From positions 20,274,001 to 20,338,000 of the forward strand of contig OZ059898.1 of assembly GCA_964057225.1 (NCBI GenBank): a stretch of 64,000 nt of DNA, read 5' to 3'. Both the position numbers and the translations under genes were made by a program. The notes beneath the pieces are model-generated. The model did not search any database, was not told where the DNA came from, and saw only the letters and a list, made by a program, of their open reading frames with translations. The stretch is from Auanema rhodensis (lineage: Eukaryota; Animalia; Nematoda). Positions 1 through 64,000 of the stretch are shown piece after piece (the first letter of the stretch is position 1; each line of letters begins with the position of its first letter).

Positions 1-3000
1 AACCATGACTTTAAAGTTTACGTGTACTTTAATTTATGCTAATTAAGTGTACACATGATGTGCACTTGGTATGTAACTCGCTTCACGTCAAAGATAAAGA
101 GATGCGGTTTTCAAAATTAGATTCCCCATGTCCATATTAGTCTAAAAACAAATTTTTATTGATATTGGTGCATGGTAACTATGACTTTGAAATTTACGTG
201 AACTTTAATTTATGCTAATTAAGTGTACACATGATGTGCACTTGGTATGTAACTCGCTTCACGTCAAAGATAAAGAGATGCGGTTTTCAAAATTAGATTC
301 CTCATGTCCATATTAGTCTAAAAACAAATTTTTATTAATATTGGTGCATGGTAACCATGACTTTGAAATTTATGTGAACTTTAATTTATGCTAATTAAGT
401 GTACACATGATGTGCACTTGGTATGTAACTCGCTTCACGTGAAAGATAAAGAGATGCGGTTTTCAAAATTAGATTCCTCATGTCCATATTAGTCTAAAAA
501 CGAATTTTTATTGATATTGATGCATGGTAATCATGACTTTGAAATTTTCGTGAACTTTAATTTATGCTTATTAAGTGTACACGTGATGTGCACTTGGTAT
601 GTAACTCGCTTCACGTGAAAGATAAAGGGATGCGGTTTTCAAAATTAGATTCCCCATGTCCATATTAGTCTAAAAACAAATTTTTGTTGATATTGGTGGA
701 TGGTAACCATGACTTTGAAATTTACGTGAACTTTAATTTATGCTAATTAAGTGTACACGTGATGTGCACTTGGTATGTAACTCGCTTCACGTGAAAGATA
801 AAGAGATGCGATTTTCAAAATTAGATTTCGCATGTCCATATTAGTCTAAAAACGAATTTTTATTGATATTGGTGCATGGTAACCATGACTTTGAAATTTA
901 CGTGAACTTTAATTTATGCTAATTAAGTGTACACGTGATGTGCACTTGGTATGTAACTCGCTTCACGTGAAAGATAAAGAGATGCGGTTTTCAAAATTAG
1001 ATTCCCCATGTCCATATTAGTCTAAAAACAAATTTTTATTGATATTGGTGCATGGTAACCATGACTTTGAAATTTACGTGAACTTTAATTTATGCTAATT
1101 AAGTGTACACGTGATGTGCACTCGGTATGTAACTCGCTTCACGTGAAAGATAAAGAGATGCGGTTTTCAAAATTAGATTCCGCATGTCCATATTAGTCTA
1201 AAAACAAATTTTTATTGATATTGGTGCATGGTAACCATGACTTTGAAATTTACGTGAACTTTAATTTATGCTAATTAAGTGTACACGTGATGTGCACTTG
1301 GTATGTAACTCGCTTCACGTGAAAGATAAAGAGATGCGGTTTCCAAAATTAGATTTCGCATGTCCATATTAGTCTAAAAACAAATTTTTGTTGATATTTG
1401 TGGATGGTAACCATGACTTTGAAATTTACGTGAACTTTAATTTATGCTAATTAAGTGTACACATGATGTGCACTTGGTATGTAACTCGCTTCACGTCAAA
1501 GATAAAGAGATGCGGTTTTCAAAATTAGATTCCCCATGTCCATATTAGTCTAAAAACAAATTTTTATTGATATTGGTGCATGGTAACCATGACTTTGAAA
1601 TTTACGTGAACTTTAATTTATGCTAATTAAGTGTACACGTGATGTGCACTTGGTATGTAACTCGCTTCACGTGAAAGATAAAGAGATGCGGTTTTCAAAA
1701 TTAGATTCCCCATGTCCATATTAGTCTAAAAACAAATTTTTATTGATATTGGTGCATGGCAACCATGACTTTAAAGTTTACGTGTACTTTAATTTATGCT
1801 AATTAAGTGTACACATGATGTGCACTTGGTATGTAACTCGCTTCACGTCAAAGATAAAGAGATGCGGTTTTCAAAATTAGATTCCCCATGTCCATATTAG
1901 TCTAAAAACAAATTTTTATTGATATTGGTGCATGGTAACTATGACTTTGAAATTTACGTGAACTTTAATTTATGCTAATTAAGTGTACACATGATGTGCA
2001 CTTGGTATGTAACTCGCTTCACGTCAAAGATAAAGAGATGCGGTTTTCAAAATTAGATTCCTCATGTCCATATTAGTCTAAAAACAAATTTTTATTAATA
2101 TTGGTGCATGGTAACCATGACTTTGAAATTTATGTGAACTTTAATTTATGCTAATTAAGTGTACACATGATGTGCACTTGGTATGTAACTCGCTTCACGT
2201 GAAAGATAAAGAGATGCGGTTTTCAAAATTAGATTCCTCATGTCCATATTAGTCTAAAAACGAATTTTTATTGATATTGATGCATGGTAATCATGACTTT
2301 GAAATTTTCGTGAACTTTAATTTATGCTTATTAAGTGTACACGTGATGTGCACTTGGTATGTAACTCGCTTCACGTGAAAGATAAAGGGATGCGGTTTTC
2401 AAAATTAGATTCCCCATGTCCATATTAGTCTAAAAACAAATTTTTGTTGATATTGGTGGATGGTAACCATGACTTTGAAATTTACGTGAACTTTAATTTA
2501 TGCTAATTAAGTGTACACGTGATGTGCACTTGGTATGTAACTCGCTTCACGTGAAAGATAAAGAGATGCGATTTTCAAAATTAGATTTCGCATGTCCATA
2601 TTAGTCTAAAAACGAATTTTTATTGATATTGGTGCATGGTAACCATGACTTTGAAATTTACGTGAACTTTAATTTATGCTAATTAAGTGTACACGTGATG
2701 TGCACTTGGTATGTAACTCGCTTCACGTGAAAGATAAAGAGATGCGGTTTTCAAAATTAGATTCCCCATGTCCATATTAGTCTAAAAACAAATTTTTATT
2801 GATATTGGTGCATGGTAACCATGACTTTGAAATTTACGTGAACTTTAATTTATGCTAATTAAGTGTACACGTGATGTGCACTCGGTATGTAACTCGCTTC
2901 ACGTGAAAGATAAAGAGATGCGGTTTTCAAAATTAGATTCCGCATGTCCATATTAGTCTAAAAACAAATTTTTATTGATATTGGTGCATGGTAACCATGA

Positions 3001-3222
3001 CTTTGAAATTTACGTGAACTTTAATTTATGCTAATTAAGTGTACACGTGATGTGCACTTGGTATGTAACTCGCTTCACGTGAAAGATAAAGAGATGCGGT
3101 TTCCAAAATTAGATTTCGCATGTCCATATTAGTCTAAAAACAAATTTTTGTTGATATTTGTGGATGGTAACCATGACTTTGAAATTTACGTGAACTTTAA
3201 TTTATGCTAATTAAGTGTACAC
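1..3222 (+). repeat. 10-monomer (1760-bp) higher-order duplication
   Basis: 1-1462 matches 1761-3222, including rare variants TTAAAGTTTACGTGTAC (11/1771), GAAATTTTCG (541/2301) and CTCGGT (1121/2881). First difference seen at 1463/3223. Confidence 0.92.
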
Positions 3223-5669
3223 GTGATGTGCACTTGGTATGTAACTCGCTTCACGTGAAAGATGAAGAGATACGGTTTTCAAAATTAGGTTCCCCATGTC
3301 CATATTAGTCTAAAAACAAATTTTTATTAATTTTGGTGCATGGTAACCATGACTTTGAAATTTACGTGAACTTTAATTTATGCTAATTAAGTGTACACGT
3401 GAAGTGCACTTGGTATGTAACTCGCTTCACGTGAAAGATAAAGAGATGCGGTTTTCAAAATTAGATTCCCCATGACCATATTAGTCTAAAAACAAATTTT
3501 TATTGATATTGGTGCATGGTAACCATGACTTTGAAATTTACGTGAACTTTAATTTATGCTAATTAAGTGTACACGTGATGTGCACTTGGTATGTAACTCG
3601 CTTCACGTGAAAGATAAAGAGATGCGGTTTCCAAAATTAGATTTCGCATGTCCATATTAGTCTAAAAACAAATTTTTATTGATATTGGTGCATGGTAACC
3701 ATGACTTTGAAATTTACGTGAACTTCAATTTATGCTAATTAAGTGTACACGTGATGTGCACTTGGTATGTAACTCGCTTCACGTGAAAGATAAAGAGATG
3801 CGGTTTTCAAAATTAGATTCCCCATGTTTATATTAGTCTAAAAACAAATTTTTATTGATATTGGTGCATGGCAACCATGACTTTAAAATCTACGAGTACT
3901 TTAATTTATGCTAATTAAGTGTACACATGATGTGCACTTGGTATGTAACTCGCTTCACGTGAAAGATAAAGAGATGCGGTTTTCAAAATTAGATTCCTCA
4001 TGTCTATATTAGTCTAAAAACGAATTTTTATTGATATTGATGCATGGTAACCATGACTTTGAAATTTACGTGAACTTTAATTTATGCTTATTAAGTGTAC
4101 ACGTGATGTGCACTTGGTATGTAACTCGCTTCACGTCAAAGATAAAGCGATGCGGTTTTCAAAATTAGATTTCGCATGTCCATATTAGTCTAAAAACAAA
4201 TTTTTATTGATATTGGTGCATGGTAACCATGACTTTGAAATTTACGTGAACTTTAATTTATGCTAATTAAGTGTACACGTGATGTGCACTTGGTATGTAA
4301 CTCGCTTCACGTGAAAGATGAAGAGATGCGGTTTTCAAAATTAGGTTCCCCATGTCCATATTAGTCTAAAAACAAATTTTTGTTGATATTGGTGGATGGT
4401 AACCATGACTTTCAAATTTACGTGAACTTTAATTTATGCTAATTAAGTGTACACATGATGTGCACTTGGTATGTAACTCGCTTCACGTGAAAGATAAAGA
4501 GATGCGGTTTTCAAAATTAGATTTCGCATGTCCATATTAGTCTAAAAACAAATTTTTATTGATATTGGTGCATGGTAACCATGACTTTGAAATTTACGTG
4601 AACTTTAATTTATGCTAATTAAGTGTACACGTGATGTGCACTTGGTATGTAACTCGCTTCACGTGAAAGATAAAGAGATGCGGTTTTCAAAATTAGATTC
4701 CCCATGTCCATATTAGTCTAAAAACAAATTTTTATTGATATTGGTGCATGGTAACCATGACTTTGAAATTTACGTGAACTTTAATTTATGCTAATTAAGT
4801 GTACACGTGAAGTGCACTTGGTATGTAACTCGCTTCACGTGAAAGACAAAGAGATGCGGTTTTCAAAATTAGATTCCCCATGTCCATATTAGTCTAAAAA
4901 CAAATTTTTATTGATATTGGTGCATGGTAACCATGACTTTGAAATTTACGTGAACTTTAATTTATGCTAATTAAGTGTACACATGATGTGCACTTGGTAT
5001 GTAACTCGCTTCACGTGAAAGATAAAGAGATGCGGTTTTTAAAATTAGATTCCGCATGTCCATATTAGTCTAAAAACAAATTTTTATTGATATTGGTGCA
5101 TGGTAACCATGACTTTGAAATTTACGTGAACTTTAATTTATGCTAATTAAGTGTACACGTGATGTGCACTTGGTATGTAACTCGCTTCACGTGAAAGATA
5201 AAGAGATGCGGTTTCCAAAATTAGATTTCGCATGTCCATATTAGTCTAAAAACAAATTTTTGTTGATATTTGTGGATGGTAACCATGACTTTGAAATTTA
5301 CGTGAACTTTAATTTATGCTAATTAAGTGTACACGTGATGTGCACTTGGTATGTAACTCGCTTCACGTGAAAGATGAAGAGATGCGGTTTTCAAAATTAG
5401 GTTCCCCATGTCCATATTAGTCTAAAAACAAATTTTTATTGATATTGGTGCATGGTAACCATGACTTTGAAATTTACGTGAACTTTAATTTATGCTAATT
5501 AAGTGTACACGTGAAGTGCACTTGGTATGTAACTCGCTTCACGTGAAAGATAAAGAGATGCGGTTTTCAAAATTAAATTCCCCATGACCATATTAGTCTA
5601 AAAACAAATTTTTATTGATATTGGTGCATGGTAACCATGACTTTGAAATTTACGTGAACTTTAATTTAT

Positions 5670-7080
5670 GCTAATTAAGTGTACACATGATGTGCACTCG
5701 GTATGTAACTCGCTTCACGTGAAAGATAAAGAGATGCGGTTTTCAAAATTAGATTCCTCATGTCCATATTAGTCTAAAAACGAATTTTTATTGATATTGA
5801 TGCATGGTAACCATGACTTTGAAATTTACGTGAACTTTAATTTATGCTTATTAAGTGTACACGTGATGTGCACTTGGTATGTAACTCGCTTCACGTGAAA
5901 GATAAAGGGATGCGGTTTTCAAAATTAGATTCCCCATGTCCATATTAGTCTAAAAACAAATTTTTGTTGATATTGGTGGATGGTAACCATGACTTTGAAA
6001 TTTACGTGAACTTTAATTTATGCTAATTAAGTGTACACGTGATGTGCACTTGGTATGTAACTCGCTTCACGTGAAAGATGAAGAGATGCGGTTTTCAAAA
6101 TTAGGTTCCCCATGTCCATATTAGTCTAAAAACAAATTTTTGTTGATATTGGTGGATGGTAACCATGACTTTCAAATTTACGTGAACTTTAATTTATGCT
6201 AATTAAGTGTACACATGATGTGCACTTGGTATGTAACTCGCTTCACGTGAAAGATGAAGAGATGCGGTTTTCAAAATTAGATTTCGCATGTCCATATTAG
6301 TCTAAAAACAAATTTTTATTGATATTGGTGCATGGTAACCATGACTTTGAAATTTACGTGAACTTTAATTTATGCTAATTAAGTGTACACATGATGTGCA
6401 CTCGGTATGTAACTCGCTTCACGTGAAAGATAAAGAGATGCGGTTTTCAAAATTAGATTCCTCATGTCCATATTAGTCTAAAAACGAATTTTTATTGATA
6501 TTGATGCATGGTAACCATGACTTTGAAATTTACGTGAACTTTAATTTATGCTTATTAAGTGTACACGTGATGTGCACTTGGTATGTAACTCGCTTCACGT
6601 GAAAGATAAAGGGATGCGGTTTTCAAAATTAGATTCCCCATGTCCATATTAGTCTAAAAACAAATTTTTGTTGATATTGGTGGATGGTAACCATGACTTT
6701 GAAATTTACGTGAACTTTAATTTATGCTAATTAAGTGTACACGTGATGTGCACTTGGTATGTAACTCGCTTCACGTGAAAGATGAAGAGATGCGGTTTTC
6801 AAAATTAGGTTCCCCATGTCCATATTAGTCTAAAAACAAATTTTTGTTGATATTGGTGGATGGTAACCATGACTTTCAAATTTACGTGAACTTTAATTTA
6901 TGCTAATTAAGTGTACACATGATGTGCACTTGGTATGTAACTCGCTTTACGTGAAAGATGAAGAGATGCGGTTTTCAAAATTAGATTTCGCATGTCCATA
7001 TTAGTCTAAAAACAAATTTTTATTGATATTGGTGCATGGTAACCATGACTTTGAAATTTACGTGAACTTTAATTTATGCT
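5670..7080 (+). repeat. 4-monomer (704-bp) tandem duplication
   Basis: CACTCGG variant at 5699 and 6403, each followed by the same series (CCTCA/CGAA/TTGATG, AAGGGA, GATGAA/GGTTCC, TTTCAAA). Confidence 0.85.
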
Positions 7081-9848
7081 AATTAAGTGTACACATGATG
7101 TGCACTTGGTATGTAACTCGCTTCACGTCAAAGATAAAGAGATGCGGTTTTCAAAATTAGATTTGGCATGTCCATATTAGTCTAAAAACAAATTTTTATT
7201 GATATTGGTGCATGGTAACCATGACTTTGAAATTTACGTGAACTTTAATTTATGCTAATTAAGTGTACACATGATGTGCACTTGGTATGTAACTCGCTTC
7301 ACGTCAAAGATAAAGAGATGCGGTTTTCAAAATTAGATTTGGCATGTCCATATTAGTCTAAAAACAAATTTTTATTGATATTGGTGGATGGTAACCATGA
7401 CTTTCAAATTTACGTGAACTTCAATTTATGCTAATTAAGTGTACACGTGATGTGCACTTAGTATGACTCTCGCTTCGCGTCAACGATAAAGAGATGCGGT
7501 TTCCAAAATTAGATTCCCCATGTCCATATTAGTCTAAAAACAAATTTTTATTAATATTGGTGCATGGTAACCATGACTTTGAAATTTACGTGAACTTTAT
7601 TTATGCTAATTGAGTGTACACATGATGTGCACTTGGTATGTAACTCGCTTCACGTGAAAGATGAAGAGATGCGGTTTTCAAAATTAGATTTCGCATGTCC
7701 ATATTAGTCTAAAAACAAATTTTTATTGATATTGGTGCATGGTAACCATGACTTTGAAATTTACGTGAACTTTAATTTATGCTTATTAAGTGTACACGTG
7801 ATGTGCACTTGGTATGTAACTCGCTTCACGTCAAAGATAAAGCGATGCGGTTTTCAAAATTAGATTTCGCATGTCCATATTAGTCTAAAAACAAATTTTT
7901 ATTGATATTGGTGCATGGTAACCATGACTTTGAAATTTACGTGAACTTTAATTTATGCTAATTAAGTGTACACATGATGTGCACTTGGTATGTAACTCGC
8001 TTCACGTCAAAGATAAAGAGATGCGGTTTTCAAAATTAGATTTGGCATGTCCATATTAGTCTAAAAACAAATTTTTATTGATATTGGTGCATGGTAACCA
8101 TGACTTTGAAATTTACGTGAACTTTAATTTATGCTAATTAAGTGTACACATGATGTGCACTTGGTATGTAACTCGCTTCACGTCAAAGATAAAGAGATGC
8201 GGTTTTCAAAATTAGATTTGGCATGTCCATATTAGTCTAAAAACAAATTTTTATTGATATTGGTGGATGGTAACCATGACTTTCAAATTTACGTGAACTT
8301 CAATTTATGCTAATTAAGTGTACACGTGATGTGCACTTAGTATGTAACTCGCTTCGCGTCAACGATAAAGAGATGCGGTTTCCAAAATTAGATTTGGCAT
8401 GTCCATATTAGTCTAAAAACAAATTTTTATTGATATTGGTGCATGGTAACCATGACTTTGAAATTTACGTGAACTTTAATTTATGCTAATTAAGTGTACA
8501 CATGATGTGCACTTGGTATGTAACTCGCTTCACGTCAAAGATAAAGAGATGCGGTTTTCAAAATTAGATTTGGCATGTCCATATTAGTCTAAAAACAAAT
8601 TTTTATTGATATTGGTGGATGGTAACCATGACTTTCAAATTTACGTGAACTTCAATTTATGCTAATTAAGTGTACACGTGATGTGCACTTAGTATGTAAC
8701 TCGCTTCGCGTCAACGATAAAGAGATGCGGTTTCCAAAATTAGATTCCCCATGTCCATATTAGTCTAAAAACAAATTTTTATTAATATTGGTGCATGGTA
8801 ACCATGACTTTGAAATTTACGTGAACTTTATTTATGCTAATTGAGTGTACACATGATGTGCACTTGGTATGTAACTCGCTTCACGTGAAAGATAAAGAGG
8901 TGCGGTTTTCAAAATTAGATTCCGCATGTCCATATTAGTCTAAAAACAAATTTTTATTGATATTGGTGCATGGTAACCATGACTTTGAAATTTACGTGAA
9001 CTTTAATTTATGCTAATTAAGTGTACACGTGATGTGCACTTGGTATGTAACTCGCTTCACGTGAAAGATAAAGAGATGCGGTTTTCAAAATTAGATTCCC
9101 CATGTCCATATTAGTCTAAAAACAAATTTTTATTGATATTGGTGCATGGTAACCATGACTTTGAAATTTACGTGAACTTTAATTTATGCTAATTAAGTGT
9201 ACACGTGATGTGCACTTGGTATGTAACTCGCTTCACGAGAAAGATAAAAAGATGCGGTTTTCAAATTTAGATTTCGCGTGTCCATAATAGTCTAAAAACA
9301 AATTTTTATTGATATTGGTGCATGGTAACCATGACTTTGAAGTTTACGTGAACTTTAATTTATGCTAATTAAGTGTACACGTGAAGTGCACTTGGTATGT
9401 AACTCGCTTCACGTGAAAGATAAAGAGATGCGGTTTTCAAAATTAGATTCCCCATGTCCATATTAGTCTAAAAACAAATTTTTATTGATATTGGTGCATG
9501 GCAACCATGACTTTAAAATTTACGTGTACTTTAATTTGTGCTAATTAAGTGTACACATGATGTGCACTCGGTATGTAACTCGCTTCACGTGAAAGATAAA
9601 GAGATGCGGTTTTCAAAATTAGATTCCGCATGTCCATATTAGTCTAAAAACAAATTTTTATTGATATTGGTGCATGGTAACCATGACTTTGAAATTTACG
9701 TGAACTTTAATTTATGCTAATTAAGTGTACACGTGATGTGCACTTGGTGTGTAACTCGCTTCACGTGAAAGATAAAGAGATGCGGTTTTCAAAATTAGAT
9801 TTCCCATGTTTATATTAGTCTAAAAACAAATTTTTATTGATATTGGTG

Positions 9849-9870
9849 CATGGCAACCATGGTCATGCGG
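9849..9870. other. Strand-switch (inversion) junction inside the satellite array
   Basis: ...GCATGGCAACCATG|GTCATGCGGAATC...: the forward monomer ends at 9861 and the reverse monomer can be read from 9859 (shared ATG). The junction forms the palindrome ACCATGGT (9856-9863). Confidence 0.97.
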
Positions 9871-12800
9871 AATCTAATTTTGAAAACCGCACCTCTTTAT
9901 CTTTCACGTGAAGCGAGTTACATACCAAGTGCACATCATGTGTACACTCAATTAGCATAAATTAAAGTTCACGTAAATTTCAAAGTCATGGTTACCATGC
10001 ACCAATATCAATAAAAATTTGTTTTTAGACTAATATGGACATGGGGAATCTAATTTTGAAAACCGCATCTCTTTATCTTTCACGTGAAGCGAGTTACATA
10101 CCAAGTGCACTTCACGTGTACACTTAATTAGCATAAATTAAAGTTCACGTAAATTTCAAAGTCATGGTTACCATGCACCAATATCAATAAAAATTTGTTT
10201 TTAGACTAATATGGACATGGGGAATCTAATTTTGAAAACCGCATCTCTTTATCTTTCACGTGAAGCGAGTTACATACCAAGTGCACATCACGTGTACACT
10301 TAATTAGCATAAATTAAAGTTCACGTAAATTTCAAAGTCATGGTTACCATGCACCAATATCAATAAAAATTTGTTTTTAGACTAATATGGACATGCGAAA
10401 TCTAATTTTGAAAACCGCATCTCTTTATCTTTCACGTGAAGCGAGTTACATACCAAGTGCACATCATGTGTACACTTAATTAGCATAAATTAAAGTTCAC
10501 GTAAATTTGAAAGTCATGGTTACCATCCACCAATATCAACAAAAATTTGTTTTTAGACTAATATGGACATGGGGAACCTAATTTTGAAAACCGCATCTCT
10601 TCATCTTTCACGTGAAGCGAGTTACATACCAAGTGCACATCACGTGTACACTTAATTAGCATAAATTAAAGTTCACGTAAATTTCAAAGTCATGGTTACC
10701 ATGCACCAATATCAATAAAAATTTGTTTTTAGACTAATATGGACATGCGAAATCTAATTTTGAAAACCGCATCGCTTTATCTTTGACGTGAAGCGAGTTA
10801 CATACCAAGTGCACATCACGTGTACACTTAATAAGCATAAATTAAAGTTCACGTAAATTTCAAAGTCATGGTTACCATGCATCAATATCAATAAAAATTC
10901 GTTTTTAGACTAATATAGACATGAGGAATCTAATTTTGAAAACCGCATCTCTTTATCTTTCACGTGAAGCGAGTTACATACCAAGTGCACATCATGTGTA
11001 CACTTAATTAGCATAAATTAAAGTACTCGTAGATTTTAAAGTCATGGTTGCCATGCACCAATATCAATACAAATTTGTTTTTAGACTAATATAAACATGG
11101 GGAATCTAATTTTGAAAACCGCATCTCTTTATCTTTCACGTGAAGCGAGTTACATACAAAGTGCACATCACGTGTACACTTAATTAGCATAAATTGAAGT
11201 TCACGTAAATTTCAAAGTCATGGTTACCATGCACCAATATCAATAAAAATTTGTTTTTAGACTAATATGGACATGCGAAATCTAATTTTGGAAACCGCAT
11301 CTCTTTATCTTTCACGTGAAGCGAGTTACATACCAAGTGCACATCACGTGTACACTTAATTAGCATAAATTAAAGTTCACGTAAATTTCAAAGTCATGGT
11401 TACCATGCACCAATATCAATAAAAATTTGTTTTTAGACTAATATGGACATGCGAAATCTAATTTTGAAAACCGCATCTCTTTATCTTTCACGTGAAGCGA
11501 GTTACATACCAAGTGCACATCATGTGTACACTTAATTAGCATAAATTAAAGTTCACGTAAATTTGAAAGTCATGGTTACCATCCACCAATATCAACAAAA
11601 ATTTGTTTTTAGACTAATATGGACATGGGGAACCTAATTTTGAAAACCGCATCTCTTTATCTTTCACGTGAAGCGAGTTACATACCAAGTGCACATCATG
11701 TGTACACTTAATTAGCATAAATTAAAGTTCACGTAAATTTGAAAGTCATGGTTACCATCCACCAATATCAACAAAAATTTGTTTTTAGACTAATATGGAC
11801 ATGCGAAATCTAATTTTGAAAACCGCATCTCTTTATCTTTCACGTGAAGCGAGTTACATACCAAGTGCACATCATGTGTACACTTAATTAGCATAAATTA
11901 AAGTTCACGTAAATTTGAAAGTCATGGTTACCATCCACCAATATCAACAAAAATTTGTTTTTAGACTAATATGGACATGGGGAACCTAATTTTGAAAACC
12001 GCATCTCTTCATCTTTCACGTGAAGCGAGTTACATACCAAGTGCACATCACGTGTACACTTAATTAGCATAAATTAAAGTTCACGTAAATTTCAAAGTCA
12101 TGGTTACCATGCACCAATATCAATAAAAATTTGTTTTTAGACTAATATGGACATGCGAAATCTAATTTTGAAAACCGCATCGCTTTATCTTTGACGTGAA
12201 GCGAGTTACATACCAAGTGCACATCACGTGTACACTTAATAAGCATAAATTAAAGTTCACGTAAATTTGAAAGTCATGGTTACCATCCACCAATATCAAC
12301 AAAAATTTGTTTTTAGACTAATATGGACATGGGGAACCTAATTTTGAAAACCGCATCTCTTTATCTTTCACGTGAAGCGAGTTACATACCAAGTGCACAT
12401 CACGTGTACACTTAATTAGCATAAATTAAAGTTCACGTAAATTTCAAAGTCATGGTTACCATGCACCAATATCAATAAAAATTTGTTTTTAGACTAATAT
12501 GGACATGCGAAATCTAATTTTGAAAACCGCATCGCTTTATCTTTGACGTGAAGCGAGTTACATACCAAGTGCACATCACGTGTACACTTAATAAGCATAA
12601 ATTAAAGTTCACGTAAATTTCAAAGTCATGGTTACCATGCACCAATATCAATAAAAATTTGTTTTTAGACTAATATGGACATGCGAAATCTAATTTTGAA
12701 AACCGCATCTCTTTATCTTTCACGTGAAGCGAGTTACATACCAAGTGCACATCACGTGTACACTTAATTAGCATAAATTAAAGTTCACGTAAATTTCAAA

Positions 12801-15800
12801 GTCATGGTTACCATGCACCAATATCAATAAAAATTTGTTTTTAGACTAATATGGACATGGGGAACCTAATTTTGAAAACCGCATCTCTTCATCTTTCACG
12901 TGAAGCGAGTTACATACCAAGTGCACATCACGTGTACACTTAATTAGCATAAATTAAAGTTCACGTAAATTTCAAAGTCATGGTTACCATCCACAAATAT
13001 CAACAAAAATTTGTTTTTAGACTAATATGGACATGCGAAATCTAATTTTGGAAACCGCATCTCTTTATCTTTCACGTGAAGCGAGTTACATACCAAGTGC
13101 ACATCACGTGTACACTTAATTAGCATAAATTAAAGTTCACGTAAATTTCAAAGTCATGGTTACCATGCACCAATATCAATAAAAATTTGTTTTTAGACTA
13201 ATATGGACATGCGGAATCTAATTTTAAAAACCGCATCTCTTTATCTTTCACGTGAAGCGAGTTACATACCGAGTGCACATCATGTGTACACTTAATTAGC
13301 ATAAATTAAAGTTCACGTAAATTTCAAAGTCATGGTTACCATGCACCAATATCAATAAAAATTTGTTTTTAGACTAATATGGACATGGGGAATCTAATTT
13401 TGAAAACCGCATCTCTTTATCTTTCACGTGAAGCGAGTTACATACCAAGTGCACTTCACGTGTACACTTAATTAGCATAAATTAAAGTTCACGTAAATTT
13501 CAAAGTCATGGTTACCATGCACCAATATCAATAAAAATTTGTTTTTAGACTAATATGGACATGGGGAATCTAATTTTGAAAACCGCATCTCTTTATCTTT
13601 CACGTGAAGCGAGTTACATACCAAGTGCACATCACGTGTACACTTAATTAGCATAAATTAAAGTTCACGTAAATTTCAAAGTCATGGTTACCATGCACCA
13701 ATATCAATAAAAATTTGTTTTTAGACTAATATGGACATGCGAAATCTAATTTTGAAAACCGCATCTCTTTATCTTTCACGTGAAGCGAGTTACATACCAA
13801 GTGCACATCATGTGTACACTTAATTAGCATAAATTAAAGTTCACGTAAATTTGAAAGTCATGGTTACCATCCACCAATATCAACAAAAATTTGTTTTTAG
13901 ACTAATATGGACATGGGGAACCTAATTTTGAAAACCGCATCTCTTCATCTTTCACGTGAAGCGAGTTACATACCAAGTGCACATCACGTGTACACTTAAT
14001 TAGCATAAATTAAAGTTCACGTAAATTTCAAAGTCATGGTTACCATGCACCAATATCAATAAAAATTTGTTTTTAGACTAATATGGACATGCGAAATCTA
14101 ATTTTGAAAACCGCATCGCTTTATCTTTGACGTGAAGCGAGTTACATACCAAGTGCACATCACGTGTACACTTAATAAGCATAAATTAAAGTTCACGTAA
14201 ATTTCAAAGTCATGGTTACCATGCATCAATATCAATAAAAATTCGTTTTTAGACTAATATAGACATGAGGAATCTAATTTTGAAAACCGCATCTCTTTAT
14301 CTTTCACGTGAAGCGAGTTACATACCAAGTGCACATCATGTGTACACTTAATTAGCATAAATTAAAGTACTCGTAGATTTTAAAGTCATGGTTGCCATGC
14401 ACCAATATCAATACAAATTTGTTTTTAGACTAATATAAACATGGGGAATCTAATTTTGAAAACCGCATCTCTTTATCTTTCACGTGAAGCGAGTTACATA
14501 CAAAGTGCACATCACGTGTACACTTAATTAGCATAAATTGAAGTTCACGTAAATTTCAAAGTCATGGTTACCATGCACCAATATCAATAAAAATTTGTTT
14601 TTAGACTAATATGGACATGCGAAATCTAATTTTGGAAACCGCATCTCTTTATCTTTCACGTGAAGCGAGTTACATACCAAGTGCACATCACGTGTACACT
14701 TAATTAGCATAAATTAAAGTTCACGTAAATTTCAAAGTCATGGTTACCATGCACCAATATCAATAAAAATTTGTTTTTAGACTAATATGGACATGCGAAA
14801 TCTAATTTTGAAAACCGCATCTCTTTATCTTTCACGTGAAGCGAGTTACATACCAAGTGCACATCATGTGTACACTTAATTAGCATAAATTAAAGTTCAC
14901 GTAAATTTGAAAGTCATGGTTACCATCCACCAATATCAACAAAAATTTGTTTTTAGACTAATATGGACATGGGGAACCTAATTTTGAAAACCGCATCTCT
15001 TCATCTTTCACGTGAAGCGAGTTACATACCAAGTGCACATCACGTGTACACTTAATTAGCATAAATTAAAGTTCACGTAAATTTCAAAGTCATGGTTACC
15101 ATGCACCAATATCAATAAAAATTTGTTTTTAGACTAATATGGACATGCGAAATCTAATTTTGAAAACCGCATCGCTTTATCTTTGACGTGAAGCGAGTTA
15201 CATACCAAGTGCACATCACGTGTACACTTAATAAGCATAAATTAAAGTTCACGTAAATTTCAAAGTCATGGTTACCATGCATCAATATCAATAAAAATTC
15301 GTTTTTAGACTAATATAGACATGAGGAATCTAATTTTGAAAACCGCATCTCTTTATCTTTCACGTGAAGCGAGTTACATACCAAGTGCACATCATGTGTA
15401 CACTTAATTAGCATAAATTAAAGTACTCGTAGATTTTAAAGTCATGGTTGCCATGCACCAATATCAATAAAAATTTGTTTTTAGACTAATATAAACATGG
15501 GGAATCTAATTTTGGAAACCGCATCTCTTTATCTTTCACGTGAAGCGAGTTACATACCAAGTGCACATCACGTGTACACTTAATTAGCATAAATTAAAGT
15601 TCACGTAAATTTCAAAGTCATGGTTACCATGCACCAATATCAATAAAAATTTGTTTTTAGACTAATATGGACATGCGAAATCTAATTTTGAAAACCGCAT
15701 CTCTTTATCTTTCACGTGAAGCGAGTTACATACCAAGTGCACATCATGTGTACACTTAATTAGCATAAATTAAAGTTCACGTAAATTTGAAAGTCATGGT

Positions 15801-18800
15801 TACCATCCACCAATATCAACAAAAATTTGTTTTTAGACTAATATGGACATGCGAAATCTAATTTTGAAAACCGCATCTCTTTATCTTTCACGTGAAGCGA
15901 GTTACATACCAAGTGCACATCATGTGTACACTTAATTAGCATAAATTAAAGTTCACGTAAATTTGAAAGTCATGGTTACCATCCACCAATATCAACAAAA
16001 ATTTGTTTTTAGACTAATATGGACATGGGGAACCTAATTTTGAAAACCGCATCTCTTCATCTTTCACGTGAAGCGAGTTACATACCAAGTGCACATCACG
16101 TGTACACTTAATTAGCATAAATTAAAGTTCACGTAAATTTCAAAGTCATGGTTACCATGCACCAATATCAATAAAAATTTGTTTTTAGACTAATATGGAC
16201 ATGCGAAATCTAATTTTGAAAACCGCATCGCTTTATCTTTGACGTGAAGCGAGTTACATACCAAGTGCACATCACGTGTACACTTAATAAGCATAAATTA
16301 AAGTTCACGTAAATTTCAAAGTCATGGTTACCATGCACCAATATCAATAAAAATTTGTTTTTAGACTAATATGGACATGCGAAATCTAATTTTGAAAACC
16401 GCATCTCTTTATCTTTCACGTGAAGCGAGTTACATACCAAGTGCACATCATGTGTACACTTAATTAGCATAAATTAAAGTTCACGTAAATTTGAAAGTCA
16501 TGGTTACCATCAACCAATATCAACAAAAATTTGTTTTTAGACTAATATGGACATGCGAAATCTAATTTTGAAAACCGCATCTCTTTATCTTTCACGTGAA
16601 GCGAGTTACATACCAAGTGCACATCATGTGTACACTTAATTAGCATAAATTAAAGTTCACGTAAATTTGAAAGTCATGGTTACCATCCACCAATATCAAC
16701 AAAAATTTGTTTTTAGACTAATATGGACATGGGGAACCTAATTTTGAAAACCGCATCTCTTCATCTTTCACGTGAAGCGAGTTACATACCAAGTGCACAT
16801 CACGTGTACACTTAATTAGCATAAATTAAAGTTCACGTAAATTTCAAAGTCATGGTTACCATGCACCAATATCAATAAAAATTTGTTTTTAGACTAATAT
16901 GGACATGCGAAATCTAATTTTGAAAACCGCATCGCTTTATCTTTGACGTGAAGCGAGTTACATACCAAGTGCACATCACGTGTACACTTAATAAGCATAA
17001 ATTAAAGTTCACGTAAATTTCAAAGTCATGGTTACCATGCATCAATATCAATAAAAATTCGTTTTTAGACTAATATAGACATGAGGAATCTAATTTTGAA
17101 AACCGCATCTCTTTATCTTTCACGTGAAGCGAGTTACATACCAAGTGCACATCATGTGTACACTTAATTAGCATAAATTAAAGTACTCGTAGATTTTAAA
17201 GTCATGGTTGCCATGCACCAATATCAATAAAAATTTGTTTTTAGACTAATATAAACATGGGGAATCTAATTTTGAAAACCGCATCTCTTTATCTTTCACG
17301 TGAAGCGAGTTACATACCAAGTGCACATCATGTGTACACTTAATTAGCATAAATTAAAGTTCACGTAAATTTCAAAGTCATGGTTACCATGCACCAATAT
17401 CAATAAAAATTTGTTTTTAGACTAATATGGACATGCGAAATCTAATTTTGGAAACCGCATCTCTTTATCTTTCACGTGAAGCGAGTTACATACCAAGTGC
17501 ACATCACGTGTACACTTAATTAGCATAAATTAAAGTTCACGTAAATTTCAAAGTCATGGTTACCATGCACCAATATCAATAAAAATTTGTTTTTAGACTA
17601 ATATGGTCATGGGGAATCTAATTTTGAAAACCGCATCTCTTTATCTTTCACGTGAAGCGAGTTACATACCAAGTGCACTTCACGTGTACACTTAATTAGC
17701 ATAAATTAAAGTTCACGTAAATTTCAAAGTCATGGTTACCATGCACCAAAATTAATAAAAATTTGTTTTTAGACTAATATGGACATGGGGAACCTAATTT
17801 TGAAAACCGTATCTCTTCATCTTTCACGTGAAGCGAGTTACATACCAAGTGCACATCACGTGTACACTTAATTAGCATAAATTAAAGTTCACGTAAATTT
17901 CAAAGTCATGGTTACCATTCACAAATATCAACAAAAATTTGTTTTTAGACTAATATGGACATGCGAAATCTAATTTTGGAAACCGCATCTCTTTATCTTT
18001 CACGTGAAGCGAGTTACATACCAAGTGCACATCACGTGTACACTTAATTAGCATAAATTAAAGTTCACGTAAATTTCAAAGTCATGGTTACCATGCACTA
18101 ATATCAATAAAAATTTGTTTTTAGACTAATATGGACATGCGGAATCTAATTTTGAAAACCGCATCTCTTTATCTTTCACGTGAAGCGAGTTACATACCGA
18201 GTGCACATCACGTGTACACTTAATTAGCATAAATTAAAGTTCACGTAAATTTCAAAGTCATGGTTACCATGCACCAATATCAATAAAAATTTGTTTTTAG
18301 ACTAATATGGACATGGGGAATCTAAATTTGAAAACCGCATCTCTTTATCTTTCACGTGAAGCGAGTTACATACCAAGTGCACATCACGTGTACACTTAAT
18401 TAGCATAAATTAAAGTTCACGTAAATTTCAAAGTCATGGTTACCATGCACCAATATCAATAAAAATTCGTTTTTAGACTAATATGGACATGCGAAATCTA
18501 ATTTTGAAAATCGCATCTCTTTATCTTTCACGTGAAGCGAGTTACATACCAAGTGCACATCACGTGTACACTTAATTAGCATAAATTAAAGTTCACGTAA
18601 ATTTCAAAGTCATGGTTACCATCCACCAATATCAACAAAAATTTGTTTTTAGACTAATATGGACATGGGGAATCTAATTTTGAAAACCGCATCCCTTTAT
18701 CTTTCACGTGAAGCGAGTTACATACCAAGTGCACATCACGTGTACACTTAATAAGCATAAATTAAAGTTCACGAAAATTTCAAAGTCATGATTACCATGC

Positions 18801-21800
18801 ATCAATATCAATAAAAATTCGTTTTTAGACTAATATGGACATGAGGAATCTAATTTTGAAAACCGCATCTCTTTATCTTTCACGTGAAGCGAGTTACATA
18901 CCAAGTGCACATCATGTGTACACTTAATTAGCATAAATTAAAGTTCACATAAATTTCAAAGTCATGGTTACCATGCACCAATATTAATAAAAATTTGTTT
19001 TTAGACTAATATGGACATGAGGAATCTAATTTTGAAAACCGCATCTCTTTATCTTTGAAGTGAAGCGAGTTACATACCAAGTGCACATCATGTGTACACT
19101 TAATTAGCATAAATTAAAGTTCACGTAAATTTCAAAGTCATAGTTACCATGCACCAATATCAATAAAAATTTGTTTTTAGACTAATATGGACATGGGGAA
19201 TCTAATTTTGAAAACCGCATCTCTTTATCTTTGACGTGAAGCGAGTTACATACCAAGTGCACATCATGTGTACACTTAATTAGCATAAATTAAAGTACAC
19301 GTAAACTTTAAAGTCATGGTTGCCATGCACCAATATCAATAAAAATTTGTTTTTAGACTAATATGGACATGGGGAATCTAATTTTGAAAACCGCATCTCT
19401 TTATCTTTCACGTGAAGCGAGTTACATACCAAGTGCACATCACGTGTACACTTAATTAGCATAAATTAAAGTTCACGTAAATTTCAAAGTCATGGTTACC
19501 ATGCACCAATATCAATAAAAATTTGTTTTTAGACTAATATGGACATGGGGAATCTAATGTTAAAAACCGCATCTCTTTATCTTTCACGTGAAGCGAGTTA
19601 CATACCAAGTGCACATCACGTGTACACTTAATTAGCATAAATTAAAGTACTCGTAGATTTTAAAGTCATGGTTGCCATGCACCAATATCAATAAAAATTT
19701 GTTTTTAGACTAATATAAACATGGGAAATCTAATTTTGAAAACCGCATCTCTTTATCTTTCACGTGAAGCGAGTTACATACCAAGTGCACTTCACGTGTA
19801 CACTTAATTAGCATAAATTAAAGTTCACGTAAATTTCAAAGTCATGGTTACCATGCACCAAAATTAATAAAAATTTGTTTTTAGACTAATATGGACATGC
19901 GAAATCTAATTTTGAAAACCGCATCTCTTTATCTTTGACGTGAAGCGAGTTACATACCAAGTGCACATCATGTGTACACTTAATTAGCATAAATTAAAGT
20001 TCACGTAAATTTGAAAGTCATGGTTACCATCCACCAATATCAACAAAAATTTGTTTTTAGACTAATATGGACATGGGGAACCTAATTTTGAAAACCGCAT
20101 CTCTTCATCTTTCACGTGAAGCGAGTTACATACCGAGTGCACATCACGTGTACACTTAATTAGCATAAATTAAAGTTCACGTAAATTTCAAAGTCATGGT
20201 TACCATGCACCAATATCAATAAAAATTTGTTTTTAGACTAATATGGACATGGGGAATCTAATTTTGAAAACCGCATCTCTTTATCTTTCACGTGAAGCGA
20301 GTTACATACCAAGTGCACTTCACGTGTACACTTAATTAGCATAAATTAAAGTTCACGTAAATTTCAAAGTCATGGTTACCATGCACCAATATTAATAAAA
20401 ATTTGTTTTTAGACTAATATGGACATGAGGAATCTAATTTTGAAAACCGCATCTCTTTATCTTTGACGTGAAGCGAGTTACATACCAAGTGCACATCATG
20501 TGTACACTTAATTAGCATAAATTAAAGTTCACGTAAATTTGAAAGTCATGGTTACCATCCACCAATATCAACAAAAATTTGTTTTTAGACTAATATGGAC
20601 ATGGGGAACCTAATTTTGAAAACCGCATCTCTTCATCTTTCACGTGAAGCGAGTTACATACCAAGTGCACATCACGTGTACACTTAATTAGCATAAATTA
20701 AAGTTCACGTAAATTTCAAAGTCATGGTTACCATGCACCAATATCAATAAAAATTTGTTTTTAGACTAATATGGACATGCGAAATCTAATTTTGAAAACC
20801 GCATCGCTTTATCTTTGACGTGAAGCGAGTTACATACCAAGTGCACATCACGTGTACACTTAATAAGCATAAATTAAAGTTCACGTAAATTTCAAAGTCA
20901 TGGTTACCATGCATCAATATCAATAAAAATTCGTTTTTAGACTAATATAGACATGAGGAATCTAATTTTGAAAACCGCATCTCTTTATCTTTCACGTGAA
21001 GCGAGTTACATACCAAGTGCACATCATGTGTACACTTAATTAGCATAAATTAAAGTACTCGTAGATTTTAAAGTCATGGTTGCCATGCACCAATATCAAT
21101 AAAAATTTGTTTTTAGACTAATATAAACATGGGGAATCTAATTTTGAAAACCGCATCTCTTTATCTTTCACGTGAAGCGAGTTACATACCAAGTGCACAT
21201 CACGTGTACACTTAATTAGCATAAATTGAAGTTCACGTAAATTTCAAAGTCATGGTTACCATGCACCAATATCAATAAAAATTTGTTTTTAGACTAATAT
21301 GGACATGCGAAATCTAATTTTGGAAACCGCATCTCTTTATCTTTCACGTGAAGCGAGTTACATACCAAGTGCACATCACGTGTACACTTAATTAGCATAA
21401 ATTAAAGTTCACGTAAATTTCAAAGTCATGGTTACCATGCACCAATATCAATAAAAATTTGTTTTTAGACTAATATGGTCATGGGGAATCTAATTTTGAA
21501 AACCGCATCTCTTTATCTTTCACGTGAAGCGAGTTACATACCAAGTGCACTTCACGTGTACACTTAATTAGCATAAATTAAAGTTCACGTAAATTTCAAA
21601 GTCATGGTTACCATGCACCAAAATTAATAAAAATTTGTTTTTAGACTAATATGGACATGGGGAACCTAATTTTGAAAACCGTATCTCTTTATCTTTCACG
21701 TGAAGCGAGTTACATACCAAGTGCACATCACGTGTACACTTAATTAGCATAAATTAAAGTTCACGTAAATTTCAAAGTCATGGTTACCATCCACAAATAT

Positions 21801-24800
21801 CAACAAAAATTTGTTTTTAGACTAATATGGACATGCGAAATCTAATTTTGGAAACCGCATCTCTTTATCTTTCACGTGAAGCGAGTTACATACCAAGTGC
21901 ACATCACGTGTACACTTAATTAGCATAAATTGAAGTTCACGTAAATTTCAAAGTCATGGTTACCATGCACTAATATCAATAAAAATTTGTTTTTAGACTA
22001 ATATGGACATGCGGAATCTAATTTTGAAAACCGCATCTCTTTATCTTTCACGTGAAGCGAGTTACATACCGAGTGCACATCACGTGTACACTTAATTAGC
22101 ATAAATTAAAGTTCACGTAAATTTCAAAGTCATGGTTACCATGCACCAATATCAATAAAAATTTGTTTTTAGACTAATATGGACATGGGGAATCTAATTT
22201 TGAAAACCGCATCTCTTTATCTTTCACGTGAAGCGAGTTACATACCAAGTGCACATCACGTGTACACTTAATTAGCATAAATTAAAGTTCACGTAAATTT
22301 CAAAGTCATGGTTACCATGCACCAATATCAATAAAAATTCGTTTTTAGACTAATATGGACATGCGAAATCTAATTTTGAAAATCGCATCTCTTTATCTTT
22401 CACGTGAAGCGAGTTACATACCAAGTGCACATCACGTGTACACTTAATTAGCATAAATTAAAGTTCACGTAAATTTCAAAGTCATGGTTACCATCCACCA
22501 ATATCAACAAAAATTTGTTTTTAGACTAATATGGACATGGGGAATCTAATTTTGAAAACCGCATCCCTTTATCTTTCACGTGAAGCGAGTTACATACCAA
22601 GTGCACATCACGTGTACACTTAATAAGCATAAATTAAAGTTCACGAAAATTTCAAAGTCATGATTACCATGCATCAATATCAATAAAAATTCGTTTTTAG
22701 ACTAATATGGACATGAGGAATCTAATTTTGAAAACCGCATCTCTTTATCTTTGACGTGAAGCGAGTTACATACCAAGTGCACATCATGTGTACACTTAAT
22801 TAGCATAAATTAAAGTTCACGTAAATTTCAAAGTCATAGTTACCATGCACCAATATCAATAAAAATTTGTTTTTAGACTAATATGGACATGGGCAATCTA
22901 ATTTTGAAAACCGCATCTCTTTATCTTTGACGTGAAGCGAGTTACATACCAAGTGCACATCATGTGTACACTTAATTAGCATAAATTAAAGTACACGTAA
23001 ACTTTAAAGTCATGGTTGCCATGCACCAATATCAATAAAAATTTGTTTTTAGACTAATATGGACATGGGGAATCTAATTTTGAAAACCGCATCTCTTTAT
23101 CTTTCACGTGAAGCGAGTTACATACCAAGTGCACATCACGTGTACACTTAATTAGCATAAATTAAAGTTCACGTAAATTTCAAAGTCATGGTTACCATGC
23201 ACCAATATCAATAAAAATTTGTTTTTAGACTAATATGGACATGCGAAATCTAATTTTGAAAACCGCATCTCTTTATCTTTCACGTGAAGCGAGTTACATA
23301 CCAAGTGCACATCACGTGTACACTTAATTAGCATAAATTAAAGTACACGTAAATTTTAAAGTCATGGATGCCATGCACCAATATCAATAAAAAATTGTTT
23401 TTAGACTAATATGGACATGCGAAATCTAATTTTGAAAACCGCATCTCTTTATCTTTCACGTGAAGCGAGTTACATACCAAGTGCACATCACGTGTACACT
23501 TAATTAGCATAAATTAAAGTTCACGTAAATTTCAAAGTCATGGTTACCATGCATCAATATCAATAAAAATTTGTTTTTAGACTAATATGGACATGCGAAA
23601 TCTAATTTTGGAAACCGCATCTCTTTATCTTTCACGTGAAGCGAGTTACATACCAAGTGCACATCACGTGTACATTTAATTAGCATAAATTAAAGTTCAC
23701 GTAAATTTCAAACTCATGGTTACCATGAACCAATATCAATAAAAATTTGTTTTTAGACTAATATGGACATGGAGAATCTAATTATGAAAACCGCATCTCT
23801 TTATCTTTCACGTGAAGCGAGTTACATACCAAGTGCACATCACGTGTACATTTAATTAGCATAAATTAAAGTTCACGTAAATTTCAAAGTCATGGTTACC
23901 ATGCACCAATATCAATAAAATTTTGTTTTTAGACTAATATGGATATGGGGAATCTAATTTTGAAAACCGCATCTCTTTATTTTTCACGTGAAGCGAGTTA
24001 CATACCAAGTGCACATCACGTGTACATTTAATTAGCATAAATTAAAGTTCACGTAAATTTCAAAGTCATGGTTACCATGCACCAATATCAATAAAATTTT
24101 GTTTTTAGACTAATATGGACATGGGGAATCTAATTTTGAAAACCGCATCTCTTTATCTTTCACGTGAAGCGAGTTACATACCAAGTGCACATCACGTGTA
24201 CATTTAATTAGCATAAATTAAAGTTCACGTAAATTTCAAACTCATGGTTACCATGCACCAATATCAATAAAAATTTGTTTTTAGACTAATATGGACATGG
24301 AGAATCTAATTTTGAAAACCGCATCTCTTTATCTTTCACGTGAAGCGAGTTACATACCAAGTGCACATCACGTGTACATTTAATTAGCATAAATTAAAGT
24401 TCACGTAAATTTCAAACTCATGGTTACCATGCACCAATATCAATAAAAATTTGTTTTTAGACTAATATGGACATGAGGAATCTAATTTTGAAAACCGCAT
24501 CTATTTATCTTTCACGCGAAGCGAGTTACATACCAAGTGCACATCACGTGTACATTTAATTAGCATAAAGTAAAGTTCACGTAAATTTCAAAGTCATGGT
24601 TACCATGAACCAATATCAATAAAAATTTGTTTTTAGACTCATATGGACATGGGGAATCTAATTTTGAAAACCGCATCTCTTTATCTTTCACGTGAGGCGA
24701 GTTACATACCAAGTGCACATCACGTGTACATTTAATTAGCATAAGTTAAAGTTCACGTAAATTTCAAAGTCATGGTTACCATGCACCAATATCAATAAAA

Positions 24801-27800
24801 ATTTGTTTTCAGACTAATATGGACATGGGGAATCTAATTTTGAAAACCGCATCTCTTTATCTTTCACGTGAAGCGAGTTACATACCAAGTGCACATCACG
24901 TGTACATTTAATTAGCATAAATTAAAGTTCACTTAAATTTCAAAGTCATGGTTACCATGCATCAATATCAATAAAATTTTGTTTTTAGACTAATATGGAA
25001 ATGGGGAATCTAATTTTGAAAACCGCATCTCTTTATCTTTCACGTGAAGCGAGTTACATACCAAGTGCACATCACGTGTACATTTAATTAGCATAAATTA
25101 AAGTTCACGTAAATTTCAAACTAATGGTTACCATGCACCAATATCAATAAAAATTTGTTTTTAGACTAATATGGACATGGAGAATCTAATTTTGAAAACC
25201 GCATCTCTTTATCTTTCACGTGAAGCGAGTTACATACCAAGTGCACATCACGTGTACATTTAATTAGCATAAATTAAAGTTCACGTAAATTTCAAACTCA
25301 TGGTTACCATGCACCAATATCAATAAAAATTTGTTTTTAGACTAATATGTACATGGAGAATCTAATTTTAAAAACCGCATCTCTTTATCTTTCACGTGAA
25401 GCGAGTTACATACCAAGTGCATATCACGTGTACATTTAATTAGCATAAATTAAAGTTCACGTAAATTTCAAACTCATGGTTACCATGCACCAATATCAAT
25501 AAAAATTTGTTTTTAGACTAATATGGACATGGAGAATCTATTTTTAAAAACCGCATCTCTTTATCTTTCACGTGAAGCGAGTTACATACCAAGTGCACAT
25601 CACGTGTACATTTAATTAGCATAAATTAAAGTTCACGTAAATTTCAAACTCATGGTTACCATGCACCAATATCAATAAAAATTTGTTTTTAGACTAATAT
25701 GGACATGGAGAATCTAATTTTGAAAACCGCATCTCTTTATCTTTCACGTGAAGCGAGTTACATACCAAGTGCACATCACGTGTACATTTAATTAGCATAA
25801 ATTAAAGTTCACGTAAATTTCAAACTCATGGTTACCATGCACCAATATCAATACAATTTTGTTTTTAGACTAATATGGACATGGGGAATCTAATTTTGAA
25901 AACCGCATCTCTTTATCTTTCACGTGAAGCGAGTTACATACCAAGTGCACATCACGTGTACATTTAATTAGCATAAATTAAAGTTCACTTAAATTTCAAA
26001 GTCATGGTTACCATGCATCAATATCAATAAAATTTTGTTTTTAGACTAATATGGAAATGGGGAATCTAATTTTGAAAACCGCATCTCTTTATCTTTCACG
26101 TGAAGCGAGTTACATACCAAGTGCACATCACGTGTACATTTAATTAGCATAAATTAAAGTTCACGTAAATTTCAAAGTCATGGTTACCATGCACCAATAT
26201 CAATAAAATTTTGTTTTAAGACTAATATGGACATGGGGAATCTAATTTTGAAAACCGCATCTCTTTATCTTTCACGTGAAGCGAGTTACATACCAAGTGC
26301 ACATCACGTGTACATTTAATTAGCATAAATTAAAGTTCACGTAAATTTCAAACTCATGGTTACCATGCACCAATATCAATAAAAATTTGTTTTTAGACTA
26401 ATATGGACATGGAGAATCTAATTTTGAAAACCGCATCTCTTTATCTTTCACGTGAAGCGAGTTACATACCAAGTGCACATCACGTGTACATTTAATTAGC
26501 ATAAATTAAAGTTCACGTAAATTTCAAACTCATGGTTACCATGCACCAATATCAATAAAAATTTGTTTTTAGACTAATATGGACATGGAGAATCTAATTT
26601 TGAAAACCGCATCTCTTTATCTTTCACGTGAAGCGAGTTACATACCAAGTGCACATCACGTGTACATTTAATTAGCATAAATTAAAGTTCACGTAAATTT
26701 CAAACTCATGGTTACCATGCACCAATATCAATAAAAATTTGTTTTTAGACTAATATGGACATGGAGAATCTATTTTTAAAAACCGCATCTCTTTATCTTT
26801 CACGTGAAGCGAGTTACATACCAAGTGCACATCACGTGTACATTTAATTAGCATAAATTAAAGTTCACGTAAATTTCAAACTCATGGTTACCATGCACCA
26901 ATATCAATAAAAATTTGTTTTTAGACTAATATGGACATGGAGAATCTAATTTTGAAAACCGCATCTCTTTATCTTTCACGTGAAGCGAGTTACATACCAA
27001 GTGCACATCACGTGTACATTTAATTAGCATAAATTAAAGTTCACGTAAATTTCAAAGTCATGGTTACCATGCACCAATATCAATAAAATTTTGTTTTTAG
27101 ACTAATATGGACATGGGGAATCTAATTTTGAAAACCGCATCTCTTTATCTTTCACGTGAAGCGAGTTACATACCAAGTGCACATCACGTGTACATTTAAT
27201 TAGCATAAATTAAAGTTCACGTAAATTTCAAACTCATGGTTACCATGCACCAATATCAATAAAAATTTGTTTTTAGACTAATATGGACATGGAGAATCTA
27301 ATTTTGAAAACCGCATCTCTTTATCTTTCACGTGAAGCGAGTTACATACCAAGTGCACATCACGTGTACATTTAATTAGCATAAATTAAAGTTCACGTAA
27401 ATTTCAAACTCATGGTTACCATGCACCAATATCAATACAATTTTGTTTTTAGACTAATATGGACATGGGGAATCTAATTTTGAAAACCGCATCTCTTTAT
27501 CTTTCACGTGAGGCGAGTTACATACCAAGTGCACATCACGTGTACATTTAATTAGCATAAGTTAAAGTTCACGTAAATTTCAAAGTCATGGTTACCATGC
27601 ACCAATATCAATAAAAATTTGTTTTTAGACTAATATGGACATGGGGAATCTAATTTTGAAAACCGCATCTCTTTATCTTTCACGTGAAGCGAGTTACATA
27701 CCAAGTGCACATCACGTGTACATTTAATTAGCATAAATAAAAGTTCACTTAAATTTCAAAGTCATGGTTACCATGCACCAATATCAATAAAAATTTGTTT

Positions 27801-27899
27801 TTAGACTAATATTGACATGGGGAATCTAATTTTGAAAACCGCATCTCTTTATCTTTCACGTGAAGCGAGTTACATACCAAGTGCACATCACGTGTACAT

Positions 27900-30800
27900 T
27901 TAATTAGCATAAATTAAAGTTCACTTAAATTTCAAAGTCATGGTTACCATGCATCAATATCAATAAAATTTTGTTTTTAGACTAATATGGACATGGGGAA
28001 TCTAATTTTGAAAACCGCATCTCTTTATCTTTCACGTGAAGCGAGTTACATACCAAGTGCACATCCCGTGTACATTTAATTAGCATAAATTAAAGTTCAC
28101 GTAAATTTCAAACTCATGGTTACCATGCACCAATATCAATAAAAATTTGTTTTTAGACTAATATGGACATGGGGAATCTATATTTGAAAAACGCATCTCT
28201 TTATCTTTCACGTGAAGCGAGTTACATACCAAGTGCACATCACGTGTACATTTAATTAGCATAAATCAAAGTTCACGTAAATTTCAAAGTCATGGTTACC
28301 ATGCACCAATATCAATAAAAATTTGTTTTTAGACTAATATGTACATGGAGAATCTAATTTTAAAAACCGCATCTCTTTATCTTTCACGTGAAGCGAGTTA
28401 CATACCAAGTGCACATCACGTGTACATTTAATTAGCATAAATTAAAGTTCACGTAAATTTCAAAGTCATGGTTACCATGCACCAATATCAATAAAATTTT
28501 GTTTTTAGACTAATATGGACATGGGGAATCTAATTTTGAAAACCGCATCTCTTTATCTTTCATGTGAAGCGAGTTACATACCAAGTGCACATCACGTGTA
28601 CATTTAATTAGCATAAATTAAAGTTCACGTAAATTTCAAACTCATGGTTACCATGCACCAATATCAATAAAAATTTGTTTTTAGACTAATATGGACATGG
28701 AGAATCTAATTTTGAAAACCGCATCTCTTTATCTTTCACGTGAAGCGAGTTACATACCAAGTGCACATCACGTGTACATTTAATTAGCATAAATTAAAGT
28801 TCACGTAAATTTCAAACTCATGGTTACCATGCACCAATATCAATAAAAATTTGTTTTTAGAGTAATATGGACATGGAGAATCTATTTTTAAAAACCGCAT
28901 CTCTTTATCTTTCACGTGAAGCGAGTTACATACCAAGTGCACATCACGTGTACATTTAATTAGCATAAATTAAAGTTCACGTAAATTTCAAACTCATGGT
29001 TACCATGCACCAATATCAATAAAATTTTGTTTTTAGACTAATATGGACATGGGGAATCTATATTTGAAAAACGCATCTCTTTATCTTTCACGTGAAGCGA
29101 GTTACATACCAAGTGCACATCACGTGTACATTTAATTAGCATAAATCAAAGTTCACGTAAATTTCAAAGTCATGGTTACCATGCACCAATATCAATAAAA
29201 TTTTGTTTTTAGACTAATATGGACATGGGGAATCTAATTATGAAAACCGCATCTCTTTATCTTTCACGTGAAGCGAGTTACATACCAAGTGCACATCACG
29301 TGTACATTTAATTAGCATAAATTAAAGTTCACGTAAATTTCAAAGTCATGGTTACCATGCACCAATATCAATAAAATTTTGTTTTTAGACTAATATGGAC
29401 ATGGGGAATCTAATTTTGAAAACCGCATCTCTTTATTTTTCACGTGAAGCGAGTTACATACCAAGTGCACATCACGTGTACATTTAATTAGCATAAATTA
29501 AAGTTCACGTAAATTTCAAACTCATGGTTACCATGCACCAATATCAATAAAAATTTGTTTTTAGACTAATATGGACATGGAGAATCTAATTTTGAAAACC
29601 GCATCTCTTTATCTTTCACGTGAAGCGAGTTACATACCAAGTGCACATCACGTGTACATTTAATTAGCATAAATTAAAGTTCACGTAAATTTCAAACTCA
29701 TGGTTACCATGCACCAATATCAATAAAAATTTGTTTTTAGAGTAATATGGACATGGAGAATCTATTTTTAAAAACCGCATCTCTTTATCTTTCACGTGAA
29801 GCGAGTTACATACCAAGTGCACATCACGTGTACATTTAATTAGCATAAATTAAAGTTCACGTAAATTTCAAACTCATGGTTACCATGCACCAATATCAAT
29901 AAAATTTTGTTTTTAGACTAATATGGACATGGGGAATCTAATTATGAAAACCGCATCTCTTTATCTTTCACGTGAAGCGAGTTACATACCAAGTGCACAT
30001 CACGTGTACATTTAATTAGCATAAATTAAAGTTCACGTAAATTTCAAACTCATGGTTACCATGCACCAATATCAATAAAAATTTGTTTTTAGACTAATAT
30101 GGACATGGGGAATCTATATTTGAAAAACGCATCTCTTTATCTTTCACGTGAAGCGAGTTACATACCAAGTGCACATCACGTGTACATTTAATTAGCATAA
30201 ATCAAAGTTCACGTAAATTTCAAAGTCATGGTTACCATGCACCAATATCAATAAAAATTTGTTTTTAGACTAATATGTACATGGAGAATCTAATTTTAAA
30301 AACCGCATCTCTTTATCTTTCACGTGAAGCGAGTTACATACCAAGTGCACATCACGTGTACATTTAATTAGCATAAATTAAAGTTCACGTAAATTTCAAA
30401 GTCATGGTTACCATGCACCAATATCAATAAAATTTTGTTTTTAGACTAATATGGACATGGGGAATCTAATTTTGAAAACCGCATCTCTTTATCTTTCATG
30501 TGAAGCGAGTTACATACCAAGTGCACATCACGTGTACATTTAATTAGCATAAATTAAAGTTCACGTAAATTTCAAACTCATGGTTACCATGCACCAATAT
30601 CAATAAAAATTTGTTTTTAGACTAATATGGACATGGAGAATCTAATTTTGAAAACCGCATCTCTTTATCTTTCACGTGAAGCGAGTTACATACCAAGTGC
30701 ACATCACGTGTACATTTAATTAGCATAAATTAAAGTTCACGTAAATTTCAAACTCATGGTTACCATGCACCAATATCAATAAAAATTTGTTTTTAGAGTA

Positions 30801-33800
30801 ATATGGACATGGAGAATCTATTTTTAAAAACCGCATCTCTTTATCTTTCACGTGAAGCGAGTTACATACCAAGTGCACATCACGTGTACATTTAATTAGC
30901 ATAAATTAAAGTTCACGTAAATTTCAAACTCATGGTTACCATGCACCAATATCAATAAAATTTTGTTTTTAGACTAATATGGACATGGGGAATCTATATT
31001 TGAAAAACGCATCTCTTTATCTTTCACGTGAAGCGAGTTACATACCAAGTGCACATCACGTGTACATTTAATTAGCATAAATCAAAGTTCACGTAAATTT
31101 CAAAGTCATGGTTACCATGCACCAATATCAATAAAATTTTGTTTTTAGACTAATATGGACATGGGGAATCTAATTATGAAAACCGCATCTCTTTATCTTT
31201 CACGTGAAGCGAGTTACATACCAAGTGCACATCACGTGTACATTTAATTAGCATAAATTAAAGTTCACGTAAATTTCAAAGTCATGGTTACCATGCACCA
31301 ATATCAATAAAATTTTGTTTTTAGACTAATATGGACATGGGGAATCTAATTTTGAAAACCGCATCTCTTTATTTTTCACGTGAAGCGAGTTACATACCAA
31401 GTGCACATCACGTGTACATTTAATTAGCATAAATTAAAGTTCACGTAAATTTCAAAGTCATGGTTACCATGCACCAATATCAATAAAAATTTGTTTTTAG
31501 ACTAATATGGACATGGAGAATCTAATTTTAAAAACCGCATCTCTTTATCTTTCACGTGAAGCGAGTTACGTACCAAGTGCACATCACGTGTACATTTAAT
31601 TAGCATAAATTAAAGTTCACGTAAATTTCAAAGTCATGGTTACCATGCACCAATATCAATAAAATTTTGTTTTTAGACTAATATGGACATGGGGAATCTA
31701 ATTTTGAAAACCGCATCTCTTTATCTTTCACGTGAAGCGAGTTACATACCAAGTGCACATCACGTGTACATTTAATTAGCATAAATTAAAGTTCACGTAA
31801 ATTTCAAACTCATGGTTACCATGCACCAATATCAATAAAAATTTGTTTTTAGACTAATATGGACATGGAGAATCTAATTTTGAAAACCGCATCTCTTTAT
31901 CTTTCACGTGAAGCGAGTTACATACCAAGTGCACATCACGTGTACATTTAATTAGCATAAATTAAAGTTCACGTAAATTTCAAACTCATGGTTACCATGC
32001 ACCAATATCAATAAAAATTTGTTTTTAGAGTAATATGGACATGGAGAATCTATTTTTAAAAACCGCATCTCTTTATCTTTCACGTGAAGCGAGTTACATA
32101 CCAAGTGCACATCACGTGTACATTTAATTAGCATAAATTAAAGTTCACGTAAATTTCAAACTCATGGTTACCATGCACCAATATCAATAAAATTTTGTTT
32201 TTAGACTAATATGGACATGGAGAATCTATATTTGAAAAACGCATCTCTTTATCTTTCACGTGAAGCGAGTTACATACCAAGTGCACATCACGTGTACATT
32301 TAATTAGCATAAATTAAAGTTCACGTAAATTTCAAACTCATGGTTACCATGCACCAATATCAATAAAATTTTGTTTTTAGAGTAATATGGACATGGAGAA
32401 TCTATTTTTAAAAACCGCATCTCTTTATCTTTCACGTGAAGCGAGTTACATACCAAGTGCACATCACGTGTACATTTAATTAGCATAAATTAAAGTTCAC
32501 GTAAATTTCAAACTCATGGTTACCATGCACCAATATCAATAAAATTTTGTTTTTAGACTAATATGGACATGGAGAATCTATATTTGAAAAACGCATCTCT
32601 TTATCTTTCACGTGAAGCGAGTTACATACCAAGTGCACATCACGTGTACATTTAATTAGCATAAATCAAAGTTCACGTAAATTTCAAAGTCATGGTTACC
32701 ATGCACCAATATCAATAAAATTTTGTTTTTAGACTAATATGGACATGGGGAATCTAATTATGAAAACCGCATCTCTTTATCTTTCACGTGAAGCGAGTTA
32801 CATACCAAGTGCACATCACGTGTACATTTAATTAGCATAAATTAAAGTTCACGTAAATTTCAAAGTCATGGTTACCATGCACCAATATCAATAAAATTTT
32901 GTTTTTAGACTAATATGGACATGGGGAATCTAATTATGAAAACCGCATCTCTTTATCTTTCACGTGAAGCGAGTTACATACCAAGTGCACATCACGTGTA
33001 CATTTAATTAGCATAAATTAAAGTTCACGTAAATTTCAAACTCATGGTTACCATGCACCAATATCAATAAAAATTTGTTTTTAGACTAATATGGACATGG
33101 AGAATCTAATTTTGAAAACCGCATCTCTTTATCTTTCACGTGAAGCGAGTTACATACCAAGTGCACATCACGTGTACATTTAATTAGCATAAATTAAAGT
33201 TCACGTAAATTTCAAACTCATGGTTACCATGCACCAATATCAATAAAAATTTGTTTTTAGAGTAATATGGACATGGAGAATCTATTTTTAAAAACCGCAT
33301 CTCTTTATCTTTCACGTGAAGCGAGTTACATACCAAGTGCACATCACGTGTACATTTAATTAGCATAAATTAAAGTTCACGTAAATTTCAAACTCATGGT
33401 TACCATGCACCAATATCAATAAAATTTTGTTTTTAGACTAATATGGACATGGAGAATCTATATTTGAAAAACGCATCTCTTTATCTTTCACGTGAAGCGA
33501 GTTACATACCAAGTGCACATCACGTGTACATTTAATTAGCATAAATTAAAGTTCACGTAAATTTCAAAGTCATGGTTACCATGAACCAATATCAATAAAA
33601 ATTTGTTTTTAGACTAATATGGACATGGGGAATCTAATTATGAAAACCGCATCTCTTTATCTTTCACGTGAAGCGAGTTACATACCAAGTGCACATCACG
33701 TGTACATTTAATTAGCATAAATTAAAGTTCACGTAAATTTCAAAGTCATGGTTACCATGCACCAATATCAATAAAATTTTGTTTTTAGACTAATATGGAC

Positions 33801-36800
33801 ATGGGGAATCTAATTTTGAAAACCGCATCTCTTTATTTTTCACGTGAAGCGAGTTACATACCAAGTGCACATCACGTGTACATTTAATTAGCATAAATTA
33901 AAGTTCACGTAAATTTCAAACTCATGGTTACCATGCACCAATATCAATAAAAATTTGTTTTTAGACTAATATGGACATGGAGAATCTAATTTTGAAAACC
34001 GCATCTCTTTATCTTTCACGTGAAGCGAGTTACATACCAAGTGCACATCACGTGTACATTTAATTAGCATAAATTAAAGTTCACGTAAATTTCAAACTCA
34101 TGGTTACCATGCACCAATATCAATAAAAATTTGTTTTTAGAGTAATATGGACATGGAGAATCTATTTTTAAAAACCGCATCTCTTTATCTTTCACGTGAA
34201 GCGAGTTACATACCAAGTGCACATCACGTGTACATTTAATTAGCATAAATTAAAGTTCACGTAAATTTCAAACTCATGGTTACCATGCACCAATATCAAT
34301 AAAATTTTGTTTTTAGACTAATATGGACATGGAGAATCTATATTTGAAAAACGCATCTCTTTATCTTTCACGTGAAGCGAGTTACATACCAAGTGCACAT
34401 CACGTGTACATTTAATTAGCATAAATCAAAGTTCACGTAAATTTCAAAGTCATGGTTACCATGCACCAATATCAATAAAATTTTGTTTTTAGACTAATAT
34501 GGACATGGGGAATCTAATTATGAAAACCGCATCTCTTTATCTTTCACGTGAAGCGAGTTACATACCAAGTGCACATCACGTGTACATTTAATTAGCATAA
34601 ATTAAAGTTCACGTAAATTTCAAAGTCATGGTTACCATGCACCAATATCAATAAAATTTTGTTTTTAGACTAATATGGACATGGGGAATCTAATTTTGAA
34701 AACCGCATCTCTTTATTTTTCACGTGAAGCGAGTTACATACCAAGTGCACATCACGTGTACATTTAATTAGCATAAATTAAAGTTCACGTAAATTTCAAA
34801 CTCATGGTTACCATGCACCAATATCAATAAAAATTTGTTTTTAGACTAATATGGACATGGAGAATCTAATTTTAAAAACCGCATCTCTTTATCTTTCACG
34901 TGAAGCGAGTTACATACCAAGTGCACATCACGTGTACATTTAATTAGCATAAATTAAAGTTCACGTAAATTTCAAAGTCATGGTTACCATGCACCAATAT
35001 CAATAAAATTTTGTTTTTACTAATATGGACATGAGGAATCTAATTTTGAAAACCGCATCTCTTTATCTTTCACGTGAAGCGAGTTACATACCAAGTGCAC
35101 ATCACGTGTACATTTAATTAGCATAAATTAAAGTTCACGTAAATTTCAAACTCATGGTTACCATGCACCAATATCAATAAAAATTTGTTTTTAGACTAAT
35201 ATGGACATGGAGAATCTAATTTTGAAAACCGCATCTCTTTATCTTTCACGTGAAGCGAGTTACATACCAAGTGCACATCACGTGTACATTTAATTAGCAT
35301 AAATTAAAGTTCACGTAAATTTCAAACTCATGGTTACCATGCACCAATATCAATAAAAATTTGTTTTTAGAGTAATATGGACATGGAGAATCTATTTTTA
35401 AAAACCGCATCTCTTTATCTTTCACGTGAAGCGAGTTACATACCAAGTGCACATCACGTGTACATTTAATTAGCATAAATTAAAGTTCACTTAAATTTGA
35501 AAGTCATGGTTACCATGCACCAATATCAATAAAATTTTGTTTTTAGACTAATATGGACATGGGGAATCTAATTTTGAAAACCGCATCTCTTTATCTTTCA
35601 CGTGAAGCGAGTTACATACCAAGTGCACATCCCGTGTACATTTAATTAGCATAAATTAAAGTTCACGTAAATTTCAAACTCATGGTTACCATGCACCAAT
35701 ATCAATAAAAATTTGTTTTTAGACTAATATGGACATGGGGAATCTATATTTGAAAAACGCATCTCTTTATCTTTCACGTGAAGCGAGTTACATACCAAGT
35801 GCACATCACGTGTACATTTAATTAGCATAAATCAAAGTTCACGTAAATTTCAAAGTCATGGTTACCATGCACCAATATCAATAAAATTTTGTTTTTAGAC
35901 TAATATGGACATGGGGAATCTAATTTTGAAAACCGCATCTCTTTATTTTTCACGTGAAGCGAGTTACATACCAAGTGCACATCACGTGTACATTTAATTA
36001 GCATAAATTAAAGTTCACGTAAATTTCAAACTCATGGTTACCATGCACCAATATCAATAAAAATTTGTTTTTAGACTAATATGTACATGGAGAATCTAAT
36101 TTTAAAAACCGCATCTCTTTATCTTTCACGTGAAGCGAGTTACATACCAAGTGCACATCACGTGTACATTTAATTAGCATAAATTAAAGTTCACGTAAAT
36201 TTCAAAGTCATGGTTACCATGCACCAATATCAATAAAATTTTGTTTTTAGACTAATATGGACATGGGGAATCTAATTTTGAAAACCGCATCTCTTTATCT
36301 TTCATGTGAAGCGAGTTACATACCAAGTGCACATCACGTGTACATTTAATTAGCATAAATTAAAGTTCACGTAAATTTCAAACTCATGGTTACCATGCAC
36401 CAATATCAATAAAAATTTGTTTTTAGACTAATATGGACATGGAGAATCTAATTTTGAAAACCGAATCTCTTTATCTTTCACGTGAAGCGAGTTACATACC
36501 AAGTGCACATCACGTGTACATTTAATTAGCATAAATTAAAGTTCACGTAAATTTCAAACTCATGGTTACCATGCACCAATATCAATAAAAATTTGTTTTT
36601 AGAGTAATATGGACATGGAGAATCTATTTTTAAAAACCGCATCTCTTTATCTTTCACGTGAAGCGAGTTACAAACCAAGTGCACATCACGTGTACATTTA
36701 ATTAGCATAAATTAAAGTTCACGTAAATTTCAAACTCATGGTTACCATGCACCAATATCAATAAAATTTTGTTTTTAGACTAATATGGACATGGGGAATC

Positions 36801-39800
36801 TAATTTTGAAAACCGCATCTCTTTATCTTTCACGTGAAGCGAGTTACATACCAAGTGCACATCCCGTGTACATTTAATTAGCATAAATTAAAGTTCACGT
36901 AAATTTCAAACTCATGGTTACCATGCACCAATATCAATAAAAATTTGTTTTTAGACTAATATGGACATGGGGAATCTATATTTGAAAAACGCATCTCTTT
37001 ATCTTTCACGTGAAGCGAGTTACATACCAAGTGCACATCACGTGTACATTTAATTAGCATAAATCAAAGTTCACGTAAATTTCAAAGTCATGGTTACCAT
37101 GCACCAATATCAATAAAATTTTGTTTTTAGACTAATATGGACATGGGGAATCTAATTATGAAAACCGCATCTCTTTATCTTTCACGTGAAGCGAGTTACA
37201 TACCAAGTGCACATCACGTGTACATTTAATTAGCATAAATTAAAGTTCACGTAAATTTCAAAGTCATGGTTACCATGCACCAATATCAATAAAATTTTGT
37301 TTTTAGACTAATATGGACATGGGGAATCTAATTTTGAAAACCGCATCTCTTTATTTTTCACGTGAAGCGAGTTACATACCAAGTGCACATCACGTGTACA
37401 TTTAATTAGCATAAATTAAAGTTCACGTAAATTTCAAACTCATGGTTACCATGCACCAATATCAATAAAAATTTGTTTTTAGACTAATATGGACATGGAG
37501 AATCTAATTTTAAAAACCGCATCTCTTTATCTTTCACGTGAAGCGAGTTACATACCAAGTGCACATCACGTGTACATTTAATTAGCATAAATTAAAGTTC
37601 ACGTAAATTTCAAAGTCATGGTTACCATGCACCAATATCAATAAAATTTTGTTTTTAGACTAATATGGACATGGGGAATCTAATTTTGAAAACCGCATCT
37701 CTTTATCTTTCACGTGAAGCGAGTTACATACCAAGAGCACATCACGTGTACATTTAATTAGCATAAATTAAAGTTCACGTAAATTTCAAACTCATGGTTA
37801 CCATGCACCAATATCAATAAAAATTTGTTTTTAGAGTAATATGGACATGGAGAATCTATTTTTAAAAACCGCATCTCTTTATCTTTCACGTGAAGCGAGT
37901 TACATACCAAGTGCACATCACGTGTACATTTAATTAGCATAAATTAAAGTTCACGTAAATTTCAAACTCATGGTTACCATGCACCAATATCAATAAAATT
38001 TTGTTTTTAGACTAATATGGACATGGGGAATCTAATTTTAAAAACCGCATCTCTTTATCTTTCACGTGAAGCGAGTTACATACCAAGTGCACATCCCGTG
38101 TACATTTAATTAGCATAAATTAAAGTTCACGTAAATTTCAAACTCATGGTTACCATGCACCAATATCAATAAAAATTTGTTTTTAGACTAATATGGACAT
38201 GGGGAATCTATATTTGAAAAACGCATCTCTTTATCTTTCACGTGAAGCGAGTTACATACCAAGTGCACATCACGTGTACATTTAATTAGCATAAATCAAA
38301 GTTCACGTAAATTTCAAAGTCATGGTTACCATGCACCAATATCAATAAAATTTTGTTTTTAGACTAATATGGACATGGGGAATCTAATTATGAAAACCGC
38401 ATCTCTTTATCTTTCACGTGAAGCGAGTTACATACCAAGTGCACATCACGTGTACATTTAATTAGCATAAATTAAAGTTCACGTAAACTTCAAAGTCATG
38501 GTTACCATGCACCAATATCAATAAAATTTTGTTTTTAGATTAATATTGACATGGGGAATCTAATTTTGAAAACCGCATCTCTTTATTTTTCACGTGAAGC
38601 GAGTTACATACCAAGTGCACATCACGTGTACATTTAATTAGCATAAATTAAAGTTCACGTAAATTTCAAACTCATGGTTACCATGCACCAATATCAATAA
38701 AAATTTGTTTTTAGACTAATATGGACATGGAGAATCTAATTTTAAAAACCGCATCTCTTTATCTTTCACGTGAAGCGAGTTACATACCAAGTGCACATCA
38801 CGTGTACATTTAATTAGCATAAATTAAAGTTCACGTAAATTTCAAAGTCATGGTTACCATGCACCAATATCAATAAAATTTTGTTTTTAGACTAATATGG
38901 ACATGGGGAATCAAATTTTGAAAACCGCATCTCTTTATCTTTCACGTGAAGCGAGTTACATACCAAGTGCACATCACGTGTACATTTAATTAGCATAAAT
39001 TAAAGTTCACGTAAATTTCAAACTCATGGTTACCATGCACCAATATCAATAAAAATTTGTTTTTAGACTAATATGGACATGGAGAATCTAATTTTGAAAA
39101 CCGCATCTCTTTATCTTTCACGTGAAGCGAGTTACATACCAAGTGCACATCACGTGTACATTTAATTAGCATAAATTAAAGTTCACGTAAATTTCAAACT
39201 CATGGTTACCATGCACCAATATCAATAAAAATTTGTTTTTAGACTAATATGGACATGGAGAATCTATTTTTAAAAACCGCATCTCTTTATCTTTCACGTG
39301 AAGCGAGTTACATACCAAGTGCACATCACGTGTACATTTAATTAGCATAAATTAAAGTTCACGTAAATTTCAAACTCATGGTTACCATGCACCAATATCA
39401 ATAGAAATTTGTTTTTAGACTAATATGGACATGGAGAATCTAATTTTAAAAACCGCATCTCTTTATCTTTCACGTGAAGCGAGTTACATACCAAGTGCAC
39501 ATCACGTGTACATTTAATTAGCATAAATTAAAGTTCACGTAAATTTCAAACTCATGGTTACCATGCACCAATATCAATAGAAATTTGTTTTTAGACTAAT
39601 ATGGACATGGAGAATCTAATTTTAAAAACCGCATCTCTTTATCTTTCACGTGAAGCGAGTTACATACCAAGTGCACATCACGTGTACATTTAATTAGCAT
39701 AAATTAAAGTTCACGTAAATTTCAAACTCATGGTTACCATGCACCAATATCAATAAAAATTTGTTTTTAGACTAATATGGACATGGGGAATCTATATTTG

Positions 39801-41200
39801 AAAAACGCATCTCTTTATCTTTCACGTGAAGCGAGTTACATACCAAGTGCACATCACGTGTACATTTAATTAGCATAAATCAAAGTTCACGTAAATTTCA
39901 AAGTCATGGTTACCATGCACCAATATCAATAAAATTTTGTTTTTAGACTAATATGGACATGGGGAATCTAATTATGAAAACCGCATCTCTTTATCTTTCA
40001 CGTGAAGCGAGTTACATACCAAGTGCACATCACGTGTACATTTAATTAGCATAAATTAAAGTTCACGTAAATTTCAAAGTCATGGTTACCATGCACCAAT
40101 ATCAATAAAATTTTGTTTTTAGACTAATATGGACATGGGGAATCTAATTTTGAAAACCGCATCTCTTTATTTTTCACGTGAAGCGAGTTACATACCAAGT
40201 GCACATCACGTGTACATTTAATTAGCATAAATTAAAGTTCACGTAAATTTCAAACTCATGGTTACCATGCACCAATATCAATAAAAATTTGTTTTTAGAC
40301 TAATATGGACATGGAGAATCTAATTTTAAAAACCGCATCTCTTTATCTTTCACGTGAAGCGAGTTACATACCAAGTGCACATCACGTGTACATTTAATTA
40401 GCATAAATTAAAGTTCACGTAAATTTCAAAGTCATGGTTACCATGCACCAATATCAATAAAATTTTGTTTTTAGACTAATATGGACATGGGGAATCTAAT
40501 TTTGAAAACCGCATCTCTTTATCTTTCACGTGAAGCGAGTTACATACCAAGTGCACATCACGTGTACATTTAATTAGCATAAATTAAAGTTCACGTAAAT
40601 TTCAAACTCATGGTTACCATGCACCAATATCAATAAAAATTTGTTTTTAGACTAATATGGACATGGAGAATCTAATTTTGAAAACCGCATCTCTTTATCT
40701 TTCACGTGAAGCGAGTTACATACCAAGTGCACATCACGTGTACATTTAATTAGCATAAATTAAAGTTCACGTAAATTTCAAACTCATGGTTACCATGCAC
40801 CAATATCAATAAAAATTTGTTTTTAGAGTAATATGGACATGGAGAATCTATTTTTAAAAACCGCATCTCTTTATCTTTCACGTGAAGCGAGTTACATACC
40901 AAGTGCACATCACGTGTACATTTAATTAGCATAAATTAAAGTTCACGTAAATTTGAAACTCATGGTTACCATGCACCAATATCAATAAAATTTTGTTTTT
41001 AGACTAATATGGACATGGGGAATCTAATTTTGAAAACCGCATCTCTTTATCTTTCACGTGAAGCGAGTTACATACCAAGTGCACATCCCGTGTACATTTA
41101 ATTAGCATAAATTAAAGTTCACGTAAATTTCAAACTCATGGTTACCATGCACCAATATCAATAAAATTTTGTTTTTAGATTAATATGGACATGGGGAATC
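27900..41200 (-). repeat. Variable 5-7-monomer HOR domain, including an 11-monomer (1936-bp) duplication
   Basis: The TAGAGTAAT marker monomer recurs at spacings of 880, 1056, 1232, 352, 880, 880, 1230, 1232, 1232 and 2992 bp (from ORF-track coordinates). TTCATGTGAA occurs at 28563 and 30499 (offset 1936). Confidence 0.85.
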
Positions 41201-42699
41201 TAATTTTGAAAACCGCATCTCTTTATTTTTCACGTGAAGCGAGTTACATACCAAGTGCACATCACGTGTACATTTAATTAGCATAAATTAAAGTTCACGT
41301 AAATTTCAAACTCATGGTTACCATGCACCAATATCAATAAAAATTTGTTTTTAGCCTAATATGGACATGGAGAATCTAATTTTAAAAACCGCATCTCTTT
41401 ATCTTTCACGTGAAGCGAGTTACATACCAAGTGCACATCACGTGTACATTTAATTAGCATAAATTAAAGTTCACGTAAATTTCAAAGTCATGGTTACCAT
41501 GCACCAATATCAATAAAATTTTGTTTTTAGACTAATATGGACATGGGGAATCTAATTTTGAAAACCGCATCTCTTTATCTTTCACGTGAAGCGAGTTACA
41601 TACCAAGTGCACATCACGTGTACATTTAATTAGCATAAATTAAAGTTCACGTATATTTCAAACTCATGGTTACCATGCACCAATATCAATAAAAATTTGT
41701 TTTTAGACTAATATGGACATGGAGAATCTAATTTTGAAAACCGCATCTCTTTATCTTTCACGTGAAGCGAGTTACATACCAAGTGCACATCACGTGTACA
41801 TTTAATTAGCATAAATTAAAGTTCACGTAAATTTCAAACTCATGGTTACCATGCACCAATATCAATAAAAATTTGTTTTTAGACTAATATGGACATGGAG
41901 AATCTATTTTTAAAAACCGCATCTCTTTATCTTTCACGTGAAGCGAGTTACATACCAAGTGCACATCACGTGTACATTTAATTAGCATAAATTAAAGTTC
42001 ACGTAAATTTCAAACTCATGGTTACCATGCACCAATATCAATAGAAATTTGTTTTTAGACTAATATGGACATGGAGAATCTAATTTTGAAAACCGCATCT
42101 CTTTATCTTTCACGTGAAGCGAGTTACATACCAAGTGCACATCACGTGTACATTTAATTAGCATAAATTAAAGTTCACGTAAATTTCAAAGTCATGGTTA
42201 CCATGCACCAATATCAATAATATTTTGTTTTTAGACTAATATGGACATTAGGAATCTAATTTTGAAAACCGCATCTCTTTATCTTTCACGTGAAGCGAGT
42301 TACATACCAAGTGCACATCACGTGTACTTTTAATTAGCATAAATTAAAGTTCACGTAAATTTCAAACTCATGGTTACCATGCACCAATATCAATAAAAAT
42401 TTGTTTTTAGACTAATATGGACATGGAGAATCTAATTTTGAAAACCGCATCTCTTTATCTTTCACGTGAAGCGAGTTACATACCAAGTGCACATCACGTG
42501 TACATTTAATTAGCATAAATTAAAGTTCACGTAAATTTCAAACTCATGGTTACCATGCACCAATATCAATAAAAATTTGTTTTTAGACTAATATGGACAT
42601 GGAGAATCTATTTTTAAAAACCGCATCTCTTTATCTTTCACGTGAAGCGAGTTACATACCAAGTGCACATCACGTGTACATTTAATTAGCATAAATTAA

Positions 42700-45600
42700 A
42701 GTTCACGTAAATTTCAAACTCATGGTTACCATGCACCAATATCAATAAAAATTTGTTTTTAGACTAATATGGACATGGAGAATCTAATTTTGAAAACCGC
42801 ATCTCTTTATCTTTCACGTGAAGCGAGTTACATACCAAGTGCACATCACGTGTACTTTTAATTAGCATAAATTAAAGTTCACGTAAATTTCAAACTCATG
42901 GTTACCATGCACCAATATCAATAAAAATTTGTTTTTAGACTAATATGGACATGGGGAATCTAATTTTGAAAACCGCATCTCTTATCTTCCACGTGAAGCG
43001 AGTTACATACCAAGTGCACATCACGTGTACATTTAATTAGCATAAATTAAAGTTCACGTAAATTTCAAAGTCATGGTTACCATGCACCAATATCAATAAA
43101 ATTTTGTTTTTAGACTAATATGGACATGAGGAATCTAATTTTAAAAACCGCATCTCTTTATCTTTCACGTGAAGCGAGTTACATACCAAGTGCACATCAC
43201 GTGTACATTTAATTAGCATAAATTAAAGTTCACGTAAATTTCAAACTCATGGTTACCATGCACCAATATCAATAAAAATTTGTTTTTAGACTAATATGGA
43301 CATGAGGAATCTAATTTTGAAAACCGCATCTCTTTATCTTTCACGTGAAGCGAGTTACATACCAAGTGCACATCACGTGTACATTTAATTAGCATAAATT
43401 AAAGTTCACGTAAATTTCAAACTCATGGTTACCATGCACCAATATCAATAAAAATTTGTTTTTAGACTAATATGGACATGGAGAATCTATTTTTAAAAAC
43501 CGCATCTCTTTATCTTTCACGTGAAGCGAGTTACATACCAAGTGCACATCACGTGTACATTTAATTAGCATAAATTAAAGTTCACGTAAATTTCAAACTC
43601 ATGGTTACCATGCACCAATATCAATAAAAATTTGTTTTTAGACTAATATGGACATGGAGAATCTAATTTTGAAAACCGCATCTCTTTATCTTTCACGTGA
43701 AGCGAGTTACATACCAAGTGCACATCACGTGTACTTTTAATTAGCATAAATTAAAGTTCACGTAAATTTCAAACTCATGGTTACCATGCACCAATATCAA
43801 TAAAAATTTGTTTTTAGACTAATATGGACATGGGGAATCTAATTTTGAAAACCGCATCTCTTATCTTCCACGTGAAGCGAGTTACATACCAAGTGCACAT
43901 CACGTGTACATTTAATTAGCATAAATTAAAGTTCACGTAATTTTCAAAGTCATGGTTACCATGAACCAATATCAATGAATATTTGTTTTTAGACTAATAT
44001 GGACATGGGGAATCTAATTTTGAAAACCGCATCTATTTATCTTTCACGCGAAGCGAGTTACATACCAAGTGCACATCACGTGTACATTTAATTAGCATAA
44101 AGTAAAGTTCACGTAAATTTCAAACTCATGGTTACCATGCACCAATATCAATAAAAATTTGTTTTTAGACTAATATGGACATGGAGAATCTAATTTTGAA
44201 AACCGCATCTCTTTATCTTTCACGTGAAGCGAGTTACATACCAAGTGCACATCACGTGTACATTTAATTAGCATAAATTAAAGTTCACGTAAATTTCAAA
44301 CTCATGGTTACCATGCACCAATATCAATAAAAATTTGTTTTTAGACTAATATGGACATGGAGAATCTAATTTTGAAAACCGCATCTCTTTATCTTTCACG
44401 TGAAGCGAGTTACATACCAAGTGCACATCACGTGTACTTTTAATTAGCATAAATTAAAGTTCACGTAAATTTCAAACTCATGGTTACCATGCACCAATAT
44501 CAATAAAAATTTGTTTTTAGACTAATATGGACATGGGGAATCTAATTTTGAAAACCGCATCTCTTATCTTCCACGTGAAGCGAGTTACATACCAAGTGCA
44601 CATCACGTGTACATTTAATTAGCATAAATTAAAGTTCACGTAAATTTCAAAGTCATGGTTACCATGCACCAATATCAATAAAATTTTGTTTTTAGACTAA
44701 TATGGACATGAGGAATCTAATTTTAAAAACCGCATCTCTTTATCTTTCACGTGAAGCGAGTTACATACCAAGTGCACATCACGTGTACATTTAATTAGCA
44801 TAAATTAAAGTTCACGTAAATTTCAAACTCATGGTTACCATGCACCAATATCAATAAAAATTTGTTTTTAGACTAATATGGACATGAGGAATCTAATTTT
44901 GAAAACCGCATCTCTTTATCTTTCACGTGAAGCGAGTTACATACCAAGTGCACATCACGTGTACATTTAATTAGCATAAATTAAAGTTCACGTAAATTTC
45001 AAACTCATGGTTACCATGCACCAATATCAATAAAAATTTGTTTTTAGACTAATATGGACATGGAGAATCTATTTTTAAAAACCGCATCTCTTTATCTTTC
45101 ACGTGAAGCGAGTTACATACCAAGTGCACATCACGTGTACATTTAATTAGCATAAATTAAAGTTCACGTAAATTTCAAACTCATGGTTACCATGCACCAA
45201 TATCAATAAAAATTTGTTTTTAGACTAATATGGACATGGAGAATCTAATTTTGAAAACCGCATCTCTTTATCTTTCACGTGAAGCGAGTTACATACCAAG
45301 TGCACATCACGTGTACTTTTAATTAGCATAAATTAAAGTTCACGTAAATTTCAAACTCATGGTTACCATGCACCAATATCAATAAAAATTTGTTTTTAGA
45401 CTAATATGGACATGGGGAATCTAATTTTGAAAACCGCATCTCTTATCTTCCACGTGAAGCGAGTTACATACCAAGTGCACATCACGTGTACATTTAATTA
45501 GCATAAATTAAAGTTCACGTAATTTTCAAAGTCATGGTTACCATGAACCAATATCAATGAATATTTGTTTTTAGACTAATATGGACATGGGGAATCTAAT

Positions 45601-45900
45601 TTTGAAAACCGCATCTATTTATCTTTCACGCGAAGCGAGTTACATACCAAGTGCACATCACGTGTACATTTAATTAGCATAAAGTAAAGTTCACGTAAAT
45701 TTCAAACTCATGGTTACCATGCACCAATATCAATAAAAATTTGTTTTTAGACTAATATGGACATGGAGAATCTAATTTTGAAAACCGCATCTCTTTATCT
45801 TTCACGTGAAGCGAGTTACATACCAAGTGCACATCACGTGTACATTTAATTAGCATAAATTAAAGTTCACGTAAATTTCAAACTCATGGTTACCATGCAC
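42700..45900 (-). repeat. 9-monomer (1582-bp) tandem duplication
   Basis: GTACTTTT marker at 42856/44438 and 43735/45317. Offset 1582 = 9x176 - 2, explained by two CTCTTATCTTCC deletion monomers per unit. Confidence 0.88.
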
Positions 45901-48900
45901 CAATATCAATAAAAATTTGTTTTTAGACTAATATGGACATGGGGAATCTAATTTTGAAAACCGCATCTCTTTATCTTCCACGTGAAGCGAGTTACATACC
46001 AAGTGCACATCAAGTGTACATTTAATTAGCATAAATTAAACTTCACGTAATTTTCAAAGTCATGGTTACCATGAACCAATATCAATGAATATTTGTTTTT
46101 AGACTAATATGGACATGGGGAATCTAATTTTGAAAACCGCATCTATTTATCTTTCACGCGAAGCGAGTTACATACCAAGTGCACATCACGTGTACATTTA
46201 ATTAGCATAAAGTAAAGTTCACGTAAATTTCAAACTCATGGTTACCATGCACCAATATCAATAAAATTTTGTTTTTAGACTAATATGGACATGGGGAATC
46301 TAATTTTGAAAACCGCATCTCTTTATCTTTTACGTGAAGCGAGTTACAAACCAAGTGCACATCACGTGTACATTTAATTAGCATAAATTAAAGTTCACGT
46401 AAATTTCAAACTCATGGTTACCATGCACCAATATCAATAAAATTTTGTTTTTAGACTAATATGGACATGGGGAATCTAATTTTGAAAACCGCATCTCTTT
46501 ATCTTTTACGTGAAGCGAGTTACATACCAAGTGCACATCACGTGTACATTTAATTAGCATAAATTAAAGTTCACGTAAATTTCAAACTCATGGTTACCAT
46601 GCACCAATATCAATAAAAATTTGTTTTTAGACTAATATGGACATGGAGAATCTAATTTTAAAAACCGCATCTCTTTATCTTTCACGTGAAGCGAGTTACA
46701 TACCAAGTGCACATCACGTGTACATTTAATTAGCATAAATTAAAGTTCACGTAAATTTCAAAGTCATGGTTACCATGCACCAATATCAATAAAATTTTGT
46801 TTTTAGACTAATATGGACATGGGGAATCTAATTTTGAAAACCGCATCTTTTTATCTTTCACGTGAAGCGAGTTACATACCAAGTGCAGATCACGTGTACA
46901 TTTAATTAGCATAAATTAAAGTTCACGTAAATTTCAAACTCATGGTTACCATGCACCAATATCAATAAAAATTTGTTTTTAGACTAATATGGACATGGAG
47001 AATCTAATTTTGAAAACCGCATCTCTTTATCTTTCACGTGAAGCGAGTTACAAACCAAGTGCACATCACGTGTACATTTAATTAGCATAAATTAAAGTTC
47101 ACGTAAATTTCAAACTCATGGTTACCATGCACCAATATCAATAAAAATTTGTTTTTAGACTAATATGGACATGGAGAATCTAATTTTGAAAACCGCATCT
47201 CTTTATCTTTCACGTGAAGCGAGTTACATACCAAGTGCACATCACGTGTACATTTAATTAGCATAAATTAAAGTTCACGTAAATTTCAAAGTCATGGTTA
47301 CCATGCACCAATATCAATAAAATTTTGTTTTTAGACTAATATGGACATGGGGAATCTAATTTTGAAAACCGCATCTCTTTATCTTTCACGTGAAGCGAGT
47401 TACATACCAAGTGCACATCACGTGTACATTTAATTAGCATAAATTAAAGTTCACGTAAATTTCAAAGTCATGGTTACCATGCACCAATATCAATAAAATT
47501 TTGTTTTTAGACTAATATGGACATGGGGAATCTAATTTTGAAAACCGCATCTCTTTATCTTTCACGTGAAGCGAGTTACATACCAAGTGCACATCACGTG
47601 TACATTTAATTAGCATAAATTAAAGTTCACGTAAATTTCAAACTCATGGTTACCATGCACCAATATCAATAAAAATTTGTTTTTAGACTAATATGGACAT
47701 GGAGAATCTAATTTTAAAAACCGCATCTCTTTATCTTTCACGTGAAGCGAGTTACATACCAAGTGCACATCACGTGTACATTTAATCAGCATAAATTAAA
47801 GTTCACGTAAATTTCAAAGTCATGGTTACCATGCACCAATATCAATAAAATTTTGTTTTTAGACTAATATGGACATGGGGAATCTAATTTTGAAAACCGC
47901 ATCTCTTTATCTTTCACGTGAAGCGAGTTACATACCAAGTGCAGATCACGTGTACATTTAATTAGCATAAATTAAAGTTCACGTAAATTTCAAACTCATG
48001 GTTACCATGCACCAATATCAATAAAAATTTGTTTTTAGACTAATATGGACATGGAGAATCTAATTTTGAAAACCGCATCTCTTTATCTTTCACGTGAAGC
48101 GAGTTACAAACCAAGTGCACATCACGTGTACATTTAATTAGCATAAATTAAAGTTCACGTAAATTTCAAACTCATGGTTACCATGCACCAATATCAATAA
48201 AAATTTGTTTTTAGACTAATATGGACATGGAGAATCTAATTTTGAAAACTGCATCTCTTTATCTTTCACGTGAAGCGAGTTACATACCAAGTGCACATCA
48301 CGTGTACATTTAATTAGCATAAATTAAAGTTCACGTAAATTTCAAAGTCATGGTTACCATGCACCAATATCAATAAAATTTTGTTTTTAGACTAATATGG
48401 ACATGGGGAATCTAATTTTGAAAACCGCATCTCTTTATCTTTCACGTGAAGCGAGTTACATACCAAGTGCACATCACGTGTACATTTAATTAGCATAAAT
48501 TAAAGTTCACGTAAATTTCAAACTCATGGTTACCATGCACCAATATCAATAAAAATTTGTTTTTAGACTAATATGGACATGGAGAATCTAATTTTAAAAA
48601 CCGCATCTCTTTATCTTTCACGTGAAGCGAGTTACATACCAAGTGCACATCACGTGTACATTTAATTAGCATAAATTAAAGTTCACGTAAATTTCAATGT
48701 CATGGTTACCATGCACCAATATCAATAAAATTTTGTTTTTAGACTAATATGGACATGGGGAATCTAATTTTGAAAACCGCATCTCTTTATCTTTTACGTG
48801 AAGCGAGTTACATACCAAGTGCACATCACGTGTACATTTAATTAGCATAAATTAAAGTTCACGTAAATTTCAAACTCATGGTTACCATGCACCAATATCA

Positions 48901-49049
48901 ATAAAAATTTGTTTTTAGACTAATATGGACATGGAGAATCTAATTTTGAAAACCGCATCTCTTTATCTTTCACGTGAAGCGAGTTACATACCAAGTGCAC
49001 ATCACGTGTACATTTAATTAGCATAAATTAAAGTTCACGTAAATTTCAA

Positions 49050-52000
49050 ACTCATGGTTACCATGCACCAATATCAATAAAAATTTGTTTTTAGACTAAT
49101 ATGGACATGGAGAATCCATTTTTAAAAACCGCATCTCTTATCTTCCACGTGAAGCGAGTTACATACCAAGTGCACATCACGTGTACATTTAATTAGCATA
49201 AATTAAAGTTCACGTAATTTTCAAAGTCATGGTTACCATGAACCAATATCAATGAATATTTGTTTTTAGACTAATATGGACATGGGGAATCTAATTTTGA
49301 AAACCGCATCTATTTATCTTTCACGCGAAGCGAGTTACATACCAAGTGCACATCACGTGTACATTTAATTAGCATAAAGTAAAGTTCACGTAAATTTCAA
49401 ACTCATGGTTACCATGCACCAATATCAATAAAAATTTGTTTTTAGACTAATATGGACATGGGGAATCTAATTTTGAAAAACGCATCTCTTTATCTTTCAC
49501 GTGAAGCGAGTTACATACCAAGTGCACATCACGTGTACATTTAATTAGCATAAATTAAAGTTCACGTAAATTTCAAAGTCATGGTTACCATGCACCAATA
49601 TCAATAAAATTTTGTTTTTAGACTAATATGGTCATGGGGAATCTAATTTTGAAAACCGCATCTCTTTATCTTTCACGTGAAGCGAGTTACATACCAAGTG
49701 CACATCACGTGTACATTTAATTAGCATAAATTAAAGTTCACGTAAATTTCAAACTCATGGTTACCATGCACCAATATCAATAAAATTTTGTTTTTAGACT
49801 AATATGGACATGGGGAATCTAATTTTGAAAACCGCATCTCTTTATCTTTCACGTGAAGCGAGTCACATACCAAGTGCACATCACGTGTACATTTAATTAG
49901 CATAAATTAAAGTTCACGTAAATTTCAAAGTCATGGTTACCATGCACCAATATCAATAAAAATTTGTTTTTAGACTAATATGGACATGGAGAATCCATTT
50001 TTAAAAACCGCATCTCTTTATCTTCCACGTGAAGCGAGTTACATACCAAGTGCACATCACGTGTACATTTAATTAGCATAAATTAAAGTTCACGTAAATT
50101 TCAAACTCATGGTTACCATGCACCAATATCAATAAAAATTTGTTTTCAAACTAATATGGACATGGGGATTCTAATTTTGAAAACCGCATCTCTTTATCTT
50201 TCACGTGAAGCGAGTTACATACCAAGTGCACATCACGTGTACATTTAATTAGCATAAATTAAAGTTCACGTAAAATTCAAAGTCATGGTTACCATGCACC
50301 AATATCAATAAAATTTTGTTTTTAGACTAATATGGACATGGGGAATCTAATTTTGAAAACCGCATCTTTTTATCTTTCACGTGAAGCGAGTTACATACCA
50401 AGTGCACATCACGTGTACATTTAATTAGCATAAATTAAAGTTCACGTAAATTTCAAAGTCATGGTTACCATGCACCAATATCAATAAAATTTTGTTTTTA
50501 GACTAATATGGACATGGGGAATCTAATTTTGAAAACCGCATCTCTTTATCTTTCACGTGAAGCGAGTTACATACCAAGTGCACATCACGTGTACATTTAA
50601 TTAGCATAAATTAAAGTTCACGTAAATTTCGAACTCATGGTTACCATGCACCAATATCAATAAAAATTTGTTTTATACTAATATGGACATGGAGAATCTA
50701 ATTTTAAAAACCGCATCTCTTTATCTTTCACGTGAAGCGAGTTACATACCAAGTGCACATCACGTGTACATTTAATTAGCATAAATTAATGTTCACGTAA
50801 ATTTCAAAGTCATGGTTACCATGCACCAATATCAATAAAATTTTGTTTTTAGACTAATATGGACATGGGGAATCTAATTTTGAAAACTGCATCTCTTTAT
50901 CTTTCACGTGAAGCGAGTTACATACCAAGTGCAGATCACGTGTACATTTAATTAGCATAAATTAAAGTTCACGTAAATTTGAAACTCATGGTTACCATGC
51001 ACCAATATCAATAAAAATTTGTTTTTATACTAATATGGACATGGAGAATCTAATTTTGAAAACCGCATCTCTTTATCTTTCACGTGAAGCGAGTTACAAA
51101 CCAAGTGCACATCACGTGTACATTTAATTAGCATAAATTAAAGTTCACGTAAATTTCAAACTCATGGTTACCATGCACCAATATCAATAAAAATTTGTTT
51201 TTAGACTAATATGGACATGGAGAATCTAATTTTGAAAACCGCATCTCTTTATCTTTCACGTGAAGCGAGTTACATACCAAGTGCACATCACGTGTACATT
51301 TAATTAGCATAAATTAAAGTTCACGTAAATTTCAAACTCATGGTTACCATGCACCAATATCAATAAAAATTTGTTTTTAGACTAATATGGACATGGGGAA
51401 TCTAATTTTGAAAACCGCATCTCTTTATCTTTCACGTGAAGCGAGTTACATACCAAGTGCACATCACGTGTACATTTAATTAGCATAAATTAAAGTTCAC
51501 GTAAATTTCAAACTCATGGTTACCATGCACCAATATCAATAAAAATTTGTTTTTAGACTAATATGGACATGGAGAATCTAATTTTAAAAACCGCATCTCT
51601 TTATCTTTCACGTGAAGCGAGTTACATACCAAGTGCACATCACGTGTACATTTAATTAGCATAAATTAAAGTTCACGTAAATTTCAAAGTCATGGTTACC
51701 ATGCACCAATATCAATAAAATTTTGTTTTTAGACTAATATGGACATGGGGAATCTAATTTTGAAAACCCCATCTCTTTATCTTTCACGTGAAGCGAGTTA
51801 CATACCAAGTGCACATCACGTGTACATTTAATTAGCATAAATTAAAGTTCACGTAAATTTCAAACTCATGGTTACCATGCACCAATATCAATAAAAATTT
51901 GTTTTTAGACTAATATGGACATGGAGAATCTAATTTTGAAAACCGCATCTCTTTATCTTTCACGTGAAGCGAGTTACATACCAAGTGCACATCACGTGTA

Positions 52001-55000
52001 CATTTAATTAGCATAAATTAAAGTTCACGTAAATTTCAAACTCATGGTTACCATGCACCAATATCAATAAAAATTTGTTTTTAGACTAATATGGACATGG
52101 AGAATCCATTTTTAAAAACCGCATCTCTTATCTTCCACGTGAAGCGAGTTACATACCAAGTGCACATCACGTGTACATTTAATTAGCATAAATTAAAGTT
52201 CACGTAATTTTTAAAGTCATGGTTACCATGAACCAATATCAATGAATATTTGTTTTTAGACTAATATGGACATGGGGAATCTAATTTTGAAAACCGCATC
52301 TATTTATCTTTCACGCGAAGCGAGTTACATACCAAGTGCACATCACGTGTACATTTAATTAGCATAAAGTAAAGTTCACGTAAATTTCAAACTCATGGTT
52401 ACCATGCACCAATATCAATAAAAATTTGTTTTTAGACTAATATGGACATGGGGAATCTAATTTTGAAAAACGCATCTCTTTATCTTTCAAGTGAAGCGAG
52501 TTACATACCAAGTGCACATCACGTGTACATTTAATTAGCATAAATTAAAGTTCACGTAAATTTCAAAGTCATGGTTACCATGCACCAATATCAATAAAAT
52601 TTTGTTTTTAGACTAATATGGTCATGGGGAATCTAATTTTGAAAACCGCATCTCTTTATCTTTCACGTGAAGCGAGTTACATACCAAGTGCACATCACGT
52701 GTACATTTAATTAGCATAAATTAAAGTTCACGTAAATTTCAAACTCATGGTTACCATGCACCAATATCAATAAAAATTTGTTTTTAGACTAATATGGACA
52801 TGGAGAATCCATTTTTAAAAACCGCATCTCTTTATCTTCCACGTGAAGCGAGTTACATACCAAGTGCACATCACGTGTACATTTAATTAGCATAAATTAA
52901 AGTTCACGTAAATTTCAAACTCATGGTTACCATGCACCAATATCAATAAAAATTTGTTTTCAAACTAATATGGACATGGGGATTCTAATTTTGAAAACCG
53001 CATCTCTTTATCTTTCACGTGAAGCGAGTTACATACCAAGTGCACATCACGTGTACATTTAATTAGCATAAATTAAAGTTCACGTAAAATTCAAAGTCAT
53101 GGTTACCATGCACCAATATCAATAAAATTTTGTTTTTAGACTAATATGGACATGGGGAATCTAATTTTGAAAACCGCATCTTTTTATCTTTCACGTGAAG
53201 CGAGTTACATACCAAGTGCACATCACGTGTACATTTAATTAGCATAAATTAAAGTTCACGTAAATTTCAAAGTCATGGTTACCATGCACCAATATCAATA
53301 AAATTTTGTTTTTAGACTAATATGGACATGGGGAATCTAATTTTGAAAACCGCATCTCTTTATCTTTCACGTGAAGCGAGTTACATACCAAGTGCACATC
53401 ACGTGTACATTTAATTAGCATAAATTAAAGTTCACGTAAATTTCAAACTCATGGTTACCATGCACCAATATCAATAAAAATTTGTTTTTAGACTAATATG
53501 GACATGGAGAATCTAATTTTAAAAACCGCATCTCTTTATCTTTCACGTGAAGCGAGTTACATACCAAGTGCACATCACGTGTACATTTAATTAGCATAAA
53601 TTAAAGTTCACGTAAATTTCAAACTCATGGTTACCATGCACCAATATCAATAAAAATTTGTTTTTAGACTAATATGGACATGGAGAATCTATTTTTAAAA
53701 ACCGCATCTCTTTATCTTTCACGTGAAGCGAGTTACATACCAAGTGCACATCACGTGTACATTTAATTAGCATAAATTAAAGTTCACGTAAATTTCAAAC
53801 TCATGGTTACCATGCACCAATATCAATAAAAATTTGTTTTTAGACTAATATGGACATGGGGAATCTAATTTTGAAAACCGCATCTCTTATCTTCCACGTG
53901 AAGCGAGTTACATACCAAGTGCACATCACGTGTACATTTAATTAGCATAAATTAAAGTTCACGTAATTTTCAAAGTCATGGTTACCATGAACCAATATCA
54001 ATGAATATTTGTTTTTAGACTAATATGGACATGGGGAATCTAATTTTGAAAACCGCATCTCTTTATTTTTCACGTGAAGCGAGTTACATACCAAGTGCAC
54101 ATCACGTGTACATTTAATTAGCATAAATTAAAGTTCACGTAAATTTCAAACTCATGGTTACCATGCACCAATATCAATAAAAATTTGTTTTTAGACTAAT
54201 ATGGACATGGAGAATCCATTTTTAAAAACCGCATCTCTTTATCTTCCACGTGAAGCGAGTTACATACCAAGTGCACATCACGTGTACATTTAATTAGCAT
54301 AAATTAAAGTTCACGTAAATTTCAAACTCATGGTTACCATGCACCAATATCAATAAAAATTTGTTTTCAAACTAATATGGACATGGGGATTCTAATTTTG
54401 AAAACCGCATCTCTTTATCTTTCACGTGAAGCGAGTTACATACCAAGTGCACATCACGTGTACATTTAATTAGCATAAATTAATGTTCACGTAAATTTCA
54501 AAGTCATGGTTACCATGCACCAATATCAATAAAATTTTGTTTTTAGACTAATATGGACATGGGGAATCTAATTTTGAAAACTGCATCTCTTTATCTTTCA
54601 CGTGAAGCGAGTTACATACCAAGTGCAGATCACCTGTACATTTAATTAGCATAAATTAAAGTTCACGTAAATTTGAAACTCATGGTTACCATGCACCAAT
54701 ATCAATAAAAATTTGTTTTTAGACTAATATGGACATGGAGAATCTAATTTTGAAAACCGCATCTCTTTATCTTTCACGTGAAGCGAGTTACAAACCAAGT
54801 GCACATCACGTGTACATTTAATTAGCATAAATTAAAGTTCACGTAAATTTCAAACTCATGGTTACCATGCACCAATATCAATAAAAATTTGTTTTTAGAC
54901 TAATATGGACATGGAGAATCTAATTTTGAAAACCGCATCTCTTTATCTTTCACGTGAAGCGAGTTACATACCAAGTGCACATCACGTGTACATTTAATTA

Positions 55001-58000
55001 GCATAAATTAAAGTTCACGTAAATTTCAAACTCATGGTTACCATGCACCAATATCAATAAAAATTTGTTTTTAGACTAATATGGACATGGGGAATCTAAT
55101 TTTGAAAACCGCATCTCTTTATCTTTCACGTGAAGCGAGTTACATACCAAGTGCACATCACGTGTACATTTAATTAGCATAAATTAAAGTTCACGTAAAT
55201 TTCAAACTCATGGTTACCATGCACCAATATCAATAAAAATTTGTTTTTAGACTAATATGGACATGGAGAATCTAATTTTAAAAACCGCATCTCTTTATCT
55301 TTCACGTGAAGCGAGTTACATACCAAGTGCACATCACGTGTACATTTAATTAGCATAAATTAAAGTTCACGTAAATTTCAAAGTCATGGTTACCATGCAC
55401 CAATATCAATAAAATTTTGTTTTTAGACTAATATGGACATGGGGAATCTAATTTTGAAAACCGCATCTCTTTATCTTTCACGTGAAGCGAGTTACATACC
55501 AAGTGCACATCACGTGTACATTTAATTAGCATAAATTAAAGTTCACGTAAATTTCAAACTCATGGTTACCATGCACCAATATCAATAAAAATTTGTTTTT
55601 AGACTAATATGGACATGGAGAATCTAATTTTGAAAACCGCATCTCTTTATCTTTCACGTGAAGCGAGTTACATACCAAGTGCACATCACGTGTACATTTA
55701 ATTAGCATAAATTAAAGTTCACGTAAATTTCAAACTCATGGTTACCATGCACCAATATCAATAAAAATTTGTTTTTAGACTAATATGGACATGGAGAATC
55801 CATTTTTAAAAACCGCATCTCTTATCTTCCACGTGAAGCGAGTTACATACCAAGTGCACATCACGTGTACATTTAATTAGCATAAATTAAAGTTCACGTA
55901 ATTTTTAAAGTCATGGTTACCATGAACCAATATCAATGAATATTTGTTTTTAGACTAATATGGACATGGGGAATCTAATTTTGAAAACCGCATCTATTTA
56001 TCTTTCACGCGAAGCGAGTTACATACCAAGTGCACATCACGTGTACATTTAATTAGCATAAAGTAAAGTTCACGTAAATTTCAAACTCATGGTTACCATG
56101 CACCAATATCAATAAAAATTTGTTTTTAGACTAATATGGACATGGGGAATCTAATTTTGAAAAACGCATCTCTTTATCTTTCAAGTGAAGCGAGTTACAT
56201 ACCAAGTGCACATCACGTGTACATTTAATTAGCATAAATTAAAGTTCACGTAAATTTCAAAGTCATGGTTACCATGCACCAATATCAATAAAATTTTGTT
56301 TTTAGACTAATATGGTCATGGGGAATCTAATTTTGAAAACCGCATCTCTTTATCTTTCACGTGAAGCGAGTTACATACCAAGTGCACATCACGTGTACAT
56401 TTAATTAGCATAAATTAAAGTTCACGTAAATTTCAAACTCATGGTTACCATGCACCAATATCAATAAAAATTTGTTTTTAGACTAATATGGACATGGAGA
56501 ATCCATTTTTAAAAACCGCATCTCTTTATCTTCCACGTGAAGCGAGTTACATACCAAGTGCACATCACGTGTACATTTAATTAGCATAAATTAAAGTTCA
56601 CGTAAATTTCAAACTCATGGTTACCATGCACCAATATCAATAAAAATTTGTTTTCAAACTAATATGGACATGGGGATTCTAATTTTGAAAACCGCATCTC
56701 TTTATCTTTCACGTGAAGCGAGTTACATACCAAGTGCACATCACGTGTACATTTAATTAGCATAAATTAAAGTTCACGTAAAATTCAAAGTCATGGTTAC
56801 CATGCACCAATATCAATAAAATTTTGTTTTTAGACTAATATGGACATGGGGAATCTAATTTTGAAAACCGCATCTTTTTATCTTTCACGTGAAGCGAGTT
56901 ACATACCAAGTGCACATCACGTGTACATTTAATTAGCATAAATTAAAGTTCACGTAAATTTCAAAGTCATGGTTACCATGCACCAATATCAATAAAATTT
57001 TGTTTTTAGACTAATATGGACATGGGGAATCTAATTTTGAAAACCGCATCTCTTTATCTTTCACGTGAAGCGAGTTACATACCAAGTGCACATCACGTGT
57101 ACATTTAATTAGCATAAATTAAAGTTCACGTAAATTTCAAACTCATGGTTACCATGCACCAATATCAATAAAAATTTGTTTTTAGACTAATATGGACATG
57201 GAGAATCTAATTTTAAAAACCGCATCTCTTTATCTTTCACGTGAAGCGAGTTACATACCAAGTGCACATCACGTGTACATTTAATTAGCATAAATTAAAG
57301 TTCACGTAAATTTCAAACTCATGGTTACCATGCACCAATATCAATAAAAATTTGTTTTTAGACTAATATGGACATGGAGAATCTATTTTTAAAAACCGCA
57401 TCTCTTTATCTTTCACGTGAAGCGAGTTACATACCAAGTGCACATCACGTGTACATTTAATTAGCATAAATTAAAGTTCACGTAAATTTCAAACTCATGG
57501 TTACCATGCACCAATATCAATAAAAATTTGTTTTTAGACTAATATGGACATGGGGAATCTAATTTTGAAAACCGCATCTCTTATCTTCCACGTGAAGCGA
57601 GTTACATACCAAGTGCACATCACGTGTACATTTAATTAGCATAAATTAAAGTTCACGTAATTTTCAAAGTCATGGTTACCATGAACCAATATCAATGAAT
57701 ATTTGTTTTTAGACTAATATGGACATGGGGAATCTAATTTTGAAAACCGCATCTCTTTATTTTTCACGTGAAGCGAGTTACATACCAAGTGCACATCACG
57801 TGTACATTTAATTAGCATAAATTAAAGTTCACGTAAATTTCAAAGTCATGGTTACCATGCACCAATATCAATAAAAATTTGTTTTTAGACTAATATGGAC
57901 ATGGAGAATCCATTTTTAAAAACCGCATCTCTTTATCTTCCACGTGAAGCGAGTTACATACCAAGTGCACATCACGTGTACATTTAATTAGCATAAATTA

Positions 58001-61000
58001 AAGTTCACGTAAATTTCAAACTCATGGTTACCATGCACCAATATCAATAAAAATTTGTTTTCAAACTAATATGGACATGGGGATTCTAATTTTGCAAACC
58101 GCATCTCTTTATCTTTCACGTGAAGCGAGTTACATACCAAGTGCACATCACGTGTACATTTAATTAGCATAAATTAAAGTTCACGTAAATTTCAAACTCA
58201 TGGTTACCATGCACCAATATCAATAAAAATTTGTTTTTAGACTAATATGGACATGGGGAATCTAATTTTGAAAACCGCATCTCTTTATCTTTCACGTGAA
58301 GCGAGTTACATACCAAGTGCACATCACGTGTACATTTAATTAGCATAAATTAAAGTTCACGTAAATTTCAAACTCATGGTTACCATGCACCAATATCAAT
58401 AAAAATTTGTTTTTAGACTAATATGGACATGGAGAATCTAATTTTAAAAACCGCATCTCTTTATCTTTCACGTGAAGCGAGTTACATACCAAGTGCACAT
58501 CACGTGTACATTTAATTAGCATAAATTAAAGTTCACGTAAATTTCAAACTCATGGTTACCATGCACCAATATCAATAAAAATTTGTTTTTAGACTAATAT
58601 GGACATGGAGAATCTATTTTTAAAAACCGCATCTCTTTATCTTTCACGTGAAGCGAGTTACATACCAAGTGCACATCACGTGTACATTTAATTAGCATAA
58701 ATTAAAGTTCACGTAAATTTCAAACTCATGGTTACCATGCACCAATATCAATAAAAATTTGTTTTTAGACTAATATGGACATGGGGAATCTAATTTTGAA
58801 AACCGCATCTCTTATCTTCCACGTGAAGCGAGTTACATACCAAGTGCACATCACGTGTACATTTAATTAGCATAAATTAAAGTTCACGTAATTTTCAAAG
58901 TCATGGTTACCATGAACCAATATCAATGAATATTTGTTTTTAGACTAATATGGACATGGGGAATCTAATTTTGAAAACCGCATCTCTTTATTTTTCACGT
59001 GAAGCGAGTTACATACCAAGTGGACATCACGTGTACATTTAATTAGCATAAATTAAAGTTCACGTAAATTTCAAAGTCATGGTTACCATGCACCAATATC
59101 AATAAAAATTTGTTTTTAGACTAATATGGACATGGAGAATCTAATTTTGAAAACCGCATCTCTTTATCTTTCACGTGAAGCGAGTTACATACCAAGTGCA
59201 CATCACGTGTACATTTAATTAGCATAAATTAAAGTTCACGTAAATTTCAAACTCATGGTTACCATGCACCAATATCAATAAAAATTTGTTTTTAGACTAA
59301 TATGGACATGGAGAATCCATTTTTAAAAACCGCATCTCTTATCTTCCACGTGAAGCGAGTTACATACCAAGTGCACATCACGTGTACATTTAATTAGCAT
59401 AAATTAAAGTTCACGTAATTTTTAAAGTCATGGTTACCATGAACCAATATCAATGAATATTTGTTTTTAGACTAATATGGACATGGGGAATCTAATTTTG
59501 AAAACCGCATCTATTTATCTTTCACGCGAAGCGAGTTACATACCAAGTGCACATCACGTGTACATTTAATTAGCATAAAGTAAAGTTCACGTAAATTTCA
59601 AACTCATGGTTACCATGCACCAATATCAATAAAAATTTGTTTTTAGACTAATATGGACATGGGGAATCTAATTTTGAAAAACGCATCTCTTTATCTTTCA
59701 AGTGAAGCGAGTTACATACCAAGTGCACATCACGTGTACATTTAATTAGCATAAATTAAAGTTCACGTAAATTTCAAAGTCATGGTTACCATGCACCAAT
59801 ATCAATAAAATTTTGTTTTTAGACTAATATGGTCATGGGGAATCTAATTTTGAAAACCGCATCTCTTTATCTTTCACGTGAAGCGAGTTACATACCAAGT
59901 GCACATCACGTGTACATTTAATTAGCATAAATTAAAGTTCACGTAAATTTCAAACTCATGGTTACCATGCACCAATATCAATAAAAATTTGTTTTTAGAC
60001 TAATATGGACATGGAGAATCCATTTTTAAAAACCGCATCTCTTTATCTTCCACGTGAAGCGAGTTACATACCAAGTGCACATCACGTGTACATTTAATTA
60101 GCATAAATTAAAGTTCACGTAAATTTCAAACTCATGGTTACCATGCACCAATATCAATAAAAATTTGTTTTCAAACTAATATGGACATGGGGATTCTAAT
60201 TTTGAAAACCGCATCTCTTTATCTTTCACGTGAAGCGAGTTACATACCAAGTGCACATCACGTGTACATTTAATTAGCATAAATTAAAGTTCACGTAAAA
60301 TTCAAAGTCATGGTTACCATGCACCAATATCAATAAAATTTTGTTTTTAGACTAATATGGACATGGGGAATCTAATTTTGAAAACCGCATCTTTTTATCT
60401 TTCACGTGAAGCGAGTTACATACCAAGTGCACATCACGTGTACATTTAATTAGCATAAATTAAAGTTCACGTAAATTTCAAAGTCATGGTTACCATGCAC
60501 CAATATCAATAAAATTTTGTTTTTAGACTAATATGGACATGGGGAATCTAATTTTGAAAACCGCATCTCTTTATCTTTCACGTGAAGCGAGTTACATACC
60601 AAGTGCACATCACGTGTACATTTAATTAGCATAAATTAAAGTTCACGTAAATTTCAAACTCATGGTTACCATGCACCAATATCAATAAAAATTTGTTTTT
60701 AGACTAATATGGACATGGAGAATCTAATTTTAAAAACCGCATCTCTTTATCTTTCACGTGAAGCGAGTTACATACCAAGTGCACATCACGTGTACATTTA
60801 ATTAGCATAAATTAAAGTTCACGTAAATTTCAAACTCATGGTTACCATGCACCAATATCAATAAAAATTTGTTTTTAGACTAATATGGACATGGAGAATC
60901 TATTTTTAAAAACCGCATCTCTTTATCTTTCACGTGAAGCGAGTTACATACCAAGTGCACATCACGTGTACATTTAATTAGCATAAATTAAAGTTCACGT

Positions 61001-64000
61001 AAATTTCAAACTCATGGTTACCATGCACCAATATCAATAAAAATTTGTTTTTAGACTAATATGGACATGGGGAATCTAATTTTGAAAACCGCATCTCTTA
61101 TCTTCCACGTGAAGCGAGTTACATACCAAGTGCACATCACGTGTACATTTAATTAGCATAAATTAAAGTTCACGTAATTTTCAAAGTCATGGTTACCATG
61201 AACCAATATCAATGAATATTTGTTTTTAGACTAATATGGACATGGGGAATCTAATTTTGAAAACCGCATCTCTTTATTTTTCACGTGAAGCGAGTTACAT
61301 ACCAAGTGCACATCACGTGTACATTTAATTAGCATAAATTAAAGTTCACGTAAATTTCAAAGTCATGGTTACCATGCACCAATATCAATAAAAATTTGTT
61401 TTTAGACTAATATGGACATGGAGAATCCATTTTTAAAAACCGCATCTCTTTATCTTCCACGTGAAGCGAGTTACATACCAAGTGCACATCACGTGTACAT
61501 TTAATTAGCATAAATTAAAGTTCACGTAAATTTCAAACTCATGGTTACCATGCACCAATATCAATAAAAATTTGTTTTCAAACTAATATGGACATGGGGA
61601 TTCTAATTTTGCAAACCGCATCTCTTTATCTTTCACGTGAAGCGAGTTACATACCAAGTGCACATCACGTGTACATTTAATTAGCATAAATTAAAGTTCA
61701 CGTAAATTTCAAACTCATGGTTACCATGCACCAATATCAATAAAAATTTGTTTTTAGACTAATATGGACATGGGGAATCTAATTTTGAAAACCGCATCTC
61801 TTTATCTTTCACGTGAAGCGAGTTACATACCAAGTGCACATCACGTGTACATTTAATTAGCATAAATTAAAGTTCACGTAAATTTCAAACTCATGGTTAC
61901 CATGCACCAATATCAATAAAAATTTGTTTTTAGACTAATATGGACATGGAGAATCTAATTTTAAAAACCGCATCTCTTTATCTTTCACGTGAAGCGAGTT
62001 ACATACCAAGTGCACATCACGTGTACATTTAATTAGCATAAATTAAAGTTCACGTAAATTTCAAACTCATGGTTACCATGCACCAATATCAATAAAAATT
62101 GGTTTTTGGACTAATATGGACATGGAGAATCTATTTTTAAAAACCGCATCTCTTTATCTTTCACGTGAAGCGAGTTACATACCAAGTGCACATCACGTGT
62201 ACATTTAATTAGCATAAATTAAAGTTCACGTAAATTTCAAACTCATGGTTACCATGCACCAATATCAATAAAAATTTGTTTTTAGACTAATATGGACATG
62301 GGGAATCTAATTTTGAAAACCGCATCTCTTATCTTCCACGTGAAGCGAGTTACATACCAAGTGCACATCACGTGTACATTTAATTAGCATAAATTAAAGT
62401 TCACGTAATTTTCAAAGTCATGGTTACCATGAACCAATATCAATGAATATTTGTTTTTAGACTAATATGGACATGGGGAATCTAATTTTGAAAAACGCAT
62501 CTCTTTATCTTTCAAGTGAAGCGAGTTACATACCAAGTGCACATCACGTGTACATTTAATTAGCATAAATTAAAGTTCACGTAATTTTCAAAGTCATGGT
62601 TACCATGAACCAATATCAATAAAAATTTGTTTTTAGACTAATATGGACATGGGGAATCTAATTTTGAAAAACGCATCTCTTTATCTTTCAAGTGAAGCGA
62701 GTTACATACCAAGTGCACATCACGTGTACATTTAATTAGCATAAATTAAAGTTCACGTAAATTTCAAAGTCATGGTTACCATGCACCAATATCAATAAAA
62801 TTTTGTTTTTAGACTAATATGGTCATGGGGAATCTAATTTTGAAAACCGCATCTCTTTATCTTTCACGTGAAGCGAGTTACATACCAAGTGCACATCACG
62901 TGTACATTTAATTAGCATAAATTAAAGTTCACGTAAATTTCAAACTCATGGTTACCATGCACCAATATCAATAAAAATTTGTTTTTAGACTAATATGGAC
63001 ATGGAGAATCCATTTTTAAAAACCGCATCTCTTTATCTTCCACGTGAAGCGAGTTACATACCAAGTGCACATCACGTGTACATTTAATTAGCATAAATTA
63101 AAGTTCACGTAAATTTCAAACTCATGGTTACCATGCACCAATATCAATAAAAATTTGTTTTCAAACTAATATGGACATGGGGATTCTAATTTTGAAAACC
63201 GCATCTCTTTATCTTTCACGTGAAGCGAGTTACATACCAAGTGCACATCACGTGTACATTTAATTAGCATAAATTAAAGTTCACGTAAAATTCAAAGTCA
63301 TGGTTACCATGCACCAATATCAATAAAATTTTGTTTTTAGACTAATATGGACATGGGGAATCTAATTTTGAAAACCGCATCTCTTTATCTTTCACGTGAA
63401 GCGAGTTACATACCAAGTGCACATCACGTGTACATTTAATTAGCATAAATTAAAGTTCACGTAAATTTCAAACTCATGGTTACCATGCACCAATATCAAT
63501 AAAAATTTGTTTTTAGACTAATATGGACATGGAGAATCTAATTTTAAAAACCGCATCTCTTTATCTTTCACGTGAAGCGAGTTACATACCAAGTGCACAT
63601 CACGTGTACATTTAATTAGCATAAATTAAAGTTCACGTAAATTTCAAACTCATGGTTACCATGCACCAATATCAATAAAAATTTGTTTTTAGACTAATAT
63701 GGACATGGAGAATCTATTTTTAAAAACCGCATCTCTTTATCTTTCACGTGAAGCGAGTTACATACCAAGTGCACATCACGTGTACATTTAATTAGCATAA
63801 ATTAAAGTTCACGTAAATTTCAAACTCATGGTTACCATGCACCAATATCAATAAAAATTTGTTTTTAGACTAATATGGACATGGGGAATCTAATTTTGAA
63901 AACCGCATCTCTTATCTTCCACGTGAAGCGAGTTACATACCAAGTGCACATCACGTGTACATTTAATTAGCATAAATTAAAGTTCACGTAATTTTCAAAG
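49050..64000 (-). repeat. 17-21-monomer HOR domain (about 3.0-3.7 kb period)
   Basis: ATGGTCATGGGG marker at 49632, 52622, 56316, 59833 and 62823 (offsets 2990, 3694, 3517, 2990). TTTGCAAACC at 58095 and 61612 (offset 3517). Confidence 0.88.

Follow-up and report, generated by a model that had tools for sequence, protein, structure and literature searches.

A 176-bp satellite of the nematode Auanema rhodense, assigned below to AT-1, changes strand once in the 64-kb window analysed here (the window being the whole stretch of DNA presented above), at positions 9859-9862. This is probably a genuine inversion breakpoint, that is, a head-to-head strand switch within AT-1 whose arms were joined via 3 bp of inverted microhomology without filler, the palindromic dyad located at this point not having broken as a hairpin or cruciform.

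Organization of the array

The window consists throughout of one AT-rich satellite with a 176-bp monomer and 32-33% G+C. Tandem Repeats Finder divides it into two adjoining 176-bp arrays, located at 1-9861 (56 copies) and at 9859-64000 (307.7 copies); the consensus unit of one array is the reverse complement of that of the other. In the 8-10 kb bin, GC skew turns from about +0.12 to about -0.12, and from there to the window end it remains negative. A monomer consensus was built from 285 right-arm monomers, and each arm was aligned to it cyclically. Identity to the consensus up to the junction amounts to 96.9% for the left arm and 97.8% for the right arm. The left arm (1-9861) comprises 56 copies on the minus strand relative to the right arm and runs off the window start; its cyclic alignment contains two 1-nt deletions and no insertions.

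Judging from its match to a published probe, the satellite is AT-1 of A. rhodense. The 28-mer AT-1 FISH probe, whose sequence was taken from the Methods of a preprint (10.64898/2026.08.27.747507), is a part of our consensus and has 295 matches with at most one mismatch in the window, compared with 0 expected by chance. In the left arm these matches lie on the minus strand. The match is exact from 23648 onward, while before this point there is one mismatch, corresponding to monomer position 89. AT-1 is an autosomal terminal repeat; all autosomes carry it, and somatic cells lose it from the 12-cell stage onward (10.64898/2026.08.27.747507). Every monomer also contains two CACGTG boxes, one of them within the 10-bp palindrome TTCACGTGAA, as well as CACGTA (consensus positions 45-54, 78-86 and 109-115); no LINE insertion interrupts the array within the window.

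Anatomy of the junction

Cyclic alignment reaches the junction from both sides and leaves no foreign bases between the arms. The first monomer position is 129 for the left arm, read on the minus strand (CATGGTTGCC...), and 1 for the right arm (ATGGTCATGCGG...). The last 13 bases of the left arm (9849-9861) form the dyad CATGGCAACCATG, which differs from the consensus CATGGTTACCATG (monomer positions 129-141) by 136A>G; this variant occurs 12 times in the window. The trinucleotide ATG at 9859-9861 is common to both arms, constituting 3 bp of inverted microhomology across which the breakpoint is ambiguous. At the junction there is a new palindrome, ACCATGGT (9856-9863), which includes CCATGG, an NcoI site found nowhere else in the window. 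ACCATGGT, CCATGG and the junction 23-mer GGCAACCATGGTCATGCGGAATC occur once each in 64 kb.

These results agree in most points with the sequence-only reading of this DNA. It had described an inversion without foreign DNA, and this is borne out by the adjoining arrays, the flip in GC skew and the alignments without inserted bases. Its further statements, namely that the left arm ends on the last base of the dyad, that the right arm begins at another monomer position with a 3-bp ATG overlap and that a new palindrome arises at the junction, all hold, and both this palindrome and the junction k-mer that it singled out are present only once in the window. It had also called the switch the main structural landmark of the window. 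This is fair. The switch is the only one in 64 kb: a k-mer strand test detected neither a second strand switch nor a concealed inverted patch in this stretch. Neither a reciprocal breakpoint of a two-break inversion nor the mirror arms of a fold-back are visible in the window.

The same reading drew attention to a T in the right-arm start (ATGG-T-CATG). The usual allele is indeed ATGGACATG, with A at position 5 in 354 of the 365 monomers, but the T is not special to the junction, as 10 of the 365 monomers, from both arms, carry it. T at 9863 was also considered as a templated snap-back base and this was discarded, the base being indistinguishable from the existing 2.7% allele. Likewise discarded was a model of 4-nt CATG cohesive ends: the right-arm consensus reads TATGG, not CATGG, before position 4, and only 3 bp are common to the arms. 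The junction is crossed by an ORF of 36 amino acids, for which look-up gave no recorded gene product. Inspection of the sequence revealed no telomere repeat at the junction.

Relationship between the two arms

Two monomer positions divide the window into subfamilies. All 133 full monomers of 1-23586, which belong to both arms, have C at position 89, and all 229 monomers of 23587-64000 have T there. At position 127, G is present in 133/133 monomers left of the subfamily boundary and C in 144/229 right of it. The boundary itself is sharp (23411-23763) and the orientation of monomers is unchanged there. The right arm accordingly has a proximal part (9862-23586, plus strand), representing the left-arm subfamily (C89, G127) with the same higher-order monomer types, and a distal part (23587-64000, plus strand), representing the second subfamily (T89) in the same orientation and holding the exact AT-1 probe sequence. 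Since C89 is present in all 133 monomers of both arms, the switch is located within one subfamily domain of at least 23.5 kb.

Monomer types follow each other in matching order on both arms. Right-arm monomers R_17-R_27 (12851-14786) correspond variant for variant to left-arm monomers L_25-L_35 (5415-3480). Extension of exact k-mers revealed exact inverted stretches between the arms of up to 1224 bp (3265-4488 versus 20466-21689). As both arms represent one subfamily, with the same ordered monomer types and long exact inverted stretches, the flip occurred within one array.

Several further patterns were observed in the array. Higher-order periods in 1-23586 amount to 19 monomers at R_1-R_27, approximately 22 at R_43-R_75 and 10 at L_39-L_54, and a 4-monomer unit is repeated at L_16-L_23. 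In the distal subfamily, another higher-order pattern is marked by monomers of 175 bp that lack 1 nt at position 38; there are 14 of them in 42945-64000, spaced 3-21 monomers apart. Beside the junction, monomer types private to the left arm have been amplified; for example, the type 10C 11C 12A 47G 81T is present in six copies at 7175-8582. Such local amplifications are carried by the ten to twenty-eight left monomers nearest to the junction and are absent from the right arm. Monomer L_1 (9462-9637), located two monomers away from the junction, looks like a product of conversion or crossover: its 5' variants (10C, 69G, 81T) are those of the "x" type and its 3' variants (111A, 123T, 136G) those of the "p" type.

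Microhomology and position of the breakpoint

As a null for what chance would give, we enumerated every distinct inverted join that two consensus monomers can form (22,296 in total). Microhomology is absent from 72% of them and reaches 3 bp or more in only 2.2%, which favours microhomology-mediated joining. The 3-bp overlap is mildly informative as to mechanism. Classical end joining, too, could make use of 3 bp of microhomology. A replication template switch using ATG/CATG microhomology, as suggested from the sequence alone, is compatible with the junction and draws mild support from the same 2.2%; only ATG is common to the arms, and the pathway itself is something that we infer.

Position of the break is a different matter. 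The left break falls in or at the dyad in 8% of possible joins (6.8% among joins with at least 3 bp of microhomology), and either break does so in 13-16%. As a single event, coincidence of the switch with the dyad is no more than chance gives and is not informative.

Alternative explanations

The junction could have arisen by fold-back on one specific partner. In such a scenario, the 3' end at 9861 would have folded back over 928 nt, primed at the start of monomer L_5 and copied about 100-176 nt, yielding the first right-arm monomer, R_0, after which another in-phase switch or subsequent turnover would have followed. R_0 (9859-10034, plus strand) carries the variants 5T, 10C, 34C, 81T, 89C and 91C; it occupies the higher-order "x" position and is followed by the regular pattern. 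Its closest relative in the window is L_5 (8758-8933, minus strand), which differs from it at 3 positions and starts 928 nt left of the junction. 34C is found in these two monomers only (2/365), and 91C only in these two and in L_12 (7527-7702; 3/365). Given these private variants, R_0 and L_5 are identical by descent over roughly positions 6-103. A loop of 928 nt would moreover fall within the range of spacers of human fold-backs, 766-70,466 bp (PMC3907307).

Against this, the mirror register breaks immediately after R_0, with 9 differences between R_1 and L_6 and 5 between R_2 and L_7, and L_5 has a deletion at position 104 and 151T, both missing from R_0. The arms as a whole do not display mirror symmetry in the window: ungapped identity is at most 57% and there is no unique axis. 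The best monomer-level mirror offsets (-27, +8, -2, +30, -8 and -17) recur with the higher-order period of approximately 10 monomers, and monomers paired in mirror register differ by 4-11. Constant mirror register around a single-copy spacer, by which a fold-back is recognized, was not found, private variants being common to R_0 and L_5 only. The same pattern would also result if, once the inversion had occurred, inverted repeats close to each other had undergone gene conversion. We therefore regard fold-back on L_5 as a possible but rather unlikely origin of the junction.

Still less probable is an artefact of assembly or library preparation, in which a chimeric long read or a wrong path in the assembly graph would have joined AT-1 pieces of opposite orientation. 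Multi-megabase satellites are the hardest regions to assemble. Fifteen sequencing runs from six studies contain at most 0.47 of 19 sampled words; four runs were mapped as short Logan contigs (31-100 nt) of the satellite, and among the pieces listed none bridges 9861. Loose ends of Logan contigs in runs X1 and X7 read CTGTCTCTTATACAC and GATCGGAAGAGC, which we take to be remnants of library adapters. Structure of the arms speaks against such an origin. The arms share a higher-order pattern yet are not mirror images of each other, and a missed-adapter fold-back read, which would give an exact palindrome, is thereby excluded. The join has microhomology and lacks adapter or filler, one subfamily and one higher-order pattern extend over both sides, and R_0 is related by descent to a nearby left-arm monomer. 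Taken together, this internal evidence favours a genuine junction.

The last alternative was proposed by the sequence-only reading, according to which the switch could result from hairpin or cruciform breakage: the 13-bp dyad would have been extruded and cut, or would have stalled a fork, so that its structure set the position of the switch. The dyad with whose last base the left arm terminates is indeed the strongest in the monomer, CATGGTTACCATG having arms of 6 and a loop of 1 in the consensus. As single-stranded DNA, however, this dyad folds with only -3.0 to -3.1 kcal/mol (z -1.5 to -1.6), and 15-20 of 200 shuffled sequences fold equally well; for the junction context, z is -0.3. The copy at the junction is moreover degraded, as 136A>G removes the sixth pair of its arms. 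A hairpin-capped or cruciform-resolved end should give symmetry about the dyad centre, which lies at 9855. Symmetry at the junction spans 8 bp only, with its centre at 9859/9860. The start of the right arm does not correspond to the complement of position 129 and is out of register by 48 or 128 nt. Longer inverted homologies offered by the monomer, namely the 10-bp TTCACGTGAA and the 6-bp arms of the dyad itself, were left unused. Palindromes known to be prone to breakage are usually much longer than 13 bp. With a weak fold, no symmetry about 9855 and a single break whose position has an 8-16% chance expectation, breakage of the dyad as a hairpin or cruciform is not supported, and we consider it very unlikely.

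Proposed mechanism and implications

We return to joining via inverted microhomology as the preferred explanation of the switch. AT-1 is a germline-restricted 176-bp repeat arranged in multi-megabase blocks at autosome ends. Within one such block, a DNA end or stalled nascent strand probably terminated in ...AACCATG, at monomer position 129 of the complementary strand. This end would then have been linked to position 1-4 (ATGG...) of another monomer on the opposite strand, or have primed synthesis there, using the 3 bp of inverted microhomology (ATG), with no filler added. Fold-back priming, replicative template switching and microhomology-mediated (alternative) end joining would all yield such a junction. 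From its anatomy we infer the repair pathway; the event may have been a duplication by fold-back or one of the two breakpoints of an inversion. A reciprocal junction, if any, would lie beyond the window start.

The dyad with its CATG would matter at most as a palindromic tetranucleotide supplying inverted microhomology. CATG is its own reverse complement and provides inverted microhomology at every copy, so in our opinion the presence of CATG at switches can be explained without a hairpin. A broader proposal may be derived from this: the germline-only satellites of A. rhodense might switch strand preferentially at short palindromic motifs such as CATG, whose inverted microhomology would feed a fold-back or polymerase-theta-type pathway. 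We put this forward as a tentative and, at present, improbable generalization. If it is true, megabase arrays free of somatic selection would represent a base-resolved archive of break repair in the nematode germline, in which the AT-1 junction, with its possible partner at 928 nt (R_0/L_5), would be one entry.

Taken alone, the AT-1 switch is one further base-resolved inversion junction in a satellite and is of little consequence. On the practical side, the unique CCATGG and the junction 23-mer can anchor read mapping, PCR or assembly validation in a very uniform multi-megabase array. The junction would also be one data point for a genome-wide catalogue, and junctions of this type, taken together, could serve to address the question of which repair pathway shapes DNA that is kept only in the worm germline.

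Comparison with known systems

Several known types of rearrangement resemble the AT-1 junction. Like rearrangements centred on palindromes (hairpin-capped ends, cruciform resolution), the AT-1 junction has a short dyad where the break occurred and a newly formed palindrome of 8 bp. It differs from them in being located off the dyad centre and in that the dyad is only 13 bp long and forms a weak hairpin.

In the same species, a palindromic motif is already linked to DNA breakage. SFE, a 29-nt palindromic motif of break and telomere addition in A. rhodense and O. tipulae, has only 15 high-scoring matches in all eliminated DNA (10.64898/2026.08.27.747507). We considered the AT-1 dyad as a candidate SFE and rejected it, because the dyad is present in every monomer. 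The two are alike as palindromic motifs associated with breakage, but no telomere repeat accompanies the AT-1 junction.

A closer parallel is offered by fold-back inverted duplications. In human, their junctions have 2-8 bp of inverted microhomology and the long spacers given above (Hermetz et al. 2014, PMC3907307), and in yeast, fold-back priming proceeds from inverted repeats of 5-11 bp (Al-Zain et al. 2023, PMC10622511). The AT-1 junction shares with them short inverted microhomology, absence of filler and a possible 928-nt loop of published size. Their extended arms in mirror register are not seen here beyond one monomer; turnover may have erased them.

The AT-1 switch is a feature of a known kind, strand switches being established in complete assemblies. 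Strand switches within satellite arrays are reported in recent work on complete human centromeres (10.64898/2026.07.22.740206, PMC13684623). The sequence-only reading had stressed that satellite arrays are normally head-to-tail; in this light, it overstated the rarity of switches. Switches of human alpha-satellite are like the present one in that a single repeat family is found in both orientations, with an abrupt junction in an otherwise head-to-tail array. The setting is different: AT-1 belongs to a holocentric nematode, and it is a non-centromeric, germline-restricted repeat that is eliminated from the soma (10.64898/2026.08.27.747507).
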